From positions 11,718,001 through 11,782,000 of the forward strand of contig NC_135262.1 in assembly GCF_964204865.1 (NCBI RefSeq): a stretch of DNA of 64,000 bases, given 5' to 3'. How positions within the stretch are numbered: the first letter of the stretch is position 1; every line of letters starts with the position of its first letter. This document shows positions 1 to 64,000 of the stretch, one piece after another. The notes under the pieces were generated by a model that did no database searches, was not told where the DNA came from, and saw only the letters and a program-made list of their open reading frames with translations. This stretch comes from Styela clava (taxonomy: Eukaryota). The position numbers and the translations under genes were made by a program.

Positions 1-3000
1 TATCATAACGATATTTACCGGAATTCTAACCTATGTGGTGAAGACATGGAAGATAAAGCTTTTGCATTAATGGCAAAATTCTTGTTTATAATATGATTAT
101 TATACAAGCACACCGATTCCGCTTCGACCGCGAAAACGCTCGGCGGCGTCTTTGAAACCAGATGTCCGAATGCAAGGCAGTGCGTTTCTCTAAACGAGAG
201 TGGTCATGTGACTGTCAATGACATCGATGAATTGTGACCAAAGTACACGATTTTCTAGTACTGGTTTGACAGGTCTGTGTTTTCTTCTTAGTGAATTTAC
301 TGGAGCCATTCAGAAATTTCTGATACTCGACGCGACATTGTTTAGTAATGGAATGTAAACTTGGGCCATTGTTTGTTAAATTAGAAGAAACTTTTAGCAG
401 CATCTCACAGATTTGCAAAATCGCCAAATTGACAAAATACATACCTCGTATTAACATTTAACAGCCATTTTATTGTAACCACGAATGTTAAAAGCAAATG
501 GCGTTTCGCGGAATTTTGCGATATTCAGTATTAGCTAGTCTAGTCATTCACGATAAATCAAACTCAGACCAGGGTCAAAAATCAATCTAAACTATTTCCT
601 CATTAATATGCGAGTAGGGGTGGGCAAAATCGAATATTTTTTCGAATTGAATATTTTTAACGAATAAGAAATATTTTTTATGCACAGCAGGAGTCTAGAA
701 CGTCGGTCGAAAAATTAGCAAGGAAGCCTTTTCTACTGGTTAATTTCGTTATAATAGCTAATTGTTTTTGTCACCGCAATCGTTTTGGCGACTATATCCT
801 GGGTTTGGCAATCCAGGCTTACGCGTGCGTTCACATCGGCAACAGCTGTTAAGGGCATCAACGACAAATTTCAAAACCAAAATAAACATTTGCGTTGACT
901 TGATATTACTTATCAACGTTTGTAAATTTACTGTCCCAATTTTATGCGAATGGTATTATTATTATCGATGCCGGAATGCAAATATTTAATACGATAATTA
1001 ACTTTTATAATTTTTTTATGGTGTCTGTATTAATTTACAGATAAATCTCGCAAATCTGAGATTGTACCAATCCTGAATGTTGATTTAAAATTGTGATTAA
1101 ATAATTCTGCAATAAAGGCATTTCTGCGTGGCCATAGGACGAGATGACTTTAATAAACAGCACTTCTTTAAGGATATTTCACATATGCGACTAATGCTAA
1201 AAACATTGGGCTCGAGTGCTCTGGTGCCTAATCAGGCGCTAATTGCAACTAATTCAACTCAAGTTTCAACGACTTTTTTCATCTTCACGATATGTTATCT
1301 TTTTTTATTCGGTACTGATAATGATAAATAAAAAATGTGTAATTGTTGATTGCAATTCCGGAAAACGAACGAATTTAACCGCGGTTAACCGCGCATTGGA
1401 AAGCAAAACACAATTTATTAACATTACTTTACAATGAGTTACGGGTAAGAATTAACCAGACGGCTATCGCTAACATGTAGAAACAATAAATTTGAAACGA
1501 TTTTGTATAAAGCGTGTCAACATCGTTTTTGCAAATTTAGAAACGTCGATAAGTAAGACAAGTAAATAATGTATTTTATGGAACTTTCATGAGATATTGG
1601 TGAGAAATATTATTTTGACCATGTCGAAATGCCATTATTGCCGATTTATTCACGTGTTTAGTTACTATCAGTGTTTTAACCCAAAGCTGAGTTACGTAAA
1701 TACTTAACACTGAGTACTCAAGAGATAACCAATTTGCGGAGTTTTTCAATTATTATTTAATACGAAAGTAACACAGACACGATCTAAAATTAAAAGCATA
1801 GAAATGTCAACTATCTGCTTCACAAATATCGCATCCCGGGGTCAGTAATAATATTATTGTTCGCTTAAACTCGGGAGGGTAATTTACGAACTGATACAAA
1901 TCCTACACAGAAGATAAAAATCAGAACAAAATCAATTTTCGTTGTGAATACGCTCATTAATAGTTGTCTTTAAAATCTTCGCCGATGTGAATTCACAATT
2001 CTATCCGAAATATAAAAACCAAACTACGATGTCCGCCGTTACGTAGAATTAATATTTGCTAGTGAATAAAAACATGCTTTAATATAGTTTAACAACACGA
2101 TCGCGGCGACAAAAAATTTACTGCAGCCTTCGATTATGACAAAATTATGAAATAATCATTGAATGGCAATAAAAATTTAACTTCATTAACAATAATTCTC
2201 AAGTAATAGTTTCACATTTTCATGATTTTGATCGTCGCTACATGCGAGCGAGTTTCTGTACATATAAACCATGATGACACTACTGACATCTGCGAGTTAT
2301 AGATCTCTCCAAATTTAATTTTCGCGATTTTTAATGTTTCACTTTTAGATGCGGATGCCCGTTGACTACGGATAAATGGTCGATGTTTAAAAATAGGACT
2401 TCGGACCGTTGGGCAAAGAAAGCGCATTACGTCGTCGCGAATTGCAGTTTTGGTGTAATGTTTTAACTTCCCCCTAATCTCCCGTTGAAAAAATCCTGGC
2501 TGCGCCCCTGCCCGGTGATAATTCTAGCTAAAATGTTACAATTTTATTTACGGAATTTGCAAATTCACCATTTTGATAATCACGCCCTAATTATTGGTGC
2601 AAAAATACTCAAAATATCACGAATTTAATCATTTCCGATGTTACTAGGCGCAATTCATGACGGCGACAGTGTGCGTTGTTACATCGAAATTCACGATTGA
2701 TTTTACGTTATACTCTTGTTCACGATTTCAACACTCCACCCGCCATGCATGGCTGAGTGGAAGGTTAACATTTTCGAAACATTACCTGGCCAAGGATGGG
2801 AGGGATCACTAACGAGCTAATTGAAAGCACATTAAAAGGATTATGACTTGTCATTTTTTTCTGGTTATAGCCTGTACATGTTATACCATGTGTGGGCTCT
2901 CGGAACGTCAATTTAACTTTTAATTTTCGACAATCAATTGTATGTGCGGCTCCTACATGAAACGGTAAATTCATGCTGCCAATATACGGAGTTTGAAATC

Positions 3001-5812
3001 TGGGATATTTATTTCGAATAGTCTATTTATTTTGACTCTTCTAAAATTAGGAAGCTTTGTTGGTACCTTTTTTGGTGCAAAGTATGAAATTGAAACGATA
3101 CGAATATTTTGCCCAGTCTTATAGGCGAGGTTATGATATTAACGCAGAGAATATTTGTAAGCATATCACTGGATGGAAATATTTTGCACCAAGACTGTTT
3201 GCAGAAGTTGATTTATCGAATACACGGAAAGTATTTATTTATCATCTCACTTGCGAACATCGGGGTTTGGGCGGAATTATACGATTATGTTGTTGTTCTT
3301 AAATAATAACTTTTTCGATGAATGTTTATTTTACTTTTGTGTATTAATTATGATATGTTGAGTTTTCGTTTATTTCAAATTCGAAATTGTCGGGAATACT
3401 CAAACAGGTGTAATAAGTGTAATATTGATAGTATAGTGTAATCGAGTAACTAACTTAGAAGTCTTTAGAGATGTCTAATGAACTTGATGTGTTACGGGTG
3501 TCGTAACCCCCGTTTTTTTTTTATTAAATTTGATTGTTCTACCTTCCGCTTATAAAACAACATCGTTATACGGTCATCTAAGGTAACTCTCGCGACCAAA
3601 TCTTTTTGTTCTGTATGGCATCACCTTAGCGCCATTTATTACCGACTGAATTTTAATTGTGATTTATGATAAGTTATTTTCTGTTAGTTGGCGCTGATAA
3701 CGTGGCTAATTTCTTTATAAACATTTTTAATATGTTTAATTTTAAAATTTTTTTTAAATATGTTCCTTACGTCTCTGCTATAATTGACAAGCGATAGCAC
3801 AAGATTCAGCAGCAAATGATAAGCAAAGCTATTTTATAATCATGGGTTGCTTAATAAAGATTTGCTAATTATGGCAGGATATAAAGAACATGGCCTGAAA
3901 TATATAATCAACAGAACGATGTTTATTTTTCAGTCGACGAAAACCCTTAATAATAACGATTGCCGAAATCGCGAAAAAAATGAATACGGATTTTCGATTG
4001 TGATCAGATGAATGAGAGAGCACATGTTTTTTTCTCTGTTCAAAGCAGATATAAAACGAATACCATGTTGCCGAAAAGCGGTTACGTGTTATCTTTCTTT
4101 AGCCAATCAAAATAGTGGTAATGGTATATACAAGAGGTTTCTAAACTTTACAAACTCGGAACGCAATTAATATTAAAATTACAAGTAATGGTGCATGGAA
4201 AAACGAATTTGATTTTATTGAAATTGAAACGCACACACATAAGAGTTTTATATTTCATGCACAACTAACCGATGCTACATGTGAGATTTGTGCACATGAA
4301 CGATTATATATCGCGATTATTTATGTGAGAATGCGTACTTCTCTTTCAACTTTAATTTCCAGGATTTCGGCGTTCATGTGGTCGACTAAAAAAGATTTAT
4401 CAAATGGATTGGTATTTCGCGTCACACTCAAAATTATTTGGGAACCACTATCATGTCATTCGTTTATTTTTTACATTCATGTTTTTTTCAAGAATCACCC
4501 TGTTGTATTTCCTGTACCTTCGCAAAGGAAAACTCTTTGGTGTCATCATTACTATTAGTGTAATTGAAAGTGGCGTTGAGATGCGAATATTTCATACTAG
4601 GTCTGCAGCATTAGAGAGAGCGTTATTTATAAATGCTGGGAGTACATGGCATTTCTAAAAAAAATTGCAAATATATGATGTTTTCTACCCGATTTGAACT
4701 AACTGGCACGCAAACCAATGCAAGTCGATATTTGAAAATTACACGTCTTAGCGTAATCCGTGAGACAGTATAATATAAATTAGGCCAAGCTAGCTCATGA
4801 AAGGGATTTCAAAGTGATCTTGCATAATATTTCGGAAAAAAAATCTTCGATAGAAAGTAGGTCACTCTATCTATAAAAACAGCGGTCCTTTCATGGTGAT
4901 CTTGCGTTATTTCCCAAAGAAAAACTGGCCGGAGAAACATGACGTTAACCAATCTCTTAAAAGGGAAGAGGGCGGACTACTTTCAAGCATATTCTTTCGG
5001 ACGAGGAAGCGTGTTATACTAAAGCGATATTGGTGATGGGTCATGGGGATGTCATTTTGCCCGGGTTTTGTACAAATGATCCCCCTCCCTAGCTATGGCC
5101 GGTAGTAACTAATATCTGCATGTATCAATCGGTGTCTGTTAGATGGAAGAAACAAGTTTGCAAGGCTTGTCTGTTCAGGCGGGAGTGCGCTTCGTTACTG
5201 ACGCTGGTGGTTGATTGCACGAAACTTTTATTCCCGACAAGTGTTGCTTATCAGGTGTCCTTTGATGAATTCGCTTGTTTTTAACAAGAGTTTAAACGAA
5301 ACTCCGTTAACGGAAAGACTTCAATTCACAATATTAACGCAAGGAGCGCTTTTTCGAGTATCTATGCTGTTTGAAATGAGTTTAAACGAAAGCTAGGGCA
5401 CCTAACTAGTTAAAATCAGAAAAAAGCACTTTCGCACTTTTTTTTTCGACTGCGAAGCACTTTCGCACTCATAATTTCCTTAGAGTTAACACTGATGAGG
5501 AAGATTCATTTAGATCTTTTGGTGCAATTTGCAGATTATGTCACCAAATGAAATTAGATTGACCAATTGATGACCAAGGTTGATATTAATCATTCTAATT
5601 TGTTTACCCAAGTTTTATTGAATCATGTTTACATTTTCAAAAGGCTTAATTGAAAAAACGAACAGTATTCCTTCTTGTAAGAGTAATATAAAAAATAGAG
5701 AAACTTTTGAACAGGCATACAGAAAATGCTAGTTAATTCAGTTATCGAAATGAAATTAGTTACTTGAGATTTGATTGACAAACATCGAAAATTTCAATTG
5801 TTCTATATGCAG

Positions 5813-6438
5813 GAAGTGAAGCAGATTTTGTGATATTATCGACAGTTCGTTCACTGCCGGATGAGGCAATAGTTGATGAGCCAAGTTTGGTATGGCAATA
5901 TAAGCATCTTGGTTTTGTGTGTGATCCACATCAAGTTAATGTTGCTATCACTCGAGCAAAATATGGAATGTGTATTATTGGTGAGTTATTCAGAGAGATC
6001 ACAGATCAGTACAATACATTTCTTCATTAGGCTAATTTGAGATAATGCAGATGACCTTTTGTATGCTGGATAAAATAATTTTTTGTTATATTTATCATTT
6101 ATCATGCCTAGTTACCATATTTGGCTTTGATAGGTTACTAGAGAAAAACTTACAGTTGGACTGAATAAATTTGTCGGTAGTTTCTTTTCTAATCCAAGTG
6201 TTTATTTTAAGAATGTTATTAAATTTTCAAGGTCTGGCAGGTAATGCACAAATTTTACTTTAGTTCCCACAAGTTACTCAAAACCTTTTTTGTTTGTTTT
6301 TTACTTCAAGATAATAAAAAAAACGTGAAATTTGTTCTAGGAAACAAGAACTTACTTGGAGTCAATTCTTTGTGGAAAGAATTAATCAGCTCATATGAAA
6401 GAAGAAGAGCTGTTTTCAAATTTACTGATCAGTTCTAG
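5813..6438 (+). CDS. 3' end (last two coding exons) of a Upf1-like SF1 RNA helicase, HELZ2-like; upstream exons not identified in the window
   Basis: Exons 5813-5980 (ag|GAAGT...ATTG|gtgag) and 6341-6438 (ctag|GAAAC...TAG) splice in frame to (G)SEADFVILSTVRS...LGFVCDPHQVNVAITRAKYGMCIIGNKNLLGVNSLWKELISSY. This contains SF1 helicase motifs V (QGxE.D.VILSTVRS) and VI (NVAITRA) of the AAA_12 C-terminal domain. The insert 'EPS..W....LGFV.DP.QVNVAITRA' resembles HELZ2. Confidence 0.85.
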
Positions 6439-8100
6439 ACAATCATAGCTGCGCTATTTCTTCAATGACAAAAATTTCAAAGTTAGCATGCATTAGTGGT
6501 TCATCTATGCAATTCTAAAGAGCGAAAACAAGGAAAAGAGGAATTTCTTATGTTTCATTGTTGATGGTACTTATAAATCCAAAAAAATATAGCTCAAATT
6601 ACTCAGATTGAAAGTAATTATCACTTTTATGTGTATGTTTTTAATTTTCAATTTTATTGTGTGAATAATGGGGTGAATTTTTATCAATAGCTCCAAGCAT
6701 TCATTAGTTTTAACCAGGTGTTTAATGTGTTTTGTAAAGTTTTTAGACGTGAATATATTTTTTCAGTTGGTTTTTATGTAGGAGATAATCATCATGTTCG
6801 AAAGTATTTTAGCATTAGCATTACTTTTTATCGATCATATTTTATCAATGGATAGTATAACATTATACAGTTATTTATTGGGATAAAAACTGCCACTTAT
6901 TAGGCTACCACCAGTGCTTGTTAGAATTAATTACCGTAATCAGTTTATTATATTTTGAAGAGGAATTTGGGCCCATTTTGAGATTGATTTTTCTAATCAC
7001 GATACATTCTAGTAAATTCTTGATGCACTGACTGTTTTGTAAGTCAATTTTTTTTTATATATTTCTGAATTTTGTAATGAAATTTTACTAATATGCAATC
7101 AACCCGCATCACTTCAAATCTTACAACTTTTTAAAACACATTGCCGAAAACTGCATAATCTGTGAATTTTCTGCAGTTTATTCAAATTTATGCATACCAT
7201 TACATTTTACATATGTATTCCTATTAAGTGATTTGACAACAAGGTTGCATTGAGGATGGCGATTTTGTTGATTGCTTCAGGGCTTGTATGTCGCTTGTAA
7301 ATTGATTTTTTCTGGGCTAATATTAATTTGACCTCTTTGTGATATTTAGTTATGGTGATGAATATTTCAAAGTAAATTAGTTTTTGTAAAACTATGATAT
7401 GCATACTATTAAACCTTCCAAGATTTATTTGTTCGTAATTTTGATAGGACTCACAGCAGGTGGCAGAATGCATCTTACAACTGAGATAGCTTTGAAAATT
7501 CTGTTCCAGCATAGCCAACTTATTTACAATAGGAACTTATTTATTGTCAACGAGTGGAAAACCACACGATTGGAAGCAAAATCCGGCATTACACATTTTC
7601 TTTCATGTACCCACATAACTATGTCATATCATTAGGAAAGAATTTTCTTTACCCATAGACTTGACTACAGATCAAAATCAGTTTATAGAAGGCTGATAAA
7701 TCTTGTACTTAGTATTTCCATATAGCTCATTATAAATTCTCCTCTCAATGTGAAGCCTGTCCTTACAACTATTATTATTTCAAGGCAAAACACCATCGTG
7801 TGTCATTTTTATCCCTATCACAATTTAAATATGATTCAATCTCTTCTGAGCAAAGTCCTAAATCTAAATCCATCATCATATGAATCGACCTATATATGTT
7901 ATATTAAGGAGTGTTGTAGGAATTGTCTCAATTGATAACGAAAATGGTGAATGTTTGAAGGGCATTTACGGTATGTGAGTTTCATGCTACTTGATGAGTT
8001 TTTGCTCACCAAGGATAAGGTTGTAAACTTAGAAGTCTTCACATACCCATGTATATATCTTATCATACCTAACACCTGACAGATAAATATTTATCAAAAA

Positions 8101-8106
8101 TTTATT
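8101..8106 (-). terminator. Candidate polyadenylation signal for CFAP44
   Basis: AATAAA on the minus strand, ~180 nt downstream of the stop codon. Confidence 0.45.
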
Positions 8107-8284
8107 TGTAATTTGTGTAACACACAACAATCATTAATACATATATATATACTGACTTGAAAAATGAAAGCGTAAACAAAACTGGTGAGAACGAAATGTT
8201 TAGTTTGCAAAATATGAACTGTTAACTTCACATTTGATAAGATTAAAATCAGTTAATTAAATTTTATAAGTTTGAAAATCTCCG

Positions 8285-11200
8285 TTATAAATCATCATCT
8301 CGAGTAATTGGTGGCTGTGCTGGGGGTAGTATGTGGCCTCCTTTTCGAGATAGTAAACCAATTTCTTCCTTCAAAGCCTGCAAATCAAGCAGTTTGAAAC
8401 ATTAAAGATAGTGAACTTAAAGGCAAAGTTGTGGATAATAGAGTATTTTTGTCAGACAATGACATGTATATATATAATCGATAAAACAAAAAATCAAAAA
8501 ATATGTGTGGCGGCCTAGTGGTTAAAAGAGTTGAACTTGATTATATTGGCATCATAGGTTTTATAAGTCTTGGGTTTGAACTACGTGCCCACCAACTCTT
8601 CCATGATATAATAAATTGGGTAGTAAGGCTATTTGGAATGATTCCGGTTTTTGCACAAATAGTAGCTCTTATGTAAAAGTAGCTGGTAGTATAAAGCCTT
8701 GTTTAGAGTGGCAGATGCATAAAAAGAGCACATGAATCAACTATTCTGCTACGCATAACATCAACATTAAACTGAATCATGATACATGTTTTTGTATCAC
8801 AGACTGAAAGATTGTAAAAGCAAAATATTTTCCAATATATATATGTGTCCTTAATTGATATTATATTCATCTGTGAGTAAATATACCAACAGTCAAATTT
8901 ACTTTGAAAACTATGATGACAAATACCTGAATTTCTTGAGCTTGCAGTTGTACAAGTTGCATTAGTCTTTGTCTTTCTCTTGTATCTGACTTCTTATCTC
9001 CATTTTGGTCAAAATTCTACAAAAATTAAATAAGTAAAAAGTCATGAAAACTCTCTTGCATAAATCAATATAATACAGTTTAAGAGTTATTTAGCTTTAC
9101 TGCATTTTCTGATTCTATAGGCTACCAGTCTGAGTTTGACCAAATTAGATGGTTAACCGAAGTCAGACTTCTCCAGAATTTATCACACATAAGTGTTCAA
9201 GTAAAGTAAGGAGGTGTTTTTTACATTGTAAACAAGTGTCTTGATATTAGGTGATTCTATTTTTTATTAGTTTGCACTTGACACGAGTATTTCGAAAACT
9301 AAGTTTTTCCTAATGCATTGATTTCCAACCGCTTTTTTGTGTAACACTAGTGTGCCGTGAAAGACCTTCATGTGTTCCACATTTTTTTTTTCAATGGTAG
9401 ACTTCAAACTAATATAAACTAATTCCAAGTCGAAAATATAATATTCAAAGTATTTGACAGTGCCAAATCTTCTGCTTTAGAATCCCAGAGTATTGCTTTA
9501 TGACATTATGAGAAAATCATTGGAAGACATTCAGTTTTTTTAGGATACTGTCTGGTCATCATCCTTATTCATAATGTATACCACACTTTATATCAAATAC
9601 ACCTGTCATGTTGGATAGATATTGGAAAGGGGAAACTAAGAGTGAAAAAAAAATGCTGAAACCAGAGAATTACATGTCCAAGATAGTTCTGGTAAAACTG
9701 AATGTTATGGTGTTCCGTGAAAAATTCAAGATATTCAAAATGTTACACAGTTCAAAAAAGGTTGAAAATCTCTGTCCTAGTGAAATAAGGTTAATCAATA
9801 GTATAAGAAGTAACTAGGCTTATATGAATCATCTATTTCACCAGATAAATTGAAAATGAAAAAGCTTTTTTACAAGTTCTCCGCTATTTCATTTATTTAC
9901 GTACCAAATCTTTTTGTCGTTGATCCAAGTTCTTTTCAAGACTAGTTTTCTGATTCACAAGAATATTGTACTTTTCCAGATGACGGGTGTTCACTCGAGT
10001 TAGCTGAGTTATTGTGTCTTTCAATTCACTTATAAGGTTCTGTAAAATGAATTCTATGGAGGTTACAAAAAGAAGCAACTATTCAGACAACCAAACAAAT
10101 ACGCTGTTCCATTGGAAACCATTGTTCTATACAATTCTTACACAATACTTACATCAAGCCTCAGAAGTTTTGCTGAATTTTTCAACTCATTCTGATGAAC
10201 TTTTTGTTTTAATTCCTCAACAGTTTTGTTGATTGTGATAGAATCAAGTTTATCGAGATCAACAATTCTTCCGAACTGTGAAAGATAATAGAGAGACGAA
10301 CTTATTACAGTTCTCAGTGAAATAAGTTCAACTAGACTATTAGCGCCTCAATGAAAGGAGACATTTTAGCACTTTTATTTTCCTCAATACCTTTTTAAAT
10401 ATGTCACTATGGAAGCAAATTGAAAAATTGTTTCAAGGACTAAATTTGTGTATTCATTGATGTGTGAGTGAGAAATTTCTTACCTTGTACCACTAGCAAG
10501 GCATGTTGCAGTGATAAAGATAGATGGGGTGATTATAATGAATTGTAACTTTTAAATACAGAAATTATTGAACTATTAATAATTATATATTCCTGAGTCT
10601 TTGCATGATGCGCCAACCAACAAACCCGTTATGATATCTGCAGTTATAAGGTCCAAGTGTGCTTAGTAAGGGAACTGTTAAAGTACAGCTGAGCCATACC
10701 TTCAACATCATCATTTGCTCGCATTTTTCTTCCAATCTTTCAATTTTCTGTTCCATAATCTTTCGGTCTTTGATTAAACGAACATGTGACATCCGAGCAT
10801 CCCTGGAGAGATTTTGATAATAAAATTATAATGTGATGGATAATAGTAGTAGAGTGATTAGCAACATTGTGTCTCTGTGAGCTGTGTTTGTGTGTATTCA
10901 TCTTCTACATGGGAGGAAAATTATGAGTTTTCTATATATTTCTCTGCTTTGATACTCAAGCTTTTATAAGACATGGCCAGGAAATTTAGTAAGTCTTTTG
11001 AAGGAGGAAGGGACTTCGAAATCAGAAATTCCATGCAACGACTTCTGAAACAGCTGCCAAGACTATACCAATCTCCAGAAAAAAAATTTTTTTCAGTGGA
11101 TAATGATATTTCTGTAGCACAAAGTATTTAATTCATGATCAATACCAGCATTTAAAATGTCTTATATTAATTTGTGCTCAACATAGTTTACTCATTTTTT

Positions 11201-14200
11201 GTCTCTCCTAAAATAATAAATGCTTAAAAAGACATTTTCAAATGAAAATATTCTAAGTTCCTAAGTTCTATTATCAAGAATTCACTTAATCGAATATAAC
11301 CAATTATAATGTATTCGAATATTCAATTTGTTTTGGATATCCCCGAGCATTAACACTTTGAAATACCACGACAATCAACGAGCCTAAAATGTGTGGTAAA
11401 CTGCTTGATTATATTCAACTTTGATTCATATTATTGAAATCTAGCAAATTTATCAATTCTTGCAGTTGGCTGCTTGGAATGCAACCAATATTCTTATAGT
11501 ATATAAAAATAAACAAATAAAAAACCAACTTGAACAATGATCTTTGTTCTGCTTTTTCGTGTTGAAGTTCTTTGATTCTTCGTTGAAGACCGATCAGAGA
11601 TTGGTTTGTGAATACAAGACATGAAGACAGATCAGCAGGAACAACACCATTTGATACATGCTCTACTTGGTGAAGATGTAAAGGAACTACAACGTCTAAT
11701 TCATTCAATTTTCCTTGTTTTTCAACCTGTTGAAAGGATTTCAAGTTCGAAAGTTTTTAAGGCAAATGGCAAATGTTGAAATTTATAAAAAAATTTTCAT
11801 TGAAACATATTACGAAGATATGGGTGCGTTTAAGGCTGGCATCCAAGCAATATTCTATTTTAAAGCAATAAGTATTTCAATAAAAAGTTATAGTTTAGAA
11901 ATAATACATTTACTCATTATCCCAAATCAGCTTTTTTCGAATTATTGTTTTTCAACCCCTCGAGTTTATTATGATAGAATAGGAGTAAGTTAATTTTTAT
12001 TTAAAAACAATTTGCATACATATCTATTGTAGGGATTCCACACAATACAGGGCGAATATCACTGCTAAATATATACCAGTAGTACACAAACCTGAAATTC
12101 TTCTAATGCATCTAATGCGGTTTTCAGTTGGCTTTCCATAACTTTTGATTTTTTCACAAGAGAATCCATATCTTTCTTCTGTTGATCTGCTATTTTCTTC
12201 TCTTCCACCAGAGCTTCTTCAAGGTCAAGGCGTTTTTCTCTCAAGTTTAGAACATCATCGAATAGTTGCTACAACAAAAATGGAAGCAATTAAAATATAT
12301 TGGTTTATAACGTCGTTGGCAACTTACAACTAGCGTACCTGGTCACAGCCTGGTGGACATACAGAGTCATCAAAACCTCCCTCAATAGAGTCATCTTCTT
12401 CTTCTTCACTTGACCAATCAGATTCATCATCTGATGACATATCACTGCCTTCTTCTTCCTCTCCTATAATAATATGATTTGTCTAATTATAATAGATAGC
12501 ATTTGAATGTTGAATACAAAACCTTCAGATGTCTAGTAGGCTGTCACAACTATGTGGAAATTCTTGTTAGAAATATTAGACTAGTTGTTGGTTACAATAC
12601 TCGATAGAATATGATGCAAGAGGATTGCTCGACTCCTTGTCGCCTGAAGCTGCACATAACCCCTGGGCAGTCACAACTTCCTCCACCATCAAGTTCATGC
12701 ATCTGAAAACAAATAACTGGCTAACTAATCCCATACCCGACATGAACTGGTAAACAGATGAGAGGCTGTGATTCGCGATGCAATTAAGCTGTGTTATCGA
12801 CTTTCAAATCCCCCCGCAATAAATATCTAAATCCTATCCTAATATCCTACCCTCTTCAGCTTTCTTCTTTTTTGCTCTCTTGATTTTCTTCTTAAAGACT
12901 CTAGTTAGAAAATCAGCAAACTTATTGTTGTCTCCAAGATAGCTGTTGAATGTAGCATACAATTGCTTTTCTCTGTCAGTTAGCTTTTCAATGTCACGTC
13001 GCTTTGATTCCAGCTTCACTTGCATATCAGCAACCTATAAGCATATGTTTACATTTACATATAATTAGCCTTGAGTTTGATAAACTTTTTCAAATCTATC
13101 AGCTGGAAAAAATTGGCATAGAAAAACAGTATTTCCTCAGAAATTGTCCTGATAGCATCCCAACAATATGATTTAAGTTTAGCAAATATTCTCGTTCACA
13201 CAAATAAGAAGCAATCATGAATATTCTCAAACCCAGTCTGTTAAATTAGAACCTTGTCTGCCTCTATTGTTGCATAACTGTTATGTACCAATAGAGGTAG
13301 ACACTACTTGCTGCTGAACTGGGTTTAGCGAACATGAGTGATTTTCATATTATTACAAAGGAAAATCAGGCAGAGATGACGAAGAAGAGTTGATCTTTTG
13401 CCTTTTACAGACTTGAAAAGGCATAAAGTACACATTAACAAAATTAAGTTTTAAAGGCAACACTAAGAAAGTGTAAGTTTCGCAATGAGTGTTTTCCCTG
13501 ATGATTTGGCACTACATGTACAAAAAGTTTGGAAATCGCTGAACTATGGCATTATTTTAAATTCTTATAAATTTCACTACAATATAAAAAACAAATTGAC
13601 CTTAGTATAAACATCATTCAACTCCATTCTTTTCCCAGATACTCTTCCCGATAACGTATTTTCACGTTTCTCATATTCTTTCAAAAGAATCAGTTCTTCA
13701 AGCAAGGTAATTTGCCTATAACAAAATATTGAAATTAAAAAGTATGATATTAACAATTATTTTGTGACTTTTGCTCTGAACAAGGAACTGCACAAGAAGC
13801 CACTGTTATGTGTAGAGCTACTATTTTTGTAGAATCTTACAGGTTCTGCATTCTCTACCCAATTTATTACACTCTGAGTGAGGTGGGGGGTTGAACCCGA
13901 GATGACAACACAGTTGAGTCTAACGCTTTACCCACTAAGTCAGTCAGTGGTTGCAAACCTGCAGCCCGCGGGTCAAATGCAACCCACAAGAAAAATTGTG
14001 TGGCCCACGTGGAAGTGAAAATTTTGAATGGTGTGCGCGCAAAACGAGATTTTTTTTAGTTTCATCTAGTCAAGCAAGTAATTCCAATCTCTTTGCGTTG
14101 AAAAGGTTATACCCGAGTCCAATTTATTATCTATGCCAATAACGTTATAATGGGCTAACAGCTAGCCTGTGCGATGCAAACAACGCATGTCATGAGATCA

Positions 14201-17200
14201 ATAACCAAAAACTTTGTGCCTGCAACTACCAGACAGCCTGTTGTAAATAAAGGTGCGGACCGGGGTTTCACCCAGTCATTTGTATCTGGCACTCCTGTAT
14301 TAAATGTCGCACACCCCTGCACTAGGCCACCACTAAGTTTAGCTAAGTTTTTCAATTACAATTAATTAGTAATCCTATTTTCAATTGTTTGCTTTGAAAA
14401 CGGCCATGTAAAATCAGTTACGCAGATGTTGGAAACTACTAAATTTGAAAGGATTGTTGTTTAACAATCAAACTTAAAGAAAGATACTGGATTTAAGTGG
14501 AACAATCGACTGACTGACTAATTTATATATTCATATAAATTTGAATTGCATCTAAAAAATTTACAGTAAATGGTTTAAAAAAGCTGATTACATAATGTAT
14601 AAATATATGAACATTAATTAAAACCATTTCATAAAAAAAAAATTTTTGATATACCTTAAATCTGCCATTTTAATATCAACGTCTAAATGTGTTTTCTCAT
14701 GTCTTAACAAATGTAACTCTGCATCAAATGCTGTTATGCTTTGATTTATCAATCTCAATAACTTGTTTCGTTGATAAACGAGTTTGATTTCATTGATCTT
14801 CGCAATCTCAATTTCAAGACGACTTTGTGTCTTTGATGCCTGAATTAGAACATAGAAATAGATTAGGTTATGCCGAACTGCGTAAAATTTAGTTTTTCTA
14901 AAAAGCACATATCGGTGGCTGCTTTAAAGAGCCCTCTTTGGGGTGAAAAAGGGTGTTGTATAAAAATGTATTCTTTTGAGATTCTATTTGAAAACATATA
15001 ACATAATACTTTTGACAAATGTCTACTTCGGCTTGGTGTACTCGAACTTTTGACACTTTTTGTGGTTTGTTCTTCTTTATCTCCTTCTGCCTCACCATCT
15101 TGTCCACCTTCCTGAATATAGAAATAATTGGTATTAGTGATATCACAATCACAATTTACAACAATGTTGTACAAATGTAGATTCGACTCGACTTGTTTAC
15201 ATATCATTGCAGGAAAAAATTAACTTTTGGAAAATATTAATTTTTCTTTCTGCACCGAGTAGCCTACCTAAAAAAATGATCATCAGGATAATATTTTGAT
15301 ATGTTCAGAGTTTCAAGACAGAAGGGCGAATGAATATTGGAATAACAATAAATTTTCATTTGAAAATAGCATTAAGAAATAGATAATCTCTAATAAGCTG
15401 GTATCTAATCATATAAAGCAATATTCTATTTAACAGAGTATTTCGATGGTAGGTTACAGAAGTATAGAAATCAAAAATATTCATTTTTCTCGATTTTCTT
15501 TTGGCCTTCATATCAATGGAAGTTTATTTTTTCCAACCAGTAAACAAAACGATGAATACGACAAACAACAAACTGGTGTCCAATTATCAGTGTTGTTAAC
15601 ACACCAATAGGCTAGCTCAATTTAAAATGCGATCCTCAACTTTAAGAATACATTTATTTTGAAACTTTGATCCGAACAGAATACCAGTTGTAGGTAAAAC
15701 AAACCGATATATTGGCGAGAAAAACTTGTTTAATTTGTTAACATAAGGCTGATAACATACAAACACTTACATCATCAAAACCACCAAACATTCCCATTCC
15801 AGATCTCTTTTTACTTGCATCAGCCAATTCTCTTTCTTTTTCTAGAGCCTGGAATTCAAGTAGAGTATCCCGGGTATAATCATATTTTCTAAATAGAAAA
15901 GGATGATTGAAAAGCAAAATTAAAGAAAAGAGGATTTGATAGTCAGTGTTCTTTTCTATTACAATGGAGATCTTACCAAGCAAACTGCCTAGCAGTTAAA
16001 GCGTTAGACTTAACCATGGTAGCATTGCAGATTACACACCTCAAATTCAAATTCCACCCTAGTTGAATTACATCTATACTGAACTACTTAAGTTGTCTAA
16101 TTATTTTGCTAATTTAATCAGTAATTCTATTCAATTCAAGAGTCTTGCTGCACACAACCACAAATATATTTCTGTAACGTTTCGTCTGACCGAGGTTAGA
16201 CTTCTTCAGACAAGCATTTTAGCAAGACTCTAGCATTCAGAAATACTCTTGAATTGAATAGAAAAGCCATTTACACTCTAGCTACAGCATCCTTGCGTTA
16301 TACGAATACGGATCCACCTGCGCAAAGTCATATAGAGCAAGGAAAGGTAGTTAGTTTCACGCTCAACCTCAACTGTTAATCAGTAATCATCTCATTATTT
16401 TTAACCATGATGAAAATATTCACTAAACGAACACAAATGAAAGTAATTTTTAAAAAAATCGCATTACATAGCAAATGCAGACACACGCAGCGCCGAAAAG
16501 TCCAACGATAAATAAAAGTATGTTGAAGCAACTCACTAGTTGGACATTTCAACAAGCGAAAAATGACAGACCAGAGAAACAATATTTTATCTTTCTCTAC
16601 CTAAGTTACATAATCACCTTTCTGGTAATTCATCTGGTTTCATTTTAGGAACTTTTGGAAGAGTTTTTCTCAATGTTCCGTTTAATTTCTTTTGAATTTC
16701 CTTCAATTCTTTCACCCATTCTTTAATGTCACCAATTCGTGATTGCTTGTTGTCTCTCAATGATGTTAACTTTGTGTTAAATTCTTTTTTTGCTTGAAAT
16801 ATCTGAGAAGATAAACATTTGATGTTCAGTTTCAACAAGCAAAATCATGAAAAAAACGCTCAAATATACACTAAGTGGTACGGGTATGCAATATGTCACT
16901 GTAACCTACTGGTATCGGATCACAGCTGAGCAGCAGATTTGAATTTACGTGTAAGCGGAACAACCTTAAATAACGCAACTTTAAAGCACACAAAACTCAA
17001 CCCAATAGAGGAAACAGAAATTTTAGAGATAAAAGAAGTAATACCCATTCAGCAAAAATGCAATTTTCAACCAATAAAAATTTCGAAGCAATTGGTCCAG
17101 TAATTGATGAAAAAAAAATTGTTTACCCAAGATAGAGAAAGGAATTACTAATATGATAATCAACAACAAAATAACAAAACAATACATAGTTCCACTTCGT

Positions 17201-20200
17201 GTCCAATAAATAATCACAAATATATTCCAATTCTCAGTTCTAATTCTTATTCATTCGAGAATCACTGCTCACATGAAAAGCATATGTATGAGACTGATGT
17301 CTGTACTAATGGTTTGAACAGAAGATTTTCTCGAACAAGACAACAATTCGTAGACAATGCTTTTCGTGCATCCTGTATTTCAATAAAATCAAGCCGCCCA
17401 AACTTTTAATAGTTCGATGAATAACAGACCTCGAAGTTGAAAATACATAAAAAAACATAATAAAATTCCTCCACAAACCAAAGACATGTTGATTATAAAC
17501 TATATCATACCAAACCCTGCAGAATCAATATCTGTGTCTTCTTTTTTTCAGTGTCCATTCGTAAATGTTCTGGTACAACATAATCAGAAGCAGTCTTCAA
17601 TTTGAAATCACCAATATTGGCTTTAGCTTCTTGAATATCTGATATATCAGCTGGATCTTCATAATTCTCAGCAGGTTTGCTCTTGTATAAATCATCCCAC
17701 TAACAAATAAGAGATTAAAAAGTTTAGTATCTGGATAGTGAAAAAATTTAGTCGCGTTTCTAAAACAAAAAATTGAAACGTGTGCAGATAAAAGTACGAA
17801 TTGTTTTTCCTAGGGCAAAATATAAGATTCTGGAGATTACACTAAGCAGTTATTTTGGGGCCAACTTGCAAGGAAACAACATCCGTAACATTGATAATTT
17901 TACAAGCGATATTTACACACAGATGTGATAAAAAAAATAGATAGGTATTAGATATTTATCCCAGCAATGAGGGAAGTCGATAAGACAGCGCAATCATATG
18001 TTGAACTACAGGCTGTCATCCAGTTACACACCCCATATCGGTATTGAAATAGTTTAAAGCAATTTCCATTTAGCTGCAGCAGTTACTTACGTGAACCACC
18101 CCAAAACGGCAAAAAGTCCAACAAATCTCTAAATATTTCCCACAAGATTTGAATATGCGGACGGGTAATCAGGAATGCGATAGCAAGCGTAAATATTAGA
18201 TTCTTATGCAACTTAAAATAATCAGCAAACCTCCTTCTGTCTTTGTTCTCTTTTCTTTTTAGCTTCTTCAGCTTTTTTTATTGCCTTTGCTACTTTTTCT
18301 GCCTGTCTACCTTGTAATGTAGTTCCTTTTTGTTTTTTGACGGCACCTTGAAGGAAGGATTGCTGGTGCTCTAGTTCTTCTAGATAAAAAAAGAAAAATA
18401 GGTAACCAATTGCTTATTTCAGATAGACTTGATGGTGGTGAAATTCATAGAGGACCAGCAAATCACCCTATGCTGAGGAGTCCAGCGATCCTTTTGCACA
18501 TAATTATTCCCCATTAGTTTAAACCAACACAGGTTAATAAGTTGCAATGACAAGCGTTTCCTACCACTTAGCATTTTCCAACTATAGTGGTAATACTGAA
18601 AAAATCACATCTACATTTAGGTATATCTGATAAACATTACTGAAGACAAAATAATACAAACCTTTTGTGCTTTGCTTTCTCCCTATATCCAAACCATCGG
18701 ATAATCTTCGACCTTTTATATTCCCTCCATCCAAACTACCGAGTCGAGCTCGTTCTGCGATATTCTTTTCAAGCTTGAAATACTCGTCAGCCAATCGAGT
18801 GATTCGATATGAAGAAACGGTGTGCTCAGAATTTAAAGCATGTAGTGTGATCCGTGGACAATCTATCATATCCGAAAATCGATTCTAAAATACAATTGGA
18901 CATAATTTAGAATGAAAATGTGAAATAAATTTATTGACAACAAATTTATTCACTGATAATGCAATTACTTTGACTTTTAAAGTATTTTATTCCTTTACAT
19001 ATTCTTCGAAATTTCGACTAAGATCGCTTACTTTTTATTACCGTAACGATCTGGCCTACACTGGCTAACGTCAGTCAACCCGAACGAAAATAGGTGCAAG
19101 GAGTCGGAATCCGAGAGTATCTGCTACATTAATAGTTGATTCAAAAATCGTTCAGAGTGGAGAGCGATAGCTTATTGCCCTTAACCTACGTTCGCTATTA
19201 TTTTCAATGACCAGGCCGTTTTATCTTTTCCTCTTTATTATGTACATTATATAGATGTAATAGTTTGTTTGTATTCCTCATTAGACTCTATCAATTTTTC
19301 GTAAGTGTCTCCTAAATTGCATTTGCTGTAAATATTTTCGATTTACTGTTTGCCTTATATTGCTTTTAGTTGCATATTCCGCCAAACTTGCCCTTCCTAT
19401 ATTTTTTCTGTGCTTTTATCTTGCTGTAGGTGTCGCTGCTTGAAGACCTTCTTAGGTCCCTCCGGCGACCCCTTCTTAGGCGACTCCGGTCACGCAAAAA
19501 CATGATTAGTACTGTAATTTATTCATTGTGTCACTTTATGTTTGAACGTGTTTTTTTGTGATGACAAAATAAACGATTGATTGATCGATAGTAAACTATA
19601 CATGGGTTTTCCAGAAGAGGCCATTGATTTAAAAAAAGACAAAAATTATATATGTCAATGCTTGGCGCATATCTTGATTGTGATTTATATTCTATATTGA
19701 TTCACATGACTTTCACAATAAAGTAAGCGAAGAAATTTTTGCCATTTTCCTGACCTTTAACTTCCTTGTAGCAAGATTCAATTTTTCTTTTTCCCATTGC
19801 ATTTCCAATCTTACTCTTTCAATTCTTTTGTTAGTTGCTTCATGCATGTTTACTCTCAATGATGGATCGAGCTCAAAATCCTAAATTATATTTTTAAACT
19901 TTTCACACAAATTTTGCTAAAATCGATAAATTTTACCAGTAAAAAAATTTTCAACCCCTTGGCCTCCCTCTCACCTTCATTCAAGGCTGATATAGAATTG
20001 ATGATTTGAGGATAGGATTTTTGAATTTATCCCAGGGGCGAAAAAAGTCAATATACTGTCTCAATCATGGCAAACCATGGCCTCTCATTCAATTACCAGT
20101 CTGTACCGGGTATGGAATTAGGTATCCAGTTTGTTTCAGATGCACAGACTTGATGGTGGAGGAAGTCAAAACCGACCAGAAGTTTAGTGAACCACTGTAC

Positions 20201-23200
20201 GGTGCGAAGAGTCCAGCAATCTTCTAGTACATAATTTATTCCTCATTCAAACCTGCGTCACCCACGCAGGGTAAGCAGAGATGCAATGAAAAGCATATTC
20301 TAAACGCTTGGAATGATGCGTTGCCAACAGCCTTTTCAAATGGCGTTTCAATCATCATTTTTATAATTTATTTAAAGCTATTATTCCTCTAAGCAGCCAC
20401 CACACAGATTCATCCTTTCACATCAAGCTATTACCAGAGCTTAATTTATGTTACAAACAACAATAAAAAGCATAACTTGTCAACTCACCTCTCGTTTCAG
20501 TCTCACATTTTCAGGTAATTGATCATTCTTTTTTATTATATCAGTAAAAATATGCCGAAGTTTTTGAATTTTTTGTCTTTCTTCAGCTTTCTTTGCTTCA
20601 GCTTCTTTCATATAACGATCATGTTCAGCTTTTAATTTTGCATCTTCAATACTGTATGCTTGTGGATCATCAATGTCATCTGCAGGAACTTCATCTGCAT
20701 CTTTCTGTAACGGGTAAAATTTTATTTCGCTGGTATTTGCTTTGTATTGCTTAAGGCTAATGAGCAAGAGATTATATAGTGTATGCAGCAGGTCGGGGAT
20801 GGTCGGGCAAGCCATGATTTAGAATCTGGAGAGACAGTTTAGCATGCTTTCATAGATATCGTGATGGGAGTCATGTTTTCAAACTCGGAATATAACATCT
20901 GAGCCAAAGTCGGGATTCTATGGTTGTAATACAACTTTGAACTTTTGATGATGAAAGATGAAGAAAATCTACAAAGCGCTCTACAAAATGACAAGTTGAA
21001 GAGAAATCGCATATCCCAACTTTTTTGTGGTCAAAATTTAATTTTTTTTTAAATTGAAAGCTGGATTTGGATTCAAAACTTGCTGATTGATTTTTGGAGT
21101 TCCAGAACTATATTTTGAAATTCTTGGAGTCTGGAGTCAGAGTTGAACTCTCTGAATGTCGATTTGCTAAGACATAAATCAGAAACAAAATTTTCAACTG
21201 AAACTACAACAGGACTGCAAACGCCAAAGGGGTCAGAAAAAAATTTCTACATCTGGAAGCCATTTCCCAGTTTATCGTATTTCAGATTGTCAGAATTTTT
21301 GTTTGAATCACGACTCGAGTCGAGTGCTTACAGACAAACAAATTCATTGTCAGTAGAATAAAACTTACTCTAGCCGAAGGCAATCTCGCTCTTTGTCCTT
21401 CCATTGCTTTATAAACTTCTTCAAACGGTAGAAAGTTATATCCATAAATATTACCATCATTACCACCAGTGAATAAGAATGCACCGTCATTACTTTCACA
21501 TATGCTGGATACGAATCCTAAAAACGAAAATATCTGTGGGTGACATGGCTTAGGGGTTAGTGCAGTATGGGAATAGTTAGCCTGTTATTTGTTTTAGGTG
21601 CATGGACTTGATGAAGAAGGAAGGCGTAACCGACCAGCGGACATAATTATTCACCTACGAAAATCAAACTTGTGAACCCACACAGGATAATCAAAGGTGC
21701 AATGGCAAGCGTATTCCTAACGCCTACCATCGATATTCCAGACTAGAACTCACCTGTCTCATTGTCATGCATGCTTAATTGCCAGTATGGTAAGGTGATG
21801 ACGTCCATTTTGAATGTTTCCATATTGATATCCTTTTCCAATGGATGCACTCTTATTATTCCATTTTGAAATCCAACCAATAGACAATGTGCATTTTGAC
21901 TATGGTAAATAGTTGTCGCAGGTATATCATTCGACTCTATATAAAAAAAAGTGCGGTGAGTCAAAAAGTGAATGAATTTGCAGCAAGACTCTTGAATTAA
22001 ATAGAACAGTCATCTTTATGCTTGCTACAGCGTTCTTGCGTTGTATGCGTATGGATCCATTTGCACAAAAGAATAAAGCAAAGAAAAATAGTCAATCTTG
22101 CGTAACCCCAACTGATAGTAGAAAGAATTGAAAAAAAAAAGATTGTGGCTGGCATTTTGAATAAACCATGTTGAAAATAAAGATTCGAGATAAAGGATCA
22201 AAGATGTTTCATTGGTAAATCCAAGCCCACCTGAGCCTTGTTTAGAGCAGTGAAGTGAAAATTCAACACCATGGAATTCAGAAAAAAATAATTGAAAAGA
22301 AGAGATATTCATTCGGAAAATCAAAGTTTTTGGCCCTTCATACACCGGTTTTTCAAAAGGCCACACAGGGATGATAATTTGAACTGGAATTTGTAAGTAT
22401 GGCACGAAAAGAGTAAATCTTGGAAATCTCTGTGAAAAGACACAGTCGGAACACATATCGTAATCATTGGCAAATTAGAAAAATGTGTATCAGATTACAA
22501 AAATCTGAAATAACTTGAACAGTCCAGTTGATGAAAACTATTAAAAATAAGTGCAATCCACGTACCTGGGACAGCAAGAGAGTTGATAGGTTCTGCAGGA
22601 GCAATGTCAGGATTTTGCACTGAGACTGCATCAGATGAAAACTCACACTCATATAAATATCCTGCATCATAATCCCCTACTGACAAAATAAACTTGTTTT
22701 CTTCGCTGTAAAAAGCAGCATGAAGTAGTGAGGGTTTTGCAGGGAAAAAGAGTGGTTCCTCCTCTTCTTCTTCCTCCTCAACATTGAGAAATTCTCTCTC
22801 TTCCTCCTCAGAGAATTCCTCACCTTGAGTAAAATACATTTTTTGTAAATATAGAGTGCAATATTTTATATACATAATTTGATAATGTATTCTGTATCAA
22901 AAGTGAATGTAACTTCACTTGGAGATGTGTCTCCTCTACTTGAGTGAGTGCATGATCTTGCTTTGAGCGTACTCTCTTTGGTATGCAGAATTTGTAAATG
23001 TAGCTGTAACTTTGCTCAGAGATGAGTCCACTTTACTTCTGAGTGAGTATATATGACATTGCTCTGAGCATATTCGTTTTAGAAAGTATTTTTTCTGTTG
23101 GCGTCTTGAGATAATCGCAATTGTTTCATCTCTACCTCTATCTTTTCTTCTTTTTAGTTCTTTCTTTTTTTCTTTCAGTTTATTTTCTTTTTCAATTCTT

Positions 23201-26200
23201 TTCCTCTCCCTTGCTTCATCTCTACGCAGCTGTGATTTTATACTTTGGAATGAAAAATATCTAAAAAAAAAAGAACAGAATATTTGAGAGATAAGCTATG
23301 TCTTGATTGCCAACAAGCTTTCAGAAATCTGACAAATCTGTCCGAAGACGTTAACAGAAATTGAAATACAATACTTACAAACTTTTCCAATCATGTCACA
23401 ATTATTGGATTTAAAGAGTAGGTAAATTGTCTTGAAGTAGAGAAATTCTAACAATTCGATAATCGACCAAAAAATTATATTAAAAAATGCTGAGAGACCC
23501 GAAAGGAAATTCGATGCTCGAACACCTGAGCGGGCTGCCGAGTGAGATGACGTTATCCAAACCACACATCTCAGCTGCCTTTAAACAATTCAACAAAAGG
23601 ATGATGCTCGAATATATGGACATGAAGGTCAAAACGGAGTTGTACAGGTATGCAATCTGTCACAGTAGGCAAACAGCACAGCAATCTTCATGACTAACAC
23701 GAAAGCGAACCGCCACGCACAATTTTTGATGACATCATCACACTCAAAAACGAATCCCATAAAGCCCACAGAATATTGGTCAAACATACAGTAACTGATA
23801 CAAATCTTTATCTATATTATGTACACATTTAAATAATTAATTTTGATTAGGTGCACGCTTTGTTAATATTTTGGGTATTTTGCAATGCGCAAGAACGAAT
23901 TAAAATAATCACCATTGTTTTTTATGGCAAAAGTTTCGATACTCTGTAGTCAAACACCAATCCTGAACGGATCACTATAAATCAATAATTCTTTACTAAC
24001 TTCATTGGTAAGGTCAGTTTATATGAATGAGATGTATCGAAAGCACCTATACCAGGTTTCGCCACCTCTGCTACTTTTCCATTGGAGCAGCAAACAAGCA
24101 GAGTGGAAGATGACTGAAAAAAAAGAATTCATTTTCAAATATATTGAATTGCTTGAATAAAAAGGTCAAAAGAAGATACTTTGAAACATCCAATATACAA
24201 TCCATGCGCCTGAAACAAATAACTGGGTAACTAATCCCATACCTGACATGGACTGGTAACCGGACGAGAGGCCGTGGTTCACCATTTGATTAAGCCGCCT
24301 TATTGCCTTTCCTCTCCCTACAAGATTAATAGGTATATCCTATCCCATATCATCCCGAGGAGTCCAGCAATATCCTCATACGGATTTGAATAAGCAATCA
24401 ACTTATTGGATTTGACCAGCGAACCAGCACAGGGTAATCAGAGATGTGGTGGAAAATGTATTCCTAATGCTAAGCATGATGCGCCACACTGCAACCACAC
24501 CATAATGTCCAGGCTTGAATGCAATACAACAACTTTTTTTTACCATTTTCTATGCTAAGTACAATATAAAACCAAATTTTAACACACTCACAAAAGAGTC
24601 GGGTGACCATTGTAAATGGGAGACAGGTCCAGGAACTGAGACAAATCCTATTGGCTCAATGACCGAGTTGAGTTTGAAAAAGAAAACAGTTTGATCTTTG
24701 CTTCCAGTCGCAAGTATCCTGTCATCAGGATGAATTGCCAAAGCAGTAACTTCTTGAGTGTGTGGCTTGAGAACCTAAGCACATTGTATAAGATGATAAA
24801 TATGAGTAGGGATTGAGTAGGATAGAATAATATGAGTATAATATGATGAGTGGGGTGTGATGAATATGAGTGTGTATATAGTGTGATAAAAGTATATGAG
24901 TAGCCTATATCATGAGTGAGGTGTGAGGTGATGAATGAGTTGCCAAAATACAGATATGACATGTAAATTGACAAATATGAGTACGTGGTGACCGATGAGG
25001 GAAAAATGATGAGTGACTATAATATGAGTACGATATGACGTGAATATTTTAAGTGAGTAATGCATGATATGATAAATAAGACACTTGATAAGATATATAT
25101 AGGAGTATGTAAGTACAAATTTCAAAACAAGTTAGATAATTAAAATGAGTATATATTGAGAAAGGTATGAGATGAGTTACATGAGTATGAGGTGAAAAAT
25201 AGGTTGGGTGAAGAGATGAGTAATGCATGAGATGATAAAAATGAGCACAAGATGAGTGACTCATGAGATGATAAATATGGATATCCTCAGAGGCTATGAG
25301 TGAAAATAATTAGTAGGCTACAACATTATTTTTTGAGATGAGTTCAAAAACAGATAATATACTCAAAATAATAGTTGTACCTGCTGCAATGTTAAACTCT
25401 TCTCATCTTCATTTGTCTGAAGAATTAATGATCTCAACAAGCCATTTGAAAATCCAACAAGAAGAATATTTGACTTGGCATAAATCTAAAATGTATGAAG
25501 ATCTTCATTAAGAGAAGAGACAGTACATCAGCAAATGGAGAGTTCCTTTAAAATCTAAGTTTACTTATTAATTGAACGAAAATTTGACAAAAAAGCAAGA
25601 TCTGAAAACAGCAAACGCACATTGGAAGTGCCTAACTCAGACTTCGGGCTGACCCGCCAAAAAAACTCAGTTCATTTGGAACATATCTTAGAGAAAACGT
25701 AAGTTTTGTGCAAAGCGTCCTAGATTGATAAATGTTTGAATACAATCATACAAAAACAGAAGTTCGAGTGTCATATAAATTGTCTTTATTTTCATAGAAG
25801 TAATTAAGAAATTTATGTGTTTTAATTTTCGGGGGTCACCCTGTACTACATTCAAGTATTTTATTAAACGATCTGGTATAAACATACAACAAAATATCTC
25901 CTACCTACGCTAATATAGAATAAAAAAACCACTTACCAACTTTCCAGGCCATAATATGGAGGAACTGTTAGACAACATTGGACATTTGTATTCACAAAGA
26001 GCATCTTTCGTAAGGTAATCATAAATACGAACACTTGTATCTCCAGTTACAGCAACCATATGACTTGCAGGTGACGCCGTAAGCCCGCTAATTTTTCCAG
26101 CTGTATATGAATACAACTTTTCTGGAGGTTTTGTCTGAAGAGATATAGGTTATGAGTACTTTTCAGCAAAAATTCCTTTTTAAATTGATCAACAACAGTT

Positions 26201-29200
26201 TATATGCTTCTACATTTATATTACCGAGGGAGTGATCATGATGCCAAATAAATATTACCTCATAGATTGATAGGACACAAATTAGTTTTTCACCATATAG
26301 TAAAGTCAATAGAATTTCAATAACATTAGTAATAATGGCAGTCTTATTAGAGGAAACTGTGTCATGCATGCCATAAAAATAGGAATTAATGCAAACTGCC
26401 TTTAGTGGGAATGATTGTTGTGAGGGTGCAGTTTTGCAAAAACAGATTTTTTAGCAAATGCAGTTTTTCGAGTACAACCTTTTACAAATTGCAGTCTTGC
26501 AAAAATTTGATTTTGCATGAAATTGAACTTTTGAGTATATTAAACATATTTCCACAAAAACATTTTGCATAAAATTTCACTTGAAAATAAGTTGGCTTTT
26601 GCATTTTAGGCAAGTAATGGAGTGAATATTTCGAGAGAAGAGTATGGTGAGCTAGTTTGAGTGTAATTTTCACTAATATTCTTATACTTATATTAGTTTA
26701 TTTTATTATTTCTATCCTTATACTTTTATACTGGTTTTCATTACCAAATTGCCGAAATCAAAGTTGCGAGTAGTTCAACTCAAATGTAAATAAATCACTA
26801 ATATCACAAAGCATCAATGATGCCTTGGGAACGATACAATACAGATCTTATGTTCCAATCACAAATAGGATAGGATTTTCATATTTACCCCAAGGGAGAA
26901 GAAAGCTTTTATTAAGAGAGCATAATCATACAGTGTGCCAAACCCTTTTGTGCAGTCCACGTCAGGTATGAAAACAGTTAGTCAGTCATTTGTTTCAGAT
27001 GCATGGACTTTATGGTCGAAGAGACCATAATTGACAAGTGGTTATGAAAATGAGTATACTTTGCTAGATTCAAACCTGCAAACCCACATAAAGTGTGATG
27101 GCAAGAGTATTCCTAAGGCTTAGCACGATGCGCCAACAACCGAGCTGAGATATCCTTTTACACAGAAGATTCCTTGCCCACGGATAAAGTAAACAACTAA
27201 TATACAAACAACTTACAGTGTGTGAAAATGACAAATCAAGTTTCCAAATGCCGCCATTAGCATCCTGTGCAAACCATATAGATTCAATTGATTCTTCCGA
27301 TTCATCTGCAGGTTTTGTTTCTCGCAGTTTAACCATACTTGTCAATTGAACCTCAGATCCAACTTTTAATTCATTCATTGGTTCGACTTCAAAAACATCA
27401 GATTCATCAGTCGTATCTGCCGTATCAATTGACTCCATTTCCCAAACCTTTTGAAAAAAGAACTTGCTTCAAACATCGAAAACATACTTAAAAATCTAGA
27501 CTAAAAGGCAGCTAAAATACAGCCCAACATAGAAATGGACATTAAACATTTTTGGGAAATCAATCTATCAAACTACATATTGAATTTGATAAAAATCCTA
27601 ATAGACTTTTCAAACTGGTAAGATACACTAATGTGACAAGACTGCCAGTCAATAATACATTGAAAATGAGTATGGAAACCCTATTTTGACAACTTGACAG
27701 CGAAGATTATAAAGCTAGGTATACGCAATTCAGATTTTTTCGGGCAAATTCGAACGACAACAAGATATCTTCAATAACGACAACAATTTATTGAAACAAT
27801 CCATACTTCATAGGTCCATATTGTGTCTGAAAACTGGATACTTACCCTTACAAATCCATCAACACCAATAGTAATCAATTCTCCTTCATCAATGACAAGT
27901 TGTTGTATAGAACCTGCATGACATGATTTTCTTCCCTTTCTACAGATTTCAACCTGATCAAATGTACATGTTATAATGAAATATGATATAAGATTGGGTT
28001 AAAAAATGTAGAAAACAGTCAAAATCATTTTAATGTCTTTCATCCTATCTATGCTGGTGTCTAAATTATCATCTAGCGTAGGGTTTAATTAAGATGGTAT
28101 GTTATAATGAAGTGGGAATTTCAGAAAAGATTGCGTCATCTTTAATTTGTATGTATCAGAGGATGTCTATCTATAGCTATCTATATAGAACATACATAAC
28201 TCTCGTGCAAAACGTCCTAGGTCAGGGCTATTCACCGGACCTTTCGAGTATTAGAGTTGGACCACACCTAATTATTTATTTTGGGTCAGTAGCCCTACTT
28301 TTTAAATTTCCTATTATACAATGACTCTTATAGTTTTGAATATACATGGAAAGAACTATAACACCATACAAAAAAACAATCCTGTTTAGTTAATAATCAT
28401 TAGTCGGCCTAGGAAGTGCGCGATTAACGATGCCAAAATATAATTTAGGAAAAGGCTGGACCCAAATAATTTCGAAGTTTTGTATGCGGATCCTCGGTAA
28501 AAATAGTTGAGTAGCCCTGTCCTAGGTTACTGACACTTTTGGGTACAATCATACATAAACAGAACTCCAAATGTTAAAAAAATTTTCTTCATTTTCAGAA
28601 CTGTAATTAATAAATTTATGGGTTCTGTCATATTGGGTTACCCTGCATGTATCACCACACAAATAAGAAATCTTTTAAATGAAATCAAGATGCCTGGGTA
28701 AGATTAGGTACAAAAGGGTTTTCAAACTTCTTTCTGCTCTCTAAATTTCTAGATATGCCTTCCTCCATTAGTCATGCCCTTGCATACAGGACATTGAAAT
28801 ACATTCACATCTTTTTTTCCATAAATTTGACTTTTAATAGTATGGGGAATGTAATTTATTTTCCACCCATCTGCTATATTTATATAATTTCATCCTAGCA
28901 TAAGACTCCAAATGTTTCTTTGATAAATAAATGGAGAGAATTTATGATTACAAATCTAACAAAAAAAAACATTCCTAGTACCCCACAAAAATTCAAATTC
29001 AATTCAATAATAAATTATAAATTACGTTACATTAAAAAAATACTATTAGCATAGTTCATACCTTGATCAACCCTCCATCCCAAAGTAACAGATTTCCCCA
29101 CTCAGATCCAGAAAGCACTTTGCCGTCAGGTAACTGCACAAAACCACCAATGTCAGATAAAGAAGTTTTGCCAAAACGTCCCAACTCTCCTTTCAACTTC

Positions 29201-32200
29201 AGTCCAGTAAAAGTGCGTGCCATCTTCCAAAATCTTGAAAATTGAACAATTTGAAATAATACAGTGAAAACGATATAAATTGGTCTACAGAAGAACCCAC
29301 CAAGCAATTAAGCTTAAGAAATTTAGCTATATCAGGAGGGAAAGCTGATATAATGCCTTAATAATCTGGTGAACAACGTTCTCTGACCAGCAGTGACATG
29401 AAGCACAGTACATCGGCGAGGAATACAGCAATCCTTTCATACATAATTCTAACATACATACATGTATTCATGAATAATTCCCACAGGATTCGAACCCATG
29501 AAGGCTAACCAGAGATGCAATGGCAAGCATATTCGAAACAATTAGCCTGATGCGCTAACCACATAACCATAATTTAGTTATCCCGCCTACCTGATATGTC
29601 CTGTTCCACTAGAACAAAGCTGGCCTTCTTGTTCCGGAGCAAATTTAACTCTGAAAATATCTTGTGAAAATGCCTGTAGAAGTAGAATGAAACGTCAAAT
29701 CTTTTTTTTCCAAAAAATCAACAAAAACAACTTTCTTTATATTACAAAATATAAGTATCTTATCTTATCATCGCAAGTTATACATGTTGGGTTCATATCT
29801 CATGGGGACTCAGGGTGTAATAAATAAGGTAGAAAATGTCGAATTGGGAAGGTGCCGGCACTTTCAAAAATGGTAACTTTTTATATATCATAAGATATCA
29901 GCAGATGCTTGTACAGGACTTAGTTTGAAGCAAAGACCCAAATGACCATAAAAAATAAAAAATTTATGATTAAGATTCATGTGAGAAAAACTGAACATAG
30001 ACAATGCCTGCCATATACTAATGAAAACACCCAAAAAAAACACAACAACACCGATGTGTGTAAAGTAAACTAGGTAGATTGATTTCATTTTTGAAATAAG
30101 GTATATCTGGGAAAAGATGGCATATTTGAATAATTACCTTCGTACGCAACATAATTTTTTCATTTATCCAATCCCACACAGTAAGCATGAAATCTGGTGC
30201 ACAACCAACTGATGCCAGAAGATTTCCATTTGGATTGAAGTCAACAAATGAATAAGCTCTTTCTGTTCCCTCTGTTGAGAAAAAAAAACAAAAGGATAAG
30301 ACAAGTATTACAATTTTTATCCCAAGGGAGAGCAATGTCAATAAGACAGCTATATTATTATAGTCCATTTACAAATACAAGAATAGTTGACAAGTTATTT
30401 GTTTCAGATACATGAAGATGAACTTGATGGTGGACGAAGACATAAACAAGCAGCGGTTATGTAAAACACCCTACGTTGGTGAGAGGTCCAGACAGGTAGA
30501 GGTACCGGTAAGATCGGGTCTAAAAATTCCAGCCCGGCCTGACCCAGGCCCTGGTATGAAACCCGACCCGAGCCCAAGTAAATAACTGGATTTGCAGGCC
30601 TGAACACGAAGCAAACCTGAAATTTCATATTTTATTTAGGTGTTCTTTGAATTGTCACTGCAAGAGTTAGTACAGTATGTGTCGTGTTGATGAGGCAACT
30701 TCTGTTTTTTTGCAAGACATGGTCTCTCCTGGCCAAAACAAGGCCGAAACGCCTCATTTGAAAAAAAAGTCAGCGATAAAGAAGTCCGACCTGACTCGAA
30801 CGTAATGATTGACATTTCAGGCCCGAAATTCGGGTCGGGCTTTCTATCTTAGCTCTACAGTCAAGGGCATAGCCAGAAGAGGGGAGGCTAAAAAAAAAAA
30901 AATGCATATTTCCTTATCATAGATAGCAATTTAGCGTTGCACGAAACACTTTCATACCCTCTTGGAAACTCAAGTTTTCCGGCCTCCAGACAGACACGCT
31001 AGCTGTTAGGGTCTAACTTGGCACCTAGAAATTTCAGAAACCCCTTTCGGAAATTCCTGGCCTCGCCCCTGGGTCCAGAAATAGTAGCTTTTTACATCTT
31101 CTTAGATATCTGTGGCTATTTGGGAGCAGAAGACATGATTAATATAAGTATAAATATATTTTACCTTGCAAAATCCTGAACAACTTGAGTGATGGAAATT
31201 CATAAATCAAAATATGAGGTTTTTGTCCTTTCTCAGCAACAGCAAAATGAGTCAGCTCAGGATGAACCTTAATAATAGGAATAACATGATATTATAAAAA
31301 AAAAATATTTTGGTAATGAAATAAATTGACTAAATGCTGTTTGATTGAAAGTTTGAATTTATTTTTTAGGAAATCTTTCTCAAAGGCAATGCGAACTCAG
31401 TCAGAAAATAAGGAAATTGGTCTCTAAGCGAAATTACAGTCTGTGTGTGATGGAGATCTACTGAGACTATAAGAAATTATAGTGTAGATGTACTCGTTGG
31501 TAAATTGATGCATAACTTGAAGCTCTTCCTGTCAATATGATCTGGAAAACAGCTATGAGGTAGTGAATTCCACATAACTGAAGTTCTTGGTAAAAACTTC
31601 GGGCATAAATCTTTTTTGTCTGGTAGGTGGGTGAGGATGGTTTACAGCCAACCAAGGTTGACTATAAAGCTGACTGTAAGAGTCGAAGGTGGAAATCTGT
31701 CTGAATATAAGCTATTTGAATATTTTTATTGATTACTCACAGTTACAGCACCAATACCTCCTCCACTACTACTTCTCAAAAATTTGTGAGTATTCGCCGA
31801 TAGATCAAGCAGATGCACCTAAAAAATCAAATCAATAAATTTAATAGGTGCTCCCGAAGTATGCGAACCAAGATGGCGGACATCGGAACGTAACATGGAT
31901 AACAGGTTAGGGTTAGGCGATAATTTTTTTCCAATTTTCCTTATTTTAGTCCTATTATCAGTTCGAAGACTAGCCAAGAGCCTCCCGTAGTATTTATACC
32001 TAAAATTATGGCCTAACCCTAACCTAGTACACATATTACATTCCGATGTCCGCCATCTTGGTTCGCATACTTCGGAAGCCCCATTTAATATGATCTGCAC
32101 ATTTACTGTGGTAAATTTATAGAACTAAAATATAATAAGAGAATTACAGGAGTAAAAAAGGAAACATTTGCATATGCATTGAAGATACTGGGACCACAAA

Positions 32201-35200
32201 CCAAAACCTCAAAGAATTGATTAGCAAGATGGTCCAGTTATTGTTGTTGAAGGGTTGAACTTAATAATCATATTATGTAATTCAAAAGTCTTGCTCCACA
32301 CAAACACTAATTTATTTCAGCAACATTTCGTCTAATCAAAGTCAAAGCACAATTGCATTAATAAAGAAGGATATGGAGTTAGTGTAGCATAAACCCAACT
32401 GATATGACTCAACTATAATGGCCAGTGTAAAAATTCTCTATTTTAATGTGAGCCACCTCACCCAGGGTATAACAAATTGGGTTGGCAAAGCTGAACCAGA
32501 AAGATCCGGTCCTTTCAAAATGATTGTATATTTGTAGTAGCTTATAATCTTGCAAAGAGTAAAAGGTGTAGAAGTAAAAGGATGTACTATGATAGAACTT
32601 CTCAGCATCTAATCTCAACTAAAATCTCTCATATTATATACTGAATCTCAGCAGGTTTACATGTTATAGTGAAGTTAAATTTAGTTTTATTCATAACGAT
32701 CAATTTTAACGCAAGATGACCTAGTATTCTAAAGCATAACATTCAACTATGATGGAATCGTAGATTAAAATCTCGGGTTCAAATCCCATGCCCTGTCCTG
32801 GCTATAGTATTGTATTTCCTTACCTAAAAGCAGTTACTTGTGCAGAGTGAAAAGCGTATACATATGTCAAATAAAAACATATACTCAGTATTTCAGAGTT
32901 GCAATTGTAATCAGTAGATATGGTGTAAAAATGGCAGAGTTCCTTACGCATAAGGTGACTTCAGAATTATATTTAAACAATAAAGTTAAAACACTAAGAT
33001 TCTTACTAGATTTCCAGCAGCGAAGACAGCTGTTGGCCCAGGTAACAAACTTAAGTTGGATTTTTTCTTGCTATCATAACCAAATGAATGAAAAAGGTGT
33101 AAAATATTTTCAGGAATGCCAGATTCTGGAGAGACGTAACTTGTTGAAGCATATTCCTATATAAAATAAAATTTAAACGTTATTAGCTAGAAATATTATA
33201 TGCAGTATGATTGTATAAATGTGTTAAAATTCGAATGAGCAAGATTTCACAAATATAAAGTAGAAATTCAGAAAATGGGGATTATCAATATTAAAGAATA
33301 CATATAATTCTTTGCAATTTTCTGAGTCGATGCATCTGAAACGAATAACTTGCTAACTAATCCAAAACTGGATGTCGACTAGTAGCAGGGCATAAGGTCG
33401 TGGTACGCCATTAGATTAGGTCGTCTCATCGTCGTTTCTCTCTGATAAAAATGATAACTTATTGTTATTCTTAAATCAAATAGAGCAACGAGAAAGCCCT
33501 TGCATGTCCTTCAACCAAAACTGTTGAGTTAGTGTCTGGAGCGGGGGTTTAGAAATATTTTCAGATTATTAATGATGATAATTACCTCATAGTCATAGTA
33601 AAAATCTGATGGCTTCGAGTCATCTCCTTCTGAATAGAAAAAAAGTTGTTAATTACAACAATTTGGTTTTGAAATTCTACATAAAAAAACGTAAAAACTA
33701 AAATTTGAGCAAATTAAATTGTGAACAGTGATAGTATTAATTACGGTAGGTAAAGAAGTGCATTGAAAATTACTCAACAATGCAACTGAATTACTGGATT
33801 AGGCTTGGTGAAGCTTTTTGAATGCACAACAATTGCAAGCTTACATAAGTAGTAATAAATAATTAAATTTCAATACATTAAATTGTGTATTTAATAAATA
33901 CTATATTCAATATCAAACGAAACTTATGCATAGTTAATGACAAAAAAAAAACACATCATAACATGTTAAAAATTATTTGACTAACTACGTTATTTATATA
34001 GTTAAAATGGAAATGATCAACATAATTGAATAATATTAAGGGCAATAGCATGCAAATAACAAGTGTTACAATTAGTAACAACTAAATTATATTTAAAATT
34101 AGTACAACAGTTAGTTAACAATTAATGACAGTAATATGCATGTTGGAAAAAATGTATTCTACAATAGCCTTGAAAAATGAAAGAAAAAGATTGAAGGAGT
34201 ATGTAATAAGGAATAGGTAATGATTGTCGAAGGCCTACCAAAAATCAAGTGAATAGCAGCATGGTACATGAATTATAATGAGCAAACTAAATATTTCACC
34301 AAAATAAGAGATATTAGTAAAATTACATTGCGGTACAAGGTTGACCGAAAAAACTAACTTTTCCACTAACTGGAGATGTTAGTTAGTTAATGATTATTAC
34401 ATGTTTGCAATCTCATTACATAATTAATTAATAGAATAAAGTTATTACGATGATTATTCAAGCAAAACCACACTACAGCATGCAGTTTCAAATTCAGTCA
34501 TGCAAGTTTTACCAGCATTTTCTGTTGGTACGTCAAAAACAGGCGGTTCAATGTTTGCTTCGTCACTTTTTTCCACTGATTGTCCATTCTCTTCCTGTGC
34601 TTTTTTCTCTACTCCTGGTTTTCCATCCTCTTCTTCTGGTTTTCTATCCTTTTCCTCTGGTTTTCCATCCACTTCTTCTGGTTTTCCACCCTTTTCTTCT
34701 GGTTTTCCATCCTCTTCTTCTGGTTTTCCATCCTCTTCTTTTGGTTTTCCCTCCTCTTCTGTGTTTTTCTCTTCTTTTACAGCTTTATCTTTTTCAATTT
34801 GTTCTTCTTCCGCAGGTTGTGGTTTTTCTTCCTGTGCAGAAATCTTTTCGGACTCTTCCACAGGTTTTTCATCATTAACTTTATCTTCTTCATCTTCCTG
34901 ACTTGAATCTTTTTCTTTCTTAACTTCGGAAGCTTCTCCAGAGTCATTTTTTGAGATGTCGTCCTCTTTGGTTTCCACATCAGAAGAATCTTGTACATCA
35001 ATCTTCTCAACCACTTTCTCGTCATTTGCTTCCTCTTGATCAGTGGATGCCACTGTAGAATCAGGTTGTTCATCTTGTTTCACAGCTTCACTGACAATTT
35101 CAGACTTTTCAGCTTCTTTAACATCCTCATCTTTTGTGGATACTTCTTGTTTTTCTTCAGTTTTAGAAGAATTCTGCCCTTTATCTGGTTCTACCGCATC

Positions 35201-35644
35201 TTCAGGCTTCTCTGAACTCTGAATATCTGGTTGTGGAGAATCCTTTGACACAGTATTTTCATCCTCGTGTACACTTGGAAGTACATCAACATGATTCTCT
35301 GCACCTTCTTTTGCTTTATCCTCATCCACCTTTCCATCTTGTGTCTGGTCTTCAGTTTTTATTGAAACCTCGTTAGAATCTTCTGTAGTTTTCATCTCAT
35401 CATCTTCTGTAGTTTTTATCTCATCATCTTGCTTTACAGGAGATTCTTCTGGTATTGGGTTAGCATCACCAGAAGGAGAATCTTCTAATTTTTCAGATTC
35501 ACCTTCATCTTGTTGCTCAGTAGTTGGTGCTGGAACTTCAGTCTCTCCAGTAGGAGGGTCAGCGGAGTCTTCATTACCTGCAGCAGGAACAGTTACCACA
35601 TCATCTGTTTTAATCTCACCTGTTTGATCTTCATTCGAAGACAT
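8285..35644 (-). CDS. CFAP44: Cilia- and flagella-associated protein 44 (WDR52): WD40 repeats plus long C-terminal coiled coil, 37 coding exons, ~2127 aa
   Basis: Exons in transcript order: 34513-35644, 33586-33629, 33007-33156, 31741-31818, 31165-31267, 30138-30271, 29591-29673, 29062-29233, 27846-27953, 27217-27447, 25937-26134, 25381-25485, 24592-24774, 24001-24113, 23136-23260, 22566-22823, 21754-21936, 21369-21517, 20489-20704, 19755-19880, 18662-18884, 18231-18379, 17511-17699, 16618-16802, 15771-15888, 15010-15111, 14655-14839, 13601-13715, 12851-13034, 12339-12463, 12092-12268, 11530-11726, 10700-10802, 10153-10275, 9905-10039, 8927-9016, 8285-8377. All introns are GT-AG and the lengths sum to 6384 nt (2128 codons including the stop). 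Recognisable CFAP44 segments: [96 protein letters not shown], and the C-terminus [19 protein letters not shown]. Confidence 0.95.
9316..9774. mobile_element. hAT (Charlie-like) MITE
   Basis: Imperfect TIRs CATTGATTTCCAACC / GGTTGAAAATCTCTG, internal GTGTGCCGTG/GTGTTCCGTG motifs, 8-bp TSD TCCTAATG (9308-9315) / TCCTAGTG (9775-9782). Confidence 0.7.
12613..12850 (+). mobile_element. SINE family A copy whose tail abuts the donor of CFAP44 exon 29
   Basis: The body matches family A. The tail aatcctatcctaatatcctac ends exactly at the intron/exon boundary (12850/12851). Confidence 0.8.
13945..14441. mobile_element. Degenerate hAT-type MITE
   Basis: Left end CAGTGGTTGCAAACCTGCAGCCCGCGGG; right end GTTGGAAACTACTA. 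TSD not clear. Confidence 0.45.
16126..16326. mobile_element. Non-autonomous Penelope-like/retrozyme-like repeat: two partial copies in inverted arrangement
   Basis: ttctattcaattcaagagtcttgct (from ~16126) is the reverse complement of agcaagactc...ttgaattgaatagaa (16221-16263). The same family occurs at ~21980-22078 (+), ~32275-32345 (-) and ~37598-37758 (-). Confidence 0.6.
16172..16213 (-). ncRNA. Minimal type I hammerhead ribozyme motif within a dispersed repeat, in CFAP44 intron 24
   Basis: The minus strand reads UUGU-CUGAAGA-A-GUCUAACC-UC-GGUCAGAC-GAAA-CG-UU-ACAG. This gives the CUGANGA core, a stem II hairpin, GAAA, palindromic AACGUU in place of stem III, an NUH site, and stem I UUGU/ACAG. 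Confidence 0.7.
19215..19590 (+). mobile_element. Probable LINE (CR1/L2-like) 3' end remnant
   Basis: T-rich tract, a GC-rich stem-loop-like stretch, then AAATAAAC followed by a (GATT)n tail at ~19568-19590. Confidence 0.35.
20009..20325 (-). mobile_element. SINE family A, near full-length copy in CFAP44 intron 19
   Basis: Runs from the gataggattt tail through ...aacgcttggaatgatgcg (the head, reverse complemented). Confidence 0.8.
21980..22078 (+). mobile_element. Partial copy (3' part, no ribozyme) of the hammerhead-associated repeat
   Basis: gcagcaagactcttgaattaaatagaa...gctacagcgttcttgcgttgtatgcgtatggatccatttgcacaaaa aligns by eye with 16221-16326. Confidence 0.65.
22908..23075. repeat. 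Diverged tandem duplication (~97-bp period, 2 units) in CFAP44 intron 15
   Basis: tgtaacttcacttggagatgtgtc...tgagtgagt...ttgctttgagc recurs as tgtaactttgctcagagatgagtc...tgagtgagt...ttgctctgagc. Confidence 0.65.
24790..25345. repeat. Degenerate low-complexity ATGAGT/GTGAGT repeat tract in CFAP44 intron 12
   Basis: Dozens of (A/G)TGA(GT) words with strong strand asymmetry (G/A/T-rich on +). The overlapping His/Tyr/Ser-rich ORFs are by-products. Confidence 0.8.
28223..28519. mobile_element. hAT MITE (CAGGGCTACTCAAC TIR family)
   Basis: TIRs CAGGGCTATTCA / TTGAGTAGCCCTG; perfect 8-bp TSD TCCTAGGT at 28215-28222 and 28520-28527. A sister copy lies at 52075-52367 in the opposite orientation. Confidence 0.85.
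30493..31071. mobile_element. Nested MITEs: outer CAGGGGC(A/G)TAGCCAG...CTGGCCTCGCCCCTG element with an inner TAGAG...CTCTA element (30497-30857)
   Basis: Outer TSD GGTCCAGA at 30485-30492 and 31072-31079. Inner TSD CAGACAGG / CAGTCAAG (6/8 match); the inner element has CCCGA/TCGGG subterminal repeats. Confidence 0.7.
31847..32082. mobile_element. Foldback MITE with ~80-bp TIRs, GG...CC termini and 8-bp TSD
   Basis: GGTGCTCCCGAAGTATGCGAACCAAGATGGCGGACATCGGAA... / ...TTCCGATGTCCGCCATCTTGGTTCGCATACTTCGGAAGCCCC; TSD ATTTAATA at 31839-31846 and 32083-32090. Confidence 0.9.
34513..35644 (-). CDS. CFAP44: CFAP44 first coding exon: large acidic, low-complexity (E/D/K-rich) N-terminal region
   Basis: Part of the 396-aa ORF 34454-35644. 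A donor (GCTG|gtaaaa) after 34513 joins in phase 1 to the 44-nt exon 33586-33629. An acceptor-like tttctttctcaaaag| lies 6 nt upstream of the ATG. Confidence 0.85.
34616..34760 (-). repeat. Coding tandem repeat, 21-bp unit x ~7 (EEEDGKP-like heptad)
   Basis: The + strand repeats tggttttccatcctcttcttc. The protein reads [48 protein letters not shown]. Confidence 0.9.
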
Positions 35645-37176
35645 CGTACTCTTTTGAGAAAGAAATATTCAGTGCTGCATGGATATGAAGTTGTGAAGAA
35701 AACAAAAAATGTACTATGAATATTAATTAATAACTGAAACAAAATCCTTATTTTAAAAGGTAAAAGCTTCAAATTCTTAGATTTAGGTCATGCAAGTGGC
35801 ATAAAATTGAATAATTTTGGTCAGTGATCCCAAATTAACTCTTGTGTACAAGCAATAATATAGAAATACCACTACCAGCTGAGTTGGTAATTAGATGAAG
35901 GTATAGTCCATAATGGTTAACTATATATGTTTAAACAGTATTGACTGCTTCACAGTTTACACTGAGATAGTATTTTGAGATGATTTTTAAATACGACTAC
36001 TACAAAATTCTAAACTATTTTAAATAATGTATTAAATAGTTTGAGTACACATATATTGAATGTTTGTAACCTGTGGTTATTAACTAGATATAAGTATAAG
36101 TTGATTTCAAGAAGCTTCTTAAACATTAGATAATTAGGTACATCAAAACAAAACCCATAAATTTCTTAATTGCTTCTACGAAAATGAAGGAAATTCATTT
36201 AACACTTAAAATGCTTCAAATGACATGGGTTCTGTTTTTTGGGTCCACCTTTATGCCTTGTCCCCACTAGCTGTTTTGTCTTGGCAAGTACAAATTGCAG
36301 GAACCCCACCTTCAAAAATTTTTGGTCTGCCCATGCACCTGGCATTCATATCAATAAAGGCTCTATTCCACTTCAGAAAATAGTCAATTAGTATTTATAT
36401 ATTTTCAGTTCTACATTGTAAAATCTTCTTCCTATATTAAGGTAATATGTGTCCTCAACTCATATATATTACCCACACATCAGTTGCTTCTTAGTGTATT
36501 TGATTCAAATAATTTATTGAAAAAATGAAATGATGTCATTTGTGAACAAAATGCATAAGATTTGTAAGTTACCACTATTAATTTCTATAGTTCATACACA
36601 CGAAAGATAATACACTCTCGTTTTATTGTTGTGTTATTTTGGTATTCCATTGTTTATAAGCCAAGGATGATATCTAGTTTACAACATTTGTAAGGTTTTT
36701 CATCCTTCTAGCTTTCTTTTTTTTTTATTTTAGAGTCATTAATTTGGCAGTATTTGTCATTTCCATCACAGAGTAGTGTCAAAAGTAGAATAGTAGGTTA
36801 GACCTTAGTACTGGTATTAGTAGTAGTATTTTTTTCATATATTCATTTGTTTTTGTCTGTTTTTTTCGCCCAAATCGGTAATGGCTGAATGTTGCAGTCA
36901 AATTCTATTAGAAAATAGAAAATGAAAAAAATAGAAAGCGTCAAAATCTTTTCAAGACTATAACTTATGCAAAATGTCAACATGATTCAACCACTCCGCC
37001 AGGCCGAAAAGGAAATGCAAAATTATTCCGACTATACATCTTAGTCTGATATATGTACAGTTACATTATTGCAGTCATAGAAACTGCCTGCGAATTTGCA
37101 CACTAAGGCAAAGACATTGTACTGCAATATCAATAAACTGAACACAACACACGGGAAACTTTACTGCGAGGTGAGT

Positions 37177-37190
37177 GTGACCATGGAAAC
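37177..37190. promoter_or_regulatory. Candidate RFX X-box upstream of CFAP44
   Basis: GTGACCATGGAAAC fits the GTNRCC-AT-RGNAAC X-box form and lies ~1.5 kb upstream of the CFAP44 ATG, in sequence with no repeat that I could recognise. Confidence 0.5.
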
Positions 37191-37597
37191 GAAAACTCAA
37201 ACATGAAGCGTTTTCTCGACCTTTGATCCCAAATATTAAACTTCAAGCTAAGGATGGAATTTCGAAGCCAGCTTTTTACAGTATCAGGATATCCCGGGAC
37301 TGATCCGTATAATCCTGGGATTTTTCGGATTAAGTAAAAGATTGAAACAACTTGCATGGCAATAAAATCATGTATTTGTATTTATTTCATGTAATACAGA
37401 CGCAGAAATGTTAGAGCAGTGGTTCTTAACTTTTTCTTTTTTTATATATATATTTTACCCCTTCAGCAAATTTGGCTACGAGATTTACCCCCAAATACAG
37501 ACATTGGTGATCATTTATTAAAAATTTGTCAAGCAAAGTATAAAGATGTGGTATCGATTGGGTTTCTACAATACTACCAGTAACAACTTCTACGTCT

Positions 37598-37758
37598 TCT
37601 ATTCTTTTGCGCCGGTGGATCGGTATGCATATAATGCAAGGATGCTGTAGCAAGAATGAAGATAACTATTCTAAGTGATTCGAAAGTCTTGCTGCGCACT
37701 AACACAAATATATTACTGTAACGTTTTGTCTGACCAAGGTCAGACTTCCCCTGCAGAC
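37598..37758 (-). mobile_element. Longer copy of the hammerhead-associated repeat with a mutated core
   Basis: Contiguous match to both halves of the 16.1-16.3 kb repeat. Stem II is perfect (GTCTGACC-TT-GGTCAGAC), but the core reads CUGCAGGGGAA and C-AAAA in place of C-GAAA. Confidence 0.65.
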
Positions 37759-38292
37759 ATACATAGTTCAACATTGAGTTGTGCTTTAAATTTTGGTTCT
37801 AGGAAAATTCACCGCAGAAAATTCTCGCCGCATAGAAAAATTAGCGCATGAAAAATCGCTTATTTAAAAAAGATCCGTTATTTAAAGAGCATACCCTAAC
37901 CCTATAAACCTAAATGTTTTTATCACATATACTTGTTTTACCGTAAATATATACTAGCCTACTACGTTTTACAATACTTGTTTTGGTTTTGCTCGCCGTT
38001 CCATATTACGCTCTTATTGGACACGTCCGTGTACATAACGATCGTTCTAATATCATGTTGTTGTTCTTGATATTTGTCTCCTTCGTCGTGATAAATTTGC
38101 ATTCTTCTTCGAATACTGGACCAATTGGATAGGATAGGATTTACATATTTACCCCGGGGGAGTGGAAAGCCAATAGGACGGTTCATTCATATGGCGAACC
38201 ACGTCCTCTCGTCCCGTTACCTGTCCAGGTCGGGTATGGGATTAGTTAGCCAGTTATTGGACACGTAGTGGACATAGCGATCGTTTCAATAT

Positions 38293-38592
38293 TAGGATAG
38301 TATTTACATATTTCTTCCGGGGGAGAGGAAAGCCGATAAGACGGCTTAATCATATGGCGGACCACGGCCTCTCGTCCGGTCACCAATCCAGGTCGGGTAT
38401 GGGATTAGTTAGCAAGTTATTTGTTTTCGGAAGCATGGACTTGATGGTGGAGGAAGCCGTAACCGACCAGCGGTTACGTGAACCACCCTACGGCGGCGAG
38501 GAGTCCAGCAATCCTCTCGCACATCATAATTCGAACCTGCGAACTCACGCAAGGTAATCAGAGATGCGGTGGCAAGCGTATTCCCAACGCCA
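38293..38592 (-). mobile_element. tRNA-derived SINE family A, best-preserved copy (~300-330 bp consensus, (CCTAT)n tail)
   Basis: The sense consensus starts GGCGCATCGTGCTAAGCGTTAGGAATACGC, contains a B-box GGTTCGAATCC and ends TAAATCCTATCCTATCC. Other copies by eye: ~12613-12850(+), 17940-18200(-), 18395-18575(-), 20009-20325(-), 21565-21725(-), 24200-24345(+), 24357-24487(-), 26866-27135(-), 29330-29555(-), 30390-30492(-), 38128-38260(-), 38840-38960(-), 51868-52400(+), 52718-52870(-), 54251-54537(-), 55345-55645(-). Confidence 0.85.
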
Positions 38593-41500
38593 CACCGCCG
38601 AGATAATATGTTGTTGTTGTGCTTGTTGTTTTTATTTTTGTTGTTCTTGTTCTTTGACACGTTTTTAAAAAGTCGCTTTTTTCTTCGATTACTGGACCAA
38701 TTGCGTAGAAATTTCTAGTGAGTAAAAAATATTACTATTTTTTGCTAGAGGGCTATTACTTTTATTTTCCGCTATGACGTCATCAAAATTATGTTGTGCT
38801 ACGTGTCCATATATTTGAGCATAGCTCTCTTGTTCGTTATCGGAAGCATGAAGTCCATGGTGGAGGCGGCGAGTAGTCCAGCAATCATCTCGCGCATAAC
38901 CATCCCCGCAGGGGATTAGAAACTGCGGACCCACGCAGGGTAATCAAAAGTACGGTGGCGAGCGGCATTCAAACTTTTTCGTTCAGGATTGGTGTTCGAC
39001 TAACGATTAGTTCGAGTACCGAAACTTCATTTGCCATAAACAACAATGGTCATTATTTTAATTCATTTCTACGCATTCCAAAATACACAAAATATTAACA
39101 AACCGTGTACCTAAACAACAATAATTATTCAAATCGGTCGGGTGTTCGGGCACTGAATTTCCGTTCATTTAGGCTACCGGTACCGTAGCATTCTTGACTG
39201 AAATTCTGGTCGACTACCGAATTATCCGAGTATCCAGTCGTTCAACTACAATGTTGGTTTTGTTTGAAATTATGTATTAAAGTTTGGATTCCTTTAACAT
39301 CCGAGTATATGTATCTGGATTACGACAAGGGGTTTGGTTTGTAAGTATGACCTTGTCCAACATCAGCAATTGTCAGCTTAAATATATTTCTTTTTATTAG
39401 AAGACGACTAAACATCATACATACATACGATGTTTTTGAAGGCATTTAGGAATTTAAATCTTTTATTTTCGTTTTTATAGAAAATTGTTCACATGAAACA
39501 TGATATGTATCATTAATTCGCTATACGCATTTTCAGAATTTGATTCTCGATTTTCAGAATTGAACCTATGAATCAATATCTTTCTGTCAGATAAATATCG
39601 TTTTGAATGCCGGTGAAATCTTCTCCACATGGTGTATCTTGAATAGGATCTAACTGTGTTTTTAATGTTCGTCAAAGCAAAATTTCATTTTCTCTTGTCA
39701 TTTTTTATTCAAACCATAACATGAAATACAATAATCTCATTCGTGTTTTAAAATGTGTGATAACCTTGATATACTTTATGTTTTTATTCTTATCAATAAT
39801 GAAGGTATTGTATCAAATTTGCACTTCAAACATAGTCAAGTTCAGATTTGCACCGAAAAATTTTCGACCTTCTTATTATTAAACTTTCTAAGACTTTTTT
39901 AAAATTTGATGGCTAGAAAACGCTCATGCTTCATGCACTATTCAGGGAACACGCAGATTCATAGAATAGTTGATATTCCCGCCAACTGAACACAAGGAAT
40001 GTATTAATTGTTGACAAATATTAAAATGAACTAATGTGTTAATTTAACTCGTTTATTGTTTCAAAACTATTCTAAAACCGAGTTTGCATGGCCCGAAGGA
40101 ACAAGCACGCAGCGAGATTGAGCAAGACTTTATTACCACAAAAATAAAATAAGGCCCAAAAAGTATTTCAAACGTATTATTCGATACAAAAAATAAGAGA
40201 GAATATAAATATGTTTGCTACTATTGAACAACACGAAGCTGTCAAAGTAGTTACTGTGTGTAGCAGCCTCATAGATCAAAGGTAATTTATGAAAATGATG
40301 AATAATTGAGAATGAAATGTCATTAACAAGAAGTAAGGATACTATTTTATTCCGAGGACGATAAGATGATAATTCTCTTGAAAAACAAGCCATAGTGCTG
40401 AATACGTAGTTATTTTTTCATGCTGTCAATTCTTGTTTCATCTATACTAGATAGACAGAAAAATACTAGCACAAACAGGAGTGGAATTCATACGCGCACA
40501 AGTACTATCGCACATGAAATACATGGTGCATACGAATGCCTATTGGACAGACAGATTACCAAAACGTGATTCAACATTGTGTTTCACGATTTACATGTTT
40601 TATTTCTCATTGAGACAGGCATTCTTCATACTTCCTTTTTTCCTTTCTTTTTCTGTATATATGGCGTTTCAATTCGGCTTTCAATTATTACGAATCAAGG
40701 CTAACACACTTTAAATGTTTTAATTTAGATTGACTCTCACAGAATTTGGGGTAGCGAAAAACTTGATTTGAAATAGCCTACGTATCTAAGCCAAATTTAA
40801 AATAAAAATACGCATTTTTATAATTCAATTCTTCACTTCATATTCTGCTTTTTCTATAACTTCTACATTTAAACATTTTCTGAACTTATACCATGAATTT
40901 TAGCATCATATAATTGTTTCATTTTTGTATACTTCCAATTTTTCAGAAGAGGTTAAATCTTTCAACAGTTCTAAAGATTTTTGGCGTAAGGATAACAGAG
41001 CTTCAAAACACCAAATTCACCCCAATTCGAATTGAAATTATGAAAATGTTGGAACAGAGTCAGTTCACGAGTTCGTCAACTAAACCTTGCCAGTCAATCA
41101 TATCTGATCGCTAGAAGCAAACTCAGTGGTAAAATCAATATTCAAATGTAAACTGATAGGAGTTTTAAATTTAATGAAAACAAGTGAAAGAAATGATTTA
41201 CTATTGTATGAACATATGAATGATCTCATACATAGGTCAATCATGATGTGACATGACATTGACAATTTCTATGCAACACCAACTTAAATGGATAGTACAT
41301 GAAAAGATTCCAATGTCCAAATTTATGCATCATTTTGATTTAATTGATACATAGATAGTGAATAGAGAAATGCCAAAAAACCCACTTTGGCTGTTTTCTG
41401 ATTTTCTGTCTAATTTTCTATTTTCTAATTTCCATGCAAAAACTAACTAAATCGATTAATTATTGGTAACTATATATAAAATGTGTGCACGAATTGGATG

Positions 41501-44500
41501 ACCACTGATAATATGGATTAACCTATATTCAATGGATATAAATTGGACTATATATGACACAAAACTCCGGTAATGGTATGGTTTTATATTTTAATTGTTA
41601 CATATATTATTGAACTTGTGGGCAATGTGTTTGAAATTATGAAATTGTTTTAATTGGGTGCAAATTATACTTATTCGACAATAAAATTAATATACGAAAA
41701 TTCCGTTTGACATTGGAATTTATTTGGCAAAAAAAAAAAGTGGTAAAAACAAGTTCTTGTAATTACCGGAACGGACCCTAAATTACCTGAACGGGGTGGT
41801 GTATTTCAATGTAAATTGTTAACTTCTCTAGTATTTCTTCAAATCTTAGAAAATGCGGAAGTTTTAAAAACAGGAAAATGAAAACCTATCTCTTGATTTT
41901 CTTTTCAATTGTAATTCAGTGTGCGGAATTTGTCTTCTCGTTTAAACTTCATGTTACCGAAGAAAGGAAAGGCGAACCGTGCACCCGCACATCACCTTGA
42001 TCAATGGGAACACTTCATTCTCACGAATGTATGGTGCAATTTGGTCACAAGATTATAAAGAAAGATGATGCGATATTTAGGTATTTCTGTTATTCTGTAC
42101 ACAGATAGGCTCCAGCTATACATATGCTGTGTACGTCGCGATAGCCAGGCACAAAAGTGTAAACGCGGTAACGAAACTACCGATTTATGTGAAAATTCTA
42201 CTCGATTCCCGTGTCCGTTAATTTAGGATTCATTCAATTAATTCGGTATACCGTAAGTTAAAGGAGTAAGGTACCGGTATGACTTACAGACTTGAGTTAT
42301 ACCTGTATACTGTTATAGGCAGGGCTGCCATACGGTAACGTCCTTATTTCTAAGATTCGTCCTTATTTTGAAGGTCTTTGTCTTTGAAAATATTTTTTTG
42401 AAACGTCCTTATTTTGACATGTGTCCTTATTTTTGTTTTAATTTAGGGGTACGGTAGAGGTCACTTCGAGCTGTCGAGTGATTGATTTGCTAAAACATGT
42501 CAGCATGTAGAAATAATGTTAGAACCTCATTCTGTCATTCCAGCATTCTGTCATTGATTGCTATGAGCATTCATGATGTAATAACAGCATTTTACTGTAT
42601 TAATTCACACAATGTCAAAACAATAAACAACTTAGAAGTGAGATGGAACAGATACCGTACCAGTAGTTTCTAACAATAAAAAACTGCTGGAGAAGATCCT
42701 TTCTAACATTTGCGAAATTTTGAAATATGATGAAGGAAAAGGTATAACAAGTAAAACAGTACAAATCATGTCTTCTTTACTGTCTTTATGCAGTTATGAG
42801 ACCGTTTGGCCACCACAGTCCTAGCCTATATTGATACAAAAATCACAAGCCTGCAAGCAGAAGCTGTGCGATAGCCCGTGCTTAGAAAAAACGCAATTTG
42901 GATATCTGAATACCAAGAGCATTCTTGTAATCCGCGAGCTGTGAGATACTGAATCTAGTTTAGCCAGTTTGTCTCGATATAAAATCTGAGCTATGATCGA
43001 TAGCGAACTTCACAATTTCCAAACTATGGGAATATCAAAAATTAATCAGGATTGCAAACTGGGGAACCACATTAAATATGAATAGTGTCACACTGTCACT
43101 TTAAATTGGTATTACAATACCTCTGTGTCAAGGTATATACGGTAGGTATATAAAGGCATGTCGCGATAGGTATCTTTGTGGTGTTAATTTTTTTTTTTTT
43201 TTGCTTATTATAGATTCTATGTTACATCTGTACATATTTAAAATAAAAATAATACTTTCAGAAACAATAAATCAATCCGCACTTCATTATTCAAAATTTT
43301 CCTATATCAGTATGCCATATATTTGTATTGATCATCGTGTTGCATTAAAAATTTTCCTTTACATAATGTACAACAATAAAAAAATTTTAAACGTTGTTGT
43401 TCGAGGTTTGTGATGAACCATTTTAAAATACGACCTTAACTTATGTTTAACTGATAACAAAAAATGAAAACTTAACTATGTGGAATTCTTATATATATAT
43501 AGCTTATATTTATTATGACAGAGACAGATTATGATGAGATTGTACTATAAGTATATTTAAACTTTATATTATTCTAGTTGAATTTCTTTGTCATATTTAT
43601 CTATCTCTCTTATTTTTTTAACTTGATTTTGCTTACGTTTCTGTCATTAATTTATTACACGGCTGTCGAGGTTTATACTTTGTCAATGTTTATTAAGAGA
43701 ACAACTTCAATATTTCAAACATGAATCATTATTTTTGTTTGAGTATATTTTGTGTATAAGGAAAAGGATATTAACTCAATCTGCAGTTATCTCTTATGTT
43801 TTCAGTCATAGTTTTTTTCTGCTGCTATTGTTAGTTCGTTACTGTCTACCACATTGCATGACGCTTGCCCACACATGACTTTTGTCATTCAATTCGTATG
43901 TGGCTGATAGTAGAGAGCTATGAATATATTGTTTTATACTAAGGTAATTATTTTTAAGAAGTAGAAATGCAATTTCTGTTTCAATGGCATTGTTTATGAT
44001 TTAATAATAAACAATAAGATAATAAATAATATCTTAATTGACTCCTTTGTTATTTGTTTTTCTTCTGGCACATGGTATTAGCAGTGTGATACTAATGATG
44101 TCTCTTCCGTATTTTTCCATTTTCCACCATATTGTTTAGTATTTTGATATGGTGCTAAACAAACAATTGTTGCCTTTTTATTTTTATCATGCTCAAATCA
44201 AACAAGTCAGTATTGTCAGTGACTCGTGTCTGGTTTCTAGTAATGATTCCAAGGTAGAGTCATAAGGTTATTTTCGAAGGAAACTGTTGAGTTTGGTTTG
44301 TGGATTGAGCTGTTTAATGAGTACATTTCATCTTTATTATTTACTCTATACTAAATTTAACCAGACAGAAAATGGTGTGAAGATTATATATTATTCAGGG
44401 TGAACCTGAGAAAAAACAGAAACATTAATTTATTGTACGAAAAGGGAAAAAATGTATTTAATACTTGAACTTCTGTTTGTGTATAATTGTACCCAAAAGT

Positions 44501-44686
44501 TTCAGGAATTTAGGATGCTTTGCACAAAAGATGTTGTTTCTAGAATATGTTCCAATCGACCTGATCTCGTTTTGAATTTGAATACTGCGACTAATAATCA
44601 ACCTAACAACCTATTGCGCATTTTTATTACAGATCGTAATAGGCATATAACTGGAATCCTACGATCAACCTTTTGTTGTCAGAAAT

Positions 44687-47600
44687 ATGTCCTGTTTGCC
44701 TTGGAAAGGGCATTCGAGACATATGGATGCCAATGATGTAATAAACAGTATCTATCACGAAAGACAACGATATGAATTATGTGCTCTTCACGCTCTTAAT
44801 AATATATTTCAAGATCCGAATGCGTTTTCGAAAGAAATTCTTGACGACATATGCTACAAGTGAGATATTTTGGTTGTTTGTTATTTAGTCAAATATTAAC
44901 CGCACTGTTTCTGCATGTTGATCTAGTGCTGCCTTTGCCAATAAGAATAGTGAAAGTACATAATTTCTATTCATTTGAAATATATAATCATTCTTTCATC
45001 TAGGATGTTATCAAATTTAAACAGAGTTGATCATATCCTCCTCATTGAGAAAATTTTTAGATAAGAGATATTTCGAAAATCTATATTAACAATTATGTTT
45101 ACAAAAATGTTTGTTATTTGATATTTTGACAATCTATATTGTTTAAATTGGATTGTACCTCTTTGTAATTAGTGTGTAATTTCACTGCTAATTATGCCAA
45201 CATTTTTGATGAGGATTTTCGATTGATACAATAAAAACTTGAGAGGATTTATGCATCACCTTGTGACGGGATGAGAATTTTGAAAAGCGCAATTGTGAGA
45301 ATCAATTATAGTATTCTGAGCTGTGCCAAGCCAAAACTCAGAAACAGCTAACCAGAGTCAGGTCAAGTTTCAATATTGACAATCCAATGATGTGAAAAAT
45401 TAGTTCTTATAAGTTTTTGGAATTCTTGAAATTTGACTCTTAGTTTATCTATGGCTCGGGTATGACTTGGTATTAACTCCACCTTCCATCTTTATTTTAG
45501 TTTCAAACTTGAAATACAAACATGCACTTGATTTGAAGATACGTAATATAGTAATGAATTTGTTCCATAGGCTACTATTATTATATTTTTTTGTTATATT
45601 TTTCAGGTTATCACCAGACACAATGTTGAATCCACATAAAAGCGTACTCGGTACTGGAGATTATGATGTAAATGTTATCATGGCAGCTTTACAATCGAAA
45701 GGTTATGCTGCCATTTGGTGGGATAAACGAAAGTGAGTTTTCATGTTTGTTTCATTATCAGTAATGCTAAAATTTTATTGACTTAATAAATTAAATGGTC
45801 ATTTGGTACTTACTGGTTACTGATTTTTAGAACTGACTCTTCGATTTTAGACTTAAAAAAACACCAGGCATAGAATTTTGATAATTATCAATGAAAGAGT
45901 ACACTCATGAGAGCCGAAATCAAAATTGAATACCCTCTCCATGATATTCTAAATTAGATATATTAGATGCAGTAAGTTGGTTTAAGAACATTTCTAAAAT
46001 ATTCCTGATATAATTTTGTTATTCGAAGCTATTGACATTGTGTAATTAAAGGAGAATAATTAACATATATTAACTGTATAAATAATAAAGAATATTCAAA
46101 ACAATGGTTATTTCGACATTTCTACGTTTTCAAATTCAATCGCTATGAAATTGAAATGATTTATGCATTTTTCTCTATTGAATATGGCCTGAATTCTTCA
46201 TTTCCGAATATTAGTTCAAAATGAATTTTAAATTGTAGATTAATATTAAGTAACAAAGAATATGAGTTTTAATGAGGCTTGTTATTGATTTATTGAATAT
46301 ATGATTTTTCTAGGTTGCTTACTAAAGTAATTATTATGCTGTTTGAACAATTGCCTATTCATTTCCTGATTTAGTAAAATTTTATTATTGTTCACATCAC
46401 ATTAGTATGTTAATCTCTACTAGCGCTTATCAAAACATGCAGATATGATTGGGGTTATTACTGAGTGAGATTTAAAACCAAGTAATGTATAAAGAATATA
46501 GGTCATAGGTTTGTTCAATGTTTGCATCAATGAGAAACTTGCTGTTACATCTTTTCTGAAAGTCTAATAATCTTGGGGTTGGTAGGTTCTGGCTTCACTC
46601 GTGCAATACTTATATCCGGGTACTCGATTTTGTGAAATTCATGTGAAGATCAAATGAAGATAAGAACCAAAAATGTTTTCAAAAGAGTGTGGGAGGAAAT
46701 GGATGTTTCTGCAACCTTTGAGTTCACAAAAATTGCACCTTGCGTTACTATTGCGAAATTTTCGAAGTATGTTCGCAAGTTGGCATAAGCAAACTGGTGC
46801 ATTTTCAATATCACCATTTCACTCAAAAAACATTCGAGCAGGTTTCATAAAAATGTATTGAGATTTAAATTTTTGATTTTAAAAGCCCTGTTTATCTTGC
46901 TTTTTGATTACTGTAAAACCTAAAGCTTACAAATAACTCTGGAACCTACAAAAGCAAATCAATGTTGCAATCATGCTTGAAAATCGGTCTTTGTAAAATG
47001 TATCTGAGCGTCTTTTTGAATTTTAATTGGTATGTCACTGTGGACTTTTTGCTGATTAGTCATTGTTACAAAAATAAACAAGGAAGTCGATGCTCTGAGA
47101 AAACGAAAACGTCAATATCCACTATGAGATAATTATATTTTCTGCTCCACTTTCAACATCACTCCCAACCCAACCAACTCATTTTTATAGGCTTTTAAAT
47201 TTAATAAATTTTGTTTTCAAATAGGACTCACTTGAGAGTCTTATCATTTACGTTTTAATATTGGAAAAGCAAATTATTGGAGAAGCAAATCCACGCGAAC
47301 TTGAATAATTCTAAATAATTCAAATCCATGATTTGTATGTGGGGGAAAAATGAACTAGGGAAAGTATCAACCAGGGATCTCCGAAGAGAATCGAATATTT
47401 GAATACATTCAAATTTCATTATATTCAATACAAATAATTTTTGCTTTCAGTAATTTTTTCTTTAAATTAGAGATTTGGAGCTGTCAGACAAGCAGATCAA
47501 CTTTGTAAAGAAAACAATTACCTTTGTATTTACGTTGTTTCAGACATGTTCAACCTGAAATTATTTTCCACATGAACTTGCCTCCAATTTAGAATGTACC

Positions 47601-50089
47601 GGTAATCGTTAGTGAAAATTTTTTTTTCAAAATATTTGGATTTGGCCATCCCTAGTGTCATCCAGTTTTTATTACTGAATAAACCTTCAGAAATAATAAC
47701 CTTAAGCGGCTAAATATCATTTCATCACTAGGAAAGTCACCCCAAATACAAACTTGGGACACTTTGTGATCCACCTGTCAGTGATTTGCCACCTCTGCCT
47801 TATAATATACCATTGTAACAGTCTTAATCTTCTATTTCAAATGTTATATCAGTAAAAACCAAAGCTTCGGGCTCTTGGTGCACAGTATTTTTCCACTACT
47901 AGTTTGTTTGCGTATTATGGCATCGTTGGTATTTTCCATAGAAATTATACTTCATTCTTTACCAAAAATGAATGCTAATATCTAGTATGATTGGAATGTT
48001 ATTTGCATTTATATTTGTAGGCCACTGGTATTTGGCTCACTCAATGTATTTTAGATTTAAAGAAAATGCATACCGGTATTTATAAGCAATGACATAATAC
48101 CATCATTTGGTCAGGAAATTGATTCAAAACATCTGGCTTGAATTTTTGGTAGCTCATTATTTTTAATTTGAATACAGTGTAGCATAATGAAGCGAGAGGG
48201 AAAAAATGAGATTTTTTTTATCCTGTATTATATCCAAATGGCTGGCAGCAGTATGAACTTTAGACGGATATTATAGCAATAAAACTTTCAATCATCTGTT
48301 CTATTTTTAAATTTGAAAGTGATTTCAACCATTTGATGAATGTTTTAATTATTCATATAATTTGCTAAACTGAGTAAAACTTATCTAGATCAGCCAAATT
48401 TGGTTCAATAGCAGGTTAAATGTACTAGTAGAATGTTCATGTATTTTTTTCAATATACTACTGGATTTCAGTATTCAAATTCAAAAAATAATTATATTGG
48501 AATGCCCTGTGATTTTCCTACACCTCCCAGATATGCATTCTATGTATTACATAATAACATAATTTGACTCTGGGTGGCATATTTGCAGTTACCTAATTTC
48601 AGTATTTGTGTAATTATTTTATTTCATCTGGATGGCGCAATCGCCTAGCGGTTAAACTATTAAGACTTGATAACTGTGATGGCTTGGCAGAAAACACATC
48701 TCAGGTTAAAATCCCATGCGTCCAGCTCACCCAGAGTGTATTAAGTTGAGTAGGCAATGCCGAGTCCTTTCAATTAATAATAGCTTCTTACATTTTATTA
48801 GACATCACATCAGTGGCTTCTTCTATAGGGCGTTAGGGACTAAAGGCGAGAAATAAGTGTTGTATAATAAAAAAAATTATCAGCAAATTGAATCTTAGTG
48901 AAATGACAGGTTTGGAAACAAATAAACTCTTTTTCTCATCTTCTATTTTACCTGGTTGAATGTAATTAAATTATTCAACTTTATTTTTCAGGAACATAAG
49001 TTCCCTTCACCTACCGAGTGTCAAAGGTTTAATGTTGAATATTCCATCCGAAATTGATCTTGGCCTTTTCAAATTACCTCTGAAACGAAGACATTGGATC
49101 GCGTTGCTTGCAATAGATGAGGTTTTTTATAATCTTGACTCAAAATTGAAGAAACCATCGTTAATTGGTGGACGAGACTTAATAAGGTGAGTTGAGAGTT
49201 TAATATGAATATATTCTTGAGAATATTTTATTAATTTATGATACTTTAAAGTGAGTTTGAACTAATGCTTATTCTTAAATAGCGTTATTCAAGTGGGGTT
49301 TTCGCAGTCTTAATGCTTGACAAAACAAAAATGGGGTTCTCTAAGAGTTCAATTAAGTATAGTGGGTTTCTGTAATTAAAGGTTGTTGCATATGCTCATT
49401 GATTAGTGACCATGATAAAGCAGACAATGAGACAAAAAATTGTGTGAAATAATGGAAACAGTTTCCTTCGCTTTATTCTAACCCTCTATTCCTTAGAGTG
49501 GGTAGTGTTAATATAGTCTCGACATGGGCAAACTACTCCCTCTGGCCAAATCTGTCCCGTTTCATGACTTAATCCGGCCCTGCAATAGGCTTGTTAGATT
49601 ATGATTGTGTAAGCTGTATTTTTGGTTGCCACAGACTTTCATGATATGGAATTTTGACAAAACTTTAGGTTTATTTGCTTACTCTATTGAACAGTGTGCT
49701 TTTCACAGCTTGTTCTATTTCTCGCTCGCTTGCTGTGTGTGGTCACATAAAACATTTCACGTCATACTTATATGGCCCTGGTCCAAAAACCTTGGCCACC
49801 CCTGGTAAAGTCTATATTGTATGAATATTCGAAAAGTTGTCAAAACTTATCGCTTCTTTTTCAATAATATTTCATTTGCTGGCTATTGATCGCTTTTATG
49901 CCGTTACAATGTTAGCAAACTTGTTATGTACAAACATGCGCTTTTTTTCACTACAGGGCTTACCTCGAGAAACTACTCGGTGCCAAGAACAGTGAACTAC
50001 TCTTGGTTGTTGACAATGTAGTGGAGCAAACTCGAGAATGGAAAACTGTGACTCCCAATAATTCTGAGAGTAGTTTAGAGACAACATAG
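44687..50089 (+). CDS. JOSD1: Josephin-domain deubiquitinase (JOSD1-like), 4 coding exons, ~208 aa
   Basis: Exons 44687-44859, 45607-45732, 48992-49186 and 49957-50089 are GT-AG and in frame. Protein: MSCLPWKG...[18 protein letters not shown]...[16 protein letters not shown]...WWDKRK...[11 protein letters not shown]...YNLDSKL...ELLLVV. The catalytic Cys/His/Asp triad is intact. The N-terminus MSCxPWKG matches vertebrate JOSD1. Confidence 0.93.
48630..48785 (+). mobile_element. Older, degenerate tRNA-derived SINE family B
   Basis: A-box-like GCCTAGCGGTTAA, B-box-like GGTTAAAATCCC, then CACCCAGAGTGTA. Related fragments at ~8505-8670(+), 13875-13940(-), 15985-16065(+), 32455-32530(+) and 32716-32795(+). 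Confidence 0.55.
49519..49804. mobile_element. Degenerate hAT-type MITE in JOSD1 intron 3
   Basis: Left GACATGGGCAAAC...GGCCAAATC...CGGCCC; right GGCCC...TTGGCCACCCCTG; imperfect flanks ATATAGTC / GTAAAGTC. Confidence 0.5.
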
Positions 50090-52074
50090 CAGAATGATCT
50101 AAAAAATGCGCTGCCATGAGAATTATGTTTGCAGTAATTGACATGTTTATAAATACCGTAATCTGGAATGCCATCATTGATGAGGTATAGCCGTTAGCAT
50201 TTTCTGGTAGAAGTACTGATAGCTGAACTGAGAATGGTTAAGCGATTCGTCGGAACGTTTTGTCTAAAGTTAATTTTTTCTGTGAAATGTTGTGTGTGTA
50301 TTTTATACTTAATCTAAGATTTATTATCTTGGATAACATAATTAAATTTCATACTTTAACAAATATTGAACTATCAAATTATTGTGAAATTTGCATTGTT
50401 CGAATCGTTTCGTGAGGCACATCATATCTTATCGGTATTTATAATTCAGTCTTTTTCATCTTCCTGCTTCCTGTTTTGTTTTGTCAATATTTTATCATTC
50501 AGAAGGCTTATGTTTGAATGGAATTACACTTGCAATCATCGTTTAAATCAAACAAATATAGCTAATAAAGTATGCTTTTATTCTGATATTATAACATTTT
50601 CAATAAACCACTTAGAATTTTACGGTACTTTGGCAACAAGAAGTCTGGGATTTTTCATGCAGTTTTTCATGCCTACCTACGATTGCCTTTGATCGCTGTA
50701 AAAATGATCTCGTCTTATATATATCATTGCCTCGCTGTATACTTAACGACCCTATTAATGTAATTCAAATTTGTAAGTTTTGTCACCAATGTGATTATGT
50801 GTCACCACAAGGCATGGTTTTTGCACCATCAGTCTTTTTACTTTATGATGAATACTTTCTCGTCCAGTGCATATATGTAATATAGTATAACTTAGCTAAC
50901 ATGGCATGTGAAATGTCATTGTCATTCTCTAATCAAGTGTGCAGTTTAACTTGTTTGTTTGTCTGGTTGAAAATAGCAATCAAATTGGTAATCCAAGTTT
51001 TTCACTTTCACATGTTTCTGTATTTAAGACAGCAATTTCTTCTCGCCTAATCTATGGTAATTCATCCATTTTTGATGGTTTACCCGAAGATTTCGTTTCA
51101 TTTATTTTATTTTCAAATCTGTATATTGTTTTCATGTACTAGGCTTTCTCGAAAAGTCGTTCATACAAGATTGCTCAAGTTCAAGATGTTTTAGCAACCG
51201 ATTTACTAATGCTAAACTTGAAATTGAATGAAATATCAACACCCACAAACTGAAACTTAACATTGAAACTGAATGAATGCATATATATACTGGCATTTGC
51301 GTAAGAACTCTTTCCTAACTTGAGTAACTGATGTATTTGGGTTTCAAAATAAAATGATGAGGTATGGATGTGGCTAGGTGGAAGTTGATTATTTTCTTTG
51401 GTACCCTATTTTGGTGCATTTGTTATTGTTTTTTTTTCTCTCAATATATATTTCACAAAGTTTAAATAGAAAACGATCTGATATGTTTATCATATATTGG
51501 AGGGTAACCAACCATTCGCACGCAGACTAGGTATTTTGCAAGCATGTGTGAGAAATCGTTGCTGAATAATTTGACCCAAGTCCGGAAGCTTGTAAAATTT
51601 TATATTGTAAAAAACCATTCGTTTTTTGGAGCGTATATCGGAATACTGCAATTTTCTGCGCTTGCCCTTATCGTTAGATTCCTGCGTTGGTGGACGCGAG
51701 TCCTCTTATTTGAGGCCAGCGATGTGAACTACGATCGCCCGTGACGCGACTCCGGGCTTTTAAAGACCTGTATTGTATCCAACACTGTGATACTCATCCA
51801 CGTCAAGATACGAATTTTACTGGCTTGGCTTTTATATACCGGAAATCACAAAATAGCATTTAGCGCGAGCTAAGCGTTGGGAATACGCTGGTCGGTTACG
51901 GCTTCCTCCACCATCAAGTCCATACTTCCGAATAGTGTAACTGTAACTGACTAATCCCATACCCGACATGGAATGGTAACCGGACGAGAGGCCGTGGTTC
52001 GCGAGAGGATTGCTGGACACCTCGCCGCCGTATAGTGGTACACGTAACCGCTGGTCGGTTACGGCTTTCTACAC

Positions 52075-52367
52075 CAGGGCTACTCAACTATTTTTACCGA
52101 AGATCCGCATACGAAACATCAAAATTATTTGGGTCCTGTGTTTCCATAATTTATATTTCGGCATCCGTGAACTCGCACTTCCTCGACCGGCTAATGATTA
52201 ATATCAGCTAATCGAGATTGTTCATTATGGCGTTACAGTTCTTTTCATATATATTCAAAACAATAAAAGTCATTTTATAAAATGAAACGTTAAGAATTGG
52301 GTGCGGTCCGAATCAAATTGTCGCAAGGTCCGGATTCGGACAGAGATCCGCCAGTTGAGTAGTCCTG
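52075..52367. mobile_element. hAT MITE inserted inside a SINE family A copy
   Basis: TIRs CAGGGCTACTCAACT / AGTTGAGTAGTCCTG; TSD TTCTACAC / TCCTACAC. The SINE sequence resumes (catcaagtccatgcttccg) right after. Confidence 0.85.

Positions 52368-64000: not shown

Follow-up and report, generated by a model that had tools for sequence, protein, structure and literature searches.

A Penelope-like element hammerhead relic, likely inactive, in an intron of the Styela clava CFAP44 gene

Does a hammerhead motif that keeps all of its catalytic letters, and that lies on the sense strand of a host intron, amount to a live ribozyme? The question is raised by positions 16172..16213 (minus strand) of a 64-kb stretch of Styela clava DNA, the whole of which was analysed and is referred to here as the window. 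The original prediction had described a hammerhead with an intact core at this site, and the sequence reads as claimed. On the minus strand, the motif consists of UUGU (16213-16210), CUGAAGA (16209-16203), an extra A (16202), the stem II 5' arm (16201-16195), a 4-nt stem II loop (16194-16191, from sequence and folding), the stem II 3' arm (16190-16184), GAAA (16183-16180) followed by CG within an ACGU palindrome, U16.1 (16177), U17 (16176), and ACAG, the 3' strand of a 4-bp stem I (16175-16172). A single A-C mismatch in stem II (A16197-C16188), the replacement of stem III by a palindrome (here ACGU), and a predicted cut between 16176 and 16175, after GUU, had all been described and agree with the sequence. 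An eighth stem II pair around a 2-nt loop had also been suggested, but folding favours the 4-nt loop as the better reading.

The letters of the minimal type I hammerhead of Penelope-like elements (PLEs), the min-HHR, are all found in the window copy: CUGANGA, GAAA, UH, an extra base after A9, G10.1-C11.1, and palindromic 15.2-16.2. Stem II has six of its seven pairs and is predicted not to form. A minimal-hammerhead descriptor, a check that the original prediction had proposed, matched once in the window, at the claimed site (16172-16213), and on 200 Markov sequences of 64 kb it gave no strict and 11 relaxed matches. With no strict match in the controls and a single match in the window, the motif is not a product of chance. 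The Rfam scan found no hammerhead match for the window copy at E values up to 10; this silence is uninformative because an intact family copy likewise gave none, and the Rfam hammerhead models are blind to the PLE minimal form. Other Rfam matches in the window all fell below gathering scores.

The host gene had been named as CFAP44 on the minus strand, and this was confirmed. Two exons in the window match solved CFAP44 chains (E 7e-12 and 1e-16), and ascidian CFAP44 proteins chain across 31-32 exons, from 33171 to 8288. The host intron (15889..16617, minus strand) is 729 nt long with GU..AG ends, and it lies between an upstream exon at 16618..16802 and a downstream exon at 15770..15888, both on the minus strand and both placed by the splice joint and protein comparison. 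Its numbering as intron 24 is plausible within one, with 23 coding exons counted upstream. The joint 15888/16618 across the intron is present in three of the four transcript-type runs (X2, X4, and X9), from three studies; these runs are assembled contigs, whose RNA nature is guessed and which show canonical exon joints. The intron is spliced, and the contig joints are compatible with cleavage of some fraction of the pre-mRNA. A homologue search with exon 16620-16802 gave no match, and Pfam returned nothing useful on single CFAP44 exons.

The hammerhead sits in a 250-nt truncated, inverted pseudo-LTR (pLTR) fragment with a 12-nt target-site duplication. The duplication is a direct repeat on the plus strand, with a left copy at 16114..16125, whose edge is blurred by microhomology, and a right copy at 16376..16387. 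Between them lies an inverted pLTR piece of 96 nt that carries the hammerhead (16126..16221, minus strand, 96% identity to element L031), followed by a 16-nt inversion junction made of a short duplicated piece and filler (16222..16237, from comparison with L031), and by 138 nt of the element 3' end in its own sense (16238..16375, plus strand, 92% identity to the L031 3' end). The latter includes a tail of ~112 nt (16264-16375, plus strand). Repeat comparison within the window also revealed the inverted arms at 16125-16150 and 16238-16263. The inverted piece stops ~52 nt beyond the cut site, and its orientation places the hammerhead on the CFAP44 sense strand. For the junction we infer an origin by template switch.

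A genome search with the intron gave 75 matches (figures from 40 scored of 1,878 candidates), all of which, apart from the self-hit, are restricted to ~16124-16382. The dispersed homologues show the same inverted-plus-tail anatomy, and the inner junctions vary between copies of the element. Candidate target-site duplications of 7-17 nt, the short ones of which may be chance, were found in 15 of the 16 loci examined. The insertion was found in contigs from two DNA samples, one of them possibly related to the window's own source; X11 record 11 and X12 record 21 run across its right edge, and X13 record 28 crosses its inner junction. It is not a rare allele. No empty allele was seen among the joints listed, in contigs, which drop variants. 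The motif is not a host invention.

Elsewhere in the window, three further decayed pLTR scraps belong to this family group, at 37547-37772 (minus strand), 32274-32346 (minus strand), and 21979-22119 (plus strand). The hammerhead core is broken in the scrap near 37750, the scrap near 32300 has lost the 5' half and retains only the 3' half, and the third scrap is tail only. No second intact hammerhead that could serve as a dimer partner is present within the 64-kb window.

Longer copies of the element continue into an open reading frame (ORF), with variable truncation points. In sister copies recovered by a protein search, the open frames span 940-977 codons, and the intact sister ORFs (L061:4339-7218, L062:1950-4769, L064:2047-4977, and L076:5417-8296) are 927-938 aa from the first Met and encode a reverse transcriptase (RT) and a GIY-YIG endonuclease (EN). 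A hammerhead is found on each side of the ORF in L061, L062, L063, L064, and L076, 3.4-3.7 kb apart, and inverted hammerheads are found in L061, L063, L064, and L076. According to Pfam, RVT_1 is present in two of three sister ORFs (E 2.7e-10 and 7.8e-10) and GIY-YIG (PF01541) in all three, at 24.0, 22.5, and 24.8 bits, one of them just under the cut-off of 22.6. All long ORFs contain R[YF]IDD, the L061 ORF has a C-x4-C-xx-C linker upstream of the endonuclease, and a protein labelled Styela clava is 99% identical to one sister ORF. In L031, a subfamily copy of the window's kind, the same ORF is broken by stops, and Pfam found no RT or EN match on the L031 ORF pieces. The CX2-5CxxC linker before GIY-YIG is described as a mark of the Neptune and Nematis clades in the part of Craig et al. 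2021 (PMC8557442) available to us. Judged by its sequence, the parent is an EN+ PLE with a Neptune/Nematis-type linker.

Intact ORFs whose two pLTRs carry identical hammerheads are found in at least three PLE subfamilies, which may be recently or currently mobile.

The family resembles EN+ PLEs of the Neptune/Nematis type, as far as these are described in the available parts of two sources (PMC8557442; Arkhipova et al. 2013, PMC3846280), in having a single ORF with RT then GIY-YIG and a CX2-5CxxC linker, direct and inverted pLTRs, 5' truncation, and an optional tail at one end. Target-site duplications are given there as ~8-12 bp, and that of the window is 12 nt. Unlike those elements, for which a tail of 30-40 bp is given, the family here, as seen in the window copy, L031 (1499-1613), L061, L063, and L064, has a tail of ~112-115 nt, or of ~125-134 nt in subfamily D. 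No conserved fold was detected in the tail, with z-scores of -0.6 to +1.5 for four family copies in single-sequence analysis and an unfavourable covariation term in the alignment. In titles, abstract openings, and the passages available to us, we found nothing on this Styela clava element or on a tail this long.

A short, non-coding insertion with inverted arms might instead be the solo unit of a non-autonomous retrozyme or MITE and no direct PLE fragment, and retrozymes are reported as PLE derivatives in the accessible text of 10.64898/2026.07.22.740005. This identity is largely refuted by the absence of a tandem array at the site, by copies that run into the RT-EN ORF with variable truncation points, and by inner junctions that differ as in independent retrotranspositions and not as in one amplified unit; the length of the duplication varies as well. 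We consider it extremely improbable, and a fragment derived directly from a PLE is the preferred source of the insertion.

How such a fragment could come to face the host sense strand is suggested by the ends of its relatives. In subfamilies A and B, the ends of copies cluster at two fixed points, ~47-57 and 162-169 nt beyond the cut site, where subfamily A values are limited to 166 by the reference and extra bases are read from flanks. Two fixed genomic end points downstream of a hammerhead that likewise lies in the pLTR are also described for PAc Poseidon of the green anole (Frangieh et al. 2024, PMC11167929), and in the accessible part of that study two RT start sites define the tail. By analogy, the RT of the present element would start copying at two fixed points, ~52 and ~165 nt past the cut site; a template switch would join two short RT products head to head, and the product would be inserted with the 12-nt duplication. 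It would then be the head-to-head inversion, and not selection, that makes the motif face the CFAP44 sense strand. The two systems differ in other respects, since PAc Poseidon has an ORF that starts within stem II and a tail of 30-40 bp (PMC11167929, in the part available), while the first Met of the sister elements here lies ~200 nt past the cut site; the linker type differs too.

At the level of the family, the hammerhead is abundant and well kept. A relaxed hammerhead pattern gave 1,038 matches in the genome (377 Mb), against 6 for the reversed control. Core conservation and stem covariation among genomic copies, which the original prediction had named as a check, can be read from an alignment: the core is unchanged except at N7 in nine of nine aligned copies from several subfamilies, the window copy included, and pairing is kept in 95.7% of cells, with two-sided change in four of 13 pairs, a level that none of 500 shuffles reached. 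The divergent copy L073 accounts for all four two-sided changes, and relatedness is not considered in the shuffle control; support from covariation thus appears real but thin, and the family hammerhead looks functional as judged from the alignment.

L073:1146 (minus strand) is itself a PLE hammerhead of divergent sequence: stems I and II both show compensatory changes, AGCU takes the place of the ACGU palindrome, and the cut triplet is CUC.

The assignment to the minimal type I hammerheads of Penelope type holds, given the RT and GIY-YIG parent, the pLTR location, and the published min-HHR design (Cervera and De la Pena 2014, PMC4209133). As described in the accessible part of that survey, metazoan PLE min-HHRs follow the type I order and lack helix III; they have a palindrome at 15.2-16.2, a single unpaired base separating A9 from G10.1, a G10.1-C11.1 pair, a helix II of 7-8 bp, a helix I of 4 bp, and a pLTR location, as here. 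The extra nucleotide between A9 and G10.1 had already been called natural. Thousands of mostly single, truncated copies are reported there, with which the present family agrees, and no ascidian family is named in that part of the survey. The type is already known, and the window copy likely adds another decayed member. That the family is built for dimer cleavage also stands, with hammerheads in both pLTRs, a covarying palindrome, and the published design (PMC4209133). In the available parts of the sources, a single min-HHR showed no cleavage and dimers little (PMC4209133), and the anole PLE hammerhead cleaved only with PLE protein (PMC11167929). Cleavage in the parent RNA would require a dimer formed through the ACGU palindrome and, probably, the help of protein.

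The window copy departs from its family in stem II. At 16197 (minus strand) it carries a private substitution, A for the family G, which creates the A-C mismatch with 16188; this fifth stem II position is G in 56 of the 57 matches to the tight (exact) pattern and A only in the window copy. The same A is common to none of 19 aligned subfamily copies, and with the relaxed pattern it occurs in four among the 100 matches listed, all of them further damaged. The window 42-mer is otherwise identical to the subfamily copy L031. Private bases of the window copy include 16158 and 16156 besides 16197, and the private changes of the insertion amount to 11 substitutions in 234 nt and a 2-nt insertion.

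Nearest-neighbour folding gives the stem II hairpin a predicted -5.9 kcal/mol in the window copy versus -12.3 kcal/mol in the subfamily copy. In the predicted winning alternative, UUGUCUGA pairs with the stem II 3' arm, and the resulting 8-bp helix of 16213-16206 with 16189-16182 (within 16182..16213, minus strand) would sequester CUGA. At four context lengths, the predicted stem II probability is at most 0.01 for the window copy versus 0.98-1.00 for the subfamily copy, and it is predicted to be below 0.01 in the context of the whole intron. Longer contexts pair CUGA partly and leave stem I unformed even in intact copies, and family copy D is predicted to lose stem II in the longest context. 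Since intact copies are also partly mispaired in the model, only the stem II contrast is informative, and the model may understate activity for all copies. The active-form dimer was computed to lie 9.1 kcal/mol above two monomers for the window copy versus 1.9-3.5 kcal/mol for five family copies. The suggestion that the near-palindromic stem II could promote dimers loses its force, as this is a trait of any short-looped hairpin and is weakened in the window copy. With its private helix II mismatch and predicted misfold, the window copy is unlike the min-HHRs described in the accessible survey text (PMC4209133).

Because the private stem II mutation is predicted to misfold the RNA and no dimer partner is at hand, the window copy is likely inactive. 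Very probably, then, the locus holds a relic of a PLE pLTR hammerhead, left in the CFAP44 intron by a truncated and inverted 250-nt insertion. The idea of a live self-cleaving RNA is not upheld, given a private mutation predicted to pair the core and the lack of a partner hammerhead in the window. The main counterpoint is that all core letters and stem I are intact in the window copy. After insertion, it would have drifted neutrally, and at a divergence of 4.7% the 13 core positions would all escape change with a probability of (1-0.047)^13 = 0.53; with about half a chance of an untouched core under neutral decay, the intact core needs no selection.

The proposed effect on CFAP44 splicing or level fares no better, since the intron is spliced and the intact core fits neutral decay. 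Host domestication of the ribozyme as a regulator of CFAP44 splicing or level would agree with the sense orientation in an intron of an expressed gene, with the intact core, and with the sharing of the insertion among samples. It would also have a precedent in the conserved amniote intronic hammerheads of RECK, CTCL, and DTNB (PMC6155905), which share with the window copy a type I core in a host intron. However, in the available part of that source the amniote motifs are conserved across species and are drawn with tertiary contacts, whereas the window copy is without helix III and without a partner hammerhead, and lies in a transposon fragment with a target-site duplication. The sole change in the motif breaks the structure, while among subfamilies change mostly preserves pairs. 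More than 1,000 motifs are spread over 377 Mb, so that chance should place some of them in introns on the sense strand, and three other decayed family scraps lie in the same window. Domestication is accordingly rated as very unlikely.

The decayed relic could still be cut slowly as the substrate of a heterodimer, in which CUGA, stem II, and GAAA come from an intact family RNA that pairs with the relic's ACGU-U-ACAG, perhaps assisted by PLE protein. With the catalytic parts taken from an intact partner, the stem II defect of the window copy would be irrelevant. In favour, the substrate half (16180-16172) carries no mutation, the transcript-type runs contain family sequence, intact sister ORFs exist, and dimer architecture and protein assistance are published (PMC4209133 and PMC11167929, in the parts available). 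Against this, the trans complex has only 4+4 bp and a predicted -12.8 kcal/mol versus -12.3 kcal/mol for the enzyme strand alone, a gain on binding of ~0.5 kcal/mol, and the stem I 3' strand is predicted to be mostly paired in the intron context. Pre-mRNA is, moreover, short-lived and scarce. For the anole PLE, no RNA-seq reads ended at the cut site in the data described in the accessible part of PMC11167929. We regard slow cutting in trans as unlikely, and as less likely still the broader proposal that PLE scraps in introns are regular trans targets, such that a protein-aided intact hammerhead would cut CFAP44 pre-mRNA via ACGU-U-ACAG whenever the element is expressed. If trans targeting were true, the cutting of hundreds of host introns would rise and fall with transposon activity, and transposon expression would be linked to the fate of host pre-mRNA.

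As a single decayed PLE hammerhead, the window copy matters little and fits what surveys have reported; it illustrates clearly that a complete set of catalytic letters is no proof of a live ribozyme. More useful is the family that came to light with it, which has subfamilies with intact ORFs, compensatory changes that extend to the dimer palindrome, and a tail roughly three times as long as those published. Modest leads come from the tail length and from the subfamilies with intact ORFs, and the family could be used to test the anole two-start-site model in Neptune/Nematis-type elements.

Some further arrangements were seen along the way. At L031:5020-5110, the near-full-length subfamily A element adjoins a diverged pLTR that is older and whose hammerhead has decayed, a sign that the element may have inserted into earlier copies or next to them. 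Five hammerhead matches occur in 2.4 kb at C1:6694453-6696793, ~580 nt apart and in both orientations; this cluster may reflect a PLE nested in inverted orientation or else an array like that of a retrozyme. On C10 and C13, pairs of hammerheads on one strand had been candidates for full elements and were rejected, as they are really host segmental repeats. Around the host intron, other repeats lie in nearby intron sequence at ~17069-17207, 16877-16978, 15500-15550, and 15959-16060, with raised contig depth. The likely first coding exon of CFAP44 (34454-35668, minus strand) is an acidic, low-complexity open frame of ~400 codons that contains a 21-nt tandem repeat and far exceeds the Phallusia protein's N-terminus in length.
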